Shown here one piece after another: positions 1-64,000 of a stretch of 64,000 bases of DNA. A model generated the notes under the pieces. That model worked only from the letters and a program-made list of their open reading frames with translations, was not told the DNA's origin and searched no databases. The DNA comes from a virus (lineage: Duplodnaviria; Caudoviricetes). The stretch lies in the IMG/VR virus record IMGVR_UViG_3300031853_000007, positions 48,311 through 112,310 of that record; one strand, given 5' to 3'. Position numbers and translations under genes: made by a program. How positions within the stretch are numbered: the first letter of the stretch is position 1; the number at the start of each line of letters is the position of its first letter.

Positions 1-408
1 AGTCTTGATTCGGATATGCTCACCATCGAGGAATCTCTGTCTGCGGATACCCTGAGTGCCACGAGCAACCTCGGATACGAAGAAGAGGGAGTTATCCTCG
101 ATATAGAAATCGTTCTCGTCGCCCAGAGCAACGCTCTTGAACTCTACGAGGTTAGTGAAGAACTCGTCGCCAGTAAAGCCCTCAACGACAGTCTTCTGGA
201 GAATGGTCTCAACGATGCTAAACAGACCCTTGCACTCGCCATCGCGGATAGCCTTGATGTTGAGCTTAGTGGAACCGTTGTTAGCCTCAATAAGAGCCTT
301 TCTGAGAACGGACATGCTGTCCTTTACGGAGTAATCCTTAACAGGAACTCCATTGTATGCGTCAACTGCGAGATTTATAATATCATCTCTGGTATATTCA
401 TTAGCCAT
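1..408 (-). CDS. Major capsid protein, N-terminal part (runs off the window)
   Basis: ATG at 408 with RBS AGAAAGGAG; open frame MANEYTRDDIINLAVDAYNG...IRRQRFLDG; position after protease and decoration genes as in SPbeta-like heads. Confidence 0.8.
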   Translation of the reverse strand, partial: MANEYTRDDIINLAVDAYNGVPVKDYSVKDSMSVLRKALIEANNGSTKLNIKAIRDGECKGLFSIVETILQKTVVEGFTGDEFFTNLVEFKSVALGDENDFYIEDNSLFFVSEVARGTQGIRRQRFLDGEHIRIKT

Positions 409-433
409 TATTGTTATCTCCTTTCTTATTAAA

Positions 434-946
434 TTACTTAATTCTGATTACGAAGTAAGTCTTAGAACCAACTACCTCGACATCAATGATAGTACCTACG
501 CCATCAGCGGCAGTAGCGGTGTACTCCCACTTAGTAGTAGTACCCAGCTTAACATACTTGCCCTTTGCAGTGGAAGCAGTAGCGGGAAGGTTGTTGATAG
601 CGGGTGCAGTTACAGAGAACACGTCGCCAGTCTCAAGGAGATATACTCTCTGAGGCTCGCCGTCTGCCTTGTTGATGAAGTCGGTGAGATCGTCAACCAG
701 AACAGTAGCGTCCTTGTTAATCTCTACGGATGCAACGAGACCAACAGTCTTGATGGTATCAGAAGCAGTAGGTGCAGTAGTCTTAAACACCTCTCTATCA
801 AGCAGCTCATCGGTAACATGTACAACATTACCATTCTGAATGTCAGTAGCAGTGGTGTCTACATAATATCTTGCGGACAGGAGCTTAGAAGCATCTGCGG
901 TGCCAGTAACCCTGTCGAGTCGTACAACAGCGTAATTATTAGCCAT
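434..946 (-). CDS. Head decoration/capsid stabilising protein
   Basis: 170 aa, beta-rich, between protease/scaffold and major capsid gene; RBS GGAGG. Confidence 0.6.
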   Translation of the reverse strand: MANNYAVVRLDRVTGTADASKLLSARYYVDTTATDIQNGNVVHVTDELLDREVFKTTAPTASDTIKTVGLVASVEINKDATVLVDDLTDFINKADGEPQRVYLLETGDVFSVTAPAINNLPATASTAKGKYVKLGTTTKWEYTATAADGVGTIIDVEVVGSKTYFVIRIK

Positions 947-969
947 TTTATTTTCCTCCTTTTTAAAAT

Positions 970-2610
970 TTAGTCTTCGTTCAGTAGGTCAAACAGACCG
1001 TTGTAAGGCTTGTTTGAAGCTTTATTCTCATCGTCGTGGCAGCTAAAGCCAACGCGAGTCAAATCACTATTGGTGTTAATAGAGAAAGTAGAACTAATGC
1101 GTCCAAGCATAGCGTAACACTTCTCCTCAACTTCCTCTACGGAATAATCAGAGTTATTCTCTTTGAGGTTTGCGTAATCCTCACACTCAGCAAGTCTCTC
1201 ATCAAATGCCTCGAATATTGCATTGACAGCCTCAGCGCGAGCATTAGCCTCCGCTTCGCTCTTGAATTTTCTCAGTTCCTCAACTTCGGTTTCAAGTGTA
1301 GCGAAATCGTTTCGCATCTTATCAAGCTCGTTGCGCTCGTTCTCGGTTACGAACTCCGCGAATACTTCCTCAAACTCGGGATTGACAGCTACCTCTTCGT
1401 CATTCTTTGTGTAGCCAATCTTATAATACTTTTCGTCTATCCACGCCTGAGCAATGAAATAATCCTCGTAAGTACGGATTATCCAATATTCGTCGTCGCT
1501 AATCTCACCGAGAGCCTTATACAGCTTGGTGCGCTTGTCTTCGTCACTCATAGAAAAAGAAATACTCTTAGTGTCCTCAGAATAAACGCCAGCCTTTGCA
1601 GGCTCAGAATCGGAACTGTCAGCGTCAATAGAATTATCTGCGGCGGGAGCATCGTCAGGTTCACCATCAGGCTCGCCCTCGGGTTCTGCGTCATTAGACT
1701 CTCCATCAGAGTCGCCATCAGGCTCATCCTTGGGTTCGTCACCATCGCCCTCAGCTACGTCAACGGGATCTCCCTCAGTGGGTTCCTCGTCTACCTTAGC
1801 GTTAAGCTCAGCAACCTTAGCTCTCAGCTCATCAACAGTCATATCCTCGTTTATCTCAAAACCAAGTTCAGCTTCGCTTATACCGTACTCAGCAAGGACA
1901 TTCTGTATAGTTTCCTTATCCATTCCTATCACTCCTTTCTCTTGTTCTTTATCCGCAATCGAGAATAACTTGGAAATCTCGCTGCGTAAATCCTCAACAG
2001 TGATAACTCTTGTGCCATCATCTGCCGTAGAATAATTAGTAATAGTAGCACCCGAATTTTGCATTGCGGGTCTTACATCGGTGCCAAGAAGAGTTATACC
2101 TTCATACTTAAAATCAGTGATGATATAGCAATTCTTAGGCTTACTATAATGGTAATCCAAGAACTCTACTTCCATAGAGAGTTTTATCCTATCGCTGTTT
2201 TGAAGAATATCAACACAGTAATTAGAATAGCCCTTCCATATGTAAGCATCACAATACACATAAGAAATACCATCCTCTTCAACTATCTCGTAATTGTTAG
2301 TCTCGGGAACTAAACCAACGGGTTGTTCTTGGTATATCTTGCGATACTGACCATCATTGAATTTATCTTCCTCGATAGTAAAATCGTGTCCTCCAAAATC
2401 AAGCTGACCATCATCGTTCTCTATAACGTGAGCAAGAATCGCGCTGTTAGCAATAGACGCTTGGGCTTTATAGAGTGCATCTTTGGGGAATATTGTGTTG
2501 TGAAGACTCTTGGTATCGTGACATACTTTGAGTCGTAGTTTCATGAATTTGTCATTGTCGAAAGTATCATCGACTGCGTATGTTACCGCATATGAAATAT
2601 TATTTAGCAT
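970..2610 (-). CDS. Prohead protease fused to acidic coiled-coil scaffold
   Basis: N-terminal protease-like motifs (LSMEV, EGITLLG..VRPAM), acidic linker, coiled-coil C-terminus; lies between portal and capsid genes. Confidence 0.75.
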   Translation of the reverse strand: MLNNISYAVTYAVDDTFDNDKFMKLRLKVCHDTKSLHNTIFPKDALYKAQASIANSAILAHVIENDDGQLDFGGHDFTIEEDKFNDGQYRKIYQEQPVGLVPETNNYEIVEEDGISYVYCDAYIWKGYSNYCVDILQNSDRIKLSMEVEFLDYHYSKPKNCYIITDFKYEGITLLGTDVRPAMQNSGATITNYSTADDGTRVITVEDLRSEISKLFSIADKEQEKGVIGMDKETIQNVLAEYGISEAELGFEINEDMTVDELRAKVAELNAKVDEEPTEGDPVDVAEGDGDEPKDEPDGDSDGESNDAEPEGEPDGEPDDAPAADNSIDADSSDSEPAKAGVYSEDTKSISFSMSDEDKRTKLYKALGEISDDEYWIIRTYEDYFIAQAWIDEKYYKIGYTKNDEEVAVNPEFEEVFAEFVTENERNELDKMRNDFATLETEVEELRKFKSEAEANARAEAVNAIFEAFDERLAECEDYANLKENNSDYSVEEVEEKCYAMLGRISSTFSINTNSDLTRVGFSCHDDENKASNKPYNGLFDLLNED

Positions 2611-2646
2611 TGCAACCTCCTTTCTAAAAAATGAAACACCGTGTTG

Positions 2647-2826
2647 TTACGCGAAGAAAGTGTTCGTGTATACTATCTTTAAGTCGTCCATCTCACTAAA
2701 TGTGTTAGCAGGGGAGTTCTCAAATACATAGGTGTCACCCGACATAGAAAAGAGTTTATAGCCGTGATTAAGTAATATCTCGGCGGTAGTATCGTCTTGT
2801 GTCATAATGAAGTGTTTATCATCCAT
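2647..2826 (-). CDS. Small hypothetical protein (59 aa)
   Basis: MDDKHFIMTQDDTTAEILLNHGYKL...; RBS AAGGTGGTGG; below the ORF-track cutoff. Confidence 0.6.
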   Translation of the reverse strand: MDDKHFIMTQDDTTAEILLNHGYKLFSMSGDTYVFENSPANTFSEMDDLKIVYTNTFFA

Positions 2827-2840
2827 GCTTGTCCACCACC

Positions 2841-4346
2841 TTAATATTCCTTGTTGATTTCGGCTTCTCTTGTTAATTCACCTGCGTCAGTAAGCTGTTC
2901 GCCTTTTTCCTCTGCCGTAGGTGCGCCACCATCATCACTACCAGATTGAGTGTATGACGTAGCGAGAGGTTCAAATTTGTTTGCCAAATCAAGTACCTCA
3001 TTTTCAAGGAAGGTCATACCAAGCATATCTATCGGATTGATACCAAGAGCGGAGCAAGCCATAGTCTTGGTTGGCAGACTAGCCTGAGCTGCCTTCAAAT
3101 AACCGTTGATTGCTTCTTCCTTGTTATAGAATGTAATGTCTAATAGTTCAATCTTGAATTTGTACCTGCTAAACCGCAGCTTTAACAAGCGGTTGATGTT
3201 GCGCTCAATCTGACGAGACAAATCAAACACCATCTGCATATCCGCCTTAATAGAAACATTAAGAGTTGCAGAGGTTTTATTCTCGTCGCCAAATATAAGC
3301 GAGCTTACACCGGCATCATTCCAAAATGTTTTAATTGAATTATTGACGTTGTTGTTTTCAGAAGTTCCAGTATTCTCGAAACTGAAATCCTTAGAGTCCA
3401 TAGGTGTAAGGAACGCGCCTATGTTTTCGGGAAGAACATCAAGTAAGCCGCTGTAATATTCAAGAAGAATATCGCGGTCAATCAAAAAGTTCCCGTCGTT
3501 ATCAACAGGAACCTTCAATGCAATTACTTTATAGTTGTCAGTTTCGGCTTTGGCTTTCTTTAGGGCTTTGTAATCTTCAATGTCGTATATACCCTCAAAC
3601 ACACCAAGGAATGGTACAACGGGGTATGGGACATCATCCATGAGCTTTACACAGAACTGCCGCTTTGAATCGAGAGTTTGCCACCGCACACCCTCTTCCT
3701 TAAACAATGCAAACCTCTCTTCAAACTCTTCGCCGAAGTATTGTAAATCCTGCGGATAAGTAAGAAAGTACGTGAAGTCGAAGTCGTATAAGAAACAACC
3801 ATCTTCTATACGAGTGACCTTACAGTACTCAGGCGGGAGTTGCTTAATATAAAAGGATTCGTTGGACTCATATATGTATCCGTAGAATATATCTTCCTTA
3901 AAACATATCTTAGCAATCTTAGCCATCTCGTGACGTATATTCATCTTATCGAGATATGCAAGAGTATTGATATAACTCTTCTCATACTCCACCTTATCTA
4001 TTTTACCCCAAACAGAATTGATCTTATAAGGTGAGACAATATAAGAATAGAGGTGCATTGTAGCGAAATAATTTATCAGTCTCTTATAATGAGGGCTAAC
4101 CTGATATAAGTGGCGAGACATCATTCTCAGCTCGTTCTGATAAGTTGCGGGGTTGTTTATCCAATGCGACACCTTGTACTTTGGGTACTTCTTAAAGAAG
4201 TGCAAAGGATTGCGTACACGTATGTAAGGGTCTTTGTTTAAGTCACGAAGTATAATCTGTTTGAGTGCAGAAAACTTACTCAACTGATTAATGACCTCAT
4301 ACCCCGCGCCGTCAGTGCTACTAACGGGAGTAATTAAATCTGACAT
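2841..4346 (-). CDS. Portal protein
   Basis: 501 aa directly downstream of terminase; ends in GGAP(T) motif typical of these portals. Confidence 0.8.
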   Translation of the reverse strand: MSDLITPVSSTDGAGYEVINQLSKFSALKQIILRDLNKDPYIRVRNPLHFFKKYPKYKVSHWINNPATYQNELRMMSRHLYQVSPHYKRLINYFATMHLYSYIVSPYKINSVWGKIDKVEYEKSYINTLAYLDKMNIRHEMAKIAKICFKEDIFYGYIYESNESFYIKQLPPEYCKVTRIEDGCFLYDFDFTYFLTYPQDLQYFGEEFEERFALFKEEGVRWQTLDSKRQFCVKLMDDVPYPVVPFLGVFEGIYDIEDYKALKKAKAETDNYKVIALKVPVDNDGNFLIDRDILLEYYSGLLDVLPENIGAFLTPMDSKDFSFENTGTSENNNVNNSIKTFWNDAGVSSLIFGDENKTSATLNVSIKADMQMVFDLSRQIERNINRLLKLRFSRYKFKIELLDITFYNKEEAINGYLKAAQASLPTKTMACSALGINPIDMLGMTFLENEVLDLANKFEPLATSYTQSGSDDGGAPTAEEKGEQLTDAGELTREAEINKEY

Positions 4347-4361
4347 GATTCACCACCTTTA

Positions 4362-6098
4362 TTATTTCCTGATTATGGGTTTGCGGTAATGCAACCCAAA
4401 AGAGTTATTAATTGATTCTTTCTTTTTCTTTGATATATCTAATTCGAGTTCGCTTGCCATATAGTTAGCATACGCTAACGACGAATACCTATCCTTCCTA
4501 TCATTACCTTTCTCACTGAGCTTTACTTTTGCGCCAACAACTTCATATTTCAGATTTATGATTTCATTAATAAGAAGTGTAGTTTGTGTGTAAGGCATAA
4601 GCAACTCAGTCTTCTTTTCAGTTGCTAGGTTTTTGAATCCTTTGATAGAATGGAAATAAGTATCGGCTTCTTGCTCGTTAATTAGCAGTCTCAATTTACC
4701 ACGCTTGATGTTATCTTTTAACAACGAAGCGCAGTCACTATTAAATTGCATACTAGCTTTGACACTGTATATAACCTTGGGTGGGTTAGAAGATTCACCC
4801 TTATATCTCGCCGCCATCTCATCATTATTTTTGCAAGTCAGGGCGGGATATACTTCGCCGGTATCGGGATTAGTTAAATCCTTTACAAGCTCGTCATATA
4901 CAGACATACCAACACCAGCACAGTCAAGTATAAGATAATCACACTGAAAATCCTCATAAAGCTGTCTTATGCGGATAGCCTGAGTCTCGGAGTGTCCACC
5001 CTCAAAGTTTTCAAGGTACACAACGTTTCTTATATACTGGTTGTTATTAGTGGGTAATAGCTGTAGTATAGTCACAGACGTAGCGTCGTTCTTGTGCTTC
5101 TTACTACCCATGACCGCGATATCAGCAGCGAGCAATCTAATCTCGCCATTCTGCTTGACTGGTGTTTTAAACGTATTGATATTAACCATATCGACAATCT
5201 CGGCTGGATAAAAAGCTGATTGTACTCTTCTAGCGAATACAAGTTCATCGTAGCTGAAATATGCGTCCTCGGCTTCTCCATGCCAGAGACACTCGTTCTC
5301 CATGCGGAAGCTGACCGAGTTAAAGCTGGCTTCGGACATTTCGTCCTCTACGTCCTCGCGCATCATTATGCCCTCTTTAATAGAGAGCTGATAGGGGAGA
5401 CCACATACAAAGTATGCTTTTTTATCATCGAGCATATTTGCTGCATATGATTTAACGTGACTCCAAGACCAGTGTTTTTTAAACCAAGCAGAACTAAGGT
5501 ATATTTGTTTATTACGCTCTTTAAGATGTGCGTACTCAGGTTTATCTAAATATCCTGCTTCACGAGAGGAGGTAAGAAACTTTGTAAGTACAGTATCTAC
5601 AATACTCTTTTTGACCATTCTAAATTCATCAATTAATAGAATGTTAGCTCGATTGTGTCTTGCGTTATCACTTGCTGTTACTGTTTTTACATAAGAGCCA
5701 TTCTTGAATATAACAAATGCGCCACTTGTGTTGTTCTTGTATTCCAATATCTCATTTCTTAATAGCGGAGACCTAGGCATTAGGAAGAGTATTATCTTAC
5801 TAACAATTTCAGCTGCTTGTTCCTTGCTGCCCGCCGCAATACATATCTGCGTGTTTGGGTATAGTATAGCTCGTTGACAGCAAAAAACCGCTCCTAACAA
5901 ACTTTTGCCAATTCCCCTACAAGCGCAAAGTATGAATCTATTACTCATATTCATTGCGACCAATAGTATACATTGGAATATTTTCAACTTAATGTTCAAA
6001 AAATCTTCTGCAAATCTATGAGGGTTAGCTCTATAATAACCACACCATTTATTCACCGCTTCCATCTGCTTGGTTTTCTCTTTAGACCAGTTACGCAT
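4362..6098 (-). CDS. terL: Terminase large subunit
   Basis: Walker A CRGIGKS, Walker B LLIDE, nuclease motifs LAADIA and RKDRYSS. Confidence 0.92.
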   Translation of the reverse strand: MRNWSKEKTKQMEAVNKWCGYYRANPHRFAEDFLNIKLKIFQCILLVAMNMSNRFILCACRGIGKSLLGAVFCCQRAILYPNTQICIAAGSKEQAAEIVSKIILFLMPRSPLLRNEILEYKNNTSGAFVIFKNGSYVKTVTASDNARHNRANILLIDEFRMVKKSIVDTVLTKFLTSSREAGYLDKPEYAHLKERNKQIYLSSAWFKKHWSWSHVKSYAANMLDDKKAYFVCGLPYQLSIKEGIMMREDVEDEMSEASFNSVSFRMENECLWHGEAEDAYFSYDELVFARRVQSAFYPAEIVDMVNINTFKTPVKQNGEIRLLAADIAVMGSKKHKNDATSVTILQLLPTNNNQYIRNVVYLENFEGGHSETQAIRIRQLYEDFQCDYLILDCAGVGMSVYDELVKDLTNPDTGEVYPALTCKNNDEMAARYKGESSNPPKVIYSVKASMQFNSDCASLLKDNIKRGKLRLLINEQEADTYFHSIKGFKNLATEKKTELLMPYTQTTLLINEIINLKYEVVGAKVKLSEKGNDRKDRYSSLAYANYMASELELDISKKKKESINNSFGLHYRKPIIRK

Positions 6099-7174
6099 TA
6101 AGTATCACCACCAAACAGTTCGTCTGCATTGATCGCCGAATCATCATCGTCATCATAAGTAGGAGGCTCAACCGTATATTTAGATACTTCTTCTTCATAC
6201 TCTTTTTCTAAAGCTTCGGTGTATTTATTCTTTACACCCATCATTCGACAGAAGTGCCCCAGTATCCAAACAAAAATATAATGTTTAATACCGTCTACAT
6301 CGCGGAATCTTTCATCGGGTTCGGATATCGGCTCCTCGTCTTCCCACTCTTTAATCTTCAAACCGAAACACTGATTATCCGTCAGCATCTCAGAGTCGGA
6401 CTTCTGCTTAGGTTGCAGATTCGCCGATGCCATACTTGTATTGAACTGGTTAACGAGCTTGGTAATGTCACCGCCTTGTTCAAGTGCGTTCTGAATTTGT
6501 AACTGAATAAAACAGATATTTTTTATGATTGCCTTCTGAGTTATCTCTTCGCACTCTACGCTCTCACTCCATTCCTTATACTTAGTTTCTAAGAAATGAT
6601 AGTCTCGATTCTCCAATCCGAAGCCCCAGAAATCCTTAGTCTCCTTGGATACATGTAGTTCCTCGACGGTTTCCGTAACCCTATACTGCTCCGTTATACT
6701 CTTCTCAATATCTTCAAGTATATTGTCAGCGTAAGTCTTATCAAGCAGAGACTCACGATTGTATAACAGCGTCAGATACTTAGTTACGCGGTTTCCGTCA
6801 TTAGAATCCGCATACGCACTCTCAGCTAGGAAGTCGTTATAATACACATCAAGCATCATACAAACACGTCTGTATGCGGCATGATAATCGGGAAACGTTA
6901 GTGACGTTACATTAAATAAAGCATTTACACAGTCGCTACAATAAGGCATACGGTTGTGATTATTGACATTCATCACGCTGTAGCTTCGCGGAAACAGAGA
7001 CGGATTATCCGAGTCCTTACCGCAAGAGCAACAATGGAATGTTTTCTCAGCCTTGTCACCCGCTTGAATCTTTAACATATCCTCGTTCATTTCTCGAACA
7101 CTTTTACGAACATATGTGCTCTTTGACCCCTTGGGGCGACCCATTGGCTTTTTAGTTAAATCTTGCTTGGGCAT
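6098..7174 (-). CDS. Zn-finger protein upstream of terminase (possible small terminase subunit)
   Basis: Likely start ATG 7174 (MPKQDL); CxxC pairs; overlaps terL start. Confidence 0.55.
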   Translation of the reverse strand: MPKQDLTKKPMGRPKGSKSTYVRKSVREMNEDMLKIQAGDKAEKTFHCCSCGKDSDNPSLFPRSYSVMNVNNHNRMPYCSDCVNALFNVTSLTFPDYHAAYRRVCMMLDVYYNDFLAESAYADSNDGNRVTKYLTLLYNRESLLDKTYADNILEDIEKSITEQYRVTETVEELHVSKETKDFWGFGLENRDYHFLETKYKEWSESVECEEITQKAIIKNICFIQLQIQNALEQGGDITKLVNQFNTSMASANLQPKQKSDSEMLTDNQCFGLKIKEWEDEEPISEPDERFRDVDGIKHYIFVWILGHFCRMMGVKNKYTEALEKEYEEEVSKYTVEPPTYDDDDDSAINADELFGGDT

Positions 7175-7279
7175 AACACCCCACCTTTCTTTCTTGTTTT
7201 GGAAGCTGCGTCGGGGAGTCGAACCCCGATTGAATCCCTCGCAACAAATAAGCGCCACCGAATGATGGCACTAGTATAA

Positions 7280-8038
7280 TTAAGAGAAATCTTCTCTTAG
7301 CTTTTCGATTATTGTGATTTGACCTTTACCAGTTACATATGTAGTGTGACCTATCTTGGTAGCATATGGTGTTTCAAATGTGTATTCCTTTACTTCAAAC
7401 AACCCGCTATCAATATATCTCTGGTAGGGCTGGTTTTTATGCTTTTCATCAGACATAAGGTATTTCTTATCTCTTAGCCACTTGAATAATCTCTTTTGCC
7501 CTATACGAATGTTTTCGTCTTTAGCAAGCTTGGCTAGTGTGTTAATATCTATCAAATCGCTGGTGTCGGCAACGTGGTCGGCAAATGCAACTTTTGGCTT
7601 ATCTTCTTCTACTTTACGTTCAAGAGCGAGTTTTTCCTCTTGCTCCTCTATCCAACGCTTTGCTCGCTCAACGGGATCGTCAATCATATAACTATCCATT
7701 AGCTTATATGTACCAGTCTTGCGAATGGCAGGTAAAACTTCGGAAGTAACCCAATGTTTAAAATATTTAGCTTCGGGAAGCTTGCTGCCAAAGATAAGAG
7801 AGTAGATACCGGATTCGTTAATAATAGTTGCTTTACTTTTGTAGTTGGAACCAGTGTCGGGAATTACGACGGTGGTTTTATCCTCCGAATCTACGTGTCT
7901 CGCCATGGCATCTCTCGGATTACTATACCCTAACGCTTCCGCCACATCCTTGCCTACAAACCACGGCTCTCCATCAATTATAGTTGTTCTTACACTGCCA
8001 AAGTTCTTGTTTTCAAATACTGTTACGATTTCATTCAT
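7280..8038 (-). CDS. BRO-N/KilAC antirepressor
   Basis: EPWFVGKDVAEALGY, INESGIYSLIF, FKHWVTSEVLPAIRKTG, TGKGQ. Confidence 0.92.
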   Translation of the reverse strand: MNEIVTVFENKNFGSVRTTIIDGEPWFVGKDVAEALGYSNPRDAMARHVDSEDKTTVVIPDTGSNYKSKATIINESGIYSLIFGSKLPEAKYFKHWVTSEVLPAIRKTGTYKLMDSYMIDDPVERAKRWIEEQEEKLALERKVEEDKPKVAFADHVADTSDLIDINTLAKLAKDENIRIGQKRLFKWLRDKKYLMSDEKHKNQPYQRYIDSGLFEVKEYTFETPYATKIGHTTYVTGKGQITIIEKLREDFS

Positions 8039-8080
8039 AAATAATCATCGACCTTTCTGTTTTGTTTTTTATATTTAGAC

Positions 8081-8266
8081 TTACATACCACTAAGAGTAA
8101 GTAGATCTTTTCTTAACTTTTCATCGTCTCTAAAGACAAAAACTGTTTTGTCTATATTGTTTTTATCGGGTTTTATATCTATAATAAGATTACCCATTCT
8201 TAAAAGTCTTCTTGCCGTAGCTGGAGCAAATATAGACTTGCCTTTTACCGATGCTGTATTATTCAT
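8081..8266 (-). CDS. Small hypothetical protein (DUF5659-like)
   Basis: ARRLLRMG..IIDIKPDK...KTVFVF pattern. Confidence 0.55.
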   Translation of the reverse strand: MNNTASVKGKSIFAPATARRLLRMGNLIIDIKPDKNNIDKTVFVFRDDEKLRKDLLTLSGM

Positions 8267-8300
8267 TTCTTTTGAGACCTTTCTCTTTTTAAAGTATCTT

Positions 8301-9011
8301 TTACATCTTATCAGCCCATGCTGATAGTTCGCCCCTATAATTCTTTGTGAGGTGGCAAACCCTCGCCCATTCCTTATTCTGAAAATGTTCGATACATCTG
8401 CCAAGTCCTGAGTCTTCGGGTTTAATTCCCTGTACCTGTAACGATGAGCCAATGACACACACGTAACAATCGTCGTGACATCTCGTGAGAACTGCTTTAA
8501 GTTGCTCTTTAGTCATACACTGAGCTTCGTCGATAATCACAAATTTCCTAGAGAAATCACTGCCGAGTATATACACATCCGTCATAGGCGTGAAGATACC
8601 AGTTCCCATCTTCTGGTTCATATAAGTATCGTCGTTTATCACAGTTACCGGATTCTCACCAAGATTAATTAGAGTATGAATAAGAGGAGCCATATAAACC
8701 GATTCTTTGTCCGCACGGTCTCCGGGGAGAAATCCTAGCCGTCCTTCTGAACTAGGGGTTCTGATATAGTACGCTTCGTCGCAAATGCCATATCTCACAT
8801 ACATAAGAGCTACCGCTACCGCCATAGTGGTTTTTCCTGAACCTGCTACCGCATCAGCTATTACAAGTTTGACATCTCTATCCCAAAGACAATCTCTGTA
8901 ATATAACTGTTCGGAATCACTACAATCGAGACCATAGAAAGGATGGTCTTCGAGTGTCTTGGGCGGTTCACCATATGGTAATGCTATATTTTTCTTTGTT
9001 GATTTAGCCAT
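8301..9011 (-). CDS. phoH: PhoH-family ATPase
   Basis: AGSGKT, LGFLPGD, IIDEAQ motifs. Confidence 0.9.
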   Translation of the reverse strand: MAKSTKKNIALPYGEPPKTLEDHPFYGLDCSDSEQLYYRDCLWDRDVKLVIADAVAGSGKTTMAVAVALMYVRYGICDEAYYIRTPSSEGRLGFLPGDRADKESVYMAPLIHTLINLGENPVTVINDDTYMNQKMGTGIFTPMTDVYILGSDFSRKFVIIDEAQCMTKEQLKAVLTRCHDDCYVCVIGSSLQVQGIKPEDSGLGRCIEHFQNKEWARVCHLTKNYRGELSAWADKM

Positions 9012-9643
9012 TAGAATACCTCATTAAGATCATCAATTATTCCAGAAACCACACCTAGTTCAAGCTGCATCGAGCTTGACAGGTACCAATCTTTTGTCCA
9101 ATTAGCGGACAGTCTCTTCTTTGTAATATTGGTACGTTCAATAATGTAATCTGCCATCATCTCAACTGTACGCTTATAATTCTTCTGGCTTTCTTGTATC
9201 TGTTCATAATCGCCGACCTGCTGACTACTACCGGGATGAAACATAGCAGTACTATACTTCATCGCGTATCTCTTATGCCCCGCGAGAAGAAGCAATGCGC
9301 CCATACTCATAGCAATACCAGCATTAACGGTATAAACAGGAGTCTTGCTTGCGGTAATTGCAGAGATAAGAGCGTATCCCTGATGTACGTCACCGCCGTA
9401 GCTATAAATGAATATTACTATCGGCTTTCTCTCTTCGACCGGGAGGTTCTTGTCTGCGCGATTATACTCATAAATCTGTTTAGTGATTTCAAAAGTATTT
9501 TCAGTAATATCATCGTCAATGTAAATAACTCTGTCGTCATAGTCTTTGTAGTACCTCAATATATCTGGGTCGGGTAAGTGTACGTCTGTTAATTCCTTGG
9601 GAATCTTTATATCCAGCGCGTAAACATCGTCCATAAAATCCAT
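9011..9643 (-). CDS. clpP: ClpP-like protease
   Basis: IYSYGGDV, AMSMG (catalytic Ser), AMFH (His). Confidence 0.88.
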   Translation of the reverse strand: MDFMDDVYALDIKIPKELTDVHLPDPDILRYYKDYDDRVIYIDDDITENTFEITKQIYEYNRADKNLPVEERKPIVIFIYSYGGDVHQGYALISAITASKTPVYTVNAGIAMSMGALLLLAGHKRYAMKYSTAMFHPGSSQQVGDYEQIQESQKNYKRTVEMMADYIIERTNITKKRLSANWTKDWYLSSSMQLELGVVSGIIDDLNEVF

Positions 9644-9675
9644 ATACCGTATCTACCTTTCGTTCTTTAAAATTT

Positions 9676-10280
9676 TAGCATCGTAGGATACCACATTTAT
9701 ATTTACACAGACCTTCGCCTTACCTCCATTAACTTTCCATGTTGTTCGACCACTGAGAAGTCAAGGCTGAATATAAAGGAGCTACCTTTATACTTCTTGA
9801 CTACTTATAAACCTCAGGCGGGACTGTTACCCACAAATTTCACCAAACGTTCAGCATTACCCCCGAAGAGGATTTATTCATCTTAAATTCTATAATACTT
9901 TAGAAGAATAAACTTTACTTGTGATATGGCTACTCTAACTGGCGACTTGTCTTATACCCCGTTTGACCGAGTTCAACACAAATGCGATTGCTTGGATTAC
10001 CCAAGGAACCCCACGGTTTCCACGCCGCAGGTTTTGGGCTTATTCTACACACGTAGCGTCTATTACTCGCACGACAAGTTCCATGTCTTACACAACGTTA
10101 ACTCTTAGCACCACCACTAATATCAAGGGTTTCCCTTTCTTGCTTATACGTCACCGCATAAGAATCGACTTATCATCACAAGTATCCTTGCAATAATATT
10201 CGGTTAAGTAGCGTCTCGGCAGGGTGTTAACCATCTGCACCGAGTTGTTGTAAATATAAATCTAGCATCCTACAATGCCA
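9676..10280 (-). ncRNA. Large structured RNA, ROOL-like (about 605 nt)
   Basis: Ends pair over ~30 bp (GGCATTGTAGGATGCTA-GATTTATATTTACA with TGTAAATATAAATG-TGGTATCCTACGATGCT); many internal stems; no sense ORF; abuts tRNA-Asn. Family assignment rests on size and context only. Confidence 0.65.
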
Positions 10281-10282
10281 AG

Positions 10283-10355
10283 CTCTCCGACTAGGACTCG
10301 AACCTAGAACCGACTCGTTAACAGCGAGCTGCACTACCGCTTGTGCTATCGGAAA
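10283..10355 (-). tRNA. tRNA-Asn(GTT)
   Basis: Full cloverleaf: acceptor TTTCCGA/TCGGAGA, anticodon loop CT-GTT-AA, T-loop TTCGAGT. Confidence 0.92.
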
Positions 10356-10413
10356 GTATATGAGCTTTTTATCCTCATGCTCAGGAGCAAAAAGAGGTGA
10401 AAACATAAGAGAA

Positions 10414-10485
10414 TTGCGCGCTCAAGAATCGAACTCAAAACCGTAGGTCATGACCCTACTCGTGTTACCATTACACCAACGCGCG
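10414..10485 (-). tRNA. tRNA-Met(CAT), initiator-like
   Basis: Cloverleaf with CAT anticodon and C1:A72 mismatch. Confidence 0.8.
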
Positions 10486-10722
10486 ATATAATAAAATGAG
10501 GGCGGGAATAAGTCGAACCTATTCTCCGCCCACTAAATCCAAAGGATTCAGAATGAAGAAAATGGTGACAGCAACGAGTAATTACCTCCGGCTATATTTG
10601 TCATGCAAGCATGAGCGTCCTTTGATTGCTGCCATATAATGCGGTGACAATCGCCACCGCTGATACGTAATATGTGAACTCACCCGCCGAGTTGAAATTG
10701 TTGCGGGGTCACACAATAGTAT

Positions 10723-11004
10723 TTACTTATCGTTGATTGCCTGATTAAGCTTGTGGGAAATCTTAAAGGTATAAGCTACTCTCTCAGGTACCTGAATCTT
10801 CTCGTCAGTCTGAGGGTTTCTACAAACTCTCGCCTTACGCATTCTACGTCTGAAAGTACCGAGATCGGAAAGCAGAATCTTTTCCTCGTCTCCCATCATA
10901 GCCTCACGCAGAACCTCAATAAACGCAGTGTATGCGATATCACAGTTCTCCAGTGTAAAATTAGTCTTCTTAGAAATAGCTCTAAGTATGTCAATCTTTG
11001 TCAT
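10723..11004 (-). CDS. hup: HU-family DNA-binding protein
   Basis: MTKIDI..., LGTF, ARVCRNPQTDEKIQVP. Confidence 0.92.
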   Translation of the reverse strand: MTKIDILRAISKKTNFTLENCDIAYTAFIEVLREAMMGDEEKILLSDLGTFRRRMRKARVCRNPQTDEKIQVPERVAYTFKISHKLNQAINDK

Positions 11005-11030
11005 GTCGTTCTCTCCTTTTGTTCTTGTTC

Positions 11031-12254
11031 TTATAGAATAATCTTATGTGTCTCGTTAAGCCCGAATTTTTTATCGAACCCAAATATCATAGCAGCGGGC
11101 TTGCTTGACTTCATCAACTGCTCTGCGTATGGGTCGTTACCGACGATAGATGGAACTACGACAACTTCTGTGTCATATGCGCCGCAACTATTGCCAGCTA
11201 TAGTCTTACTAGAATGGTAATGTCCCAAGAATGCGTAGTCTATAAACTCCCGACGATAAGATGAGATATCATTCAGGTAGTTATCGACACTCTTGATGCC
11301 ATGACCATGATGTGCGATTATCTTGAATCCGAAGATGGGTATATCAATATACCCACGGTCTGAGGTTGAGTGGATTCGCACGTTTGGATTCTCAGACAGA
11401 ACGTCAATTAGATAATGGTCAATTATGTAAGTGACATCCTCAGCGGCAAGCTCACTTGCTTTGCTACCGAGAGGTCTTGTCTGATTATGATTAGAACGAG
11501 GTACGCTATAATAGTCTATTACGCATTCTTTACTAATCTCGTAAAGGAAGTTTGCTAGAAGTCGGCAGACACCTATGATAGACTTAACAACGCTTGTCTC
11601 ATTAATCTGTAAATCCGTAAGTCTCAATATACCCTGAATCTCATCTCCGAGGTTGAGTATGTTGAGATGCTTCAAATTCTTTTCCCAGATAAAAGCTCTG
11701 GTGTATTCAATCAGTTCCTTGAATCGCTTGTTACACTCCTCGATACTGTAACTATTGGTTTCGGTAACGAAGTGTGAACCATAATGGATATCGGCAATAG
11801 TAAGCAGGTATTCCTTTTCGTCTACGCCGAGGAAGCAGTGACCCGAAAAATCCATAGGCGGAGAGGGTAGCTTCTGCAACCCCTGACCTATCTTTTCGTA
11901 GAACAAATCAAATCTCGCGTCTTGTCTCTTATACCGATTGAGTTCAATCTTTTCCGCATTGACCTTGTAACGTTCAGTTCTAAGGTCTTCGATACGCTTC
12001 TGGATTCTTTCTGAATCGTCGTTCATATCGTCCTTGGTGAACACATCATTATAGAACTGCTTGGCGGCAGCATATCTCTTACGATATGCAGACTCGCCCT
12101 TGTAGCAGTCATCGTCCTCATTATAAAGATTGTAGTTCACGTCAGACAAAACTTCCGTCCAATTCTTATAGTACCCGTCGTCAATCATATTTCCAACGCG
12201 CCACAGATATTGATTCTCGTTTTCGTCGTCTCGCTTCTTTAGGTTATTATCCAT
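11031..12254 (-). CDS. Calcineurin-like metallophosphoesterase
   Basis: ADIHYG, LGD, SNH, HHGH, GHYH motifs. Confidence 0.85.
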   Translation of the reverse strand: MDNNLKKRDDENENQYLWRVGNMIDDGYYKNWTEVLSDVNYNLYNEDDDCYKGESAYRKRYAAAKQFYNDVFTKDDMNDDSERIQKRIEDLRTERYKVNAEKIELNRYKRQDARFDLFYEKIGQGLQKLPSPPMDFSGHCFLGVDEKEYLLTIADIHYGSHFVTETNSYSIEECNKRFKELIEYTRAFIWEKNLKHLNILNLGDEIQGILRLTDLQINETSVVKSIIGVCRLLANFLYEISKECVIDYYSVPRSNHNQTRPLGSKASELAAEDVTYIIDHYLIDVLSENPNVRIHSTSDRGYIDIPIFGFKIIAHHGHGIKSVDNYLNDISSYRREFIDYAFLGHYHSSKTIAGNSCGAYDTEVVVVPSIVGNDPYAEQLMKSSKPAAMIFGFDKKFGLNETHKIIL

Positions 12255-12471
12255 CTCCACCCTCCGATCTTCTTATATCGTCGAGGGCTTTCTTGATATG
12301 CTTTCCTTCCTCACAATAGTATGTCTTGCTGCCAGCGCCCTTCTTGCGGCGCGAGCAAACCTTAATACTGATGTTCGGAAACATCTTTCGCAGTTCAAAG
12401 CTTTCCTTCTGTGTAATTGTATACAAACCTGTATCCCCTTTGTTTCGTAGTAAGAGCGCAAAAATCCGCAC
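12247..12471 (-). CDS. Small hypothetical protein
   Basis: ORF overlapping the next gene start; true start may be a downstream TTG. Confidence 0.5.
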   Translation of the reverse strand: MRIFALLLRNKGDTGLYTITQKESFELRKMFPNISIKVCSRRKKGAGSKTYYCEEGKHIKKALDDIRRSEGGDG

Positions 12472-12580
12472 CCTTCCATAATCATCGAGTTAGAAATTTC
12501 TTAAAACGTGAAAGTTTCGGGCGTTTCCAACAAAAATGGAAAGTTGCGGAATGAAAATATGCGCTGTTTTTGTAATTTTT

Positions 12581-13256
12581 TTACTGCTTAACTTCTATGT
12601 AATTGATTCCGTACAGATGAATAATACCATTTGCGTCCTCTTCGAGATGACCAACAGGCTCCTTGCTAGTTAGTATCAAATCAAAGAAAGCTCCGTTACG
12701 CGAATTAAATAGTATGTTGAGCAGAGACATAGTGATATCTTTGTTCTCAGGCTTCTCTAATTCTTTGAGCAGGAAGTACATTGTACTCGTTGTCATTTTC
12801 AGGTTGGTGATGAAGTCGGAGCAACGTTCCTTAATCTCGGAAACGGCGCGGTACTTCTCTTCACCGCTTGAATGGTTGGCGGCATATACCATCTGTATGT
12901 CAGCCTTGGCTTCGCGTACTACATCCAGTACTCGACGTATCTGGCTGTAGTTCTGCTGACCTTTTTCATACATAGACCTATCTACAATAGCAAGGAATGG
13001 GATCTGAGCTGTTGTACCATCCCATCTATAGCGGGGGATATGAAATCTACGTATCGCCGTCTGTACGTAATCCATTGTCGTGTGATGCTTCTTATAGTTC
13101 TTACGCTTAGAGTTGTAGTACCCTTTGGTTCGGGCAAGGTGTCCGAAGAAGTTAGGTTTGATATACCTATCCTTTTTGTCTTTGCGGAGATACTTCTTTT
13201 TGAGTATCCCGATTTCCTCGGTACTGTCAAGCTGGTATTCTTTCTTTGCTTTATCT
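12581..13256 (-). CDS. YonO-like RNA polymerase, exon 2
   Basis: After splicing, EI|DKAKKEYQLD... continues in frame into the ORF at 12581..13075. Confidence 0.85.
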
Positions 13257-13616
13257 CTTTTGTGTTTGCCGGTGTCGCTAATACCGACGGTTTCCCCTCA
13301 TGCTTTCACATGAGAACAGACTATATCTTCACCATATAAAGGTGTACACCATAGCAGGATGTCAATAGCTTACATTCCCACACTCTTTCGAGTTAGTCGT
13401 TGAGCCTTTCCCTATTCGGGACTTGGTTGCGCGGTTGCCGATTATACCACACTTAGGATTTAACCTTATGCTATACACATTGTTCTTTCTGCTTTCGCCG
13501 CTATCACGCTCAGACATATTTCATTCTCACGTTGTAGCCAATGTGTCTTTACGGGTTTCCCGCAGTTAGATGTATTTATTTATGCACACATTTCTGTATA
13601 CCGAGACCAATAATCA
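13257..13616 (-). ncRNA. Group I intron (360 nt, no ORF) in the RNA polymerase gene
   Basis: P1 GAGAU/GUCUC with U.G at the 5' splice site; P AACTGCGGGAAAC, R CTCAACGACTA, S AAGATATAGTC; terminal G; removal restores the frame. Confidence 0.9.
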
Positions 13617-15721
13617 ATCTCTACATTAGAAAGAATTGCCAATTTAACTATATCATCATACAACTCCTGATTATCTTCAAACGTCTGTCCACTATGTATA
13701 TTGTTCCAGAATAACGTGTTGAGTTCCTGAGACAGATTAACTATCTCACCGATTTTGTTTACGCTGGTCTTTATATCAAGGTCACACTTGTCGCTATTGT
13801 TATAGTAGCGCTTTCTCTTGATAGCAGAAACCAGAGATGTGGGGATGGCAAACTTAGAGTAATTGCGTTCTGCGGCAGCTATCAACAACTTGTTATTAGT
13901 GAGCATCATTGTATCACTATCAAAATCGGCGCCGTTGAGCTTCTCTAATAGATTCTCATTTATGCTATTCACACACACAATTTCTTCGGTAAGGAAGAAG
14001 TAATCGTCTATATGCTTGCTCTCCACGTTATTCGCCAATAGTATGTTACCCGCGCAGATATGCGGACTTCTCGATCCGAGTAACTTCTTTCCATACTCGA
14101 ACCGCACGTTATGTATGTTTCCCACACCCAAATCAGATTCGCCGTTGAATCTTCCGATAGACTGCAACAGCATCTCATATGGATTGCCAAGTAGCGTACT
14201 GTAATTGCCATTTACCAGAACGTGACCCGACATAAGGTTCTTCTTGAACGATACAAGCAAGTCCTTTAGAAAGTCGTGGTACAGTTTAGTCTCGGTAAAC
14301 TTCTCATTGATACCAAGGAGCTGATACACTATGTCGTTCTTATTTGCTATCTCCTCTAAGTTAATGGGCGGATTCTCGGGGTACTTAATATGGTGACGCA
14401 CGACAGCAGGATTGTACCGCAGGTTAGACATATACTCGAAGGACTCCGCAAGTAAACGATCAACTTCCTTTTCCGAAAGCTGTAAAGTGTTGAGCAACTG
14501 ATAGTGTGTCTGAACTAATCTACCATCGAAATAGTGTGTAGGCTTTTCATGCTTTACTACACCAAACGTGGTTTCGAGGTTATCGAGCCACTGGTCGAGC
14601 GTTCCGAACTTTAAGAACTTGATGCTACTCGGCGTGGTTATCAACTTGATGTCCTCAATTGATTTAGCGCGGGTATAACCGTTAAGCTGCGAAACCTCGG
14701 TGATTCCATTATCGGCAAAGAACTTCTGAATGTGGGTAGAAAACGCGGCAGTCTTGAAGAAGCGGTTACGAAGCAGGAGCATACTGTAGTGGCTGTATTT
14801 TCCGTACATCGAATAGTCCATAAGAGTCTGACCGTCCCATATACTGTTGTTTACCTCAACAAAGTCGTTGGTTGTCTGGAGCGAAGTTCCATCATATGAG
14901 ACAGCGGCGGCTCTATCCTTAAACACGCTATTGTAATCGTCGATCACCAGAATGTTTTCAGGCTGTATCTCAATCGTGTCAATGATACTACTGAGTGTCA
15001 GCGATATGTAAGCTTCAAAAGCAGCGAGGTCTATCTCGTCACCGTCGCGGATTTTTAAACCACAGCATTCCCATTTGTGCATACGGCTGTACAGCTTCTC
15101 GTCGATGAACAGACACTTGCCAACGCGGGAGCTACCACTACTGCGCTTGAAACGGATATATTTGATACCGTCGCAGTAGAACCCATTATTATAGAGTTCG
15201 TTACGCAGGTCAGCAACACTATTCAGTACCAAAATATTATCTTTAGCGTAGTACTTCTTATCCTTGACGTAGAAGAACTTACCGAGAACTTCGGGGTCGT
15301 CCACAATCTTGTCCATTTCCTTATTGGTTTGGATAGCAATAAGTTCGCCGTCTTCTATGCAGATACCGTCGGTAAGCGTGATGTCGTTTATGTCGTAGCC
15401 GAACTTAACGTAGATGTCAGAAGTGATTCGGTTATAGAGTTTGTTGCTGTAGTTAAAGTTGACGTTGATGATGCGCTGGGTATACTCCTTTTCGCCTATA
15501 AAAAAAGAAAACCGCTTGTTGCGGTAGACTTTAGTGTATACGTCTCGGAGTTTAAATAGGTCGAGACAGTAATCGAGGTCGCCCGAAAACTTGCGGGGAC
15601 TGATTGAACCATCGCGGCGGCGGATATTATAACCAAGAGGATTTGGCTTGTTATAGTGGTTGGCTATGTAGATATCCTTAGCGTCGAGGTTCAGTATTTT
15701 GATTGACTTGGGTTTACTCAT
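13617..15721 (-). CDS. YonO-like single-subunit (RdRP-fold) DNA-dependent RNA polymerase, exon 1
   Basis: RSSGSSRVGKCLF, RSPH, catalytic NGADFDSD; likely ATG 15721; spliced product about 926 aa. Confidence 0.88.
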
Positions 15722-15785
15722 GTTATCACTCTCCATAAAAAAAGAACGAGCGTTAACTCGTTCGGTCGTGTTATTGTTTTTCCTA

Positions 15786-16595
15786 TTATAGTGGCTGCCA
15801 ATCGTCTGGCAAATCATTTGATAACCTTTCTATTTCTCGCCGTTCCTTTTCACTATCATAGACTCTAAATACAACAGAAGTTACTTTACCACTCGTTATG
15901 ACTTCTTCGTACTTCACCGAAATATCAGTTTTGGTGTTAATCTCGTCTACGGCAACTCCGAGAACTTTGGTGCGAAACCTATTAAAATCCTTTTTGTATC
16001 TTGAAGTCTTAACTCTAAACACATCTTTCATTAAACTATCTACCTGAATCTTCCAAGAAGAACGAAATGCGTTATCTTTTAAATACTGATAAAGATATAT
16101 TGAGTACAAACTCTTCATCGTAATAACATTACGTAGCTGATATCTTACATATCCGATTTGGTCTAAATTAAAGAATAACGGTTTTGCGGTTTCACTACAC
16201 TTTAAGTAAATATACTTTTCGTCTGTTATTTCATCTCTTTTTACTCCTGCACTATCAAATAGATTACAAACAAGAAATCCATCTTCGCTATCTTCAAAAG
16301 GGACTGTTACTTGTAATTTAATAAGGTCTGATAAACTCTTCTGTAACTCCTCAGTTCTAAGTCTTGATACACCAAGCATGTTCTCGTATTCCGATACTTT
16401 GAATGAAACAATAGTCTCGTCTGGATTGTGAGAGTTAATACAACTCATGTATGTATCGAGTACTTTGAATTGACCGATGGTATAATTAATATCCGTAGCT
16501 AGAAGTAGCGGTCTGCTCTTTTGAACTATATGGTTGGAATTAAGTATGGTGGGCTTTGATTCATTTTTCTCTTTCATATTATCATATCCTTTCAT
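15786..16595 (-). CDS. Rep_3-family plasmid replication initiator
   Basis: VQKS..LL, MKSLYSIYLYQYLK, YK.DF.RFR..VL..AV.EIN.KTDI.V.Y motifs; adjacent iterons. Confidence 0.85.
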   Translation of the reverse strand: MKGYDNMKEKNESKPTILNSNHIVQKSRPLLLATDINYTIGQFKVLDTYMSCINSHNPDETIVSFKVSEYENMLGVSRLRTEELQKSLSDLIKLQVTVPFEDSEDGFLVCNLFDSAGVKRDEITDEKYIYLKCSETAKPLFFNLDQIGYVRYQLRNVITMKSLYSIYLYQYLKDNAFRSSWKIQVDSLMKDVFRVKTSRYKKDFNRFRTKVLGVAVDEINTKTDISVKYEEVITSGKVTSVVFRVYDSEKERREIERLSNDLPDDWQPL

Positions 16596-16688
16596 ACATC
16601 GCTCGACATTCTATACACTGACTATACTGTACAAAAAAACGGACTTAAAAGTGAAACTCCGAAATTTTGGGATTTTGCTGGTCGATTT

Positions 16689-16772
16689 TGGATTCTAGGG
16701 GGGAATGCTTGGATTGTAGGGGGGAATGCTTGGATTGTAGGGGGGAACGTATGGATTTCAGGGGGGAATACT
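16689..16772. repeat. Iterons: 4 x 21-bp TGGATTNNAGGGGGGAANNNN
   Basis: Copies start at 16689, 16710, 16731, 16752, directly upstream of rep. Confidence 0.88.
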
Positions 16773-16813
16773 CCCTTGAGAATGCCCAGAATGTTTACGT
16801 TTTCGATACCCCG

Positions 16814-16860
16814 TAATCAAGTATATAATCAAGTATATAATCAGGTTATAATATTATTAA
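16814..16860. repeat. AT-rich 12-bp repeats (TAATCAAGTATA x ~3); probable unwinding element of the origin
   Basis: Direct repeats next to the iterons. Confidence 0.7.
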
Positions 16861-16909
16861 ATCACGTCTCGCAACTGTGTAAATAATTGGACTGTTATTC
16901 TCTTGTAAC

Positions 16910-16933
16910 AAAAAAGTCACCTCGCGGGTGACT
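16910..16933 (-). terminator. Intrinsic terminator
   Basis: AGTCAC-CCGCGAG-GTGACT followed by a T-run on the minus strand. Confidence 0.7.
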
Positions 16934-17378
16934 GAACTTCTATGTCTTTGTATCCTTGACAAGTATACTTGGCAAGGTCGGGTAAGCGTTAGCTTGCACG
17001 AAATAAGCCTCTTATAAATAGAGGGCATGGAGTCACACTATATCGTCGGCGTGACGTATAGCATGACCTCTTAACGTGCGACTCTTACTCTCAATAACTG
17101 CTCATAAGATGATTCCTCTGGTACTAACCCTTTAGCCGCAGTTATTTCGAGTAGTAAGTACGTCACAGCCGAATAAAACTGAGAACGCTCTGAGACGCAC
17201 TGTGCGCGCTTCTGAGTGGTACTTCTCAAAGTAGGGTAAACTTGACGGTCAGTACACGGAAAGCTTGCTGTGGTTGATTCTGGTAGCCTCAGCGTGTACG
17301 TTGCTTTCCTATTGGCGACAGACGTTGTATCGCTCCTTTTCAAGAGCGGCGGTATTCAATTGTAAGGTGCGGTGTTAA

Positions 17379-18110
17379 TTAGTCGAACAGACTATCTGCC
17401 TGATCGTAGTACTTGTCCGTTTCGTCGCGGGTGATGCCGCAGTAATTCAGGGTTACACTCGTGCTGCTGTGGTTGAACATATCCTGTAGGTGAATCAGTG
17501 CCTTGTTGTCGTTGGGGTTATTGTGTATCGTGTTGTAACCGTAGGTCTTCCTCATGGTGTGGGTTCCCATGCTACCAGTGAAGCCGACTTCCTTTGCGGC
17601 TTTCACAAGGATACGGTAGAACTGAGTCTCGTCCATCTTACCCTTGCGTTCGGACTGAATAAGGTAATCATCGAGGGTGTAGGAGTCCAACTCGGCAAGG
17701 TAATCGGCAATTGCCATTTTCACGTTGTTACCAAGGCGGGGGTCGTTATGCTTGTGGGTCTTCTTCTCGCGGATGCTCAGGTAGTTGACGAACGAGCCGT
17801 CGCGGTTAAGTACATCACCGATTCTGAGGTTCAGCAGGTCGCTGACTCTGAGTCCGGTGGTACAGCCGAGCATCCAACCCATGCGGTTGCGGAGCTTGTG
17901 CTTCTTGGACTTACCGTGGGTGCCGAGATAATTAGCGATGGCGGCAACCATCTTTGGGTCACGTATGGGGTCGGAAGCGGTAGCCTTTCTCCTGCCATCT
18001 GAGGTATAGCGCGGATCCCAATTGTCGTGTCTGACGTACTGGCTGATGTCTACCTTCGCGGTAATCGTGGGGTGAACTTCGGGTGTCTTTAATTCATAAG
18101 CTGTGTTCAT
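17379..18110 (-). CDS. Tyrosine recombinase (integrase/resolvase)
   Basis: TGLRVSDLL, EKKT, HTMRKTYGY, FNHSS..VT..Y; ATG 18110 with RBS GAGGAG. Confidence 0.92.
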   Translation of the reverse strand: MNTAYELKTPEVHPTITAKVDISQYVRHDNWDPRYTSDGRRKATASDPIRDPKMVAAIANYLGTHGKSKKHKLRNRMGWMLGCTTGLRVSDLLNLRIGDVLNRDGSFVNYLSIREKKTHKHNDPRLGNNVKMAIADYLAELDSYTLDDYLIQSERKGKMDETQFYRILVKAAKEVGFTGSMGTHTMRKTYGYNTIHNNPNDNKALIHLQDMFNHSSTSVTLNYCGITRDETDKYYDQADSLFD

Positions 18111-18190
18111 AGTTTTCTCCTCTTTCTTTATAACTGTACTTGGTCGGCGGCACCTGTGGTTCGGGGTGTCGCTCTTTCTTCTATGATACA

Positions 18191-18219
18191 ATTATACCAC
18201 AACTCGGCGGAAATGTCAA
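18191..18219 (-). promoter_or_regulatory. SigA promoter of the recombinase gene
   Basis: TTGACA-17 bp-TATAAT with extended -10 TG. Confidence 0.85.
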
Positions 18220-18655
18220 GAGAAATCTGCAATTTTATACCGCAACTTTTGAAAAAATCAGGGCTGGAATTTGGGCGTGAGACGAACTGAGCGGGCTTAT
18301 GCGGCGTGGTTTTTAAACTGATACCCCGCCTCTAATTTTGCGGTAGCGTAGCTTCTGGGAGCTTGTAGGTGCGTTATTTGGCAAAATTTTGCGCGTCGTG
18401 AAATGCGGTTGGCAAAAAACGGCGGTTCCGCGTTAACGAAAAGTTTACATTTTAGTTGAGGTGTAATTTTGTTTGCGAGTTGCAGTAGTTGGGTGGGAGT
18501 GAAAAATGAAAAAGTTGGGGTGAGAAATTGGGGGTTGGAGATAGAGGGGAGTAACTTTCTCTATTAACGCGCGGGTTCCTTTTAGGTATTTTTTATCCAC
18601 CCCGCCCTCTTACAATATATGTGCATTAGTTTGCGAGTGTGTTCATGTTGTGGGG

Positions 18656-18684
18656 TTGCAATATGTGGGGGTATATGATATAAT
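18656..18684 (+). promoter_or_regulatory. SigA-type early promoter
   Basis: TTGCAA-17 bp-TATAAT with TG extension. Confidence 0.7.
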
Positions 18685-19062
18685 GCAATTGTCGGAAGCG
18701 ACATATCGGACAGTGAAAAGACAAGTAACTGTCCCGCCCGCCGTGAAATGATAGTAACGGCAAAGATATCCCGCCCCGCGGAAGCCCCGCGGAAGCCGTG
18801 AAGTGATAGTAACGGCGGCGGCTATCATCTTTAAAGGGTAAACGAAAGACCCCGCCCCGCGGGTGTGACGTATTCACGGAAGCTGAAAAGTTTATAGACA
18901 GTTAATAACGGAAGCCCCGCCCCGCGGGGTATACCGATATTATATAGGGCGGTGTAAAGCCGCCCTCATACCGCGCCGCCCGCCGTGTTAGGCGGGGAGC
19001 GTGTACCATATCAACCCCGCCGCGCTTTGCGTGGTAATACAAATTTTTTGGAGGTATATACA

Positions 19063-20037
19063 ATGTATGCAAATGTTAATGTAAACGCAAAGGAAGCCCG
19101 CCCCGCCCGCCGTATCATCACCGCAAAGGAAGCCGCCGCGCTTTGCGCTAAAGTCCGTGCCGCCGCAAAGGAAGCCGCGGAAGCCGCCGCCGCCGCCGCG
19201 GAAGCGGTAAAGCCTTTAGGAACGGAAGGCGCAGTAATTTACTGGGAAATAGCCGCAAAGACTGCAAAGGCAAAGGCAAAGGAAGCCGCCGCGGAAGCCG
19301 CCCGCGCCGCTGATATCGCAAAGGAAGCGGCAAAGCTAGAAACTCTTAGCCGCTTTACCCCCCGCGCCGCCGCCGCCTTTGCAAAGGAAGCGGAAGCCGC
19401 CGCCGCCGTTGCACGTAATGCCGCAAAGGAAGCCGCGGAAGCCGCCGCGGAAGCGGTGAGGAAGCCCACAACGGCAGAAAAACGCGCCGCCGCGGAAGCC
19501 CGCATTTATGCGGCAATACATGAAGGCGATAAGCCCGCTAACGTTTGGGCGGCTATTTCTGCCGAAGGTTATATTTTGATAAAGCGGGATTATTTTACCG
19601 CGGCTATCGGTGAGGAAGCGGCGAAGGCATACTATGGAAGTATTACCGCACTTTGCGGCAAAGTAACCTCCGCACTTCTTACATATCATACCGCGCCGAA
19701 TGATAGCAACGAAAATAAAGCCTTTGCGGCTTTACGTGAATTTATCAACCGTATCGGCGTTGAATATGGATTTACTACTAATACTGTAAAGGTGTTAGCC
19801 GCCCGCGCCTATACCTTCCGCCGCACATACGGCGAAGGGTACACCGCCGCCGCTTTAGGTAATGCGGGGATAATGCGTGAAGTGTTGGCACATATCACCG
19901 CCGCCGACACCATCAAGGAAGCCGCCGCCGCTAAAGCGGAAGCGGAAGCGCGGAAGGAAGCCCGCCGCCGTGAGCGTAAAGCGGCAAAGCGTGCAAAGGC
20001 GGCAAAAAAAGCCGCCGCCGCAAAAAATAACAAGTGA
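19063..20037 (+). CDS. Ala/Lys/Glu-rich helical protein (324 aa), first rightward gene
   Basis: RBS GGAGGT; AKEAA repeats; followed by a terminator. Confidence 0.8.
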   Translation: MYANVNVNAKEARPARRIITAKEAAALCAKVRAAAKEAAEAAAAAAEAVKPLGTEGAVIYWEIAAKTAKAKAKEAAAEAARAADIAKEAAKLETLSRFTPRAAAAFAKEAEAAAAVARNAAKEAAEAAAEAVRKPTTAEKRAAAEARIYAAIHEGDKPANVWAAISAEGYILIKRDYFTAAIGEEAAKAYYGSITALCGKVTSALLTYHTAPNDSNENKAFAALREFINRIGVEYGFTTNTVKVLAARAYTFRRTYGEGYTAAALGNAGIMREVLAHITAADTIKEAAAAKAEAEARKEARRRERKAAKRAKAAKKAAAAKNNK

Positions 20038-20041
20038 TATC

Positions 20042-20062
20042 AGACCCCTTCGGGGGTCTTTT
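20042..20062 (+). terminator. Intrinsic terminator
   Basis: AGACCCC-TTCG-GGGGTCT-TTT. Confidence 0.85.
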
Positions 20063-20550
20063 ATTACGCGCGCGCACATATACGCGCCCACACGCCTACA
20101 TACATGGAATTTATCCCACATTATGCGCGTGCTATTCAAAATCCCCGCATAGGGGTATACTGTAATAACGCGGGTATAATTAAATTCCCGCGTTTTTGTT
20201 ACGCGCGCACATATACGCGCAAAATTTCAAAATCCCCGCCGACTGTCGGGGTATATTACGCGGGTATGAAAAAAAATCCCGCTATAACGCGCCCGAAGCT
20301 TAAAATGCCGAAGGCGCGCCCATTTTCAAATAAAAAAGCGTTACGGGTGAAGTGCGCCCAAACGCGGAATTGGAGGAATTACCATAATGATAATTATAAT
20401 ATGTAAAAAGGGCGTAGAACGCCTTATGGAAATAGACAGGCAGATTCTGCCTAAACTGTTGGCAGAACTGACAGAAGATGAGTCCGTCAATTATGTTCTT
20501 GACGGAGAAACTGGCGAAGTTATCGCCTAATCAGAAAGGAGAAAACAACT

Positions 20551-20937
20551 ATGAATATGCCGACTTTTAGGAAGAATAAGAACGCGTATACCCTCTGCGA
20601 AGGCAGACATACTATCTCCCTGCCCGCAGAAGTACAGGGCAGTATTTTCCCCGCAGAAGTTGACCCGACAGACATCGGGGGTCTGACAGAATACTGTCAG
20701 AAGAATATCCCCGCAACTTGTAACGAACTGATCCTGTACGTTACAGGTCTGTCCGTTGCCCTTCTCGCAGTAGTCCGCTACTGTGACGGTAACGGCATAT
20801 CCCTGACCTGTATGCACTATAACCGTGCTACAGGCGAATACTACCCGCAGAAGGTGTTGAAGTTCATCACCTGCCCCCATTGTGGGTATAGAATGCCCTC
20901 AACAGCTTGGCATTGTCCGGGCTGTGGCGCGTCTTAA
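20551..20937 (+). CDS. Conserved phage early protein with C-terminal Zn ribbon
   Basis: RBS GAAAGGAG; LCEGRH, LYVTGLSVAL, HYNRATGEYYPQ; CPHCG..CPGCG tail. Confidence 0.75.
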   Translation: MNMPTFRKNKNAYTLCEGRHTISLPAEVQGSIFPAEVDPTDIGGLTEYCQKNIPATCNELILYVTGLSVALLAVVRYCDGNGISLTCMHYNRATGEYYPQKVLKFITCPHCGYRMPSTAWHCPGCGAS

Positions 20938-20953
20938 AAAGGGAGGGATTATC

Positions 20954-21367
20954 ATGGCAAGAATTCGTGAATGCCACTATGCCCAAAAGTGGCACGGCTT
21001 CAACATGAAGCCCGGCTTTTTGTTCGGCTCCACCGACAGAAGCGGAGTCGAAGGCTTCGTCTGGACAGGCTCTGTCCGTGACAAAAGACGGAAGGACGGC
21101 TCTGTCTGCGGGAAAGAAGTCCGCATATTTAAAGCCATTCTGCCCGCCCACTGGGAACAGGGCAAAAGAGCGGAATGGTATTCCGAATGGATATCCGCCA
21201 CTTCGGGACTTGGACAGGCTATATTGGAGAAGTCTGTCCGCCGTCAGAACGAAATAGTCCCCGACTACAGACCGAAGGGAAGATCTGAAAAGGGGTTCTA
21301 CTTCAAGTCGGATAAAACCCGATATCCGACATACACCGCCGACGCTTGGCGGTATCAGAATAAGTAA
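20954..21367 (+). CDS. Hypothetical protein
   Basis: RBS GGGAGG, ATG 20954. Confidence 0.65.
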   Translation: MARIRECHYAQKWHGFNMKPGFLFGSTDRSGVEGFVWTGSVRDKRRKDGSVCGKEVRIFKAILPAHWEQGKRAEWYSEWISATSGLGQAILEKSVRRQNEIVPDYRPKGRSEKGFYFKSDKTRYPTYTADAWRYQNK

Positions 21368-21609
21368 CAGCCTGCATTTTGTTAAAGCAGAAAGAAGTGA
21401 TGTTTATGCTTTAAAGCAAGCGTGAAGGGTAACAGCGCAAGAAGTGACCCCGACCTACACACACACCCGAACCGAATCAGCTATAAGGTGCTGTGATGTG
21501 TTTGTTCGTTGAAATTATTAGGCGGTTTTAGCAGCCGCAAGAAAGGGAATGATAATCGTATGATTGTGTGATACTCGTTTGATAGTGCGAGAATAAATAA
21601 TACTGTCGT

Positions 21610-21637
21610 AGCCGTCAGCTAACAACTGGCGGCTTTT
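21610..21637 (+). terminator. Intrinsic terminator overlapping the ribozyme 5' end
   Basis: AGCCGTCAG-CTAACAA-CTGGCGGCT-TTT. Confidence 0.65.
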
Positions 21638-21696
21638 CTAATGCGGCTCTGCATTGCAGAACAGTCCAAAGCCTGTGTAAACGCAGATGGGAAAAG
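21633..21696 (+). ncRNA. Twister ribozyme (P1 type)
   Basis: CTTTTC-TAATGCGGC-TCTGC/GCAGA-ACAG-TCCAAAGC-CTGT-GTAAACGCAGATGG-GAAAAG follows the twister layout; cleavage expected at U21639/A21640. Confidence 0.8.
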
Positions 21697-21848
21697 AGAT
21701 TGTCTAAAGGGTAACTGATAGACAGGTGCCAACATTGGATTTGTTGCAGAAACGTCACTATGGGCTTTCCAACATCTACGGAGAATCGGACGGAGTGTTG
21801 ACAGAATCTCTATGTCAAAATTAAAAATCTTTAAGGAGGTAGTTACAA

Positions 21849-22778
21849 ATGGGTAACGGTGTAACTTTTCAGGTAATCAAGGAACTTCCCCTGTCCATAG
21901 GCAGAAGTTCCGTAGCTATCGGCGGCAGAAGATATTCTCTGCTGAGAACCTATATCAACAAGGGCATCCGCCACTTCACGGCGGAAGCGTTCGCAACTGG
22001 CGAGCGAATCGACTTTGTTGTCAAGGGCAAGAATGCCCTAATCTGCACACACTAAGGAGGAATAATTATGAACCGCAGAATACCTAGAAAACCCAAAGTT
22101 GTAATTTACAACGAGAGACTCGCTAATGGCAAAACTCGGCGGGTCTCTTTTTTGTTTACATCTGTTAAAAATGGAGAAGAATTTTCCCGCTTCTCCAATA
22201 CCAAAAGAACCGCAATCGTTCCGACCGCAGACATAGTAGCTCTGTATTATGGTCGGGTCAGAATAGGAGGATAATCATGTGTAAGTGCGGTGGAAAGGGT
22301 GAATGCAAGAATTGCCCGCATAAGAAGTCGCAGGAGAGCGCGACAATAAAAAAATAATAAGGAGGAATTATCATGTCAGAACATCCGAAATTTAAACTCG
22401 CCAAACAGCTTTGTGCCGATTACGGTCTTCGCTGTAAGATTGTTGGCGTAGATGGCGCACTGTGGGTGTATATCCCCGCAATTGGCAAATTTCAGCAGGC
22501 TTGTTTTTCCCTTCTGAATCTCTCAGAAGACCAGATTAGGGAGATGATAAAGCACGTTGACGACGGTTCAGCATGGGGAGGTTTTTGATATGTTGTACTA
22601 CAGAATCACGGCAGATGCAGACCAGAGACCCCGCCGTGATGGTTCTATACTGGTCGAGAACGAACTCTATACTCCTGAAGAGATAGAGCGGTACCGGATC
22701 AAACCGCAGTTTTATGAAGCGGTTGAGGTAGCAGAAGGCGATACCTACTATATGTTCGGCGCGAGATTCGCCGAGTAA
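21849..22778 (+). CDS. Cluster of small early hypothetical proteins (21849-22055, 22068-22274, 22373-22588, 22590-22778)
   Basis: Each preceded by a strong AGGAGG/GGAGG RBS. Confidence 0.7.
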
Positions 22779-22893
22779 GGAGGAAAATAAATATGGATAC
22801 AATGTTGTTTATATTAGTGATGGGCGCTTACATCACTGGTATTATACACGGTCAGATGGTGACCGAAAGAGAAATGGAAGGAGATGAATTTTA

Positions 22894-23784
22894 ATGGCAC
22901 ACCGTTTTAATGTGGGTGACCGCGTTACGGTTCGCCCCGACCTTACTGCGGGGTATTATAGTTCCACATACTTTAACCCATCAATGGCAAAATTCAGGGG
23001 TAAAACATTCGTTGTAGATGATTTAATTGATCCAGACGAATATCGCCTCACATCTACCGACGATGAATTACGCGATGTATCATCTTGGTGCTTTAACGAA
23101 TACATGGTACACCCCGAAGGTGAGAAGTATCTTCTTCCGGGACATCATGTGCTCCTTAACGGCGAAGAGGTTGTTATCTCAGAAAGAGACAATTACAATT
23201 GCTTCACGGTCAATAAATACAGAGATTATTTTTATGAGAGGGATTTTACCCTGATTGAAGGGTATGATTACACCAAGCCACCCCCGACCATAAACGTTGG
23301 GGATGTGGTCAAAATTGTGTGTCTCTATACCCTCCACAATTACGGCAGAACATCCATAAACAGTTGTATGGCTGACAGATTCGGCGAATTCGCCATTGTT
23401 ACATCTATTGTAGACGGCAAATATTTCCTTACTCAAGAGGGAATTTATAATCGTTCCCTTCGGAACGGGGTCGAGAAATGGACTTGGACAAGACCTATGT
23501 TAGACCCCGTTAATGGGAATAATGAGCTGTTCAAATGCGGCGAAACCGCAATGGCTTTAACTTATTCGACAGATTTACTTCTGCCGATAACAGAAGAATG
23601 TCTTCTCCCTCACTATGAGAAGACAGAAGAAGTGAAAATAAAGCTAAACGCCGACGTTTTTGGTATCGGCGAAAAAGACACAACTCTGACTGCATACAGA
23701 GGTGCTATCAGTCAGAGAGTTGTGACACAAACAGTAGCACCGATAATAGGAGCGCTCTATGAGGGCGAATACACGGAGGTATAA
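22894..23784 (+). CDS. SH3/KOW-like repeat protein, paralog 1
   Basis: FNVGDRVTVRPDL, INVGDVVKI, DVFGIG; similar to the genes at 30889-33585. Confidence 0.75.
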   Translation: MAHRFNVGDRVTVRPDLTAGYYSSTYFNPSMAKFRGKTFVVDDLIDPDEYRLTSTDDELRDVSSWCFNEYMVHPEGEKYLLPGHHVLLNGEEVVISERDNYNCFTVNKYRDYFYERDFTLIEGYDYTKPPPTINVGDVVKIVCLYTLHNYGRTSINSCMADRFGEFAIVTSIVDGKYFLTQEGIYNRSLRNGVEKWTWTRPMLDPVNGNNELFKCGETAMALTYSTDLLLPITEECLLPHYEKTEEVKIKLNADVFGIGEKDTTLTAYRGAISQRVVTQTVAPIIGALYEGEYTEV

Positions 23785-23786
23785 AA

Positions 23787-26315
23787 ATGAAAATATTAAT
23801 AAACAAAATCTATAGATATAACAAGCTCAATGTTTTGACCCGTATCCACGAGGTCAAGGAGTCTGATGGCGTGGCTTATTCCCCCGATTTGGGTACAATT
23901 GAGCTGTCCTACATCAAGCCCGCTCTTAATAAGGGACAGCGGTTTGTGTATAACGGCACTTTATATAAAATCGTCGAGAATTATGAATACCTCGATGATA
24001 CATCCGTTATATCTGCTATAAATATGGAAACAGGGGAAATCAAGGATATCCCTTTTCTGGGAGAATCCTTTATGGGCAAACCGGTGCCTAATCTCGAATA
24101 TCTCACCGCCAACGCCGACGAAGATGATGAAGAGGTTAAAGAACCCGCTCCTTTTCAGAATGAGATGGAGTCTTATATAGACTCCTGCTACATCCCCTTC
24201 TCATCAAACGTTATCAACAAGATAGCGAAAATAGCCGAGGAGAATAAGAAAAAGTTAGTTTCTTTACTCAGCAAGTCTGAGTATTGGGATGAAGAAAACC
24301 TCTGCATCAACACTATAGTGGATGTACCTAACCCTTCCTCTATCGACAGCGCAGAGGGCGTGTTTGGTAGAATCATTGATATCTATAAACGCGAATACTC
24401 AAACGATTATAAGCGGCTGATTCGCTGCTACGACCTCATGAAGCTTAACATCTTTATGGATGTTACGGCAGAAAGAGCCGCCGAGTTTAAAGCTCTCGGT
24501 CTTCATATCGCCAAGGGTATGAAACCTAGTAGAGCGATTAACAAGTTTTTTACAGAGACAGGCATGTCTCGTATTAGTAATTATGAAAAACTCTTCGCAG
24601 AACTATCTGATTACCTCACAAATAACACGATACAGAGAAGAATAACTCTTTCTGTAAATCCCATGGACTTCCTCAGAATGTCAGAGGGTAACTCGTGGAA
24701 GTCGTGCCACCTCGTAAGAGACCACGGCTGTTATTCCAACGGCGTTTTCTCGTACATGATGGACGAGCAGTCTATGGTTCTTAGTCTGCTCAATCCCAAA
24801 AGCACAGAGAAGCCGTATCTCCAGAAGAAGATTAATCGCATGATGTTCTTCATAAACGAGAACAACGACATTCTCCAGTCTCGCCTGTATCCTCAGACGA
24901 GAATTCCCGCTATCGAAGATTTCCTTGCTAACTGGGTTAATGAGGAGATAAGCAAGTGTCTGAAAATCGAGAACCTTTACAAGGTTGCAATTGAGGACTC
25001 TACATGTGCGTCCTATGTCACATCAACAGGTATGCATTATAGAGACTACGGATGCACAAATTTCGGGCAGAGAATATTCACCCCCGAAGGCAAGAAACCT
25101 GAACAGTTCCATATAGGACACGAATCCTATTGTGTTAAGTGCGGCTCAGTAAACGACCGCACTGGAGAGATTCGTTGCCACAACTGTGAGAACGATTCTA
25201 ATACCTATTTAGAATTCAGGATAAATTATTTTTGCCCGAACACACACCGTTGCTTTATTGATACAAGCGACGCGAAATTCAACGAAGAGGACGGACACTG
25301 GTATCTCAAGTGGTACGAGTGCAGAGACTGCGGCAAGATATTCTTCGATAAGCATATCTACTGCGAGGATTGCCGTGGCAATCACGAGGTACCCATTTGT
25401 GAAGAGTGCGGCGAACCTATAGTTGGCGCAGTCATCGAGGTAGATGGTAAACTCTACTGCGAAGATTGTTACGACGAAAACTTTTTCGTATGCAATAAAT
25501 GCGGAAAAATAGAAAGAAAGGTAAACGGATATTACATAGAAGATACCGGAGAGGATCTCTGCGCAACTTGTTATGAGGAGGGAGAGGATGACGGAATATA
25601 CTTCTGTTGTGAAGATTGCGGAGGATATTTCTCTGAAAACTCACGAACTTATGTAGAGGACTACGGTGATGTCTGCAACTCTTGCATCGACGATTACTAC
25701 TACTGCGAGGACTGCGGTAATTACTACCGTGGTATAGATGTTGATTGGGTAAACGACGTAGACGCTTATGTCTGCAATGATTGCATAGAACGTTACTATG
25801 TTTATTGTAATCATTGTGAGGAATATGTTCGTGAAGATAACGCACAGCAGGTAGACGGTACTTGGTACTGTGACTACTGCATAGAGAACTACGCTCATAG
25901 ATGCGACCACTGCGGTGAGCTTTATATGGGTGACGATTACAGCATTGTAGACGACGAGCTTCTCTGCCCCGACTGCTACGAACATGGCACGGAAACATGC
26001 TACGAATGCGGTGACGTTCATCTTAGAGCGAATATGGTCGAAGTAGACGGAGAATGGTACTGTGAAGACTGTGTTCCCGAGAGAGATGAATCAGAAGATG
26101 AAGCTACAGAATCGAATTCAACACAAACCTCACCAGACCATCTTGTGTTTGACAACGGAAGGGAAGTAACCCTCACAATGTCAATTGATAGATTCGACGA
26201 AGGAACAGCAGCCGTGGTACTGTCATATGACGCTTCGTCTGAGCAGTACGTAATCCAGATAAACACCGGAGACCATACATACTACAGGTCGGTCGGTAGA
26301 GATCAGATAGCATAA
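23787..26315 (+). CDS. Large protein with tandem CxxC Zn-ribbon repeats
   Basis: About nine CxxC...CxxC units; central SVNPMDFLRMSEGNSWKSCH domain. Confidence 0.8.
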   Translation: MKILINKIYRYNKLNVLTRIHEVKESDGVAYSPDLGTIELSYIKPALNKGQRFVYNGTLYKIVENYEYLDDTSVISAINMETGEIKDIPFLGESFMGKPVPNLEYLTANADEDDEEVKEPAPFQNEMESYIDSCYIPFSSNVINKIAKIAEENKKKLVSLLSKSEYWDEENLCINTIVDVPNPSSIDSAEGVFGRIIDIYKREYSNDYKRLIRCYDLMKLNIFMDVTAERAAEFKALGLHIAKGMKPSRAINKFFTETGMSRISNYEKLFAELSDYLTNNTIQRRITLSVNPMDFLRMSEGNSWKSCHLVRDHGCYSNGVFSYMMDEQSMVLSLLNPKSTEKPYLQKKINRMMFFINENNDILQSRLYPQTRIPAIEDFLANWVNEEISKCLKIENLYKVAIEDSTCASYVTSTGMHYRDYGCTNFGQRIFTPEGKKPEQFHIGHESYCVKCGSVNDRTGEIRCHNCENDSNTYLEFRINYFCPNTHRCFIDTSDAKFNEEDGHWYLKWYECRDCGKIFFDKHIYCEDCRGNHEVPICEECGEPIVGAVIEVDGKLYCEDCYDENFFVCNKCGKIERKVNGYYIEDTGEDLCATCYEEGEDDGIYFCCEDCGGYFSENSRTYVEDYGDVCNSCIDDYYYCEDCGNYYRGIDVDWVNDVDAYVCNDCIERYYVYCNHCEEYVREDNAQQVDGTWYCDYCIENYAHRCDHCGELYMGDDYSIVDDELLCPDCYEHGTETCYECGDVHLRANMVEVDGEWYCEDCVPERDESEDEATESNSTQTSPDHLVFDNGREVTLTMSIDRFDEGTAAVVLSYDASSEQYVIQINTGDHTYYRSVGRDQIA

Positions 26316-26333
26316 ATATAGGAGGACTTTATC

Positions 26334-27638
26334 ATGAAAAACTTTTACGAAATTCTTAAAGCAACACAGGACGAGTTAAAGGCAAAGCTCCCCGAGATTC
26401 TCACCAAGAACGGATACACTCCGCAGGTTGAGGATGGGTTTATATATGCAGAGGGTGAAATCCCTGTGCTTCTGATAGCACATATGGACACGGTACACAA
26501 AGAGCCTGTTAAGTCCATCTGTGTATCGGATGACGGCATTCTCATGTCGCCGACAGGTATCGGCGGTGATGACCGATGTGGCATCTTCATGGTTCTTGAA
26601 ACCATCAAGACACATAAGTGCCACGTTCTCTTTACAGAAGATGAGGAGATAGGTCTTATAGGAGCAGGTAAGTTTGCAAGTTCGGGAATCACACCAGAAG
26701 TCAACTGGATTCTGGAGTATGACCGCAAGGGTAACAACGATGCGGTATTCTACAGTTGTGATAATCCTGAGTTCACAGAGTTTATCACGGACAAGGAGAT
26801 AGGTTTTGTGTTCGCAAGTGGCTCGGCTTCGGACATATCGAGAGTTGCTCCCGCTATTAATAGAGCGGCTGTGAATCTTTCCTGTGGTTACTACAATCAG
26901 CACCATCTCAATGAGTATGTTGTTGTATCGGAGATGATGAACAACATCGAGCGCGGCAAGATGCTTATAGATAAGCCAGTAGACAAGCCGTTTGAGTACA
27001 TTGAGAAGGTGTACACATACAAGTCGTACAAAAACAGTGATTATAGCTTTAGCGTCTACGATGATTACGGTTACGGAAGCTACTATCGTAAGCCGTATAT
27101 GTCATACTATAACGACGGCTATACTAAGAACGACGAGAACTCGAATGTCAGTAATGACGAAACCGAATCGCGTGAAGATCTCGCTGACATCGCTCGTGAA
27201 GCGATTTATGACCACATTGACGAAAATGCGTTAAGGTGGTTTAGTGAATTCTACGGAGTTGATATGCCCCGCAAGAGTTCGCTTATCGTACCCGAGAACA
27301 TCCTTGATTTCAACACCGAGGAGTTCGTGATAATAGACGGAGATGAAACTATCCCTTATAATGATTTCTACTTTGAGCAGATAGGGGATATCTTCATAGA
27401 TAAAGACACCTATGTCTACATCCTTAAATATGATGATGAGTATGGTGTAGAAGTCGCTGTCAAGACGGATAAATACCTTGCACGGAATGGCGGAAAGGAC
27501 ATTCTGTACTATCCTGACCAGATGGAACTTCATTACTCTATGACCGAGTTAGAGTTTGCTACATTCTGTGAGTATACAGAGTGTTACCTCGAATCGGAAA
27601 TAGAGTCTCGGGTGTTTACTGAGGTCGGTATCTACTGA
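26334..27638 (+). CDS. M28/M20/M42-type Zn peptidase
   Basis: AHMDTVH, GGDDRCG, EDEEIG, SASDI, GYYNQH. Confidence 0.85.
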   Translation: MKNFYEILKATQDELKAKLPEILTKNGYTPQVEDGFIYAEGEIPVLLIAHMDTVHKEPVKSICVSDDGILMSPTGIGGDDRCGIFMVLETIKTHKCHVLFTEDEEIGLIGAGKFASSGITPEVNWILEYDRKGNNDAVFYSCDNPEFTEFITDKEIGFVFASGSASDISRVAPAINRAAVNLSCGYYNQHHLNEYVVVSEMMNNIERGKMLIDKPVDKPFEYIEKVYTYKSYKNSDYSFSVYDDYGYGSYYRKPYMSYYNDGYTKNDENSNVSNDETESREDLADIAREAIYDHIDENALRWFSEFYGVDMPRKSSLIVPENILDFNTEEFVIIDGDETIPYNDFYFEQIGDIFIDKDTYVYILKYDDEYGVEVAVKTDKYLARNGGKDILYYPDQMELHYSMTELEFATFCEYTECYLESEIESRVFTEVGIY

Positions 27639-27735
27639 TACATCAGACACCCAAAATCATAAGTAACGCCAACCAATTATAACCAAAATGAAGAAAACAA
27701 AAATCTAAGACTTTAAATTCAAAGGAGAATGAATT

Positions 27736-28647
27736 ATGAAAAACTTTACTATTGCTAACCTGATGACCGGCGACCTCGTAACCCTGAGAAACGGCAAGAC
27801 CGGAACCGTAATGCTCAACACCCCCATCGGCGATATCATTCGCTACCACAGCGAGAAGAATAGCTTCTCTTACATAGCGAAGCGTTTCAACGCCGACCTG
27901 ACCCACAACAAGCACACCAACATGGACATCATGAAAGTGTACAGAATCGACCCCGCCAAGGTTCCCATGAACAAGGTGGGTGACCTCGTTGCTAACCCCG
28001 TGAAGATGCTTGACGCTGGAACCGTAGTCTTCGATAGAGATGCAGTTTCTGCAAAGCCCAAGCTCGGCGACCTTATCACTGGCGACCTGCTGATCCACAG
28101 AAACGGCAAGGTGTCTACCGTGTATAAGGACACTCCCATCGGCGACATCATCAGATACTACACCGAGAACAACTCGTTCAGCTATCTGAGAAGATATAAC
28201 GACGACCTTGTTCACGAGTCTAAGGACAGCTTCGATATCGTTGCGGTACTGAGAGTTCCCGACAGTATCGACTCTACACAGATTGGTGACTATATCGCCA
28301 ACCCTGTAAAGGTGCTGACCGCAGATGATGTGAGTGATTACATTGTTTGGTCTGACGGAGACATACAGGCTTCGTTATACTACGATGGTGACAATTACGA
28401 GACATCTCTTTCTGCGGATTATCTCGGCTCGACAACTTCTGATTCCGATGATTCTTCTGATTCGTCTGTGATAGAGCGTCTCGTGAGAGTCTTCGGTATT
28501 GACCTCTCCGACGATAGTGACGGCGGTTGCCATTGCGGTTGCAGTGGTTGCCAGAGTGATGATGATGATGATGACCGTGCTGACGAAATCGAAGAGCTGA
28601 GAGACCTGCTCGACGAAATCGCTGACAGACTGGACGACCTTAGCTAA
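27736..28647 (+). CDS. Protein with an internal domain duplication and acidic tail
   Basis: Two copies of L.TGDL...RNGK...V...TPIGDIIRY..E.NSFSY. Confidence 0.8.
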   Translation: MKNFTIANLMTGDLVTLRNGKTGTVMLNTPIGDIIRYHSEKNSFSYIAKRFNADLTHNKHTNMDIMKVYRIDPAKVPMNKVGDLVANPVKMLDAGTVVFDRDAVSAKPKLGDLITGDLLIHRNGKVSTVYKDTPIGDIIRYYTENNSFSYLRRYNDDLVHESKDSFDIVAVLRVPDSIDSTQIGDYIANPVKVLTADDVSDYIVWSDGDIQASLYYDGDNYETSLSADYLGSTTSDSDDSSDSSVIERLVRVFGIDLSDDSDGGCHCGCSGCQSDDDDDDRADEIEELRDLLDEIADRLDDLS

Positions 28648-28964
28648 TGGGTCGAAGCATAAGCAGAGACCTAAAAGAACAGATACCCTCTGAAAGATGT
28701 TATTATTGTGGTTGTGAGTTGGATTCAAGTAATCGAACTTACGACCACGTAATACCTCGTGGGAAAGGCGGTGAAGATACAACAAGTAATCTTGTAGCTT
28801 GTTGTGACAAGTGTAATGGTATCAAGAAGGATTACACTTTGTATGAGTTGATTAATGCACTGGATTGTCAAAGAAAGTTCTGTGACGATGAAGAGCGAAT
28901 GGTTAAACTCGACTACTACAAGATGATATTCTCCGACGCTAGAAAGCGTTTGAGAGCTAGATAA
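28647..28964 (+). CDS. HNH endonuclease
   Basis: CYYCG, DHVIPRGKGG, NLVACCDKCNGIK. Confidence 0.9.
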   Translation: MGRSISRDLKEQIPSERCYYCGCELDSSNRTYDHVIPRGKGGEDTTSNLVACCDKCNGIKKDYTLYELINALDCQRKFCDDEERMVKLDYYKMIFSDARKRLRAR

Positions 28965-28969
28965 TACGA

Positions 28970-28996
28970 GCGCCCGATATATAGTCGGGCGTTTTT
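28970..28996 (+). terminator. Intrinsic terminator
   Basis: GCGCCCGA/TCGGGCGT followed by a T-run. Confidence 0.65.
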
Positions 28997-29078
28997 GCTC
29001 CTATGGTGGAATAGGCAGACACGCCAGATTTAGGTTCTGGTGCTGAAAAGCGTATCGGTTCGAGTCCGATTAGGAGCA
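28997..29078 (+). tRNA. tRNA-Leu(TAG)
   Basis: Cloverleaf with long variable arm; acceptor GCTCCTA/TAGGAGC. Confidence 0.93.
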
Positions 29079-29100
29079 TTCGACAATAATTAAAGGAGGA

Positions 29101-30865
29101 ATGTATATGTCGAATTTAAAAAGAAGTCTTGCAGAAATGAAAGCAATCTGCAATCAGAGAGGTTCATTTTACTTTGAACCTGACACGGTTAAATTCTGGG
29201 GCGCAACAGTTCACGCTCCCGCAAATAGGTGGGGTTTATTTGTGGAGAGCTTTGATAGTTTCAACAGAGAATATAAACTCTATGCTGTCAAGTTCTTCTC
29301 TCCTACAGGTTTTGTCACGACGATAGAACCCGCCGACATCGAAAGAACACATGAGCATTTCAAGACGCTCGAAGACGCGATGAGTTTTAGAGATAAGCTG
29401 TCTGCTGCTCTCGACGAAGCTGCAAAGTCTTACCGTGAAAACGTAGTACTCAGCTCTCTCACTAAGGTCTGCGAAGACGGTCTTTGTTCTGGGATTTATG
29501 TTCTTCGTAACGACAATGATGATAGTATTATGATTAACACAAATAACCTCGGTAGGTTTATCTGTGGTTGAAAAGAGGTGAAAATATGAATACAAGAGAA
29601 AGACACAGAGGGCGAAGAGAAAGGAGAGTGTTGACAGCCCGAAAGATTAATGCTCGGGTAACTGTGAGACGTTGCTGTATCGACGATGCTTTCACGGTTG
29701 ATAAAGGACGACTCGCCAAGAAGCTGATATATCGCACAAAGCAGAGGTGGGAATACTACATGATACCGTCTGTATCTACAAGACGTAAACTGGATACAAT
29801 CAAATCTAAAATGGAGGATTATAACTATGAAGCTGTTTGTTAATGTACGCAAGGGAGATATCAAGGACGACAACACCTACAAGTGTGCGATAGCTCGCTA
29901 TTATCTGTCGGAAGCAACAAAGAAACCTAAGAAGAGTAATCTCGATGAGCTGGCACACCGCTGGTCTTACATTCCCGAAGCTGCGAGGGTCGTTAAGGAT
30001 TTAGTTGACGACGAGACATACTACTTCATGATGGGGTTGAATCGTGTTGCTTCGTTTGAAACGGCAATTGATATGTTAAAGGACGCTATGGATTATAGAA
30101 GCCCCGCATTTTATCCAGACTTTCGTGTGCTTTCAAGCGCGGCGAATGCGTTCAATAAGTTCGATGATGTACCTTGGGTGGAGACGCTTAGAGAGGTTAA
30201 TAAGGAAAGAGAACAGCTTGGACTGTTTACATACACTGTTTAATATAAAAATACAAGGAGGAATAAATATGTACAACTACAAGACAGACGAGGAAATCAA
30301 CCGCGAAGAATTTCTGGAAGAGATATTCTCTTTTAGTTACTGAGAGGTGATATCATGTATGTGGTAGGACGATTTAATATCATAGAGCGCGGTTACTCTT
30401 GGCGTGACAGAGAGTTCAGTGAAGTGATAATCTGTGAGTATGATAACAACGAAAGAGAGGTGGCGCGGAAACTTTTCTACTTCAAGGGTAGAGTTCCGAA
30501 GTTTGAGACTGAGCGTCAAGTAGACGCAGTATTTAAGTATCCCGGAAACAGCAAGTTATGTATCGCACCGGGTTTATTCATCAGACGAGTGGCTTGATAA
30601 GTGATAAAAAATAATATGGGAGGTTACAATCATGGACGAGAAGTCTTTAATCTTTTATCATATAGTCAACGATAATAGACAGCGTAAGGAAGAGGAGTGG
30701 GCGAACGAGTGCGGGTGTGTGCTCGTTCCTGTCTCCAATGACATCTGTGAGTCTAAATTTAGCAAGTTTAAAAGAGCAATAGTGTTTGCCATACAAGGAA
30801 TCGGCGCGGTAATTACTGCGGTTCTCGGGTTCGGGTTTATGGCTATTATGACTCTCATAGTGTGA
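29101..30865 (+). CDS. Run of hypothetical proteins (29101-29571, 29568-29843, 29827-30243, 30355-30597, 30632-30865)
   Basis: Co-oriented ORFs with RBSs. Confidence 0.65.
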
Positions 30866-30888
30866 GTCAATAATACAAGGAGGTTAAG

Positions 30889-31833
30889 ATGAAATATAAA
30901 ATAGGTGATAGAGTTAGAATAAAACCCAACATTACTGATGAACTTCATTACGAATGTTGTGTCGTAGAAGAGATGGTTAGGTATGCTGGATGTTCAGCGA
31001 CGGTTCTTGAATGTACTGGCAAGACTTATCGTTTAAGTGCTGATGACGGTAGTTGGGCTTGGAGTCCCGATACGCTTGAGGGTTACACTGGGTTCTATAT
31101 AGGCAATCACGTTATAGTTAACGGTGTAGAACGTGTAATTATTGATATAAAAACAACCATATCCGAAAGTAAAGGGGTTGATCCTCAGCGTACTTATCAG
31201 CTCGAAGATGGTAATTGGTATTCCGAGTCTCAACTTGGTCACATAGAGTGTTTTGATTATTCCAAACAAACTCTTCCGGAAGGTTTTAATGTGGGAGATT
31301 ATGTTATTGTCCGCGTAAATAGATCAATCGGAATATATGGTGGTTCTTATTCGCATAACGGTGTTGTTACTAACTCTAGCCACAGGGAAAATAATAACAG
31401 GATGGCAAAAATTATAGAACACGGTATCGGTTATAAGTATTTTATAGATATTGATAGCGAAAATGCTTATTCTGGATATATGCTAGAGAAAATCTCTTTT
31501 GTCTCGCCTAAACCCGGAGATACGGTTCTCCATATGAGATCAGAAAAAATTTTGACAGTCGAAACAGTTAGCGATGAAACTTGTGTTTTGTCTTGTTGTA
31601 CATCAGACGAAACAATTACTGAGAATATCAGGGATGTGATGGTTATGAAGCCAGCGAGTGCAATGCTTTACCAAGATGTGTATGGTGTTGGTAAAGCGAG
31701 AGACGTGATATCTGGTTATTATCAACCTGAAATTCGTAAGTTTGTTGTTGAAACTGCGAACTTTATATCTGGTGAGTTATTCCCCGAAGAGATACGTATT
31801 GTATATATGGACGATAGCAGGAGGTTACAATGA
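30889..31833 (+). CDS. SH3/KOW-like repeat protein, paralog 2
   Basis: MKYKIGDRVRIKPN, FNVGDYV, DVYGVG. Confidence 0.75.
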   Translation: MKYKIGDRVRIKPNITDELHYECCVVEEMVRYAGCSATVLECTGKTYRLSADDGSWAWSPDTLEGYTGFYIGNHVIVNGVERVIIDIKTTISESKGVDPQRTYQLEDGNWYSESQLGHIECFDYSKQTLPEGFNVGDYVIVRVNRSIGIYGGSYSHNGVVTNSSHRENNNRMAKIIEHGIGYKYFIDIDSENAYSGYMLEKISFVSPKPGDTVLHMRSEKILTVETVSDETCVLSCCTSDETITENIRDVMVMKPASAMLYQDVYGVGKARDVISGYYQPEIRKFVVETANFISGELFPEEIRIVYMDDSRRLQ

Positions 31834-32714
31834 AATTAAAATATAAGGTTGGAGACGTGGTTACTATTAACCCGAATCTGATATATGGATTCTCTTATTT
31901 ACACGGTTTAGCAGAAGATATGATGGAATATCGCGGCGAGACTTGTGTGGTTACTAATATCGACTATAATGGATACATCCTTGAAAATATAGATCATTTC
32001 CTTTGGTCTGATGAAATGCTTGAAGGTTATGACGGTTTCTTTCTTGGTAATGTAGTCATCCTTCCTGATGGGACTCAAGGTATGATTGCAAGTAAAGACC
32101 CTCTTGACGAAACATATCTTGTTAATGGACATCTATACTCAAAAGAATCTCTTGGACGTATAGACGGCTATGATTATACTCGCCCGACTGTTTTAAGAAA
32201 GTATGAGGTTGGTGATTTTGTAAAGATAGCCATTAATACAGACAACGAACAATACGGTAGACTTTATGTTAGTACAAAAACAAAATACTATAATCACAGA
32301 ATAGGTCAAGTGGTTAAAATCAATAGCGAACATATAGACGGCGGCGAATATACAATAAGTGTTGACGGCATAAATATATTATGTAACAGTCTTATGATTG
32401 TTCCCGTAAAGACACCAAAATTTAAAGTCGGTGATAAGGTTTATTGTGATGGTGTCGCCACTGTTATCTCAATAGGTGAAGCTTTATGTGGTTTATTATT
32501 AGCCAACGGAAAAATAGCAACGGTTCCGATGCGGTCATTAGAGCCTTTGAATGAGAAAGAGGTTACGTTGACAAATGATATTTTTGGAATCGGTAATGCT
32601 GGTGATAAAGTGAGTGGGTATTATGCCGAGATTAGTCACAGACTGTTCGTACAATCGAAATTATCATACGTGTCTGGAATTTTACAGCGAGATGAATTTA
32701 TAGTAGGAGGTTAA
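31830..32714 (+). CDS. SH3/KOW-like repeat protein, paralog 3
   Basis: KYKVGDVVTINPNL, YEVGDFVKI, FKVGDKV, DIFGIG. Confidence 0.75.
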   Translation: MKLKYKVGDVVTINPNLIYGFSYLHGLAEDMMEYRGETCVVTNIDYNGYILENIDHFLWSDEMLEGYDGFFLGNVVILPDGTQGMIASKDPLDETYLVNGHLYSKESLGRIDGYDYTRPTVLRKYEVGDFVKIAINTDNEQYGRLYVSTKTKYYNHRIGQVVKINSEHIDGGEYTISVDGINILCNSLMIVPVKTPKFKVGDKVYCDGVATVISIGEALCGLLLANGKIATVPMRSLEPLNEKEVTLTNDIFGIGNAGDKVSGYYAEISHRLFVQSKLSYVSGILQRDEFIVGG

Positions 32715-32715
32715 T

Positions 32716-33585
32716 ATGGGTTTAAAATATAGAATTGGAGACACTGTTACCATTAATCCGAATTTAAAACGCGGATTTCCTTATCGTGCTGGTCTAACGT
32801 CTGAAATGACACACTTCGCAGGGGAAACTCATACTATCGTAGACATTTTTTGCGGGCATTATAAGCTTTATGGTAATGGGTGGTGTTGGTCTGAGGATAT
32901 GCTTGAAGGTTACGACGGTTTTTTTGTCGGTAACTCCGTAATTCTTCCTGATGGAAGCGAAGGTGTAATAGCTAAGAAGATTAGTGACGAAGACTATATT
33001 ATTAACGGAAGGGTATATTCAAGAGAAGACCTCAGGCGCATAGATGGTTTTGATTATACTTGTCCTACTTTTCGCCGGTATTGCGTTGGCGAATATGTAA
33101 AAATAGACATCAATATTGACAATGATATTTATGCATCAGTTGGCGTAACTGAAAATATTAGGCGTTGCAACAATAAAATAGGTCAAATAATTGGTGTCAT
33201 AAACGAGCAGGATGGCGGGATATACAAGATAGTTGTTCAAGGAGAACATATCATATGCAATAGTCTTATGCTTTCCCCCATCGAAATGCAGGAAATTAAA
33301 GTTGATGATAAAGTATACTGTGGTGGTGTAGCTACGGTCTTGTCGATAGAAGAGGATTGTTGCAAACTCTTATTAGATAATGGCATCACCACGTCTGTAT
33401 CAAAAACTTCGTTAGAGCGTTTAGACGAGAGAAACGTAACGCTTAAAAAAGATATATTCGGCATCGGAAATATTCATGATAAAATAGATGGCTTCTACTC
33501 AAACGTAAGCGGAAAGCTGTTTGTTTCGTCAAAACTACCATATGTACACGGCGTTTTGTTGTCGGGCGAATATACAGAAGATTAG
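32716..33585 (+). CDS. SH3/KOW-like repeat protein, paralog 4
   Basis: KYRIGDTVTINPNL, DIFGIG; clearly similar to paralog 3. Confidence 0.75.
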   Translation: MGLKYRIGDTVTINPNLKRGFPYRAGLTSEMTHFAGETHTIVDIFCGHYKLYGNGWCWSEDMLEGYDGFFVGNSVILPDGSEGVIAKKISDEDYIINGRVYSREDLRRIDGFDYTCPTFRRYCVGEYVKIDINIDNDIYASVGVTENIRRCNNKIGQIIGVINEQDGGIYKIVVQGEHIICNSLMLSPIEMQEIKVDDKVYCGGVATVLSIEEDCCKLLLDNGITTSVSKTSLERLDERNVTLKKDIFGIGNIHDKIDGFYSNVSGKLFVSSKLPYVHGVLLSGEYTED

Positions 33586-34428
33586 TTTTAGCGGAGGGAT
33601 ATTTATGAAATGGTATAGTATCAACGGAGAGGGGTGGACAAAGTACGTCAGGGGAATTAAAGCTGTAAGACAGTTTTTAGCCGAACGAGGTTTGAAATTA
33701 CCGAAAGGGTGTAGAATTCCCACAAATAGGTGCGATTGTACGTCAGAAGTTGTTTATTTTGTATACAATTTAGACAAGTTATATGTGACAGTAACACCTT
33801 GCCATCACTAATCACAAGCTGACCTATCGGTATGACGGGGAGAAAGGATAAGACTATGGAAACAATCAAGCTTTATATTCAATCATATGGAAATATGTGC
33901 AGGATTGTAGCAAGGGATTGTAGGACGTGCTATAAGAAATATAACACAGCCTGTATTAGTGATATGAAAACATTGCTTTATTCAATGCACTTTATCAAAT
34001 CAGATATAGAGAAACACTATGGCAACGACGTTTCTTTTGAGTACGTTGACATGACGTCGTATGACGAGAAAGGATGAAAAAATGAGTAATGAGTGCAGAT
34101 TATAATTTGTATATAAAGAAAGACTATCCCGAACCTGACGAGTGTATTTTTGGGATATTTGCAGACGCTTGTTTTGAAAAATGTATCATTAATTTACTCC
34201 TTCATAAGAGAATCCCGGAGCATGATTGTATACGTGATGAATGGGGTGATATTCGTCTTTGTAAAGTTTGCAAGCATGATTTTATAGCCGTTCGAGAACT
34301 TTTATTATACGATGATAATATAGACGAATTTGACCGAGAAATTGCATTGGAGCAATTAGACGAGATAATGGATAGTTGTTCTGATGAAGATAGACTGATT
34401 TTGGAAATCTGTTAATAGGAGGTACTTT

Positions 34429-35265
34429 ATGGTAAAAAATAATAAAAGAGATAGTCTCGGCGACCGAATGAAAACTTACGAGGACGTGACTCGCACACAT
34501 TTAACACGCAGAACTCCTGTAATCATCAGACTGGATGGCTGTCATTTCCACACCTTTACACGAGGAATGGACAAGCCGTATGATGAAATACTTTGTAAGA
34601 GTATGCAGGATACAATGAAGTATCTTTGTGAAAACATTCAGAACTGCGTACTTGGATATACTCAGTCCGACGAAATAACACTTGTATTGTGTGACTATAA
34701 AAAGATAAACACAGCCGCATGGTTTGATAATAATGTTAGAAAGATGTGTAGTGTATCGGCAAGTCTTGCGACGTTGGCATTCAATCAAAAGTTTGCCGAG
34801 AATGTGCAGGAAGCTCTGTATGATTGCTGTCTTGATCCTCTTAATGATAATTTCGGGGATGAGGTTTTGCCAGACCGTCAAGATGATTATAACAGATACG
34901 TTAAATATGCGGACACCAAAATAAACAGGGCTACATTTGATTCTCGTGTATTTAATATTCCTAAAGAAGAAGTATGTAACTGCTTAATATGGCGACAGAA
35001 AGATGCTATAAGAAATTCTATCCAAGGATTAGGTCAGAAACACTTTTCTCACAGACAGCTTGAAGGAAAGAGTTGTAGTCAAATTCAGGCTATGCTCTTT
35101 GCTGAAAAAGGAGTGGATTGGAACAATGTGACGACCAAATTTAAGTGTGGATCATGTTGTGTTAAGACTGATGACGGTTGGATAATTGACAACGAGATTC
35201 CTATTTTTACACAGGATAGGAATTATATTGAGAGTAGAATAATATTTGAAGGGGATAACAAATGA
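34429..35265 (+). CDS. tRNA(His) guanylyltransferase Thg1-like protein
   Basis: LGDRMKTYE, IRLDGCHFHTFT, YTQSDEI, FDSRVF, WRQKDAIRNSI. Confidence 0.92.
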   Translation: MVKNNKRDSLGDRMKTYEDVTRTHLTRRTPVIIRLDGCHFHTFTRGMDKPYDEILCKSMQDTMKYLCENIQNCVLGYTQSDEITLVLCDYKKINTAAWFDNNVRKMCSVSASLATLAFNQKFAENVQEALYDCCLDPLNDNFGDEVLPDRQDDYNRYVKYADTKINRATFDSRVFNIPKEEVCNCLIWRQKDAIRNSIQGLGQKHFSHRQLEGKSCSQIQAMLFAEKGVDWNNVTTKFKCGSCCVKTDDGWIIDNEIPIFTQDRNYIESRIIFEGDNK

Positions 35266-35639
35266 ACGATATAATTCTGCTATTGTCAATGGTATTCTTG
35301 CATATAGTAGATGATTATTATTTGCAAGGTATACTGGCACAAATGAAACAGAAGCAGTGGTGGATAGATAATGCACCTAAAGAATTGTACAAGCATGATT
35401 ACATCATAGCTCTGATCGAACACGCATTTTCGTGGACATTTATGATTCATGTTCCTTTGTTTTGGGTGTATCATTCCAACATGAACATATACTTATTTGT
35501 AATCCTGTTTGTGTCGAATTGGATTATTCACGCAGTAGTTGATAACGCTAAAGCAAATAAACTAATCATAAACCTATGTCAAGATCAGATAATACACATC
35601 ATACAGATAATTGTATTGTGGGTTTTCTATGTAAAATAA
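35262..35639 (+). CDS. DUF3307-like membrane protein
   Basis: HIVDDYYLQ, HA..D..KA, DQIIH. Confidence 0.75.
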   Translation: MNDIILLLSMVFLHIVDDYYLQGILAQMKQKQWWIDNAPKELYKHDYIIALIEHAFSWTFMIHVPLFWVYHSNMNIYLFVILFVSNWIIHAVVDNAKANKLIINLCQDQIIHIIQIIVLWVFYVK

Positions 35640-36216
35640 GGGAGGACTAATTATGAATACCATCGAACAGCTTGAAGAAAGAATCGCACAGCTTACAGAA
35701 CTTGTAAAGACTGGTAGTGAAGCAATAAAGAATATGGAAACTGCACTGAAAGCAGCAGAGGAAGAAAGGGACAGGCTTGCGGATCAGCGGAGAGAACAGG
35801 AACCGAAGTTTGAGAGGGTTTATAGTTTTGAAAACTATTATTCTCTATATTTTGATGGTGCGGCTAGGGTTTATGAAGACAGAGATAAGGGTCAAGATTG
35901 CTTTGACGATACAAACAATTTTGAACAGAATAATTACTTCAAAACTGTGCAACGTGCCAAAGAAGTTGCCGATAAAATTAACCTTTTATGGTGAGGAGAC
36001 AGTTGCAAAGGATTGTGAAGCTCTGGACAAAGCAATATCCGCAGTGAAAAAAACTATTCCCCAGAAAGTAAAGCGTGACCCATTTGGTGTAGAATGTCCT
36101 AATTGTGGAAGTCGTATAGTATTACCAAGCACTTATACCTTTGATGGAAAAAAGATTGGTATACGTTGCGATTATTGTTATAGTTGCGGACAGGCTTTAG
36201 ATTGGAGTGAAGAATA

Positions 36217-36597
36217 ATGAAACCAATTCAAGGTGAAACGTTCACAACAGTCGATAATACTAGCAATATAGTGAGAGTAATGGAAGTCAAGGAAGCTGTT
36301 CGGCGCATAAGAGAACACAACAGGATTCATTATGCCGCAGAAAGAAACGCTCTGATTATCACAGAGATACTTGAAAGTTGTGCCAGATTACTTGAAGATA
36401 TAGATGCTGGAAAGGTGAAGTATGTAGAATACGGAGAATGGAAAATCAATTGTGACGGGTATTACCCCTATTGTTCTAATTGTATGAGTGAACCGCCGGG
36501 GAGAGTAATGACCGATTTTTGTCCCACATGCGGAGCAGATATGAGAGGTAAGGGAGTGAAAAGGAATGAAGATAGTTCTCAACCAATCGGAAATTGA
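36217..36597 (+). CDS. Hypothetical Zn-ribbon protein
   Basis: GEW...CSNC...FCPTCGADM. Confidence 0.65.
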   Translation: MKPIQGETFTTVDNTSNIVRVMEVKEAVRRIREHNRIHYAAERNALIITEILESCARLLEDIDAGKVKYVEYGEWKINCDGYYPYCSNCMSEPPGRVMTDFCPTCGADMRGKGVKRNEDSSQPIGN

Positions 36598-36703
36598 TAG
36601 TATAGTGGAATATATAAGGGTAAGACAACGCAATCCATGTTTGGGCTGTCGTGACATACACGTATGTTGCGGCTGTCCTAAACAGCAAGAGTATGCCAGT
36701 GCA
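36566..36703 (+). pseudogene. 5' part of a phage gene interrupted by the IscB element (3' part about 38334-38528)
   Basis: MKIVLNQSE...CCGCPKQQEYASA joins in frame to LKKSEPSNRELL... if 36704-38333 is removed. Confidence 0.65.
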
Positions 36704-36985
36704 GTCAACCACCCCGACCTACGGCTAATGCCTTAGAGGTCGGAGCTTGTAAAAGCTCTGATTGACTACTCTAAGTTCTTTAAGAACTACGTTATTTGTG
36801 TTATCACACCTGCGGATGATTCCCAAGTCTGCAGCAACTGTGGAGGCTCTGTAAACAGTTCTGATGGGCAGGAACAGTCAACCTCAAGTGACCGATTACG
36901 GCAAGCACTTATAACATTGAGGAAGGGAAACAAACTTTCATAAGAAAGGGATACCACTCGTGAGTAGGTATCAAAGGTAGCAACT
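36704..36985 (+). ncRNA. omegaRNA (HEARO) scaffold
   Basis: GTCAAC...TTGAC stem, CTACGTTA, CTCTGTAAACAG and AACATTG.GGAAGGG elements upstream of iscB. Confidence 0.85.
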
Positions 36986-38269
36986 ATGCAACAGGGGAAC
37001 AGAGTATTTGTACTCAATATGCGAGGTGAACCACTAATGCCTTGTAGTCAAAGAAAAGCCCGAATACTTCTAAAAGAAGGCAAGGCTATAATCAATAAAT
37101 ACAATCCTTTCACCATTCAACTAACTTATGCTACGGGTGAAACTAAGCAGGATTGTCATATTGGTGTAGATACAGGGGCTAAACATATTGGTATTGCTGT
37201 TACATCAGAGAATAAAATTCTCTATAAGGCAGAAATAGAATTAAGACAGGATGTTAGTTCCAACCTTGATTCTAAACGCATTTATCGTAGAAGTCGCAGA
37301 AATCGCAAATGTAGGTATCGTAAGCCACGTTTTCTAAATCGTAAACGTACAGATAAATGGCTTCCGCCAAGTTTACAGAACAGAATTAACCATACTTTTA
37401 CATGGATAAATAAGTTTTCTGCATTAGTACCAAACCCCATATTGCATATAGAGGTTGGTAAATTTGATACGGCAAAAATGATAAATCCTGACATTAACGG
37501 TGTAGATTATCAATATGGTCAGACATATGGCTTCTTCGATGAAAGATATTTTGTCTTTGCGAGAGATAATTATACTTGTCAGGTGTGCGGTAAGTCTAAA
37601 GACAAGATTTTTCAAACGCATCACATAATCTATCGTAGTAACGGTGGTACTAACAGAGTAGATAATCTTATTACAGTATGTACGGATTGTCATACATCTG
37701 CAAACCATAAAAAAGGCGGTATCCTTTACAAATGGCAGGCAGAGCATAAAAAAGTAAAGCAGTACAAAGAGCCACTATTTATGAATACACTTCGCAAATG
37801 GATTTTCGCTAAATATCCTAATGCAGTTATCACTTATGGTTCAGAAACAACACCGAAACGAAAGGATATTGGTTTAGAGAAAACTCATTATAATGATGCT
37901 ATTGTCATAAGCGGTATCAAAACTATAAAAGAAAATCCCAATGAGTGGTTGCTGATAAGGCAATTTCGTAAGAAAAAGCGTTCTTTGCACGAAGCAATAG
38001 CCCGTAAAGGACGCAAAGAACCAAATCGTACACAGAAACGAAATAGTAAAAACACACCGTTTTATAAAGGATTTTGGCTTAATGACAAGGTTTCTGTATT
38101 AGGACAGTTTGGTTACATTACTGGATTTACTTCTGGCGGTGCTTATATCAAAAACTCAGATGATGAATATATCACACTACCAAGTAAATCTTATAAACAA
38201 GTCGGTGTTGCTAATTTGAGACTGGTTTCTCATAATAACAATTGGCAATATATAAGAAACGCCGTGTAA
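36986..38269 (+). CDS. iscB: IscB RNA-guided endonuclease
   Basis: PLMP, RuvC-I GVDTG, RRSRR bridge helix, HNH (HHII...NLITVCTDCH), RuvC-III HYNDA. Confidence 0.95.
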   Translation: MQQGNRVFVLNMRGEPLMPCSQRKARILLKEGKAIINKYNPFTIQLTYATGETKQDCHIGVDTGAKHIGIAVTSENKILYKAEIELRQDVSSNLDSKRIYRRSRRNRKCRYRKPRFLNRKRTDKWLPPSLQNRINHTFTWINKFSALVPNPILHIEVGKFDTAKMINPDINGVDYQYGQTYGFFDERYFVFARDNYTCQVCGKSKDKIFQTHHIIYRSNGGTNRVDNLITVCTDCHTSANHKKGGILYKWQAEHKKVKQYKEPLFMNTLRKWIFAKYPNAVITYGSETTPKRKDIGLEKTHYNDAIVISGIKTIKENPNEWLLIRQFRKKKRSLHEAIARKGRKEPNRTQKRNSKNTPFYKGFWLNDKVSVLGQFGYITGFTSGGAYIKNSDDEYITLPSKSYKQVGVANLRLVSHNNNWQYIRNAV

Positions 38270-38633
38270 AACGCAATTCATCCCACCGCCTACGCTTCGC
38301 TTAGAGGTGGGGGACTTCTTGCTCACGGCTCATTTAAAGAAATCAGAACCATCAAATCGGGAGTTGCTAGATATTAAGACTTTAGTATCGTATGCAGAAA
38401 CCATTGTTGCTATGGAAAATATTCCGAGTCAAATAAATAAACTAAAAAGAGAGTATGAAGAACTTAATAAAAAATCTGTGGAACTTAAAAGTTTATTCGT
38501 TATCGAAACCAGTATCGAGGAGGAATGATGCTAATGCGTGACCCAAGTGGAAGATGATACGTTGAAAGAAGCGTTGAAAATGAATTTGCAGATAACGAGC
38601 TGAGTGGATTTTTCTTTTCAAAGGAGGATAAAG

Positions 38634-39530
38634 ATGAGCGAGTGGAAGATATATAATAACGGAAATTATAGGGTTGGAATTGATTTGGCTAATGGAACTA
38701 AGATAAGAGAAACCGAGGACGATGTGTTTATCTCAGAGTTTCCCGAGAACATAGACATTAAGATAACCAATCAGTGTGATATGGGCTGCCCCATGTGTCA
38801 TGAGAATAGCTACCCCGAAGGCAAACACGGCAACATAATGAAGGCGAAGTTTATTGATACGCTTAGACCTTACACAGAGATTGCAGTCGGCGGCGGCGAT
38901 GCACTATCTCATCCAGACCTTATTCCATTCCTTAAAAAGCTGAGGAGTCGAGACATTATCCCGAACCTAACAGTTAATCAGGTTCACTTTATGAAGAACA
39001 AGGAGCTTCTGAAATCACTTGTAGACCGTCGGCTTATCTTTGGACTCGGAGTTTCTCTTTATAATGCAACAGCGGAGTTCATAGATTCGATAAAGGAATT
39101 TGACAATGCGGTGATTCATGTAATCAATGGTATCGTAACACCGGGTCAGATGGAAGCTCTTGCAGATAACGACCTTAAAGTTCTGATTCTTGGGTATAAA
39201 GATTTCAGGCGCGGGGAATCATATAAGAAATCGGCGCAGGGTTATATCGAAGTCAATCAGTTAAATCTCAAGATGTATCTGAAAGACTACGTGCCTCGAT
39301 TCAAAGCGTTAAGTTTCGATAACCTTGCTATCGAACAGCTCGATGTAAAGAGTCTTATGACGCAGGAACAGTGGGATGAGTTCTACATGGGAGACGATGG
39401 ACAGTTCACTATGTATATTGATATGGTAACTGAGACGTTTGCTAAGAATTCGGTGGCAGCACTCACCAAGAGATACAAGATGCTTAACAATATAGACGAT
39501 ATGTTTAAAAGAATTAAGGAGGAATCGTAA
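38634..39530 (+). CDS. Radical SAM protein
   Basis: CDMGCPMC (CxxxCxxC), GGGD. Confidence 0.9.
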   Translation: MSEWKIYNNGNYRVGIDLANGTKIRETEDDVFISEFPENIDIKITNQCDMGCPMCHENSYPEGKHGNIMKAKFIDTLRPYTEIAVGGGDALSHPDLIPFLKKLRSRDIIPNLTVNQVHFMKNKELLKSLVDRRLIFGLGVSLYNATAEFIDSIKEFDNAVIHVINGIVTPGQMEALADNDLKVLILGYKDFRRGESYKKSAQGYIEVNQLNLKMYLKDYVPRFKALSFDNLAIEQLDVKSLMTQEQWDEFYMGDDGQFTMYIDMVTETFAKNSVAALTKRYKMLNNIDDMFKRIKEES

Positions 39531-40153
39531 TGAAGAGAGTAGTTCGCAGAGGTGTATTCGAGACTAATTCATCCTCGATGCACAGTATTGTGGTGACAAA
39601 CAATAACATTAATAATGTATCTATGGAAGATTATTTCTATGTATGGAAGTCTCCGTGTAACGATAAGATTAGTTTCTGGCACAGTGATATAGAATTTGGT
39701 CGCTCTCCATTCGATGTCCTCAGCACGGCGTATGATAAAATAAAATATGCTTATGCTTCATTATTCGGGTATGAGGCAGAGGAACACGTAGATGATAATG
39801 GCGAACCCGATGATGAGTTAAAGGAGCGTATGCGGTCATTCGATTCCGTTGTTGCTTCGGTATTTGAAGGCTGTACCGGTGTTGATTATCCAGAAGACCT
39901 AAGAGACGCAGAATGGGGATATATTGACCACGAGAGTTGTAATCTTCTTAGGCGGTTCTTAAACAAGAAAGATGTTTCTCTTGAAGAGTTTATCCGTAAC
40001 CCGAAGTATATCGTCGTTGTAGATGGCGACGAATATCAAGTATTTAAATCAATGAAAGAAGCAAATCTAATTAACGAGAGCAATATAGCTATGGAGATGT
40101 GTAATGATGATTACGGTTACAAGTTCACACACGAAGAAGATAAGGAACTATGA
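39530..40153 (+). CDS. FETNSSS-motif protein
   Basis: MKRVVRRGVFETNSSSMHS; GYIDHES; translationally coupled to the radical SAM gene. Confidence 0.8.
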   Translation: MKRVVRRGVFETNSSSMHSIVVTNNNINNVSMEDYFYVWKSPCNDKISFWHSDIEFGRSPFDVLSTAYDKIKYAYASLFGYEAEEHVDDNGEPDDELKERMRSFDSVVASVFEGCTGVDYPEDLRDAEWGYIDHESCNLLRRFLNKKDVSLEEFIRNPKYIVVVDGDEYQVFKSMKEANLINESNIAMEMCNDDYGYKFTHEEDKEL

Positions 40154-40216
40154 CGAAAGGATGATGTGACGAGTTTTACGAAGACGGAACGGTAACTGAG
40201 ACATACGAAAGGTGAG

Positions 40217-40444
40217 ATGTACATGATAGACACAACAAATTGTACCCCTGAAATGAAGCCCATAATTGAGTCATTCAATGAGACGCTCGCAAGGCTTGAT
40301 GCTATCGAGGAGATACTTAATACTCCGGGGATATCACGAGAGGAAGCAAATAGACGAGTGGCGGAACTCGGTTTCGATTATGACGACGATGATGATTGCG
40401 ATGAAGATGATTACGATGATGAAGATGAAGAATACGACTATTAA
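40217..40444 (+). CDS. Small protein with a highly acidic tail
   Basis: C-terminal D/E run. Confidence 0.65.
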   Translation: MYMIDTTNCTPEMKPIIESFNETLARLDAIEEILNTPGISREEANRRVAELGFDYDDDDDCDEDDYDDEDEEYDY

Positions 40445-40451
40445 TTAGAAT

Positions 40452-40567
40452 GTGAACTTCGGTTTATAATGATATACGAAAAAGTGAACTTCGTTTTGTT
40501 CAATACGTAGAAGTTATTCTTGAATGTGAACTTCGGGGTTGACAAGTTCTAATTTATGATGTATCAT
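40452..40567 (+). promoter_or_regulatory. SigA promoter with three GTGAACTTCG direct repeats
   Basis: Repeats at 40452, 40484, 40526; TTGACA(40539)-17 bp-TATCAT(40562). Confidence 0.7.
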
Positions 40568-40676
40568 GTAGTCAGTCAAAAATAATCGCAAAAAGTTAAC
40601 GTTTTTTCATTCCTCGTGAAACCGAGAGGTAGCTAAAACGTAGAGATTTCCACTGTTTGAGACGAGCGGTAACTCG

Positions 40677-41096
40677 ATGATAAGGGAACCCTCGTCCAAA
40701 AGTGGAACATTTAAGGGGGTTTGTATGTTTGGATTAATAGGATTCATTTTAACAGTAAGTGCGGGAGCTGCTTGGCGAGCTAACGATAAGGCGAGCAGAG
40801 CTAAATACCGAAGAGAATGGCATGAAACATACGATGGTACAGATTTAGAAAAACAGTATCATTACTTTGGTATGTTTGCTGGTGGGTTAGACCCGCAAGG
40901 TAACAAAATTAAAGAAGCTCATAAGTATCAACCTGAAATAAATAGATTAACTAAGTTACAGTTAGAAAAAGAGGGGATACGATATTACGATAAGAACTCG
41001 TGGAACATTAGTAAATGCACATTTAATGAGAACAACGAACTGCTGACAGTTGGCGGTAAGAAGTTTGATAGGAGATTAGGACGTACATTATATTAG
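40677..41096 (+). CDS. Hypothetical protein with N-terminal membrane anchor
   Basis: Hydrophobic MFGLIGFILTVSAGAAW segment; true start likely later. Confidence 0.6.
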   Translation: MIREPSSKSGTFKGVCMFGLIGFILTVSAGAAWRANDKASRAKYRREWHETYDGTDLEKQYHYFGMFAGGLDPQGNKIKEAHKYQPEINRLTKLQLEKEGIRYYDKNSWNISKCTFNENNELLTVGGKKFDRRLGRTLY

Positions 41097-41127
41097 AAAG
41101 ATGGCTGACAAAAGAAAGGGTGATTAA

Positions 41128-41544
41128 ATGAAACTTATTGGCAGTAATTATACAGCTAATGACATATCATTTGGTTCGGTAACGAACGGAGAAGACTTTC
41201 TGTTAGCAACCCTTGATTGGCGTGATTTCGACTTCAAGATACAATACGAAATATGTGATAAGATTGGTTACGGCGAATATGCAGACGAGCTTTCGGGAGA
41301 CGACATCAGTATTTCTTTAGTCGTACCCAGAGTTGGCGGTGTGCTTGATTTTGACCATTGCTATTTACATATTTTAACAATCGGGATAGTTGCAATCGAG
41401 GATGTAACAAAATTAGTTAAGAGTCAGATTAATGTGGATATAAATGCTGATACTTCTTTAATAGAGGTTAAGCTGAATCCATACGAAAGAATTGATTTGC
41501 TTAACGGAATTATTGAGCCTACGGATTTGAGAAAGGTGGTTTGA
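41128..41544 (+). CDS. Hypothetical protein
   Basis: ORF with RBS. Confidence 0.6.
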   Translation: MKLIGSNYTANDISFGSVTNGEDFLLATLDWRDFDFKIQYEICDKIGYGEYADELSGDDISISLVVPRVGGVLDFDHCYLHILTIGIVAIEDVTKLVKSQINVDINADTSLIEVKLNPYERIDLLNGIIEPTDLRKVV

Positions 41545-41964
41545 ATGTGTGACAATGGAGCCTATAGAATGGGTGATATTGTGTTGGTTGACATACCTAA
41601 TAACATCGGACACCAACAGGGCGGTATAAGACCCGCAGTGGTTGTCTCAAATAATATCGGAAATTCTGTTAGCCCTACTATTAAGGTTCTACCAATCACT
41701 ACAAAAAGAACAATAAGTAAACAACCTACCCACGTTCATTTTAAGAAAGGTACTGTTGTGGGGTTAATAAAAGATTCAACCGTTGAAGCTGAGTCAACTT
41801 GGGTTATAAACAAGTGGCAAATTAAAAAGCGACTCGGGCGGTTCAGTGATGAACAGCTTGATAAGATTGCTTACGCTATGGTGTTTGCTGATCCTTTGGT
41901 GGTGAGAGCTTTCGACAAAGGTATAAGAGCCGACACGGAATTTGTAAAATTATACGTAAGATGA
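41545..41964 (+). CDS. PemK/MazF-family endoribonuclease
   Basis: GDIVLVD...GHQQGGIRPAVVVSNN.GN..SPT..VLPITT. Confidence 0.9.
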   Translation: MCDNGAYRMGDIVLVDIPNNIGHQQGGIRPAVVVSNNIGNSVSPTIKVLPITTKRTISKQPTHVHFKKGTVVGLIKDSTVEAESTWVINKWQIKKRLGRFSDEQLDKIAYAMVFADPLVVRAFDKGIRADTEFVKLYVR

Positions 41965-41967
41965 GTA

Positions 41968-41996
41968 TTGACGTTGTGGTAAAAAAATGTTATAAT
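41968..41996 (+). promoter_or_regulatory. SigA promoter
   Basis: TTGACG-17 bp-TATAAT. Confidence 0.8.
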
Positions 41997-42043
41997 GAAA
42001 CTATCTTGATTGTTAAGATGTACTTTTGAAAGGTGGTTTGATT

Positions 42044-42973
42044 ATGAAGTTATCCACTTCGCCTGAGTCTATTACTAGATATAATATTAAAGATAAATTC
42101 TTAGAACATTATAATAACACTGATGATTATGATTTATACAGCGAACTACTTCATAGGATTGATGCTTATGAACAGCTATTTGATAGAGATTTTTTATTCT
42201 TTACGAAGAGTATGTTAATATCATTTACAGAAAGTGAGTTTTGTAAACCTGAACAGTTTGCGGCGTTTACTAGATTATTGAAGGATTATTATTCGTTTCA
42301 CGGAAAGCAGCCGCCTGTCATCGAGGCGGTTCACTTTATTACTGAGAATTTACGACAACATATTGTAGCCAATGAATCTGAGTTACGAACAATTTTAGAT
42401 TCGGTTTTTTTACCAGACGAAGAACGTACATTAGATGTTATGCGTAAAGCGTGTTTGATTTTACTTTATTATGGTATTAATAAAAATGACATTCCTAGTG
42501 TTAAAAAGGAACAAGTCTCTGATACCTTACCTTGTGTCTTATATCCTGATGGTGGGGTATTTAGAGAGAACATACCCGAATACTTCATGGAAACCTTGCG
42601 ACTATGTAAGGTTATGACATTTGCGGTTTCGACGAATCAACAATACACGAGTAGTGAATCGCGGAACAGACCTTTGCAGAACAACGGTTATCTCATTCGT
42701 GCCGAAGCTACTACAAGTAAATCACCGATGGTAGCCACGGCGTTCATTGACAAGATATTCGCTCGGAGTGACTTTAATAAGGTCAACAAAAACCTCAACA
42801 GTAGCCGCCTAATAGAATCGGGCTTTTATTCGTGGATTAAGGCTCGAAAAGGTGAAAGTTTTAGGGGTGAATTTTCTGACTTCAAGGTGCTTTACGAGGA
42901 ATATTTTGGAAAACTTACGAGTAGATACAGAATCTACCATGACAATTATCAAATTTGGCGAAACATAACATAA
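42044..42973 (+). CDS. Degenerate tyrosine-recombinase-fold protein (MrpR/YopR-like repressor)
   Basis: RKACLILLYYGI...I.SVK resembles integrase box I without the catalytic Arg; HxxR absent (SRLIESG). Confidence 0.55.
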   Translation: MKLSTSPESITRYNIKDKFLEHYNNTDDYDLYSELLHRIDAYEQLFDRDFLFFTKSMLISFTESEFCKPEQFAAFTRLLKDYYSFHGKQPPVIEAVHFITENLRQHIVANESELRTILDSVFLPDEERTLDVMRKACLILLYYGINKNDIPSVKKEQVSDTLPCVLYPDGGVFRENIPEYFMETLRLCKVMTFAVSTNQQYTSSESRNRPLQNNGYLIRAEATTSKSPMVATAFIDKIFARSDFNKVNKNLNSSRLIESGFYSWIKARKGESFRGEFSDFKVLYEEYFGKLTSRYRIYHDNYQIWRNIT

Positions 42974-42992
42974 CAACATAATATTGGTAACG

Positions 42993-43023
42993 AGGAGTCG
43001 TCTCATTCGGGGCGGCTCCTTTT
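42993..43023 (+). terminator. Intrinsic terminator
   Basis: AGGAGTCGTCTC/GGGGCGGCTCCT followed by a T-run. Confidence 0.75.
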
Positions 43024-43077
43024 GTTATATCTGAAAGAAAGGAATGATGCTTAACGGAAAATGAAAAACAATGGGTT

Positions 43078-43884
43078 GTGTATTGCCATAAGAATCTCAG
43101 CAATCAGAAAAAGTACATAGGGATAACTTGCCAAAAGCTGAATGAAAGATGGAGAAGTGGTAAGGGATATAAGAGCTGTCCATACTTTTTTCGGGCAATT
43201 GAAAAATACGGATGGGACGGATTTAGTCACACCGTATTGTATGAAAACCTATCGGAAGATGAGGCTAAACAGAAAGAGGTAGAATTAATAAAGAAGTACA
43301 ATACACAAGATGAAAGATATGGGTATAATTTAACTCCCGGTGGTCAAGGTTATTGTGGCAAAGATAACCCTTGGTTTGGACAACATCATACTTTAGAGAC
43401 AAGGCGTAAAATGAGCGAAGCAAGAAAAGGTAGGGTTGTTAGCGAAGAAACTAAACGTAAAATGAGTGAGATAATGAAAGGTCGTATTATTTCCGAAGAG
43501 ACAAGAAGAAAAATGAGTGAAAACCATGCAGATTTTAAAGGAAAAAATAACCCAAGATATGGAAAAAAGAATGATCCTGAACATCAAAGAAAGATGGTAG
43601 AGGCTTCTAAAACCCCAGAGGCTATCGAAAAAATGAAACAGAATAAAACTTGGTATAGCGGAAAAGATAATGCTAATTCTAAACGAGTTATATGTTTAGA
43701 TACGGGGATAGTATATGATACGGTCAACGAAGCTGCTGCTGAAAACGGAGTTTTGCCAAGTAAAGTTTCTTTGGTTTGTCATGGGCATAGAATTCATACT
43801 GGTGGCTTACATTTTGCTTTTTATAATGATGAGTATTATAAAGATGGAAGATTGATTGATAAAGAAAAGAAGGAGGCTTCATAA
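43078..43884 (+). CDS. GIY-YIG homing endonuclease with NUMOD3 repeats
   Basis: [28 protein letters not shown] repeats; the RBS lines up with TTA 43051, so the start is uncertain. Confidence 0.88.
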
Positions 43885-44495
43885 TGCGTAGTTGGTTTGA
43901 AGAATTAAGTTCGGTGGACGTTAACGACCACGTTGAAGAAAAAAATGGTTTACGGTATTTACCTTGGATGTGGGCGTGGCAGGAATTAAAGAAAAGATAT
44001 CCTCTTTCATACTCAACTGTGTATGAGACAGAAGAAGGTATGCTTGTTTGGAAAGACCCTGTTGGGTGTCATGTAAAAACATCCATAACGATAGTGTGGG
44101 AAGAAGGTGGAGAAACAAAACAGCATACGGTTACAGAATACTTACCTTGTATGGACTTCAAAAACAAATCTGTGCCATACGACAATGTAGATTCCATGTT
44201 AGTAAACAAAACAGTACAGAGAAGTCTTACCAAATGTATTGCTAGATTGGGTTTGGGTTCGTATTTGTTTTCAGACGAAGATTTGCCCGAAGCTGTGGCA
44301 CAACTACAGGAAGTCAACGACGCTAACTTCAAACTGGCGGTGGAGATATCCAACATCAGCGATGCTAAGAAAAAGGCTGTTGGTGACCTGCTTGATAAGT
44401 ACATAGAGTCTCATGACCCTCGAAAGATTGAGGATATTGATACAGCGAATGAGATTTACAAGGAACTGATGAAGCTCAAGAAAAGTAAGAAGTAA
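43884..44495 (+). CDS. Sak/Rad52-like single-strand annealing protein (DUF1071)
   Basis: VEEKNGLRYLPWMWAW, EYLPCMDFKN, QRSLTKCIARLGLG.YL. Confidence 0.85.
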   Translation: MRSWFEELSSVDVNDHVEEKNGLRYLPWMWAWQELKKRYPLSYSTVYETEEGMLVWKDPVGCHVKTSITIVWEEGGETKQHTVTEYLPCMDFKNKSVPYDNVDSMLVNKTVQRSLTKCIARLGLGSYLFSDEDLPEAVAQLQEVNDANFKLAVEISNISDAKKKAVGDLLDKYIESHDPRKIEDIDTANEIYKELMKLKKSKK

Positions 44496-44820
44496 CAAAG
44501 GATGTGTAACTATGTTTATACCCGAGAATGATGATAATGAGACAATCCTAAAGGAAATTTCTTTTACACTAAACGACCACGGCGCGACATGGATATTATC
44601 AGATGAAGACGATGAAGAAGATGATTGCTCCGTAGATTATACTGACTTCACTAGAATGGTTTGTACTCTGACGGATGTCCACTGTAAATTCACAGCGGAA
44701 AATAACTTCATCGAAATACATCCTGATAGTATGACTTCCTTTGGTGGAGTCTGCATAGAGTTCTACGATGATGGCTCTTTCAAAGGTTTTATTGCAAGTG
44801 AATAAAAGGAGAGATGGTTT

Positions 44821-45219
44821 ATGATTAATTTTAACAATTCTTATGGCTCTGTTTTCAAGGTTGAGGACAAGGGTAACTACGTAAAGGCTGACTTTAGTAC
44901 AGGACGCAAGGATCAGGACGGCAACTTTGTGAACTCCTATTGGAAGGCAGTATTCCTCGGTAAAGCAAAGGACGCTGCTAAGGAACTGACCGACAAGGAC
45001 AGGATTCACGTAACTTCTGGTGGCGTAGCTAACGAGCCGTACACTAATGCTGATGGAGAGAGACGTTCTTATCCTAGCGTAAAGATATTCGAGTTTGAAA
45101 AGCTCGGTTCTAGCAACGGCGCAGCTAAGGAAGATAAGAAGCCCACAAAGAAGACAACCAAGAAGTCTACTAAGAAGGTAGAGGTCGAGGTTGACGACGA
45201 CGATGAAGTTCCGTTCTAA
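44821..45219 (+). CDS. ssb: Single-stranded DNA-binding protein
   Basis: OB-fold-like, acidic C-terminus DDDDEVPF. Confidence 0.85.
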   Translation: MINFNNSYGSVFKVEDKGNYVKADFSTGRKDQDGNFVNSYWKAVFLGKAKDAAKELTDKDRIHVTSGGVANEPYTNADGERRSYPSVKIFEFEKLGSSNGAAKEDKKPTKKTTKKSTKKVEVEVDDDDEVPF

Positions 45220-45233
45220 TATAACAGGAGATT

Positions 45234-45533
45234 ATGATGAAGAGAACTATAAGACGTGGTGTATTTGAGACAAATAGCAGCTCCGTTCACTCCATGGTTA
45301 TCTGTAACGACGAGGAGTGGAGGAAGTGGCAACTCGGTGAGTTAGTTTACGATTATTGGAGTGATAGACTTATTGAAGTTACCGACGAAACTAAACCTAA
45401 CGGAGACCGTTATTGTGATTTTGAAGATGTAATTGAGTGTAGTTGGTTTAAAGATTACTGTACTTTCAGTGAGGAATACACTACAGAGAGTGGAGACCTA
45501 GTCCATATCTTTGGATACTACGGTCACGATTGA
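45234..45533 (+). CDS. Second FETNSSS-motif protein
   Basis: MKRTIRRGVFETNSSSVHS...FGYYGHD. Confidence 0.8.
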   Translation: MMKRTIRRGVFETNSSSVHSMVICNDEEWRKWQLGELVYDYWSDRLIEVTDETKPNGDRYCDFEDVIECSWFKDYCTFSEEYTTESGDLVHIFGYYGHD

Positions 45534-45567
45534 TGAAATCTGACAGCCCGGAAAGACGGGCATTTAT

Positions 45568-45638
45568 TTCGGCTTAGTTTATTGGTAGAACAAGAGTTTT
45601 TGGCACTCTAGGAAAAGGTTCGAGTCCTTTAGCCGAAG
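45568..45638 (+). tRNA. tRNA-Gln(TTG)
   Basis: Cloverleaf, acceptor TTCGGCT/AGCCGAA, loop TT-TTG-GC. Confidence 0.82.
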
Positions 45639-45783
45639 TTTGCGTGAACACCTCCTAGACGATTCGACTCCGCCGTCGAAGAATAGTAGACGGCGGGCAT
45701 CGAGTCGGGTTGCATCACGCATGTAAGTTTACTTTTCCTTTTCATAAATCTATGTAAAGGAGTTGTTTAAAATGTAATTATTT

Positions 45784-45857
45784 CGGGGCATACGTCAATT
45801 TGGTAGACGGCGACATTTGGGATGTCGAGGCTGTGGGTTCAAGTCCCGCTGCTCCGA
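45784..45857 (+). tRNA. tRNA-Pro(TGG)
   Basis: Cloverleaf, acceptor CGGGGCA/TGCTCCG. Confidence 0.92.
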
Positions 45858-45863
45858 TTTTTT

Positions 45864-45946
45864 GCAACAGTAGCTTAACGGGAAAGCAGCGGGTACCCCT
45901 TAAAAACAAGTATAGCAAGTTGTTGGTTCGAGTCCAATCTGTTGCA
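45864..45946 (+). tRNA. tRNA-like RNA with aberrant anticodon arm
   Basis: Normal acceptor, D and T arms; about 28 nt of irregular sequence in place of the anticodon arm. Confidence 0.65.
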
Positions 45947-46026
45947 TTGCTTTATGTTAAAAAAGCATACATTTAGCGTCTGACTTCTTGGAAAGACAAG
46001 ATGACAGCTCGAAAAGACGAGCATTC

Positions 46027-46101
46027 GCTCCCTTGGTGGAATTGGCATACACATCGGTTTTAAGTCCCGTTCATTTGCGAGTTCGAGTCTCGCAGGGAGC
46101 A
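46027..46101 (+). tRNA. tRNA-Leu(TAA), atypical
   Basis: Acceptor GCTCCCT/AGGGAGC; weak anticodon stem; short variable arm. Confidence 0.7.
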
Positions 46102-46104
46102 TAT

Positions 46105-46184
46105 GCCCTCATGGTGGAATAGGAAGACACGGCGGCTTCAAGTACCGCTTCGTAAGAGTATCGGTTCGAGTCCGATTGGGGGTA
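46105..46184 (+). tRNA. tRNA-Leu(CAA)
   Basis: Cloverleaf, loop TT-CAA-GT, variable arm present. Confidence 0.88.
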
Positions 46185-46236
46185 TTAAATGCGAGAAAGT
46201 CTCGCATATTTTTTACGAATATTACAGAGGTGTTAA

Positions 46237-46842
46237 TTGATTATGACAGAAGAGAAAAGAAAAGAACTCGAAGAAAGATTTGACTCACTGCTGATTAGTG
46301 TTCAGCGTGACGGTGTAGGTAAGCTGATTGAGTATCTGCATACTACAGATTTCTACACGGCTCCCGCAAGCACCCGCTTCCATTCATCATACGAGGGTGG
46401 ACTTCTTGCTCACTCGCTCAATGTTTATGATATGTTGAAGGCGAAGATGGAGACTCCTACTTGGAAGGATTACGGTTACGCCGATTCTACTATTGCAATC
46501 GTAGCTCTGTGTCACGATTTATGTAAGGTTAACTTCTATGATGTCGAGATGCGAAATCGTAAGAACGATGCAGGTAAGTGGGAACAGTATCCTTTTTACA
46601 TAACCAACGATAAGAGTCCTTACGGTCATGGTGAGAAGAGTGCAATGATGACTCAGCACTTTATCAAGCTGACAGCCGAGGAGATGTATGCAATTCGTTG
46701 GCATATGGGATTTAGCGAACCGCGAGAGAATTATGGTTATCTTGGAAAAGCTATGGAACTTTATCCACTGATAGTTGCCTTGCATGAGGCTGATTTGGAA
46801 GCGACCTATTTGATCGAGAGCAAGGAGGGTTCTGATGAATGA
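46237..46842 (+). CDS. HD-domain phosphohydrolase
   Basis: APASTRFH, GGLLAHS, CHDLCK, GHGEKS, IRWHMG, HEAD. Confidence 0.9.
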   Translation: MIMTEEKRKELEERFDSLLISVQRDGVGKLIEYLHTTDFYTAPASTRFHSSYEGGLLAHSLNVYDMLKAKMETPTWKDYGYADSTIAIVALCHDLCKVNFYDVEMRNRKNDAGKWEQYPFYITNDKSPYGHGEKSAMMTQHFIKLTAEEMYAIRWHMGFSEPRENYGYLGKAMELYPLIVALHEADLEATYLIESKEGSDE

Positions 46843-47581
46843 TATTCAGCTATTCGTAAATGAAGAATTAGGTAATCTTAGAGGAACTAATATAAAAGGT
46901 GAACCTTGGGTGGTAGGAAAAGATGTAGCAGAAGCACTTGGGTACAAAGAAACGGCAAAGGCAATTAGAACCCATGTTGACGAAGAAGATAAAGGGGTGT
47001 CTGTTTTGGACACCCCCGGCGGAAAACAGAAAGTGGTAGTAATTAATGAGTCGGGTTTCTATTCATTAGTTATGAGTAGTAAACTTCCCGACGCAAAAAG
47101 GTTTAAGCGTTGGGTTACATCAGAGGTTCTTCCGACTCTCCGTAAGAACGGCACTTATTCGATAGCTGCTAAGCCTGACAGCTATACTATTGAAGACCCC
47201 GCTGCTAGAGCGAGACGTTGGGCTGAGGAATACGAAGAGAAGAGGGCATTGGAGATGAAAGTCGAGAAAGATGCTCCGATGGTGGCATTTGCGGAACAAG
47301 TAAGTGTAGCTAAGGATTCTGATTGCATTGACTTCTCTGCGATGGCTAAGATAATAAAAGACCACGATATTCCTATGGGTAGAAATAAGCTGTTCGATTT
47401 AGCAAGAAAATTCAAGTGGCTTCGTCCCAACAACGAACCTTATCAGCAGTACATAAATCAGGGATATTTTACAGTGGTGGAATACCTGAGAAATGGGAAG
47501 CCTATGACCAAAACTCTTATTACGGGCAAAGGTCAGCTTTACATAACACAGAAAATTCTTGACTATTATAGAGGTGATTGA
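46835..47581 (+). CDS. BRO-N/KilAC antirepressor (second copy)
   Basis: Same motifs as 7280-8038. Confidence 0.92.
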   Translation: MNDIQLFVNEELGNLRGTNIKGEPWVVGKDVAEALGYKETAKAIRTHVDEEDKGVSVLDTPGGKQKVVVINESGFYSLVMSSKLPDAKRFKRWVTSEVLPTLRKNGTYSIAAKPDSYTIEDPAARARRWAEEYEEKRALEMKVEKDAPMVAFAEQVSVAKDSDCIDFSAMAKIIKDHDIPMGRNKLFDLARKFKWLRPNNEPYQQYINQGYFTVVEYLRNGKPMTKTLITGKGQLYITQKILDYYRGD

Positions 47582-47582
47582 T

Positions 47583-48050
47583 ATGGCAAGTCAGAAACTC
47601 GTTAAGTGCAGATACACACATTGCAGACATAAGGATGATTTGTTTCCACCGGATCAAATGGTTCAAGGTGGTCGGGGAACTTATTATCATCCCGAATGTG
47701 CCGCCGAACGAGATACGATAAACCAAATAGTTGATTACTACTGTAGTAATGTGGATGATAGGGTGACGATATCACAGCTTCGTAGTGTTATTAATAACAT
47801 TATATTTAAGAAGGGGGTTCCAGCAAAGGAACTCCTTTTTGATTTAAAGTATACCCACGAATCGGGGCGTAGGATTAACTCTCCTCTGTCTCTACATTAC
47901 ATAATAACAAATAAAAAGGTGCAACACGAATACAAGAAGCACCTTGAATCGACGGTTAAGGACTTCGATACGAAAGAAGTCAAAGTCAAAGAGGAGACTA
48001 AGGTTGAATATAAGCCGTCGAATAATAAAGGATTTGCAGATATATTCTAA
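47583..48050 (+). CDS. Hypothetical Zn-binding protein upstream of the helicase
   Basis: CRYTHC...YHPEC. Confidence 0.6.
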   Translation: MASQKLVKCRYTHCRHKDDLFPPDQMVQGGRGTYYHPECAAERDTINQIVDYYCSNVDDRVTISQLRSVINNIIFKKGVPAKELLFDLKYTHESGRRINSPLSLHYIITNKKVQHEYKKHLESTVKDFDTKEVKVKEETKVEYKPSNNKGFADIF

Positions 48051-48058
48051 GAAAGGGG

Positions 48059-49405
48059 TTGGTTAGTTTGGCAATATCGAAACTCAACGATGACTTAGCC
48101 GAAGCCGCAACAATCTCCACGCTAGTAACCCACCCTGAATTTATCTTTCAGGGTACACCTCTTAAACCGAGGTATTTTTACAGAGAAGATAATCAGTGTA
48201 TCTATTGGGCGATTAACGAACTTTATAAGAGTGGAATCGACAATATAGACGCTGTAAATCTCACGAATATGATTAACTCGAACGCATCGGTGAGACGAAT
48301 TATGGACAAGTATGACTTAGGTAATATGAGTGAATACATTAGTCTGTGTTCCGAATCAGCGAGACATACGGTTGACGAATATAAAGCGCTTGCTAGAGAG
48401 GTAAAAACTCTGGCATTTAAGCGTTCATATAGTGACTTAATGCGGAAGCTACAGAATACTTGCGGTGATGATGTTGACTTGTCGCAGTTAAGTGCAACTA
48501 CATATTCTAAACTCTCTAAATTAACTGAGGAGTTTGTGGTTGATGAAACGGTTGAAATGTTCGGTGATAAAGTTGACCAGCTCTGGGGTGAGATTGAAAG
48601 TCGGCGATCTGAGGATGGTCTATATGGTATCCCATCTAAGTTTGAAAAGCTGAATAATTACTTTACATATGAGCCTACTGAACTTATTCTTCTGAAAGCT
48701 AGAATGAAGAAGGGTAAGTCGGCATGGATGATGAATGAAGCCATTCACAAGATTAAGATGGGTATACCTACAGTATACTTCGATACGGAGATGGCAGACA
48801 GATTGTTCTTTGAGCGTATGCTTGCTAACGTATCTGGTGTAAAAATACGAGATATTAAGAGCGGGCTTTATTCTAAAGAGGAAGCTAAGAAATTAAGTGA
48901 AGCAAAGGAATGGATAAAGAAAGTTCCTTTCGTACACATCTATGACCCGCAGTTTACCAACGATAAGATATACGCGACATGTAATATCTTGAAGTACAAG
49001 ATGGATTTACAGTTTGTTATATACGATTACATGAAGTCAAACACTACAGATTCTTCGGCGCAATACAATGAACTTGGTAGCAAATGTGACTTCTTGAAGA
49101 ATAACATAGCCGGCGACCTTGACTTAGCAGTACTTGCAGCTTGTCAGCTCAATAGAAACATGGAAGTTGCAGACTCCGATAAGATAGAGCGTTATTGTAG
49201 TGCGAGTCTCCTATGGCAGAACAAAAATGCGGAACAGATTGCAGTTGATGGTACAGAATGTGGTAACTTTAAATTGTCGGTCAACCTTAATCGTCTCGGC
49301 GATCAGATGCCCGACGATGATTACATTGACTTCAATTTCGTGGGCGACGTTATGAGAATTGACGAAACGGCGGTACAACATTCTAAAACGGAAGGTAGCT
49401 ACTAA
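48059..49405 (+). CDS. dnaB: Replicative helicase DnaB-like
   Basis: ARMKKGKS, DTEM, IYDY, CQLNR. Confidence 0.9.
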   Translation: MVSLAISKLNDDLAEAATISTLVTHPEFIFQGTPLKPRYFYREDNQCIYWAINELYKSGIDNIDAVNLTNMINSNASVRRIMDKYDLGNMSEYISLCSESARHTVDEYKALAREVKTLAFKRSYSDLMRKLQNTCGDDVDLSQLSATTYSKLSKLTEEFVVDETVEMFGDKVDQLWGEIESRRSEDGLYGIPSKFEKLNNYFTYEPTELILLKARMKKGKSAWMMNEAIHKIKMGIPTVYFDTEMADRLFFERMLANVSGVKIRDIKSGLYSKEEAKKLSEAKEWIKKVPFVHIYDPQFTNDKIYATCNILKYKMDLQFVIYDYMKSNTTDSSAQYNELGSKCDFLKNNIAGDLDLAVLAACQLNRNMEVADSDKIERYCSASLLWQNKNAEQIAVDGTECGNFKLSVNLNRLGDQMPDDDYIDFNFVGDVMRIDETAVQHSKTEGSY

Positions 49406-49407
49406 AC

Positions 49408-50409
49408 ATGAGAAAATCTTACGACCAAGGGGCATTGAATAGAATCAAGGAGAGTATCTCACTTGAAGATTACATATCTCAGTACGTGGATTTGAAACCA
49501 CGTCAAGGTAATCTATTCGGTTTATGTCCGTTCCACAATGAGGATACGCCGTCATTTGCAGTGAATCCAAAAGAGGGATATTATCATTGTTTTGGTTGTA
49601 ATTGTGGCGGTAACATCTTCACATTCATGATGAAAAAAGAAGGTTTGAGTTTTGCAGAAGCGGTCGAAAAAGCAAGTAGACTTGCAGGGGTCGAGATTGA
49701 TACGTTTGAAAAGTCGGAAACTCTCGATGTCATGAGACAAATTAACAAGAAGATAAGTTACTCTGACGGTGAACACAAGGTGATCGACAGGCAAATTTAT
49801 AATGCTTACGCTGACTACATTGACGAGTCGTGGGTTAATGAAGGAATTAAACCTGAGATGTTTGGGCGATACGAGATAAAGCTAGACAATAAAAAGAACA
49901 GGATAATCTACCCTGTGTATAGCAATGACAATCAGCTTATTAACATCAAAGGACGTACATTATATGATGACTATAAGACTTTAAAGATTCCAAAGTACAT
50001 CAACTATTTTAAAGTGGGGTGTATGGATTATCTACAAGGTCTTCACTTAACCAGAGAAGCAATACGACAAAAGAACGAAGTTATAATTTTCGAGGGTATA
50101 AAGAGCTGTATGAAGGCTGAGGGTTACGGTTATCATAATGTGGTTTCCGCTGAAACTTGTAGGCTCACAAAAGAGCAAATTAAACTTCTTATTTCATTGA
50201 AATGTAACGTTGTGATAGCGTTTGATAAAGACAAATCGCTGTCAGATTTTTATGATAAGGGAGTCAAAATGTTATCAAGGTTTACGAATGTGTACTACAT
50301 TAATGACGTTGGTAATCTGCTTGGTGCTCCAGATGAAAAGAACGCTCCTGTAGACAAAGGAAGAGAAGTGTGGGAACAACTATATAATAATATGAAGGCG
50401 GTGAGGTAA
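49408..50409 (+). CDS. dnaG: DNA primase
   Basis: CPFHNEDTPSF...CFGC zinc finger; TOPRIM FEG and AFDKD. Confidence 0.92.
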   Translation: MRKSYDQGALNRIKESISLEDYISQYVDLKPRQGNLFGLCPFHNEDTPSFAVNPKEGYYHCFGCNCGGNIFTFMMKKEGLSFAEAVEKASRLAGVEIDTFEKSETLDVMRQINKKISYSDGEHKVIDRQIYNAYADYIDESWVNEGIKPEMFGRYEIKLDNKKNRIIYPVYSNDNQLINIKGRTLYDDYKTLKIPKYINYFKVGCMDYLQGLHLTREAIRQKNEVIIFEGIKSCMKAEGYGYHNVVSAETCRLTKEQIKLLISLKCNVVIAFDKDKSLSDFYDKGVKMLSRFTNVYYINDVGNLLGAPDEKNAPVDKGREVWEQLYNNMKAVR

Positions 50410-50428
50410 GATTAACGGGTATAGTTTT

Positions 50429-51178
50429 TTGTTAGATGGGTTACGTTGGAGCTATAGCAATCTAAAGATGTTTGAGGATTGTCCTTGTGCTTGGTATAAG
50501 AAATACATAGATGGAAATACCGAAAGAGTGGGTAACGCATACGGCGATTTTGGTACTTTCTGTCACTCTCTACTAGAGAAATACGAGAAAGGTATCTACG
50601 CAAGAGACGAACTACTTAAAGTTTACGAGGATACATTCTTTGACGAGATTAATTCTTTTAGTATAGGAAAGAACGATCCGTTAGACAAGCTGTATGATTA
50701 CGGCTACGATTATTTTTCTAACGTGAATATTGATTTGGAGAAAATGAAGCCGATTTATGTTGAAGAGAATATTGAATTTAACCTCGGCAAGCATAAATTT
50801 CGCGGTATCATAGACTTCATGTACGAAGATGAAAACGGAGACGTTGTTATTCTCGACCATAAGACTTCGGAATATTCGGTCTCTCAAAAGGGAACGATAA
50901 AGAAATCTAAAGAGAAGGTAATGCTCGGGTATCAGAGACAGCTCGGGTTGTATACCATCGGAGTTCTTCAACTTCAAAAGTATAAGCCGAAATACATCGG
51001 CTGGAACTTCATACGTGGCGGAAAGATATATAAGATGCCTATTACTCCTGAGATACTTGAAGATGCAAAGACTTGGGGGTTAGGTGTTATTGATAAGATT
51101 TACAATGAAGAATCATTCGCTAAGAACAAAAATTACTTCATGTGTTCGATGCTATGTGATTTCAGAAATGAATGTTAA
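50429..51178 (+). CDS. PD-(D/E)xK RecB/Cas4-like exonuclease
   Basis: SYS..F..CP, GIID, ILDHKT, QL..Y, C...C.F...C. Confidence 0.88.
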   Translation: MLDGLRWSYSNLKMFEDCPCAWYKKYIDGNTERVGNAYGDFGTFCHSLLEKYEKGIYARDELLKVYEDTFFDEINSFSIGKNDPLDKLYDYGYDYFSNVNIDLEKMKPIYVEENIEFNLGKHKFRGIIDFMYEDENGDVVILDHKTSEYSVSQKGTIKKSKEKVMLGYQRQLGLYTIGVLQLQKYKPKYIGWNFIRGGKIYKMPITPEILEDAKTWGLGVIDKIYNEESFAKNKNYFMCSMLCDFRNEC

Positions 51179-51191
51179 GGTGGTGATATAG

Positions 51192-52415
51192 GTGGGAAAA
51201 GAATACGCAAATTATCATAAGCACGACCATGTGTCGAGTATTATGACACCCGATACACACATCAAAGCGGAAGAATATATACTAAGAGCAAAAGAACTTG
51301 GACATTCGGCGTACTTCACCACCAATCACGGTACTGGCGGAGACATATTTGAAGCAAAGACATTGTGTGATAAGTATGGTTTGCGGTGTATTTACGGAAT
51401 CGAGGGGTATATAGTCCCTGATCCACTAGAGAAAGATAACCGTAACTACCATATTATAATAGTCCCCCGAACCAATCAAGCGAGAAAGAAACTTAATCTT
51501 GTTACGTCAAGGGCGAGTGAAGAAGGGTTTTATTATAAACCACGAATCTTCATTGAGGATTTGCTTAACCTCGAACCCGAAGATTATTACCTGACGACAG
51601 CTTGTGTGGCGGGGTTACTTAAAGACGAGGATAGCTTCGAGAATCTCTTTTCACCGTTAGCTAATCACTTTGGCAAGAATATGTTGCTTGAAGTTCAGTC
51701 TCACGATAACGATACTCAGCGAGAGATTAACAAAAAGTGTTTGGCTTTACGAAAGGCGGGCTACAGACTGGTAGCTGCTAACGATAGTCATTACATTTAT
51801 CCAGAGCAGTCGGCGGAGAGAGACGAATATCTTAAAGGTAAGGGTATTAGTTATCCCGATGAAGAGGAGTTTATTCTTGACTATCCTGATTACGACACGA
51901 TGGTTCAGCGGTTCAAAAAACAAGGAGTTTTGAGCGAAGAGCAAATAATCGAAGCGATTGACAATACAATGTTGTTCTTGGATTGCGAAGATATTTACCT
52001 CGACAAAGAGATAAAGATGCCGACGATATATCCTGATTTGACTACAGAAGAAAAGATAACTGAGTTAAAGAGACACATCAATAAGGCATTTGCCAAGGTA
52101 AAAGAAAGTGATAGTATCCCCAAGGAAAGAATTCCCGAATACATAAAGGAAATCAAATATGAGATGGATATTATCGAAAAGACCGCAGAGGTTCGTTCGG
52201 TTGATTATTTTTTGCTTAATGAAAAGATAGTTGATTTGGCGGTTAACAAATATGGCGGTGTCCTTACCAGAACGGGACGAGGAAGTTGTGGTTCGTTCTA
52301 TACAAACAGAATCCTTGGAATGACACAGCTTGATAGACTCAACGCTCCTGTTGTAATGTATCCTGATAGATTTATGTCTACAGCAAGACTCTTGGAAAAT
52401 AGAGCATTACCTGAT
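51192..52415 (+). CDS. dnaE: DNA polymerase III alpha, exon 1 (PHP domain)
   Basis: YHKHD, TNHG, NDSHY, GRGS; ends at LPD. Confidence 0.92.
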
Positions 52416-52752
52416 AAATCATTGTCCCATTATACGGCGACGTATGATGCGTATGTGGTGAACCCAGACATCTGGGGTGTTTATCTTACGAATAGTAATC
52501 ACAGGAAATGGTGATGAAAAGATAAGCTAACAGGGAAACCTTCATCGAAAGATATGGCAATCCTGTGCTGAGATCATTTTGGTTTTAGTTCAACGACTAT
52601 TCCTTTGGTGGTGAAACTCCACAATAGAAGTAGGGGCGAGGTGAAATTCCTCGCTAGGTGAAAACCCTTTAAATCGAAGTACCACACAACTCACTGAGTT
52701 GATGATATAGTCTAATCCCCTAATAAATATCGGGAAACCGAGGGTGTTAATG
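52416..52752 (+). ncRNA. Group I intron (337 nt, no ORF) in dnaE
   Basis: P AACAGGGAAAC, Q AATCCTGTGC, R TTCAACGACTAT, S GATATAGTCT; terminal G; splicing gives catalytic PDIDFN. Confidence 0.92.
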
Positions 52753-54624
52753 ATTGATTTTAATATTGTAGACCAAGAGCCGTTTGCGGCGGCTAGTAGA
52801 GAATTACTAGGACAACATAGCTGTTATCCTATGGTTGCCTACGGTTCCATGCAGTTATCGGAAGCGTTTCGTAACATATGTAGATCGGCTCAAATCCCAT
52901 ATGATGAATACAATGAAGTAGCTAAAGACCTTGAAAGTTACGCAGAGGATAAGAAGTGGAAATCGTATATTGATAAAGCAAAGAGATTTGTCGGCAGTAT
53001 AGTCTCTGCTTCGCCCCATGCGTGTGCGTTTGTTCTTGACAACAAGGATTTACGCGAAGAATACGGTGTAGTTCGTATCGGCGAAGCCCTTTGCGTTATG
53101 GTTACATCAGTTGAAGCCGATGAATATAAGCTCCTTAAAGATGATTTCCTTATTGTTTCTTGTTGGAAGTTAATCTCGGACACGTTCAAAATGATAGGTA
53201 TTCCTATTATGACGATTCAAGAAATTGAACAGCAATCAGATGATAAAGTCTGGAGTATGTACGAACTCGGTATGACGGCGACACTTAATCAGGTTGACGG
53301 CGAGTGGGCGACAGGACTCATTCAGGAGTATAAACCCAAAAACCTGCAAGAACTCTCCATGTTTGTCGCTTGTCTGCGCCCGTTCTTTAACTCAAATCGT
53401 GATGAATTTATTGCTCGTAAAGTACACTCTACTGGTAGTAAGCACCTTGACGAGATACTGAAAGATACCAATGGATATATATTATTCCAAGAGTCACTGA
53501 TGAAATACTTCGAGTGGCTCGGGGTATCCCCTGCGGAATCTATCGGGCTTATAAAGAAGATAAGTAAGAAGAAGATTCATCAAGAGGATTTCGACAACTT
53601 AACTGAAAGACTGCGGAAACAGTGGATAATCAACACTGGGTCTGAGGATAAGTTCGACGAGACTTTCGCTGACATCCAGTCTTGTATGTCTTACGGATTC
53701 GCCGCACCTCATGCTCTGGCGGTAGCAATCGACAGTCTATATGGTGCTTATCTCAAGATACATTATTCGATGGAATACTACACGGTTTGTTTGAATCTTT
53801 ATGGAACGAATCAAGATAAGACACGACGACTTACAAAGGAACTTGATTACTTCGGAATCAAAGTTGTTTCGCCGAAGTTTAGATATTCGGGCGCGACTTA
53901 TGTACCCGATAAAGAATCGAAGTGTATATATAAAGGTATCGCTTCAATCAAGTATGTCAACAAGAAAGTGGCGGATATCTTGTACTCTATGCGTAACGAA
54001 AAGTTCGATTCGTTTGTGGACTTCTTAAAGGTTAATCCGTGTGACGATAGGCAGACTCGGGTACTAATTAAGTTGAATTTCTTCTCTGAGTTTGGTAAAA
54101 GAAAGAAGCTTTTAGCTGTTTACGACACATACAAAGAGTATGGTGGTAGAAAACAAATCAACAAAGAGAACATACACTCTAAGTTAACATACGATATAAT
54201 TGCTAAGTTTTCAAAGGAAACCAATAAACAATTCCGCGAGATACAGTCTGATAAGCTGATTAACGCTTTGTGTAAGATTATCCCTGACGAGGATTTAACC
54301 CTGTCAGAAATACTCGAAGCTCAGATTGAGTATCTCGGTTACATTGAATATGTGAATCCCGCGATGAAAAAGACAGTTGTTATCCTGACGGAGAATCTAA
54401 AACACGCTCCGAGGTTGACTATCTATTCATTAGCAAAGGGAATTACATCTGAGGTACGAATGAAAAAGCGATTGTATCAGTCGAAGAAACTAAAGGTTGG
54501 GTCTATCTTTAGAGTTAATAAAGACGAAGTAAGACCTAGAATGAGATATGTGAACGGCGATTATGAGCCGATTCCCGATACGAAAGAATACTGGATTGAA
54601 GATTTGGGGGTGATAAAATGTTAG
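52753..54624 (+). CDS. dnaE: DNA polymerase III alpha, exon 2
   Basis: IDFN, HACA, KDDFL, FQE, YGF..PHA. Confidence 0.92.
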   Translation: MDFNIVDQEPFAAASRELLGQHSCYPMVAYGSMQLSEAFRNICRSAQIPYDEYNEVAKDLESYAEDKKWKSYIDKAKRFVGSIVSASPHACAFVLDNKDLREEYGVVRIGEALCVMVTSVEADEYKLLKDDFLIVSCWKLISDTFKMIGIPIMTIQEIEQQSDDKVWSMYELGMTATLNQVDGEWATGLIQEYKPKNLQELSMFVACLRPFFNSNRDEFIARKVHSTGSKHLDEILKDTNGYILFQESLMKYFEWLGVSPAESIGLIKKISKKKIHQEDFDNLTERLRKQWIINTGSEDKFDETFADIQSCMSYGFAAPHALAVAIDSLYGAYLKIHYSMEYYTVCLNLYGTNQDKTRRLTKELDYFGIKVVSPKFRYSGATYVPDKESKCIYKGIASIKYVNKKVADILYSMRNEKFDSFVDFLKVNPCDDRQTRVLIKLNFFSEFGKRKKLLAVYDTYKEYGGRKQINKENIHSKLTYDIIAKFSKETNKQFREIQSDKLINALCKIIPDEDLTLSEILEAQIEYLGYIEYVNPAMKKTVVILTENLKHAPRLTIYSLAKGITSEVRMKKRLYQSKKLKVGSIFRVNKDEVRPRMRYVNGDYEPIPDTKEYWIEDLGVIKC

Positions 54625-55151
54625 AGCGTTATAAATACACAGATGCGGAGATAAAAGTTATTCTTGATAGTATGATAATATTAGTTGATACTAGAGAAAA
54701 GAAAAATTCTCACATCACCGATTACTTTGACAAACATCATATATCTTACGAAAACAAAGCTCTGCAATGTGGAGACTATAGTTTCTATATCAAAGCCATT
54801 CCTGAGTTGTCAATACCACGAGATTTGTACATGGATAAAGATATATTTGTCGAGAGAAAAGGAAGTCTTGAGGAACTGTCGGGTAACTTCACTACTGGAC
54901 GTTCCCGAATCGAGGAAGAGTTTTCGAGTTTTCCTGAGACGAAGAAATATCTACTTATTGAGAATGCGAATTACTCTGATATAGTGGACGAGAACTACTC
55001 GACTCAGTACGGTAAGAAAGCATTTCTTGGGACGATTCACAGCTTTAACCATAAATATAATCTCCAAATCATCTTCATGCCAAATAATAAGTATACTCCG
55101 ATTTACATACTTGGCGTGTTCCAGTATTACTTGAAACATTTACTAAAATAA
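54618..55151 (+). CDS. ERCC4-domain nuclease
   Basis: VDTRE, GDY, VERK. Confidence 0.88.
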   Translation: MLERYKYTDAEIKVILDSMIILVDTREKKNSHITDYFDKHHISYENKALQCGDYSFYIKAIPELSIPRDLYMDKDIFVERKGSLEELSGNFTTGRSRIEEEFSSFPETKKYLLIENANYSDIVDENYSTQYGKKAFLGTIHSFNHKYNLQIIFMPNNKYTPIYILGVFQYYLKHLLK

Positions 55152-55581
55152 AGGAGTGACGGTTATGAAATTAAAGAAGTGCCAGATTGATTGTGACAAG
55201 CCTTGCGCGGATAAGGGTTTTGTTTGTTTAACTACAGACAAGGAAAAGCGTGAGTACAATAAGGCGATAACAGAGATTCAGGATAAGCTCGAAGCTATAA
55301 AGTTCGCGGTTCCTGACGACAACAAGTAACTAATAGAGGGGTGGTGAAAGCCGCCCCTTTACATATTTATGAGGTGTTTCTTATGCAATCAACATTAAAG
55401 CAGAATTTACATCAGAGATATATGGCTCGGTACGAATACATTATGATGCTTCTGAGTTACGAAGATAACTGCAAGGAGTTGAGTACGTATTACATAACAC
55501 CCGAACCCAAAAAGGAGCCGTATAGATACGATTTAGATAGTGCGGCAAAAAGAATAATTGAAAGGAATAGGAGTGTGTGAA

Positions 55582-55818
55582 ATGATTTATAGAAGGATAA
55601 AAATTGAAAACTATACGGATATTAAGAAGTTCGTTGATATAGCAGCAAAGTACGGCGACAACCTTATGATAAAGGGACGCAATTATGAGTTTCCTGCTTG
55701 TTCGCTGATGTCGGTGATGTCTCTCGTAGACCTTTCCGATGAAGTTAAAGTCATGTTTGCGGACGATATCAAAGAAGAGGTTATTCAGGATATTAGTCAG
55801 TGGATAACAAATAACTGA
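55582..55818 (+). CDS. HPr-like protein
   Basis: KFV..A.KY, ACSLMSVMSL resembles the HPr Ser46 region; His15 absent. Confidence 0.65.
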   Translation: MIYRRIKIENYTDIKKFVDIAAKYGDNLMIKGRNYEFPACSLMSVMSLVDLSDEVKVMFADDIKEEVIQDISQWITNN

Positions 55819-55826
55819 GGTGTCTA

Positions 55827-56597
55827 ATGAAGAGTAGAGTGATAAGTCAGTTACTTATTCTATGTTTTGCTTTTGTGACAGTTGTTGCAATCGCCGATAC
55901 AAAGGATAAGGAAACCTACAAAAACAGGATTGGTATTCAACCAGAAAAGCCCGTTACATATTTTACATCGGACATGATAAACTCTAGCAGCTTAACGGAA
56001 GTTTACGAAACTCTTCCTGTATCTGCGGTAACTGAACCCGACTCCAATTCAAACGAAATTCTGCAAGTTAAGAATATTACAGAAGTTGTTTTTGACACTA
56101 CCAATGAAACAGCAGAATCAATTATTGAAGTTCCTGTTGAGGTTGTAGAGTCCGCAAGTGAGTCTTGTGAAAGTTTGCCAATACCAAGTGGAGATACATC
56201 TTTTCATATGTTTATGGACTTTAGAGCTTTAACCAACACAGCAAGCAAACAGTGGGAATTACAGCAAAATGCGTGGACTGATTCAGACGGTTTCCGTAGA
56301 ATAGGCGATGATTATTGCGTGGCTCTTGGAACTGTCTACGGTGAGATCGGTGATAGATTCATAATTATAACTGACGAGGAAAATACATATACGGCTATTA
56401 TGAGCGATGTCAAAGGAACTGATGCGGTGTTTTATGACGGCGTTCACTCTTGGTATCATTACGCAGGAAATGGCTGTAACGTGGTTGAATTTATAGTACA
56501 AACAGAATATCTTCCGAGTGCGGTTACTATAAGCGGTAGCTGTGGTGCAGTAGATTATTTGAGTGGAAATATTGTAAGTATAGAAAGGATAGATTGA
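55827..56597 (+). CDS. Secreted/anchored protein with possible 3D-like cell-wall domain
   Basis: N-terminal hydrophobic segment; YCVALG..YG.IGD, D.K, VVEFIV. Confidence 0.55.
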   Translation: MKSRVISQLLILCFAFVTVVAIADTKDKETYKNRIGIQPEKPVTYFTSDMINSSSLTEVYETLPVSAVTEPDSNSNEILQVKNITEVVFDTTNETAESIIEVPVEVVESASESCESLPIPSGDTSFHMFMDFRALTNTASKQWELQQNAWTDSDGFRRIGDDYCVALGTVYGEIGDRFIIITDEENTYTAIMSDVKGTDAVFYDGVHSWYHYAGNGCNVVEFIVQTEYLPSAVTISGSCGAVDYLSGNIVSIERID

Positions 56598-56600
56598 AAG

Positions 56601-57626
56601 TTGGAAAGAGTTAAGTTATCGGTTAACGAACTGTTCAGTGGTATAGGAAATCAGGTTAGAGGCATCAGAGACACCAATCTTTTTGATGTGACAGTAGCGT
56701 GTACTTCTGATATTGACAAAGATGTAATGGTTTCATATGCAGCTATTCATAACGGTTTGACCAATGAAATGATTGAGAGTTATTCAGACTACCCAAGTAG
56801 GGAGCGAATGGCACAGGATTTGCTTGATAGAAAGATAGGGTATGATTTCAAGAATAACAAGCCTTATGATTGGAATAAGAAAGCAAGAAGCAAAAGCAAA
56901 TACCTTGAAAAGTGTTGGCTTGCCATGAAGTTGTCAAACAATCTTGGAGATATAAGCGGCATTGAAGAATTACCATATGCTGATCTGTGGACAGTTTCGT
57001 TTTGTTGCCAAGACATATCTGTCGCGGGCAATTTGAAGGGGTTTGAAGAAAATAGTGGAACAAGAAGTTCTCTTGTTTGGCAGCAGATAAGACTTCTTAG
57101 AAATTCAATCGCCAAGAATGAAGCTCCTAAGTATATTATGTTCGAGAATGTGAAGAATCTTGTGGGCAAAAAGTTTAAACAAGAATTTGATAGGTTAGTC
57201 AACGTTCTTGATGAACTTGGGTATACAACTTATTGGGAAATCCTCAACGCTAAGAATTGCGGTATTCCTCAGAATCGTGAAAGAGTCTTTGCAATCTGTA
57301 TTCGTAAGGATATAGACACAGGTAAAATGACTTTTCCAAAACCTTTCGATAATGGTCTTAGACTTAAAGATGTTCTTGATGATGTAGTAGATGAAAAGTA
57401 TTACATAAACAATGACAAGGCAGATGAGCTAATAGACGAGCTTATAGAAAATGGAACATTGTCCGAGGAAACATATCCTGTTGCTTCAAGAGGTAGATAT
57501 ACAGATGATAATTCTACTGAGCAGAATATTGAAGTAAGAACCGAAAGTGTCGCAAACGCATTGACTACTGTTCAAAAGGACAGTATGTGTTTAAAATGCA
57601 GCGCACCGAACAGGGTAAGTCGCTGA
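56601..57626 (+). CDS. C5 DNA methyltransferase, N-terminal part (motifs I-VIII plus first TRD-like module)
   Basis: ELFSGIG, SFCCQD (PC variant), ENVKNL, PQNRERVF. Confidence 0.92.
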   Translation: MERVKLSVNELFSGIGNQVRGIRDTNLFDVTVACTSDIDKDVMVSYAAIHNGLTNEMIESYSDYPSRERMAQDLLDRKIGYDFKNNKPYDWNKKARSKSKYLEKCWLAMKLSNNLGDISGIEELPYADLWTVSFCCQDISVAGNLKGFEENSGTRSSLVWQQIRLLRNSIAKNEAPKYIMFENVKNLVGKKFKQEFDRLVNVLDELGYTTYWEILNAKNCGIPQNRERVFAICIRKDIDTGKMTFPKPFDNGLRLKDVLDDVVDEKYYINNDKADELIDELIENGTLSEETYPVASRGRYTDDNSTEQNIEVRTESVANALTTVQKDSMCLKCSAPNRVSR

Positions 57627-58656
57627 GAAAAGCATATGAGTCACATGAAATAAAGCATGGTTTCAATGAATATCGAGAACCCGTTTTGAGAAATGATGGT
57701 ATGACAAACACAATTTCAACAGTTCAGAAAGATAACTTGTTAGTAGAGTGTAATGGGGGGGGGCAGTTGCAACTCCCAATCGACCTCACACTTAACGCTC
57801 CAAGAGCAATCGACCGAGCAAACTGTATCAAGGCAAGATACGATGCCGGAATCTCGAATTTCAGGCAAGACGGTACCGGTGTTATTGAGTTGCAAAGGAA
57901 CAAAGTTTGAGAAATTTGTTGAGTTTTGCTCTACCCTTATGGCGAGAGATTTCAAGGGATTCGGGAACCAGTCAATGACAGGAGTGATAACAAATGACTC
58001 AAAAGATAAATGACTCTACCGATTCAGTAATATTGGGGAGACTTATCCCCAAGAGCAACAAGATACATCAAAACCAAGAGGTATTATCTATTTGTGGGGT
58101 GGGAATAACTTTGAAATCAACAGATTATAAAAATCCTCCTAAAATTCTTGTTTTATGCGATATGGAAGTGGGGGGGCAGCGTGGAAGAGTGTTTAGTAAT
58201 CAAGGAATAATAGGAGCGTTGTCAGCGACTGACTGGAAGGATGCTCCTAAGTGTGTTGTAAAAGAAATAGTAAAGAAAGATGATAATGAGTAGTCCATAT
58301 GATCTACTTTCTCCAGATGATGATGAAAATTATGTAAGAGTAAGACAAGCAACAAAGACTGGTTATATACTCTGTCCTATAAATGGTGTGGCTGACTTAT
58401 CATTTCCATCGAGCAAGCTACGCCGAGGACGAGTTCAAGGTGGGGGGGGGCATAGCTCCTACCATAATGGCAAGTGGTAATTGCTGTTTGTATAGAATTG
58501 AGAGAGTTGAGGATAATAATGAATCAAAACAAACCTAATATTCTTGGGACAATATACGATACCAAATGTGACAATGCTTTTGCGGCAGGACATGGTGCCG
58601 TATATGATCCACAGAATATAGCACCGACTTTAGTAACCGCAACGGGGGGGCAATAA
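57587..58656 (+). CDS. Array of short overlapping ORFs encoding methyltransferase TRD-like modules
   Basis: TNTISTVQKD, ANCIKARYDAG, CSTLMARDFKG, ITLKSTDYKNPPK, GALSATDWKDAPK, RRGRVQ..IAPTI, IAPTLVTATGG. Confidence 0.75.
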
Positions 58657-58942
58657 GCCAATGAGTATTGATAAGAAGAAATTTAGAATAAGGAAACTTA
58701 CGCCCACAGAATGTTTAAGACTGATGAGCGTTCCTGATGAAGATATTCAGAAAGTTAAAGATATAGGAATGTCCGATAGTCAGATGTACAAACAGGCAGG
58801 AAACAGTTTGGTTAGTAATTGCGTTGAGCTGATTTTTGAGCATCTTTTCAAAGCTCAGTATCAAGATGATTTTAAGTGTTATGACGAAAATTTTCAGTAA
58901 ACCCCACAGATCATAATGAAAGTTCTGCCCTAAGTGGGGGGG
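57755..58942 (+). repeat. Five poly-G tracts, each followed by CA (G9 57755, G7 58170, G9 58442, G7 58644, G7 58936)
   Basis: Read directly from the sequence. Confidence 0.9.
58661..58900 (+). CDS. C5 DNA methyltransferase, C-terminal part (motifs IX-X)
   Basis: RIRKLTPTECLRLM, YKQAGNS. Confidence 0.9.
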   Translation: MSIDKKKFRIRKLTPTECLRLMSVPDEDIQKVKDIGMSDSQMYKQAGNSLVSNCVELIFEHLFKAQYQDDFKCYDENFQ

Positions 58943-59209
58943 CAACACCAATCGCTGTATACAAGCAGGCAGTCTTGACTTCGGCAAATGGAGTAAGATG
59001 CACGAAAGCAGCAGAAGATATTATAGCACACATGGAGTTGCACCAACACAGCACACCTGTGGTGGTGGAAATATCGAGAGTAAGATAATTGAGGATAATG
59101 AATAGCGATTGTTTTGGGTCTAGCTGCAATAATCACTTGTGGCATCGTAGATCTTATAGATACTATTGGTTCTGCACAACACGACAATAATAAGAAAAGG
59201 GGTAATTAA

Positions 59210-59695
59210 ATGCTCTATCCGGCACAGCTATATAAGGAAGAGCTTAATAAGAAACTGATTTCTTGCTGGTATCTTCCGAAGTACAAGCACTATTTTGGCG
59301 GTGAGTATTCTGTTCGACAGTTAGAGAACAATGCTTACTGGCATAGAGATTTTGTTCATCTGAACAGCAAGGGCGAGATTGACGGCTACATTGGCTACAA
59401 TTATAACGATATAAACCGTTCGATCAACGGCGTGACTCTAATAGGTTTTGCCGATAATAACATGGTATTTATTAAGGACGTTATTAACCATGTGCAGGAA
59501 ATGTTCGATTCTGGCGCAAGACGTATTGAGTTTTACGCCTTCGCTAACAATCCTGCTGTTAGATTGTACGATAAGTTCATTAACAGATATGGTGGGCGAA
59601 AGGTTGGAACACTAACTGAATCGGCTTGGTATGACGGTAAGTTTCACGATTGTTATATCTATGAAATTATGAATTTGAAAGAGGGTAATAAGTAA
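59210..59695 (+). CDS. GNAT-family acetyltransferase
   Basis: NNPAVRLY, GG..VG.L, DGKFHD..IYEI (RimL/RimJ-like). Confidence 0.75.
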   Translation: MLYPAQLYKEELNKKLISCWYLPKYKHYFGGEYSVRQLENNAYWHRDFVHLNSKGEIDGYIGYNYNDINRSINGVTLIGFADNNMVFIKDVINHVQEMFDSGARRIEFYAFANNPAVRLYDKFINRYGGRKVGTLTESAWYDGKFHDCYIYEIMNLKEGNK

Positions 59696-60408
59696 TGACA
59701 AGATTATGGACTGATTATCTAAATGAAGCAGAAAATCCTGTGAAAGTAACCTTTAAGAATGGCACGACTATAAAGATAGAAAAGGATACAATACCTAATG
59801 TGTATGGGGATTTCTATTATAGCAATTCGGGTTATACTAAAAAATTAGCCGATGAATTATGGCATCAGTTTACAATAGAAAGAAATGACGAAACGATGTC
59901 AACACTTAGAAAGTGTTACAATGACATAATGGGAGCTAATGATAGTACAAAGGAGAAAAAAGATATGCTTACTATAACAAACTACAAGTACGATGAAAAG
60001 ACCGGGAGAAGCACCCTGTACTGGTCGGACAAAACTCAGACAACGGTTACTGCCGATCCTGACACCGAATTTTCTCAGTATGTTGGCTTTGTTTCGGCTT
60101 GTGCCAAGAAGCTCTTTGGTAACAAGTCTACATATCTCAACCAGTTCGACAAGTGGACAGTTAAGATTCCCGCAAGGAAAAAGGCGGAAGCCGAGAAGAA
60201 AGCTGCTGAGGATAAGGCTCGTGAGGAAGCAAGAGCTAAGAGAGCTGCTAAGAAGGCGGAGCGCAAGGCAAAGCGTGATATTGAGATTCGCGCAAAGCAG
60301 CTTGCGGATGAGTACTACGCTCAGGAGATTGAGGGTGAGGCTGAGAAGATAGCACACGAGAAGTATGGTGTTCCGAATAATTGGTTCGACGGTTATTCAG
60401 AGGATTGA
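59695..60408 (+). CDS. Hypothetical protein
   Basis: LYWSD.T.TTV, GF..ACAKKLFG; charged helical tail. Confidence 0.65.
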   Translation: MTRLWTDYLNEAENPVKVTFKNGTTIKIEKDTIPNVYGDFYYSNSGYTKKLADELWHQFTIERNDETMSTLRKCYNDIMGANDSTKEKKDMLTITNYKYDEKTGRSTLYWSDKTQTTVTADPDTEFSQYVGFVSACAKKLFGNKSTYLNQFDKWTVKIPARKKAEAEKKAAEDKAREEARAKRAAKKAERKAKRDIEIRAKQLADEYYAQEIEGEAEKIAHEKYGVPNNWFDGYSED

Positions 60409-61114
60409 GGTGATTATGTGAAGCTTGGTGTCCCTCAGATAATAATGTTGGCTACGTTAGCTATCAACCTAGGTATTAATATGAAGAATCATAAGGAACC
60501 CCACCTCGAACATTATAATGGTTGGGTTATGCTTTTCGCAACGGCAATTAACATCGTTCTGCTTTGGTGGGGCGGCTTCTTTGGTTGAGGTGGTAAGTAC
60601 AATGAGTGAAGACGTGATTCCAATTGATAATTTAGATACAACCAAAAGGTATCGAGTGAAAATGAGATATACGGTATGTGGACATTGTGGTGAGGTTACG
60701 CCTATAGCAATCGCGGTGTTGGGTAAAGAAGATAATGATACCGCTCGTTGCATTCATTGTAAAAAAGAACTCACATGCACAAGTAAATCTAGTTATGTAT
60801 CCTACCTTATCTATTATAAAAATGGTGAATGGATGACGGACAAACAATCAATAGTATTTTATGAAGGAGATGTGTTTAAATGAAGGCAAGAGTGACCAAT
60901 ACAACAGATTCGACTGTTGATAATATTAAGGTTCCCCAGCGGATTCTTGATGACGAAGAGTACGCCAGAGAATTTCGGGAGCGTTTGATTTCGATGGTAC
61001 CCAACGGAGATTACGGCGAGAGCTTCGAGGAGTGGTACGGATACGTAAAGCAGATTGCTTTCTACCAGAAGATGTCGGATATATATGACGATGTAAAGAA
61101 GGGGGATAAGTAAT

Positions 61115-61543
61115 ATGTCTACTCTTGGTGATATAAAACCGTCTAGGACTCCCGAGATGCCAACCGTGACCCCGCCCACAGTGGAGAAGAGTAAGGATTA
61201 CTTTAACAAGATGATCTATGTCGCGGGTGCTTACGGTGGTTCTGACACAAATAAGAACTATATCGAACATTGTTGTCGAAAGCTATCTGAGGACTATCCG
61301 TCTTACTGTTTTATAAATGGCGTATCGGAGTTTGCTCACTGGTACGGTAAGTCAAACTCAATCGTTGATGATTTGAAACGTTGTGTTGCACTTCTGAAAA
61401 AGTGCGATGAAGTCTGGGTCATGACACAGAGTGACTGGCAGAGTTCGCAAGGAACAATGGTCGAAATATTTGTAGCAAATGAAAGTGGAATCCCTGTTGT
61501 ATATGACAAGGATAAAGCGATAGGAATTAATAAAGGGGAGTGA
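61115..61543 (+). CDS. DUF4406/nucleoside deoxyribosyltransferase-like protein
   Basis: IYVAG.Y, LL.KCD.VW, W.SS.G...E...A...GIPV. Confidence 0.7.
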   Translation: MSTLGDIKPSRTPEMPTVTPPTVEKSKDYFNKMIYVAGAYGGSDTNKNYIEHCCRKLSEDYPSYCFINGVSEFAHWYGKSNSIVDDLKRCVALLKKCDEVWVMTQSDWQSSQGTMVEIFVANESGIPVVYDKDKAIGINKGE

Positions 61544-63726
61544 TGAAATTGGGAATCCGGGTTAAGAAACGTGATGGCAGAATCGTTTGTTTTGACAGTA
61601 GTAAGATTACGACAGCAATCTATAAGGCTTACATAGAAGTCTGCCCTGACCAAGACAAGATGCAGATTAAGAGTCAGTGTGAGTATTTGACTGACAAGAT
61701 TGTAAGTTACATAATGAATCAGGCTGATATCAACTATGACGAGCCGATTGATATAGAGAATATTCAGGATTGGATTGAGAATTGTCTTATGGATTTTGAT
61801 AAGGCGATTGCTAAGTCATATATAACTTACAGATATAAAAGAAAGCTGGTAAGAGAAAGTAATACTACCGACAAAACTATCAAAGAATTAATTGATGGCA
61901 CTAATGATTATTGGAATAATGAAAATTCCAATAAGAATCCTCGTAGAGCTACTGTGCAAAGAGATTATATAGCCGGTGTAACAAGTACCGATATTACTAA
62001 AAGATTTCTTTTGCCCGAAGATGTAAGAGAAGCAGATGAATTAGGAATACTTCATTTTCATGACCAAGACTATTTTGTTCAGCACATAAATAATTGTTGC
62101 TTAATTAATCTTGAAGATATGCTACAAAATGGTACAATTATTAGTAAAACAAAAATTGATAAGCCAAAGAAATTCTCAACTGCTTGTAATATTGCGACTC
62201 AGATCATAGCGCAAGTTGCAAGCTCGCAATACGGTGGTCAATCAATTAGTCTAGCACATTTGTCTCCATTTATTAAAGAGACAAGAGAGAAGTATCAGAA
62301 GGAATTCCCATCTTTTACTAAAGAACAGATTGAACATTTAGTCAATATGGATATTGAGAGTGGTGTGCAAACAATTCAATATCAAATATTAACATTAATG
62401 ACTACTAATGGGCAGACTCCATTCATAACAATTTATATGAATTTAGCAGAAGCGCCCGAAGGACAGGAAAGAGATGACTTAGCTAAATGTATAGAAGAAG
62501 TATTAAAGCAAAGAATACTAGGGGTAAAAAATGAGGCGGGAGTATATATTGCTCCAACCTTTCCTAAATTAATTTATGCTTTAGATGATTTTAATATATA
62601 CCCAAATAGCAAATATTTTTATTTAACTAAAATAGCCGCAGAGTGCGTTTCTAAAAGACTTGTTCCAGACTTTATCTCTAATAAAGTTCAACGAGAATTA
62701 AAACAAGGTCAGACATATACTTGCATGGGGTGTAGAAGTTTCTTGACAAACGATAGAACCACAAAAAACTATGCTAAAGCATTAAATTATAAAGAGGGAC
62801 AGCAAAAATTCTATGGTCGATTCAATCAAGGAGTGGTTACTATTAACTTAGCCGATATTGCTTTATCTTCCCATAAGGATATAAATAAATTTTGGGAAAT
62901 TTTTGATGAAAGATTAGAATTATGTCATAGAGCTTTGCAATGCCGCCACAAAAGATTAAAAGGAACTTTATCAGATATTGCTCCAGTTTTATGGCAGCAC
63001 GGGGCTTTAGCAAGATTAAAAAGTGGAGAAGCTATTGATGAATTACTTTATCATGGTTATTCTACTATTTCTCTTGGATACGCCGCTTTATATGAATGTG
63101 TATATTATATGACTGGGAAGTCTCATACAGACGAAGAGGCTAAGCCATTTGCTATTGAAATTATGCAGCACTTAAATGATGCTTGTAATAAGTGGAAAGC
63201 AGAAGAAGATATTGATTATTCTGTTTATGGAAGTCCTATTGAATCTGTAACTTATAAATTTGCGAAATGCTTAAGAAAAAGATTTGGTATTATTCCAGAA
63301 ATTACAGACCATGATTACATAACTAATTCATACCATGTAAACGTAAGAGAAAAAATTGATGCTTTTACCAAACTAGCTAAAGAAGCCGAGTTTCAAAAGC
63401 TAAGTCCAGGTGGCGCAATAAGTTATGCAGAAATACCAAATATGCAGCACAATCTTGATGCAGTTATTACATTAATACAGTTTATCTATGAGAATATCAT
63501 GTATGCTGAATTAAATACAAAAGCTGACTATTGCCATGTATGTGGATATAACGGTGAAATTCAAGTTAAAGGTACTCAAGGACATTATTATTGGGAATGT
63601 CCTAATTGCGGCAATAGAGATCAAAGTAAAATGACAGTCATAAGGAGAACTTGTGGATACATAGGCGGAAATTATTGGAATCAAGGTCGAACTGAAGAAA
63701 TTGCAGAGAGAGTATTGCATTTATAA
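61540..63726 (+). CDS. nrdD: Anaerobic ribonucleoside-triphosphate reductase
   Basis: ATP cone VKKRDG, HFHD, NCCL, MGCRSFL, glycyl-radical motif RTCGYIG. Confidence 0.95.
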   Translation: MMKLGIRVKKRDGRIVCFDSSKITTAIYKAYIEVCPDQDKMQIKSQCEYLTDKIVSYIMNQADINYDEPIDIENIQDWIENCLMDFDKAIAKSYITYRYKRKLVRESNTTDKTIKELIDGTNDYWNNENSNKNPRRATVQRDYIAGVTSTDITKRFLLPEDVREADELGILHFHDQDYFVQHINNCCLINLEDMLQNGTIISKTKIDKPKKFSTACNIATQIIAQVASSQYGGQSISLAHLSPFIKETREKYQKEFPSFTKEQIEHLVNMDIESGVQTIQYQILTLMTTNGQTPFITIYMNLAEAPEGQERDDLAKCIEEVLKQRILGVKNEAGVYIAPTFPKLIYALDDFNIYPNSKYFYLTKIAAECVSKRLVPDFISNKVQRELKQGQTYTCMGCRSFLTNDRTTKNYAKALNYKEGQQKFYGRFNQGVVTINLADIALSSHKDINKFWEIFDERLELCHRALQCRHKRLKGTLSDIAPVLWQHGALARLKSGEAIDELLYHGYSTISLGYAALYECVYYMTGKSHTDEEAKPFAIEIMQHLNDACNKWKAEEDIDYSVYGSPIESVTYKFAKCLRKRFGIIPEITDHDYITNSYHVNVREKIDAFTKLAKEAEFQKLSPGGAISYAEIPNMQHNLDAVITLIQFIYENIMYAELNTKADYCHVCGYNGEIQVKGTQGHYYWECPNCGNRDQSKMTVIRRTCGYIGGNYWNQGRTEEIAERVLHL

Positions 63727-63790
63727 ATATAATTTGATTTTTTTGTTATTTTTTTGTATAATATAAATATAAAAATAAAGGAGAAAAAGA

Positions 63791-64000
63791 ATGGCTGAAA
63801 ATATTAGTTTAGAGATTGGTAATTTATATGAAGCTAATAAACAATTAATTAAACAATATGAAAAACCGCTAACTCATCCTGAACTAGCAGCGAAACAAGA
63901 GGAACTTGAAGACTTCTTTGAAAATATTGTGCAATACGCTATGTTATTGTGTAATGAGCAAAAAGATTATACTGTTTTTCATTTATCAAGAAGTATTACT
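63791..64000 (+). CDS. Hypothetical protein (runs off the window)
   Basis: RBS AAGGAG; AT-rich promoter TTGATT...TATAAT upstream. Confidence 0.65.
   Translation, partial: MAENISLEIGNLYEANKQLIKQYEKPLTHPELAAKQEELEDFFENIVQYAMLLCNEQKDYTVFHLSRSIT

Follow-up and report, generated by a model that had tools for sequence, protein, structure and literature searches.

A phage C5 methyltransferase encoded in several pieces, with G tracts that probably select its recognition modules

A 112-kb gut-type phage genome includes a C5 methyltransferase that, as read from its sequence, appears to be encoded as two core pieces and a row of small recognition mini-genes. The locus lies in the window analysed, a stretch of 64,000 nucleotides of this genome, and five runs of seven to nine G residues are packed in 1.2 kb of it. 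The anatomy of the locus, the selection found on every module and the length and state variation observed in close alleles and in the wider family, all of them read from sequences, lead us to consider it probable that this is a contingency locus, in which repeat slippage sets the recognition modules that are read by a multi-piece phage C5 methyltransferase.

The catalytic core

The catalytic core is distributed over two ORFs.

56601 to 57626, plus strand: N core ORF, 341 amino acids, with motifs I to VIII and recognition module 1 (ANALTTVQKD)
58661 to 58900, plus strand: C core ORF, 79 amino acids, with motifs IX (RKLTPTECLRLMSVPD) and X (KQAGNS) and its own ATG located 10 nt past tract 4

The N core ORF matched positions 34-248 of the Pfam profile PF00145 (6e-45) and contains the sequences ELFSGIG, FCCQDIS, FENVKN and QNRERVF, with the required motifs I, IV (PC), VI (ENV) and VIII (QxRxR) all present. 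The C core ORF matched positions 271-324 of the same profile (2e-9) and includes RKLTPTECLRLM and QAGNS. The PF00145 match is spread over two ORFs (56601-57626 and 58661-58900) and the core is therefore split, as had been claimed in a preliminary description of this DNA, which placed the catalytic half and motifs IX-X in separate ORFs. As in enzymes of the M.AquI type, the break between the N piece (I-VIII) and the C piece (IX-X) is found at the variable region, and the same N/C split is present in nearly all of 80 viral relatives. Split C5 methyltransferases or complementation by fragments are established for M.AquI, M.EcoHK31I, M.BspRI, M.HhaI and M.SssI (PMC3404938), and by analogy the two core pieces may assemble into an active enzyme.

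The locus as a whole consists of at least six ORFs across three frames, and no combination of tract lengths can render a single ORF. Four changes of frame occur away from any tract, at about 57590 and at 57994-58013, 58280-58293 and 58519-58538, each of them accompanied by an SD-like sequence and a start codon. The frame thus changes without repeat control both at the junction between the N core and mini-gene A and at the junctions between mini-genes. Since these four changes are away from the tracts, correction of tract lengths cannot give one ORF, and the possibility considered in the preliminary description that the frameshifts are homopolymer errors in one continuous ORF did not survive this result. 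The frame breaks at tracts 3 and 4 do fall on long G runs, which are miscalled by some platforms, but tracts 1 and 2 as well as a G8 run in a Dam-like gene of the same genome are in frame, and A/T runs of seven or more elsewhere leave long ORFs unbroken. Furthermore, L002, the one close relative, is an independent assembly with the same phases, and the 4- and 5-nt repeats that are found in other relatives cannot be homopolymer errors. An origin of the layout in errors of sequencing or assembly is exceedingly improbable.

Recognition modules and mini-genes

We counted eight to nine TRD-like modules after the N core, in agreement with the figure of about nine proposed earlier, and all nine peptide strings that had been quoted for them were found in the three-frame translation. 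The modules are arranged serially between motifs VIII and IX, as is the case in multispecific enzymes, but not in a single polypeptide as in those of the SPR and phi3T type. The mini-genes and modules that follow the N core are listed below.

57587 to 57910, plus strand: mini-gene A, 107 amino acids at the present G9, with module 2 (TNTISTVQKD), tract 1 and module 3a (ANCIKARYDAG)
57764 to 58013, plus strand: alternative frame past tract 1, an open Ser/Thr/Gln-rich linker over module 3a and then module 3b (CSTLMARDFKGFGNQ)
57994 to 58293, plus strand: mini-gene B, 99 amino acids, currently on, with module 4 (ITLKSTDYK), tract 2 and module 5 (GALSATDWK)
58279 to 58293, plus strand: junction motif GA(T/G)GATAAT(A)ATGA, comprising the end of a mini-gene, an SD-like GAGGA and the next ATG
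58280 to 58480, plus strand: mini-gene C, 66 amino acids, currently off, with module 6 (VRQATKTGY...VADLSFPSSKLRRGRVQGGGG) and an out-of-frame tail
58451 to 58538, plus strand: module 7 (IAPTIMASGNCCLYRIERVEDNNESKQT), out of frame with module 6 at G9
58519 to 58656, plus strand: mini-gene D, 45 amino acids, with an SD GAGGA 5' of its ATG (58519), module 8 (IAPTLVTATGG) and a stop codon just past tract 4
58944 to 59105, plus strand: module 9 (VAPTQHTCGGG), whose first start codon is ATG 58998 and whose Gly run is encoded by GGT GGT GGA

Continuous enzymes with several modules, namely L003, L004 and that of Dulem virus 39, contain homologues of the modules in frame; the last of them is a continuous form without repeats. 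Module types 1, 2, 3a, 3b, 6 and 9 have homologues in 40 to 127 of the loci that were fetched (47 in the case of module 9), and the module 8 type aligns with the part of the recognition domain of M.MpeI located right before motif IX. Module 3b is in the +1 frame with respect to module 3a in all relatives examined. Mini-gene B is preceded by an SD sequence, AGGAG, 9 nt 5' of its ATG, and a search for longer proteins containing it found none. The ESM Atlas provided leads only, namely numerous clusters made up of small hypothetical proteins, and the model it gives for mini-gene B is of low quality (pLDDT 0.39). Mini-gene C had 354 homologues at E ≤1e-3, and among the 150 best of these 85 do not exceed 140 amino acids. 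The homologues of module 6 include on forms such as P0102, off forms such as P0101 and P0113, and a fusion to motifs IX-X (P0110); in other sequences, then, module 6+7 occurs both as a free mini-protein and as a fusion to motifs IX-X. A match of module 6 to P0103, a repeat protein of 5142 amino acids, was discarded as a chance match. Two more copies of the junction motif are located at 58507-58521 and 59091-59105 (direct-repeat families D5 and D7). Promoter and terminator scans revealed nothing above shuffles.

Mini-gene A is in the −1 frame with respect to the N core, has an SD sequence (AAGGA) and starts at GTG 57587 or ATG 57596. Its junction with the N core includes no repeat but a T_TTA_AAA heptamer at 57590, in phase for a −1 ribosomal frameshift and identical in L002. 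This heptamer favors an explanation by recoding, according to which the G runs make the RNA polymerase or the ribosome slip, one genotype gives a fixed mix of products in each cell and length differences in the DNA are incidental. However, the RNA 3' of the heptamer showed no gain in folding stability over shuffled sequences (z = −0.96). At this particular junction, re-initiation at the SD AAGGA and GTG 57587 and a −1 frameshift at 57590 are equally possible.

G tracts and their predicted states

The five tracts, all of them on the plus strand and followed by CA, are located where the preliminary description had placed them. The states given below were predicted by changing the length of each run.

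57755 to 57763, plus strand: tract 1, G9, a three-state selector in simulation (G9 leads to module 3a, G8 or G11 to the linker and module 3b, and G7 or G10 to a stop)
58170 to 58176, plus strand: tract 2, G7, in frame at present; either of the other phases cuts mini-gene B short after module 4
58442 to 58450, plus strand: tract 3, G9; G8 or G11 joins RVQGGGG to IAPTIMASG and gives module 6+7, one complete recognition domain (RRGRVQGGGGIAPTIMASG)
58644 to 58650, plus strand: tract 4, G7; G6 or G9 joins TATGG to NKPMSIDKKKFRIRKLTP, and G7 and G8 give separate products
58936 to 58942, plus strand: tract 5, G7, 36 nt past the stop codon of the C core; no ORF with a start codon in any phase

The claim that the window has no other G run of seven or more was confirmed for both G and C runs. 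Seven-base matches numbered 9 in the window as compared to 1.6 expected, and none of 100 shuffles reached 9. The whole 112-kb genome has only one further G/C run of this length, the G8 mentioned above, which is located in the gene of a D12 (Dam-like) adenine methyltransferase, so that all six such runs in 112 kb sit in the C5 locus or in the Dam-like gene. GGG is the rarest Gly codon (10.4%), and outside these loci GGG-GGG was used in none of 99 Gly-Gly pairs. Formation of a G-quadruplex was set aside as the runs are 200-400 nt apart.

Tracts 1 to 4 are inside coding sequence and their length sets the frame that follows. Tract 3 gates half of one recognition domain, and tract 4 at G6 or G9 fuses module 8 to the C core in a 126-amino acid protein that combines a recognition domain with motifs IX-X. 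The states assigned earlier were correct for four of the five tracts. The exception was tract 5, which is already in frame with module 9 at G7; a G8 would join to module 9 an open stretch of 18 codons that lacks a start. As a consequence tract 5 is outside any ORF with a start codon in any phase, and of the five switches originally proposed only tracts 1 to 4 have an ORF context.

Selection on the modules

The comparison with L002 was used to calculate dN/dS for each module in its own frame, at dS values of about 0.4 to 2. Every module, in four different ORFs and frames, showed a dN/dS between 0.05 and 0.31. The values were 0.07 for the catalytic part of the N core, 0.05 for module 1, 0.09 for module 2, 0.13 for module 3a, 0.19 for module 3b, 0.19 for module 7, 0.12 for module 8 and 0.10 for the C core. 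Module 9 had the highest value (0.31, with 50% identity), and its copy in L002 is a separate ORF with its own start. These sequence comparisons support the notion that purifying selection acts on the modules, which are read in separate frames. On the other hand, the linker frame over module 3a was rejected as a selected peptide because its dN/dS is 3.6, and it is merely kept open. The peptides 3' of the repeat are conserved in on and off loci alike, as expected of a contingency locus.

These results bear on the idea that the locus is a decaying pseudogene, i.e., a formerly continuous multi-module methyltransferase that frameshifts in mutable runs have since disrupted. Tracts 3 and 4 are indeed out of phase at present with the sequence that follows them, about one half to two thirds of the homologous junctions in relatives are off, and module 9 is weakly conserved. 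However, the low dN/dS of all modules was found at dS values of up to about 2 and across different ORFs and frames, the modules have no internal stops or indels, the junctions consisting of an SD sequence and an ATG are repeated and conserved, and the same broken layout has been retained in L002 and in more than 100 contigs. Decay of a former gene is thus highly unlikely. A distribution of about one third on and two thirds off would also be expected from neutral drift of an unselected repeat, but the conservation of the modules argues against neutrality.

Variation of the tracts in close alleles and relatives

For mini-genes A and B, public assemblies include alleles of 90% identity or more in every state predicted by slippage. 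In these comparisons the tract lengths of the closest alleles were deduced from the protein tails, and the variation observed is that existing between assemblies. In the case of tract 1, the 55 protein clusters related to mini-gene A comprise three length classes matching the predicted states, with 28 clusters at about 98-107 amino acids, 14 at about 133-149 and 7 at about 61-77. The representatives P0012 (state A), P0041 (state B) and P0070 (stop) have a common upstream sequence up to ...LLVERNGGG and then diverge into module 3a, the linker followed by module 3b, and a short tail homologous to that predicted for the window, respectively. In the case of tract 2, clusters with at least 90% identity hold on forms of 100-102 amino acids (P0002 and P0094) as well as both off frames (P0003, P0085 and P0087), and the tail of P0003, GGSVEECLVIKE, is exactly the off tail predicted for the window. 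State variation at tract 3 was seen in more distant homologues only. The preliminary description had suggested that tract lengths be compared among relatives, and this comparison bore it out for tracts 1 and 2, found in every predicted state, but not for tract 4, whose lengths in the window (G7) and in L002 (G10) correspond to one and the same phase.

L002 differs from the window at the other tracts. The tract 1 junction is occupied by (GA)7, a single G8 is found in place of tracts 2 and 3, the 265 nt between them being absent, and there is no tract at the position of tract 5. No closer relative was found in the metagenome scan, the DNA patterns around tracts 2/3 and 4 matched only the L002 contig in IMG/VR, and blastn and tblastn comparisons with GenBank phages detected no close relative, giving either nothing or weak matches to modules. 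For a related phage, the evidence points to a host in the Lachnospiraceae. In the wider family the junction homologous to tract 1 has other repeats in more than 70 related phage contigs; the repeat types found there include (GACA)4-19, (AGAGC)3-13, (AACAG)6-7, (GAACAGA)12, (GA)7 and G9. Of the 75 non-redundant loci with a repeat after the catalytic domain, state A is found in 26, state B in 20 and neither of them in 29, so that the three frames are used to a similar extent. Run length also varies, between G4 and G10, at two more poly-G junctions; the first is on in 19 cases and off in 20, and the second is on in 7 and off in 12. Polymorphism of state among near-identical alleles is found at tracts 1 and 2 and also at the junctions of the family: L050 and L075 have no mismatches over 2500 nt, yet they carry (GACA)4 and (GACA)5, respectively, and L008 and L014 are identical except at the repeat, which is (AGAGC)4 in one and (AGAGC)5 in the other.

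This variation can be compared with what would be expected from the recoding explanation described above. Homopolymer runs are known sites of transcriptional slippage, and the common off phase of tract 4 in the window and L002 looks as if it were designed. Against this, near-identical alleles differ in the state encoded in their DNA with all three phases being common, which is the pattern of slippage at the DNA level, and repeats of four or five nucleotides, as present at the homologous junction, are not known to act as recoding signals. We consider recoding improbable as the main role of the runs.

The runs could instead serve mainly as recombination joints for cassette exchange, providing short homology at module borders for deletions, duplications and swaps, with the effects on frame as a by-product. 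In accordance with this idea, the sequence missing from L002 is precisely that bounded by tracts 2 and 3, where a single G8 is found instead; the order of the modules varies among relatives; and the modules are mosaic, as exemplified by module 2, which shares 74-75% identity with modules of loci that have only 35-39% identity in the catalytic half. However, such exchange explains neither the length polymorphism in otherwise identical sequences nor the presence at the same junction of repeats other than G with units of 4, 5 and 7 nt. As the main function of the runs it is unlikely, and it is compatible with the contingency-locus reading rather than exclusive of it.

A model for the locus and its implications

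In the contingency-locus reading, the core of the enzyme would be made as two proteins, an N core with motifs I-VIII and one module and a 79-amino acid C core with motifs IX-X. Between them there would be four translationally coupled mini-genes encoding TRD modules, each of them carrying a G7-G9 run some 45-60 codons into the gene. As the DNA is replicated, slipped-strand mispairing would generate a new run length and as a result a new downstream frame, and we infer that this takes place at the DNA level within one population. Tract 1 would pick module 3a, module 3b or neither, tract 2 would switch module 5 on or off, tract 3 would complete or truncate the module 6+7 domain, and tract 4 would fuse or free module 8 and the C core. 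A phage population would then include many genotypes with different module sets and hence probably different sets of m5C targets, i.e., module switching would change the specificity of the enzyme. Such a population could be hedged between hosts with restriction enzymes that are blocked by methylation and hosts with methyl-dependent nucleases that attack methylated DNA. Since methylation shields from classical restriction enzymes and exposes to methyl-dependent nucleases, a modular enzyme that can be switched would give the population as a whole a broader range of hosts, which would be its anti-restriction benefit.

An extension of this model, which we put forward tentatively and do not favor, is that the modules act as free-standing mini-proteins of 45-107 amino acids that dock in trans on the two-piece core, each gated by its own hypermutable repeat, so that one genome could give rise to dozens of heritable and reversible methylation repertoires. 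The design would extend to Dam-like and PAPS-reductase-like genes and constitute a DNA-modification 'phasome' widespread in phages of gut and rumen Clostridia.

Phage methyltransferases are usually viewed as fixed anti-restriction genes, and phase variation is attributed to bacterial pathogens, the one example from phages being that of receptor-binding proteins. The locus and its many relatives suggest that, among phages infecting common bacteria of the gut, the epigenetic coat is varied as a hedge. If this is true, small modules that can be exchanged could confer C5 specificity, possibly acting in trans, which would be of interest for enzyme engineering and for reading the methylation patterns of metagenomes. 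Gene callers fragment such loci into dozens of 'hypothetical proteins', and methylation motifs may be a misleading basis for the binning of phages of this kind.

Comparison with known systems

In the literature covered, which leaves out most subscription journals, we found no description of repeat-switched multi-module C5 methyltransferases of phages. The bacterial phasevarions include the Type III mod genes, the Type I hsdS/hsdM genes and the Type IIG gene cj0031 of C. jejuni (PMC7383803, PMC5909438, PMC4889913). They share with the locus a simple sequence repeat in coding sequence, whose length sets the frame, and the coexistence of phases among alleles. They are N6-adenine enzymes encoded on the chromosomes of bacterial pathogens, as a rule with a single repeat that turns them on or off, whereas the locus is phage-borne, encodes a C5 enzyme and has four or five tracts, and what is selected or completed is a module instead of the whole enzyme. 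In the Type I system NgoAV of Neisseria gonorrhoeae, a poly-G run in hsdS changes the specificity. As in the locus, a homopolymer run in the specificity determinant alters recognition rather than switching the enzyme off, but in NgoAV it is a single run in a Type I S subunit, with two states and no array of alternative modules.

The multispecific C5 methyltransferases M.SPRI, M.Phi3TI, M.Rho11sI and M.H2I of Bacillus phages (Trautner et al. 1996, cited in PMC12707154) are, as far as the citing article describes them, phage C5 enzymes with serial short recognition domains between motifs VIII and IX, which presumably act against host restriction. According to the same account they are single polypeptides without repeats, whereas in the locus the domains are in separate frames or mini-genes gated by G runs, and no sequence match to the locus was found by blastn or tblastn in the GenBank phages of this group. 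M.AquI and M.EcoHK31I resemble the locus in that the core is cut in or near the variable region into an N part (I-VIII) and a C part (IX-X), and in these two as well as in M.BspRI, M.HhaI and M.SssI small polypeptides complete the enzyme in trans (PMC3404938). The split C5 enzymes have two fixed pieces and one specificity, and in the locus the two pieces of the core are accompanied by at least four mini-genes for modules, in frames that vary. Among solved structures, that of M.MpeI (PDB 4dkj, 6e-33) is the closest to L004, one of the continuous relatives. Both share the layout of the catalytic domain, including a long insert between motifs I and IV, and the sequence GPTLTASG...RYLTPLEC of M.MpeI aligns with the module 8 type and motif IX; unlike the locus, M.MpeI is monospecific (CG), a single chain and devoid of extra modules or repeats.

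Within phages, a parallel is that of the Campylobacter phages, in which hypermutable poly-G tracts control receptor-binding proteins (Sorensen et al. 2021, cited in PMC11868660). In the form in which the citing article presents them, these phages would have in common with the locus a phase variation by poly-G slippage in the phage genome; there the genes affected are those of receptor-binding proteins, and here they are DNA-modification genes in phages of gut Clostridia.

Organization of the split methyltransferase locus

The window makes up the final 64 kb of a virus record that is 112,310 bases long and has an estimated completeness of 96% (CheckV). It includes a C5 DNA methyltransferase locus with the features listed below. 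Mini-genes are short ORFs encoding recognition (TRD-like) modules, and tracts are poly-G runs.

Features of the locus
56601-59105, + strand, split C5 DNA methyltransferase locus, in pieces
56601-57626, +, N core ORF, 341 aa; PF00145 match 6e-45, profile positions 34-248
57587-57910, +, mini-gene A, 3′ of the N core in the -1 frame; SD AAGGA, GTG/ATG starts
57755, +, tract 1, G9, then CA
57994-58293, +, mini-gene B; SD AGGAG
58170, +, tract 2, G7, then CA
58280-58480, +, mini-gene C, after mini-gene B
58442, +, tract 3, G9, then CA
58519-58656, +, mini-gene D; SD GAGGA
58644, +, tract 4, G7, then CA
58661-58900, +, C core ORF, 79 aa, own ATG; PF00145 match 2e-9, profile positions 271-324
58936, +, tract 5, G7, then CA
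3′ of the C core, +, module 9, last element of the locus

The N core includes motifs I (ELFSGIG), IV (FCCQDIS), VI (FENVKN) and VIII (QNRERVF) and carries module 1, and the C core includes motifs IX (RKLTPTECLRLM) and X (QAGNS). The division of PF00145 between them bears out the preliminary description, which had placed the catalytic half and motifs IX-X in separate ORFs. Short TRD-like peptides are found in all three frames along the 1 kb between the two ORFs and the 200 nt 3′ of the C core, and all nine peptide strings quoted in that description are present. Judging from its sequence, the layout reads as a small operon. The start of each mini-gene overlaps the end of the preceding gene, the junction motif GA(T/G)GATAAT(A)ATGA occurs three times in the locus, and mini-genes A to D have one G run each, 45-60 codons from the start.

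The only close relative is the 141-kb phage L002, whose N core is 82% identical. A stretch of about 150 nt (57484-57632), where the N core meets mini-gene A, is almost identical in both phages, although dS elsewhere is higher than 1; it contains a hairpin (57566-57585), the SD AAGGA, the GTG at 57587, and a T_TTA_AAA heptamer (57590-57596).

Poly-G tracts and their predicted effects

As had been noticed earlier, all five tracts are followed by CA and the window has no other G run of at least 7. It has no C run of this length either, and the observed count was reached by none of 100 shuffles. The outcomes for each tract were computed by altering run lengths in silico. At tract 1, G9 leads to module 3a, G8 or G11 to an open linker and then module 3b, and G7 or G10 to a stop. 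Tract 2 is in frame at G7, giving modules 4 and 5, and the product would be truncated in either other phase. Tract 3 is off at G9, i.e. the module 3′ of the run is out of frame, and G8 or G11 would fuse modules 6 and 7 (RRGRVQGGGGIAPTIMASG). At G7 in tract 4, module 8 and the C core are separate products, and G6 or G9 would give the fusion TATGGNKPMSIDKKKFRIRKLTP, a form that is the continuous reading found in relatives (TMQGGNQEPKILE) and in M.MpeI. These readings agree with the states first assigned to tracts 2 (in frame), 3 (out, restored by G8) and 4 (out, with the module fused by G6 or G9). The proposal that G8 at tract 5 opens the last module did not hold, as no ORF with a start codon was found around this tract in any phase in silico.

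Alleles at the proposed switches

Relatives of mini-gene A form 55 clusters in the protein database, with three length classes of about 98-107 aa (28 clusters, covering the whole query), about 133-149 aa (14 clusters), and about 61-77 aa (7 clusters). In the alignment, clusters P0012, P0041 and P0070 have a common sequence to ...TISTVQKDNLLVERNGGG and then diverge: P0012 continues with QRQLPIDLTLNEPRAIDRANCIKARYDAG, which is module 3a, P0041 with RDSSQSTSRLTNQEQ...NTLMARDYKG, which is the linker plus module 3b, and P0070 with AETAPNRPHA and a stop, a tail homologous to the one that G7 or G10 is predicted to give in the window. Further mini-gene A alleles include Glu-Arg repeats of differing length because of an underlying GA repeat, as in L002. 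Variants of mini-gene B, compared within clusters of at least 90% identity, comprise on forms (P0002 and P0094, 100-102 aa), off forms in one frame (P0003, whose tail GGSVEECLVIKE is letter for letter that predicted for the window, and P0085), and an off form in the other frame (P0087). More distant homologues of mini-gene C are in-frame mini-proteins, e.g. P0102 (...RRGRVQGGGDICPTLMAG...), frameshifted proteins (P0101 and P0113), and the 135-aa P0110, which is fused to motifs IX-X. The length variation anticipated among relatives was seen at tracts 1 and 2, as states of mini-gene A and B alleles read from protein tails. For tract 4 the expectation stood in part: between the window and L002, the only pair compared, the lengths differ (G7 vs G10) but the phase is unchanged.

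Sequencing error and decay

Sequencing errors at homopolymers could in principle break one continuous ORF. This explanation is largely excluded: four frame changes sit apart from any run, and because of them no set of run lengths yields a single ORF, while A/T runs elsewhere in the genome leave long ORFs unbroken. That the locus is a decaying pseudogene is also largely excluded. Against both error and decay, L002 has the same broken layout with an identical N core end, and the dN/dS of the modules, each in its own frame, is 0.05-0.31.

dN/dS vs L002 (Nei-Gojobori, each module in its own frame; dS 0.24 to about 2)
Catalytic part, 0.07
Module 1, 0.05
Module 2, 0.09
Module 3a, 0.13
Module 3b, 0.19
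Module 7, 0.19
Module 8, 0.12
C core, 0.10
Module 9, 0.31

In the same comparison, dN/dS is 3.6 for the linker frame overlapping module 3a, which is kept open and is not itself a selected peptide.

Repeats and modules across the family

Of 80 viral loci retrieved by means of the N core, about 60 have a variable repeat directly 3′ of the catalytic domain, the junction at which tract 1 is located in the window. Many loci in a set of 79, drawn from independent metagenome assemblies (human gut, rumen, bioreactor), also have a variable repeat at this junction. The repeats are (GACA)4-19, (AGAGC)3-13, (AACAG)6-7, (ACAA)5, (GAACAGA)12 and, in L002, (GA)7. The frame of module 3b is always +1 to that of module 3a, and among 75 non-redundant repeat-bearing loci the core is in frame with module 3a in 26, with module 3b in 20, and with neither in 29. 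Two more junctions have G4 to G10 runs; the first is on in 19 loci and off in 20, the second on in 7 and off in 12. In some pairs of loci the repeat is the sole difference: L050 and L075 have no mismatches in 2500 nt, yet they include (GACA)4 and (GACA)5, respectively; L008 and L014 have (AGAGC)4 and (AGAGC)5, and the less close pair L056 and L065 (42 mismatches in about 2460 nt) has G7 and G9. Among phages picked by C core similarity, which come from more varied habitats, such repeats are rare (5 of 51), so they are no general by-product of C5 methyltransferase glycine codons. The bacterial assemblies in which relatives were found belong mostly to Lachnospiraceae and other Clostridia.

Homologues of modules 1, 2, 3a, 3b, 6 and 9 occur in 40-127 of the fetched loci, in differing order and often with identity far above that of the catalytic part. 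In L002 a single G8 takes the place of tracts 2 and 3, and exactly the 265 nt separating them are absent. The runs may be recombination joints, possibly alongside slippage as the main mechanism. In the repeat-free continuous enzymes L003, L004 and Dulem virus 39, a single frame encodes two to five modules of this kind. Among solved structures, M.MpeI (4dkj, 6e-33) is closest to L004. The module 8 type aligns with its GPTLTASG segment, which precedes motif IX, and the module 3b type is an additional insertion compared with M.MpeI.

Repeats in other DNA-modification genes

The whole 112-kb genome has six G/C runs of at least 7, five of them in the C5 locus. The sixth, outside the window, is an in-frame G8 followed by CA (genome G000:C1 5650-5657; locus L175, about 1151) in a D12-class (Dam-like) adenine methyltransferase ORF (PF02086, 2e-22), which is likely a second phase-variable methyltransferase. 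GGG is the rarest glycine codon of the phage (10.4%), and GGG-GGG is used for none of the 99 Gly-Gly pairs that lie outside the two methyltransferase loci; the G runs are special to DNA-modification genes. In L002, an adenine-methyltransferase-like ORF with an NPPF motif and a weak EcoRI_methylase match contains a G11, and G8 and C10 are found in or beside a PAPS-reductase-like ORF. In 57-kb relatives the methyltransferase is preceded, at a distance of about 2 kb, by a PAPS-reductase-like gene (SFSGGKDSTV) that contains (ACAG)5-16, encoding (QTDR)n (e.g. L053:3024, L024:2123, L007:3289, L107:2239); the PAPS-reductase-like gene is unbroken in some contigs and split at (ACAG)n in others.

Other repeats and neighboring features were also observed. 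The L002 features have coordinates 7743-8315, 10147-10707 and 8344-9450; they include a TnpB-like gene (OrfB_IS605 plus Cas12f1-like TNB), which separates the run-bearing ORFs. Many related methyltransferases (e.g. L029, L059, L138), but not that of the window, have (TTAC)4-5 or (ACTT)4 some 200 nt inside the catalytic domain, after motif I and before the PC motif. A second methyltransferase locus with many switches, comparable to that of the window, is L116 (Ga0326511_10004402, 4825-5836), which belongs to the sample series of L002; it combines (GACA)7, (AC)8 and four G7-G8 runs within 1 kb. The window also includes a 21-nt tandem repeat at 16688-16769 (3.9 copies, 88% matches, G6 in each; TTGGATTGTAGGGGGGAATGC) and, close to it, a 12-nt repeat at 16814-16852.

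Proposed mechanism and comparison with known systems

Slipped-strand mispairing at the runs most likely generates phage subpopulations with different sets of recognition modules: as the runs slip, the frame would shift and a different set would be made. Recoding at the RNA level may contribute, possibly alongside slippage. The benefit could be bet-hedging between hosts whose restriction enzymes m5C would block and hosts that carry methyl-dependent nucleases, such as McrBC-type systems. The core plausibly works as two proteins, by analogy with M.AquI and M.EcoHK31I, which are natural two-protein C5 methyltransferases, and with M.BspRI, M.HhaI and M.SssI, whose fragments complement each other if the variable region is where the break falls (PMC3404938). 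The recognition-only mini-proteins might act on such a core in trans.

Among the methyltransferases of bacterial pathogens, adenine enzymes of Type III, Type I and Type IIG are well known to vary in phase through repeats (PMC7383803, PMC5909438, PMC4889913), and for a phage genome phase variation has been demonstrated in the receptor-binding proteins of Campylobacter phages (PMC11868660). C5 enzymes that are split and phage C5 enzymes that are multispecific are likewise known. In the literature searched, which takes in few subscription journals, no phage C5 methyltransferase was found to be described whose recognition modules are selected by repeats.

Follow-up and report, generated by a model that had tools for sequence, protein, structure and literature searches.

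The locus analysed here lies at positions 56601-59105 of the window (the whole 64,000-nucleotide stretch of DNA examined, part of a 112-kb contig of a rumen phage of bovine gut or rumen origin) and contains a C5 cytosine DNA methyltransferase in pieces; the parts of this locus described below are on the plus strand. Its catalytic half, made of motifs I-VIII and a variable-region module (T1), occupies one listed open reading frame (ORF) in frame 0 (56601-57626), which ends in ...TTVQKDSMCLKCSAPNRVSR* and matches PF00145 with E = 6e-45. ELFSGIG, FCCQD, ENVKNL and QNRERVF are visible in its translation. Motifs IX-X are not on the polypeptide of motifs I-VIII. They were found in a separate C-terminal ORF in another frame (58661-58900; PF00145, E = 2.3e-9, profile positions 271-324), so that the enzyme is split. 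Between these two ORFs, and just 3' of them, about nine short stretches resembling variable-region modules are distributed over three frames and several ORFs. Tandem modules on one polypeptide, as in the SPR/phi3T enzymes, were not observed in the window; in relatives L003 and P0062 the modules occupy one frame. A further hallmark of the locus is its G tracts. Five runs of at least seven Gs occurred in the 64-kb window, all on the same strand and all inside a 1.2-kb stretch of this one locus, as compared with about 1.4 expected in the whole window from an independent and identically distributed composition.

The tract that received most attention is a G9 at 57755-57763, where three readings of the following DNA diverge. 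Module T2 (57587-57754, frame 2, ending in ...RTEQGKSLRKAYESHEIKHGFNEYREPVLRNDGMTNTISTVQKDNLLVE) runs into it. With nine Gs, frame 2 continues into module T3 (PIDLTLNAPRAIDRANCIKARYDAGISNFRQDGTGVIE, 57764-57910), which ends at the TGA 57908-57910. With eight or eleven, the DNA of T3 is read in frame 0 as a stop-free linker rich in Ser, Thr and Gln (SCNSQSTSHLTLQEQSTEQTVSRQDTMPESRISGKTVPVLLSCKG, 57765-57902), followed by module T4 (KFEKFVEFCSTLMARDFKGFGNQSMTGVITNDSKDK, 57903-58013, frame 0, TGA at 58011-58013). With seven or ten, frame 1 is entered (57763-57795) and, in this 'neither' state, translation gives AVATPNRPHT before the TAA 57793-57795. Frame 2 as a whole (57587-57910) reads ...TVQKDNLLVECNGGGQLQLPIDL...ANCIKARYDAGISNF...V*, T2 reaching the tract as ...TNTISTVQKDNLLVECNGGG and T3 leaving it as QLQLPIDLTLNAPRAIDRANCIKARYDAGISNFRQDGTGVIELQRNKV. 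Frame 0 is open over 57747-58013 (GGGSCNSQSTSHLTLQEQSTEQ...CSTLMARDFKGFGNQ...DK*) and, past the Ser/Thr/Gln-rich stretch, shows T4 as KFEKFVEFCSTLMARDFKGFGNQSMTGVI.... When the tract length was changed in silico, products counted from ATG 57596 were of 65 (G7), 138 (G8), 104 (G9), 66 (G10) and 139 aa (G11). The first-pass annotation, in which T3 and T4 were called 'module A' and 'module B', had thus accurately described the G9 reading with its stop at 57910 and the G8/G11 reading with its stop at 58013; it had also announced an early stop for G7 and G10, which does occur, but after 10 codons rather than a few.

Both frames are open together over 48 codons at T3. When T3 was resampled synonymously with the codon usage of the window, the +1 frame came out stop-free in 2.1% of trials, as compared with 0.16% for the +2 frame. 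The codons used in T3 include ATC for four of five Ile and CTC or CTT for three of five Leu, and it is through these choices that the +1 frame is devoid of TAA, TAG and TGA.

The three readings were also encountered in nature. A search of metagenomes with the protein of the T2+T3 ORF recovered 55 homologous protein clusters, which were sorted by the residues following VQKDN. Twenty-nine displayed T3 followed by a stop (98-107 aa), 14 displayed the linker and T4 (133-149 aa) and five or six belonged to the early-stop state (61-66 aa), ending within about 10-15 residues; these natural sizes agree with those of the in-silico products. Among metagenome proteins entering the linker frame, 14 of 15 reached the stop of T4. 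The difference between states lies at the tract, as illustrated by two forms of a window-like sequence, P0036 (ECDRGGSCNSQSTSHLTLQEQ...) with linker+T4 and P0001 (ECNRGGQLQLPIDL...) with T3. Junction residues were NRGQ, NRGGQ, NGGGQ or NRGGGQ in the T3 state, corresponding to G runs of varied length, and NRGGS or NGGGR in the linker state, while relatives with (GA)n displayed ERE to ERERERERER. Tract lengths equivalent to G5 through G11 were each fixed in different assemblies. A scan of metagenomes with the T2+T3 protein yielded only five loci. One relative, L002, from another rumen phage and 82% identical, carries (GA)7 in place of the G9 of the window; it now reads from T2 through the linker into T4, and its T3 is intact in the other frame.

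The first-pass annotation would have been contradicted by a module B translated only from its own start, ATG 57753. This ATG is not conserved: relatives display AAT-AGG-GGG..., (GA)n or 4-, 5- or 7-nt repeats at its place, which indicates that T4 needs no separate start, and T4 was reached in them only by continuation from the upstream ORF.

More distant relatives were collected by tracing the T3 core ANCIKARYD.GISN in IMG/VR contigs and in metagenome-assembled genomes (MAGs) of Treponema, Agathobacter, Ruminococcus, Herbinix and Bacteroidales. Scoring covered 74 loci with 55 distinct T3 DNAs over a 35-codon core. Homologous loci had been proposed as the place to see whether the alternative frame across module A stays free of stops, and it did: the +1 frame over the core was open in 51 of the 55 distinct DNAs and the +2 frame in 0 of 55, against a chance expectation of 0.02-0.06 for an open +1 frame, all state and frame counts being taken from assemblies of phylogenetically related loci that are not independent trials. 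Two frames are thus open over T3 DNA, and this is conserved beyond chance. Within 120 nt upstream of T3, a pattern search detected a repeat in 44 of the 55 distinct DNAs, and among the other loci several have a 7-nt repeat or a short remnant not caught by this pattern. The repeats include G9, A9, (GA)n, (GACA)4-15, (GAAC)12, (ACAA)5, (AGAGC)3-13, (AACGG)3 and (AACAG)11, so that at least nine kinds of repeat underlie one and the same layout. The +1 frame of most loci then enters a T4-type module (TLMARDYKG..., TLRARDYKG..., AIMSRDYKG... or another type) followed by a stop.

Four loci without a switch upstream of T3 (L087, L090, L101 and L114) served as controls and displayed one to five stops in the +1 frame. 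L087, an ordinary enzyme encoded by a single ORF, has T3 in frame between its motifs VIII and IX; it lacks a repeat and has five. L090, where T3 and T4 are in tandem in one frame and a repeat remnant lies between them and not before T3, has two. The second frame is therefore held open exactly where a repeat precedes T3.

Comparison of the 44 distinct repeat-bearing cores (mean pairwise DNA identity of 77%) gave protein identities of 77.5% in the T3 frame versus 58% in the +1 frame, and differences at T3 codon positions 1, 2 and 3 numbered 5959, 4999 and 11755. These patterns show purifying selection on the T3 frame only, the +1 frame being just kept open, as a linker would be. The absence of a conserved sequence proper to the linker, together with the fact that no specificity is known for T4, would also suit an ON/OFF switch acting on T3 only, with the +1 reading into T4 as a tolerated by-product devoid of function. 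Such a switch needs no open second frame, and is hard to reconcile with one kept stop-free over about 45 codons in 51 of 55 lineages and not in controls, or with the T4-type module and stop that most loci have in that frame. T4-like modules are moreover normal in-frame variable-region modules elsewhere: L004 has them in its intact enzyme, and L090 and P0053 have them in tandem with T3. We consider a switch restricted to T3 unlikely.

Repeat lengths varied between sequences that are otherwise near-identical. L103 and L104 share identical T3 DNA, yet the former displays (GACA)7 and an early stop versus (GACA)8 and the linker+T4 reading in the latter. Likewise, identical T3 DNA was preceded by 8, 6 and 11 units in L129, L135 and L154, and by 8, 11 and 7 units in L140, L151 and L165. 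Loci L172 and L173 from Treponema MAGs (around positions 1420-1500) carry (GAACAGA)n before identical T3 DNA, with unlike unit numbers and frames. In their current state, 26 repeat-bearing loci read T3, 24 read the linker and T4 and 11 stop early, and the alternative that is not in use was intact in all of them but one. The repeat lies within the reading frame, sets the frame downstream of it and changes in length.

Other repeats were noticed in these relatives. The beta ORF of L172 and L173 starts with a (GACAAGACAA…)-type repeat encoding DKTRQDKTRQ. In many relatives, a (TTAC)5 repeat (L083:1755-1774, L086:1566-1585) encodes a conserved FTYLLTYSFPC just before motif IV and might turn the entire enzyme ON or OFF. 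In L085, a frameshift coincides with a G6 run (2935-2940) of the N-terminal domain.

Two other origins of the states bear on this polymorphism. The states could be sequencing or assembly artefacts, as homopolymer lengths are error-prone and differences between assemblies could partly be due to misassembled repeats. Yet error cannot produce a conserved stop-free second frame, and differences in state are also present at 2- to 7-nt repeats that are shorter than a read. For the window itself, a Logan contig of the probable source run, though not an independent sample, reproduces the sequence exactly. Taken together, an artefact appears extremely unlikely. Alternatively, the RNA polymerase or the ribosome might slip on the G9 in a non-heritable manner, each genome giving T3, T4 and truncated products in fixed proportions. 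A homopolymer of nine Gs is long enough for some transcriptional slippage, a process established for A/T runs, and the locus may already make use of a translational -1 shift at T_TTA_AAA (see below). This possibility is nevertheless improbable: at the equivalent junction, relatives have repeats with units of 4, 5 and 7 nt in up to 15 copies, which shift the frame only by DNA slippage and thus argue against slippage of RNA polymerase or ribosome, and the unit number differs between assembled genomes, the equivalents of G5-G11 included. DNA slippage is the reading retained below.

A second peculiarity of the window lies upstream of the switch. T1 and T2 are located between the catalytic domain and the G9 tract, T2 being in the -1 frame relative to T1, and the cassette and the catalytic ORF are therefore in different frames. 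The sequence at 57590-57596, T_TTA_AAA, is a candidate -1 slip site from frame 0 (T1) to frame 2 (T2). From the reading frames, the cassette would need a -1 shift at these positions or else have to act as a free protein of 104 or 138 aa. Of 11 protein clusters at 78-99% identity, 10 retained the junction TGT_TTA_AAA_TGC, and all of these end in ...SMCLKCSAPxRVSR*. P0115 displays an in-frame fusion exactly at this junction (SMCLK-YERTEEGK...) and continues through T2, the repeat, the linker and T4, while P0117 and P0120 are fused through to T3. Some 130 nt around the junction are about 99% identical to L002, with flanks at about 80%, and a variant in run X3 lacks T1 and keeps the junction. Junction conservation and fusions are consistent with a programmed -1 shift. 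RNA folding downstream of T_TTA_AAA gave a weak z of -1.2 and no convincing stimulator. An alternative would be a separate start for T2, at GTG 57587 (preceded by AAGGA 6 nt upstream) or at ATG 57596.

Other mechanisms were considered for the locus and discarded. Every later inter-module junction is a +1 junction, yet regular +1 ribosomal frameshifting does not fit, as the P-site codons (GTT, AAA, GAG, ACC, CAA and CCC) show no common way to re-pair and, at three junctions, the next module comes with a ribosome-binding site and ATG of its own. Stop-codon reassignment was rejected because junction stops are TGA, TAG and TAA alike. With 200-400 nt between them, the G runs are too distant for a standard intramolecular quadruplex, which makes recombination driven by G-quadruplexes improbable.

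The split organization is shared with relatives, where an alpha ORF commonly comprises motifs I-VIII, the repeat and T3 or T4, followed by a stop. In most of them, a beta ORF codes for further modules and motifs IX-X; its ATG overlaps the T4 stop by 9-21 nt, and the 'GVI' codons of T4 contain its ribosome-binding site, GGAG. In the window, the next ORF (57980-58293 with its upstream signal, frame 1; modules T5-T6) has AGGAG at 57980-57984 and ATG 57994, overlaps the T4 stop by 20 nt and begins where relatives begin their beta subunit. The T5-T8 ORFs have their own starts. The beta region of the window is broken several times before motifs IX-X, with two breaks at G tracts (58442 and 58644) and two without repeats, and the enzyme as assembled may be partly off. 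A complex model of alpha and beta from L108 reached a score of 0.87, the best of three controls being at 0.00, and this score may simply come from likeness to solved monomeric C5 enzymes; in complex modelling, 51 of 78 solved complexes and 2 of 108 mismatched pairs attained the 0.87 mark. Contacts agreed by at least 78% between model runs, partner pLDDT was at least 47 and T3 residues touched the motif IX region. T3 and T4 had no sequence match among solved structures and characterised specificities, and the structure search aligned the catalytic domain only.

A gene in such pieces invites the suspicion of a decaying methyltransferase whose frames and G runs are debris, all the more as the window locus extends over three frames with several breaks away from repeats, and as L002 lost the segment between two G tracts. 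We regard decay as very unlikely, considering that the same breaks are conserved over lineages 78-99% identical, and that the modules are open, under purifying selection, and intact in both alternatives whatever the state (the single locus mentioned above excepted).

The other four tracts accompany the module region. G tract 2 (G7, 58170-58176) lies within T6 and is in frame in the window; G tract 3 (G9, 58442-58450) lies within T7 and is out of frame. Both are the ends of a deletion: the segment between them is precisely what is missing from L002 and from a contig of run X4 (L002:5593-5600 versus window 58170-58450), a loss that joins the first part of T6 to the last part of T7. G tracts may thus also be recombination or deletion points at which modules are reshuffled. 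G tract 4 (G7, 58644-58650), between T8 and motifs IX-X, is out of frame in the window. Its counterpart is G10 in L002, of equal phase to the G7 of the window, and homologous tracts are G8 in L085 (in frame) and G6 in L086 (shifted).

Several observations on the surroundings may be added. Two Logan contigs of run X2 end and begin precisely at 58650/58651, the 3' edge of G tract 4, as would be expected if its length were heterogeneous in that sample. Behind the fifth tract (G7, 58936-58942), past the stop of the motif IX-X ORF, is an HhaI-type recognition module (…SRRYYSTHGVAPTQHTCGGGNIESKIIE, window 58917-59105); L002 has two HhaI-type modules past its own stop, one with a G7 tract (6313-6319) at its end. 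About 1 kb downstream of its C5 locus, L002 also carries a G11 tract (6929-6939) in a second, unrelated methyltransferase-like gene (...VQVLTGGGGMRVVHSHIDEG...). At the T4/T5 junction of the window (57991-58019), AAATGACTC occurs twice, 16 nt apart, and loss of one 16-nt unit would place T4 and T5 in the same frame (…GVITNDSTDSVILGRL…). Elsewhere in the window (16690-16770), four G6 runs exactly 21 nt apart are part of a tandem repeat (…ggattgtaGGGGGGaatgcttggatt…) unrelated to the methyltransferase locus. No match to the locus came up in a blastn search of deposited phage genomes.

The two-frame layout, its conservation, the polymorphism of the repeat and the natural occurrence of three states are best explained by a hypermutable G9 at the point where two alternative target-recognition modules meet in a C5 cytosine methyltransferase of a phage. 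Replication slippage would alter the length of the tract, and each length class would lead to its own product: T3 and a stop; the T3 DNA as a featureless +1 linker, then T4; or a stop after 10 codons. In the proposed organization, the modules end the alpha half (motifs I-VIII) and the beta half (motifs IX-X) is translated separately, with which either product would presumably assemble in this phage. The catalytic core would be intact in every state, the recognition module alone being changed. Since the alpha core and beta would be made in every state, the switch should alter specificity instead of turning the enzyme off. A phage population would then hold a heritable, reversible mix of methylation patterns, and the probable gain is a hedge between escape from methylation-sensitive host restriction enzymes and avoidance of methylation-dependent ones.

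That repeat length switches between T3, T4 or neither, through DNA slippage in a split C5 methyltransferase, is in our view quite probable. It agrees with the original proposal of two-frame DNA, mutually exclusive modules and three states, which the open +1 frame of relatives and the three natural states support. The layout stood as proposed, but the cassette appears as the C-terminus of a split alpha subunit, an additional -1 shift would be needed here, and we infer, from the sequences, both the translation of the two products and their distinct specificities. With somewhat less confidence, we favour the broader view that phages and prophages of gut and rumen share an undescribed split, multi-module C5 methyltransferase in which slippery repeats choose among modules in overlapping frames, giving combinatorial methylation patterns without a recombinase. 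In the window, the three states at G9 could then be combined with four other G tracts.

If this is correct, phages as well as bacteria vary methylation specificity by means of contingency repeats. The design principle would be the exchange of recognition domains by a single repeat, made possible by a module without stops in a second frame. It would explain the frameshifted look of many phage methyltransferase genes in annotations and provide a natural library of short C5 recognition modules. It would also bear on host range and on the arms race involving methylation-sensitive versus methylation-dependent restriction in gut and rumen communities.

Among known systems, Type III mod 'phasevarions' and other repeat-controlled methyltransferases are ON/OFF only, bacterial and of the N6-adenine type. 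Like the switch proposed here, they rely on slipped-strand mispairing of coding repeats, leading to reversible and heritable methylation heterogeneity. Literature searches yielded no description of the present layout in phage C5 methyltransferases, which does not prove its absence. For the split, the closest counterparts are M.AquI and M.EcoHK31I, natural two-subunit C5 enzymes that are active in vitro, fragment complementation being documented (PMC3404938). Likewise, motifs I-VIII, together with some of the variable region, are apart from motifs IX(-X), and the genes overlap. Unlike the present locus, these enzymes have fixed specificity, no repeats and no alternative modules.

For the modules, the Bacillus phages SPR, phi3T, rho11s and H2 code for multispecific C5 methyltransferases (Trautner et al. 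1996, PMC450048, cited in PMC12707154). They are also phage C5 enzymes in which several short recognition modules follow one another between motifs VIII and IX, and which have a presumed role in self-protection against host restriction. SPR/phi3T modules are on a single polypeptide, in one frame, all active together and free of repeats, whereas those of the window are spread over frames and ORFs and appear to be gated by repeats.

For specificity change driven by repeats, precedents are the poly-G of NgoAV hsdS and the 'extended' hsdS of Mannheimia and Fusobacterium (PMC7383803), and the H. pylori Type IIG enzyme JHP1272 / HP1353-54, where a second homopolymer changes specificity (PMC3936762). 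There too, a coding repeat between recognition domains picks the domains that are translated, and specificity changes while the enzyme stays active. They differ in kind, hsdS being a Type I S subunit and JHP1272 a Type IIG enzyme instead of a phage C5 methyltransferase. They also add or lose a downstream domain (full-length, truncated or extended forms), in contrast to the exchange of module for module proposed here, which has three states because the DNA of the first module is open in a second frame. The present locus stands apart by its combination of traits: a split phage C5 enzyme, a first module overprinted by an open second frame, and many kinds of repeat.

Follow-up and report, generated by a model that had tools for sequence, protein, structure and literature searches.

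The methyltransferase gene described here probably ends in a two-step arrangement in which −1 ribosomal frameshifting is followed by a poly-G phase switch, and we favour this as the best reading for the lineage. The window, by which we mean the whole stretch of DNA that was analysed, makes up the 64 kb at the right end of a virus contig of 112 kb in IMG/VR with a completeness estimate of 96%, and the public runs that contain its sequence are bovine gut or rumen metagenomes. Comparison with related loci makes it rather likely that the site derives, in a form specific to this lineage, from a conserved −1 cassette, which ends many gut-phage genes for multispecific C5 methyltransferases. The extension in question is a further target-recognition module (TRD), an exchangeable DNA-specificity module that would be appended past motif X. 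The features concerned, in the coordinates of the window, are the following.

56601–57626, + strand: N-terminal catalytic part of the methyltransferase, motifs I–VIII (PF00145, E 6e-45 over 56601–57623).
58661–58900, + strand: zero-frame ORF of 79 aa with C5 cytosine methyltransferase motifs IX–X, ending ...DENFQ and TAA (PF00145, translation).
58885–59088, + strand: −1 frame as sequenced, 67 codons, start-less; an unselected frame past the G7 tract (translation).
58888–58894, + strand: slippery heptamer A_AAT_TTT, in phase, of the form X_XXY_YYZ, with zero-frame codons AAT TTT.
58895–58901, + strand: spacer of 7 nt that includes the zero-frame stop codon (sequence, fold).
58902–58939, + strand: putative stimulatory hairpin with 5' arm CCCCACAG, 3' arm CT..GTGGGG and a large loop (RNAfold).
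58936–58942, + strand: poly-G tract G7, which putatively gates the passage from the −1 frame into the TRD module (allele comparison).
58944–59105, + strand: last TRD module, with its frame open from 58920 and its stop TAG at 59103–59105 (homology, dN/dS).

Motifs I–VIII and IX–X of a C-5 cytosine DNA methyltransferase (PF00145) are both present in the window, in separate ORFs and frames. The motif IX–X ORF matches profile positions 271–324 with an E-value of 2.3e-9 (58661–58897). Upstream of this ORF, the methyltransferase gene consists of pieces in different frames, three in all, and the tandem TRD-like modules lie in three different frames with stops and G tracts between them. The gene is likewise fragmented over three frames in the relative L002. 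Since the gene is broken into frames upstream, the motif IX–X ORF of this allele may or may not be part of an active enzyme. The SPR/phi3T type of enzyme has several tandem TRDs within a single polypeptide, placed between motifs VIII and IX; this arrangement is not found in the window gene but is found in the related loci L003 and L215–L218. The remaining genes of the window are long intact ORFs. A blastn search of the locus against GenBank phages gave no match.

The zero frame ends with GAA AAT TTT CAG TAA, where the stop codon occupies positions 58898–58900, and an in-phase A_AAT_TTT one codon before the stop is thus present as the sequence-only reading had claimed. The same reading had stated that the −1 frame is open to the tract and that an eighth G would lead it into a module lacking its own start, and translation confirmed both statements. 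The −1 frame opens directly after a TGA (58882–58884), contains no ATG, GTG or TTG before the G tract, crosses the tract and ends with a TAA at 59086–59088; its 67 codons are not TRD-like, and past the tract they do not resemble protein sequence. One added G joins it to the frame of the TRD-like module, which is open from 58920 to 59105 and has an internal ATG at 58998 as its only start-type codon. The linker between heptamer and tract has no stops in three of three contigs (window, L135 and L157). An open and start-less −1 frame that encodes a conserved extension is fully present in the G8 allele of L157 and in L002 and L003; in the window, with G7, it is open and start-less but enters a frame that is not under selection. 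As the heptamer encodes the conserved residues E-N-F, its presence in the window lineage might also be due to descent alone.

Downstream of the heptamer, RNAfold pairs CCCCAC (58902–58907) with GTGGGG (58934–58939), with inner pairs AG/CT or CAGA/TCTG. Both the stem, which starts 7 nt past the heptamer, and the proposed participation of the G tract in it are therefore seen in the predicted fold: four of the seven Gs of the tract, the first four, lie within the stem and form its 3' arm. The energy of the window fold is −13.2 kcal/mol (about −11 for the hairpin alone). Dinucleotide shuffles in which the runs of C and G are preserved fold equally well (z −0.11), and the stem alone is therefore not beyond chance; the conservation among relatives, described below, is. 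The hairpins of the window, L135 and L157 are 38–41 nt long and have energies of −10 to −12.5 kcal/mol (−11 to −13 kcal/mol for that of the window). A search of positions 56500–59400 against Rfam yielded no family. The hairpin was also considered as a transcription terminator; this was dropped, as a terminator scan gave no terminator-like site there.

The N- and C-terminal portions of the enzyme served as queries against collections of viral, metagenome and genome sequences, and the many related methyltransferase loci thus obtained belong to gut phages and to prophages within MAGs of Clostridia, Eubacteriales and Lachnospiraceae. The sequence-only reading had named conservation of GAAAATTTT together with the hairpin in homologues as a check, and the outcome was positive: about 15 distinct related loci share one cassette design, which comprises an identical heptamer AAATTTT, a 6-nt spacer and a compact hairpin (L002, L003, L215–L218, L257, L294, L295 with two copies, L296, L297, L300, L338, L381 and L382). 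The identical heptamer occurs at the homologous place in L135 and L157 as well. The family hairpin measures 28 nt, with 11–12 bp and a dG of −13 to −19 kcal/mol, and the zero-frame stop is located in the spacer or in the hairpin loop. In these loci, the −1 frame is open for 41–120 codons, contains recognisable TRD modules and is start-less; the +1 frame is closed within 2–12 codons. Across the loci, the codon preceding AAT encodes E, A, Q or G, but its third base is always A. The heptamer is therefore conserved as nucleotides and not merely as the peptide E-N-F.

The hairpins of the homologues covary. Among ten aligned loci, 98% of the helix cells contain standard pairs, compared to about 40% when the 3' partners are slid by 1–3 columns, and five of the 11 helix pairs have changes on both sides. 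From these ten loci, we trained a covariance model (R1) that consists of the heptamer, the 6-nt spacer and an 11-bp hairpin. Outside the training set, R1 matches the second cassette of L295 with 58 bits, L338 with 56 bits and L002 with 26.5 bits. The hairpins of L002 and L003 are better than shuffles on their own (z −5.9 and −2.3, respectively).

Compared to the family design, the window lineage differs in having its stop one codon past the heptamer, a 7-nt spacer and a looser hairpin. Such a short tail, where the spacer contains the stop, occurs in L381 and L382 too, together with good hairpins and a TRD frame in −1. On the window, R1 scores 13.2 bits and aligns only the heptamer part, compared to 56–75 bits for family members; position and heptamer of the window site are as in the family cassette, whereas its hairpin misfits the model. 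On visual inspection, the 5' arm and the TCTGC with which the 3' arm begins appear homologous to the family hairpin, and it seems that the loop was enlarged and that the GG after the stem was expanded into the poly-G run. Scanning viral contigs for the exact pattern of the window-type cassette gave no further copies, and the cassettes of L383, L376 and L374 are decayed or frame-swapped.

Some family members have further peculiarities. L295 contains two complete cassettes (at 3704 and 3877), which are 173 nt apart, and the second is in phase with the frame that a −1 slip at the first would enter; the pair would be two chained frameshifts that add TRD modules stepwise. L257, L300 and L338 are circularly permuted, with motif I after motif X at the C-terminus, followed by the cassette.

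The module beyond the tract is kept as coding sequence. In its own frame, its dN/dS is 0.07 between the window and L135, which both have G7, and 0.045 between the window and L157; in the other two frames, the values range from 0.9 to 3.4, and in the frame that a −1 slip reads downstream of the tract in the G7 allele, dN/dS exceeds 2. Most substitutions in the module are at third codon positions when it is read in its own frame. From the low dN/dS in this frame, it follows that the module is maintained as coding sequence. A maintained module into which, in most sampled alleles, no frame leads is the signature expected of a phase-variable add-on.

The module resembles TRDs that are part of an enzyme. 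The intact L216 enzyme has an internal TRD, located between motifs VIII and IX, with which the module shares 60% identity over 48 aa. The hallmark TRD dipeptide is PTQ in the window and L135 and PT(I/L) in L157, L136 and L216, a difference that counts against the favoured reading. L136, whose C-terminal domain is 75% identical, has the homologous module fused in frame to motif X, and the fusion region is free of heptamer, stop and G tract. In L218, motif X is followed by an in-frame TRD and then by the cassette, and two to four TRDs lie past motif X in each of the database proteins P0016, P0026, P0029 and P0033, which are single ORFs. Judging from these sequences, TRDs that follow motif X in one polypeptide occur naturally. 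In the favoured reading, such a C-terminal TRD would be active. An AlphaFold2 model of P0026 has a confident catalytic core, and all of its TRD regions, internal and C-terminal, have a pLDDT below 50 and are thus uninformative on whether a C-terminal TRD can dock.

All five runs of at least seven Gs in the 64-kb window lie within the methyltransferase gene, and GGG is the rarest glycine codon, accounting for 10% of glycine codons. These five G7–G9 tracts (57755, 58170, 58442, 58644 and 58936) are situated at or inside TRD modules. We compared tract lengths between consensus contigs of independent assemblies, including the run contigs X2, X3 and X4. At 58936, the window, L135, X2 and X4 have G7, L157 has G8 and X3 has G9. 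G7 and G9 (four and one of the six sampled alleles) both misfit the −1 route; with G8, L157 has a single uninterrupted start-less frame of 71 codons, from the slip site through the whole module. The other tracts vary too: the one at 58170 is G6, G7 or G10, the one at 58442 is G8 or G9, and the one at 58644 is longer by 2 nt in X3 and G10 in L002, where the difference between G7 and G10 leaves the frame relation unchanged. The tracts are thus coding repeats whose length varies between close strains and changes the frame, which is one characteristic of phase-variable (contingency) loci with simple sequence repeats.

Larger changes were also observed around the tracts. L002 lacks 272 bp between the tracts 58170 and 58442, with the junction exactly at a G tract, and has a (GA)6 repeat in place of the first tract. 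In L214 (2500–4200), L173, L174 and L339, seven to eight runs of at least seven Gs extend through TRD arrays of mixed frame, which include modules after motif X; L214 is without the ENF heptamer.

We propose the following mechanism. The hairpin would make ribosomes on the motif IX–X ORF pause over A_AAT_TTT. A fraction of them, presumably given by the efficiency of slipping in the remodelled window copy, would slip back by one base, bypass the TAA two codons on and translate a short linker. The hairpin of this lineage would have had its 3' arm turned into a hypermutable poly-G run, and only a tract of 3n+2 Gs (G8) would bring the TRD module into the frame that is reached by the slip. On G8 alleles, slipped ribosomes would go on into the module, and the enzyme would gain one specificity; with G7 or G9, they would add no more than a junk tail. 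Slippage of the tract in replication, and possibly in transcription, would switch the add-on specificity ON and OFF heritably, probably within a single population, and the frameshift would set the share of enzyme molecules with the module. As only G8 would open the module to slipped ribosomes, the sequenced G7 allele of the window would be OFF.

The suggestion of the sequence-only reading that frameshifting and DNA slippage act in series is supported by the G8 variant L157, by the G7, G8 and G9 alleles and by the purifying selection on the module. The comparative evidence speaks for it in the window as well, with the caveats that the hairpin is weak, remodelled and unmatched by R1 and that the G7 that was sequenced does not yield the TRD. 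More tentative, and in our estimate somewhat short of an even chance, is a two-layer switch of specificity in an anti-restriction enzyme, in which the frameshift sets the fraction of molecules with the module and the hypermutable poly-G tract embedded in the hairpin sets its readability heritably, together with the four further tracts and the inversion that is described below. If true, such a switch would create many methylation repertoires from one locus within a phage population.

The same observations might be explained by a vestigial cassette. The heptamer would then be kept for E-N-F, ribosomes would stop at the TAA, and the last TRD would be a silent spare that stays intact via frequent recombination with active copies and is used only after DNA rearrangement. 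A weak and non-significant window hairpin that the family model does not match would be expected for such a remnant, and recombination is apparent in the mosaic identity to L002, where 99% blocks stand beside 75% blocks, and in the 272-bp module deleted exactly between two G tracts, which indicates that modules move by recombination; cassettes have, in addition, decayed or swapped frames in three relatives. However, the dN/dS of 0.07 is found even between two G7 strains, the −1 route is precisely the one, and the only one, that the G8 allele restores, and the linker between heptamer and tract is stop-free in all three contigs. Moreover, a direct-repeat exchange with the upstream modules would remove motifs IX–X. 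We thus regard a vestigial cassette as rather unlikely. Improbable in our view is a free-standing peptide, made without frameshifting from GTG 58934 (with a G6 or G9 tract) or from ATG 58998. This GTG does stand directly before the tract, three other tracts are likewise preceded by ATG or GTG, X3 carries the required G9, and a GGAG is found 4 nt ahead of ATG 58998 in the window and L135. Yet no Shine-Dalgarno sequence precedes GTG 58934, the GGAG is absent in L157, and a start at ATG 58998 loses half of the module. Relatives have this type of module covalently inside or fused to the enzyme, and we know of no free TRD that works in trans.

That the region is decaying pseudogene debris or a product of homopolymer assembly errors, with nothing programmed, seems highly improbable, even though the whole gene is in three-frame fragments in the window contig and L002 and the source is a metagenome assembly. 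The other genes of the window are long and unbroken, G7 at 58936 recurs in independent assemblies, and the exchange of G7 for G10 at 58644 preserves the frame relation. Strong purifying selection on the module also speaks against debris or error, as does the finding that the G runs use the rarest glycine codon and are confined to the methyltransferase gene. We therefore retain −1 frameshifting followed by a poly-G phase switch as the favoured reading.

The proposed frameshift can be compared to known systems. The E. coli dnaX gene produces tau and gamma by a −1 frameshift at A_AAA_AAG with a downstream hairpin (Flower and McHenry 1990, cited in PMC3711429). As far as that account describes dnaX, the two have in common an X_XXY_YYZ heptamer and, in the proposed mechanism, would also share a stem-loop 6 nt downstream and two products per gene at a fixed ratio; the heptamers differ, and the dnaX shift truncates the protein, whereas here it would extend the protein by a module. 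In contrast to dnaX, we see no evidence here of an upstream SD stimulator, and the putative stimulator contains a mutable repeat. In the lambda G/GT tail-assembly chaperone, a −1 slip at G_GGA_AAG near the 3' end places a C-terminal domain on a minority of the products, and frameshifting of this type is conserved by position across very diverged phages without needing a conserved hairpin. The methyltransferase cassette resembles it as a phage gene in which a −1 slip near the 3' end would append a C-terminal part and in which the position is conserved. It differs in protein family and heptamer, in being chainable (L295) and in that the added part is an exchangeable DNA-specificity module. A nearly identical slippery sequence, A_AAU_UUA, is used by the gag-pol site of Rous sarcoma virus, where tRNA-Asn slips from AAU to AAA in the P site and the stimulator is of the pseudoknot type; the likeness to this eukaryotic retrovirus concerns the chemistry of the heptamer only.

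As for the enzyme, multispecific C5 methyltransferases are known from the Bacillus phages SPR, phi3T, rho11s and H2 (Trautner et al. 1996, EMBO J 15:1434; ref 31 of PMC12707154). These share with the present family one core, several tandem independent TRDs of about 40–60 aa and the logic of phage anti-restriction, and in the classical enzymes, all TRDs are in one frame between motifs VIII and IX. Here, by contrast, extra TRDs past motif X would be reached via recoding, and the modules of the window lie in frames that are separated by poly-G. Phase variation of methylation by simple sequence repeats has been described for Type III mod and Type I hsdS/hsdM phasevarions (PMC7383803, PMC3936762). 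There as here, a coding homopolymer or short repeat changes in length, which toggles (here presumably) a methylation specificity heritably. Phasevarions involve adenine methyltransferases of cellular R-M systems, and the repeat switches the whole enzyme or S subunit, whereas the repeat considered here belongs to a phage C5 enzyme, follows a putative frameshift site and would control no more than an add-on TRD. A literature search for frameshifting in C5 or multispecific methyltransferases found no description.

Multispecific phage methyltransferases shield phage DNA from many host restriction systems simultaneously. If the proposed mechanism is true, gut and rumen phages widen this protection by recoding, such that one gene yields the core enzyme and longer forms with added specificity, and in the window lineage, the mutable repeat makes the add-on a bet-hedging switch. 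This would be a new use of −1 frameshifting, the appending of exchangeable DNA-recognition modules, and a rare case of translational recoding and DNA-level phase variation in series. The likely addition from this window, to judge from its sequence, is a cassette that is gated by a poly-G tract forming part of the stimulatory stem. The cassette is short and portable. Since the appended modules have no start codon, gene finders miss them or call them noise, which has consequences for annotation.

Lastly, we describe other junctions and rearrangements of the gene. A perfect 12-bp inverted repeat, with AAACAAGAATTT at 57177–57188 and its complement at 58142–58153, flanks a 953-bp segment (window 57177–58153) that contains motifs VII–VIII and several TRD modules. 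In the X4 contig and in L136, this segment is inverted, and in L136, both arms of the repeat have matching changes (AAACCCGAATTT and its complement). For these reasons, it looks like an invertible ON/OFF segment within the methyltransferase gene. Among ten neighbouring ORFs, we found none for a recombinase able to drive the inversion.

A second in-phase heptamer, T_TTA_AAA, is present at 57586–57592, where the catalytic ORF meets the next TRD module in the −1 frame. In relatives, the residues homologous to this junction are read in one frame; the window may have a −1 slip site at this point, or it may have lost 1 nt from an A run. All other module junctions, between 57900 and 58660 of the window, require a +1 shift. 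Several of them share the repeated unit GA(G/T)GATAATGA(A/G)TAG, in which an SD-like GAGG, an ATG and the upstream stop overlap, and this unit is retained in L002. We considered stop-dependent +1 frameshifting in the style of prfB or Euplotes for the upstream junctions and rejected it: they have no common P-site codon or spacing, and the tract 58442 splits a TRD mid-module. Ribosome hopping between G tracts was rejected as well; the distances are 200–900 nt, and L002 has a DNA-level deletion instead.

Unusual gene arrangements were also observed elsewhere. In L085–L088, which are circularly permuted relatives too, a single ORF has the order TRD-IX-X-I...VIII, and TRD-like modules in other frames lie on both sides of it. 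The homologue of DNA polymerase III alpha in the window (51192–54624) consists of two ORFs, 51192–52514 and 52744–54624, which are about 230 bp apart. In L294 (about 1600–2900, from a Clostridia MAG), an insertion of about 400 aa is located right after the catalytic PC of motif IV, and its ends look intein-like, with C...HN followed by C.
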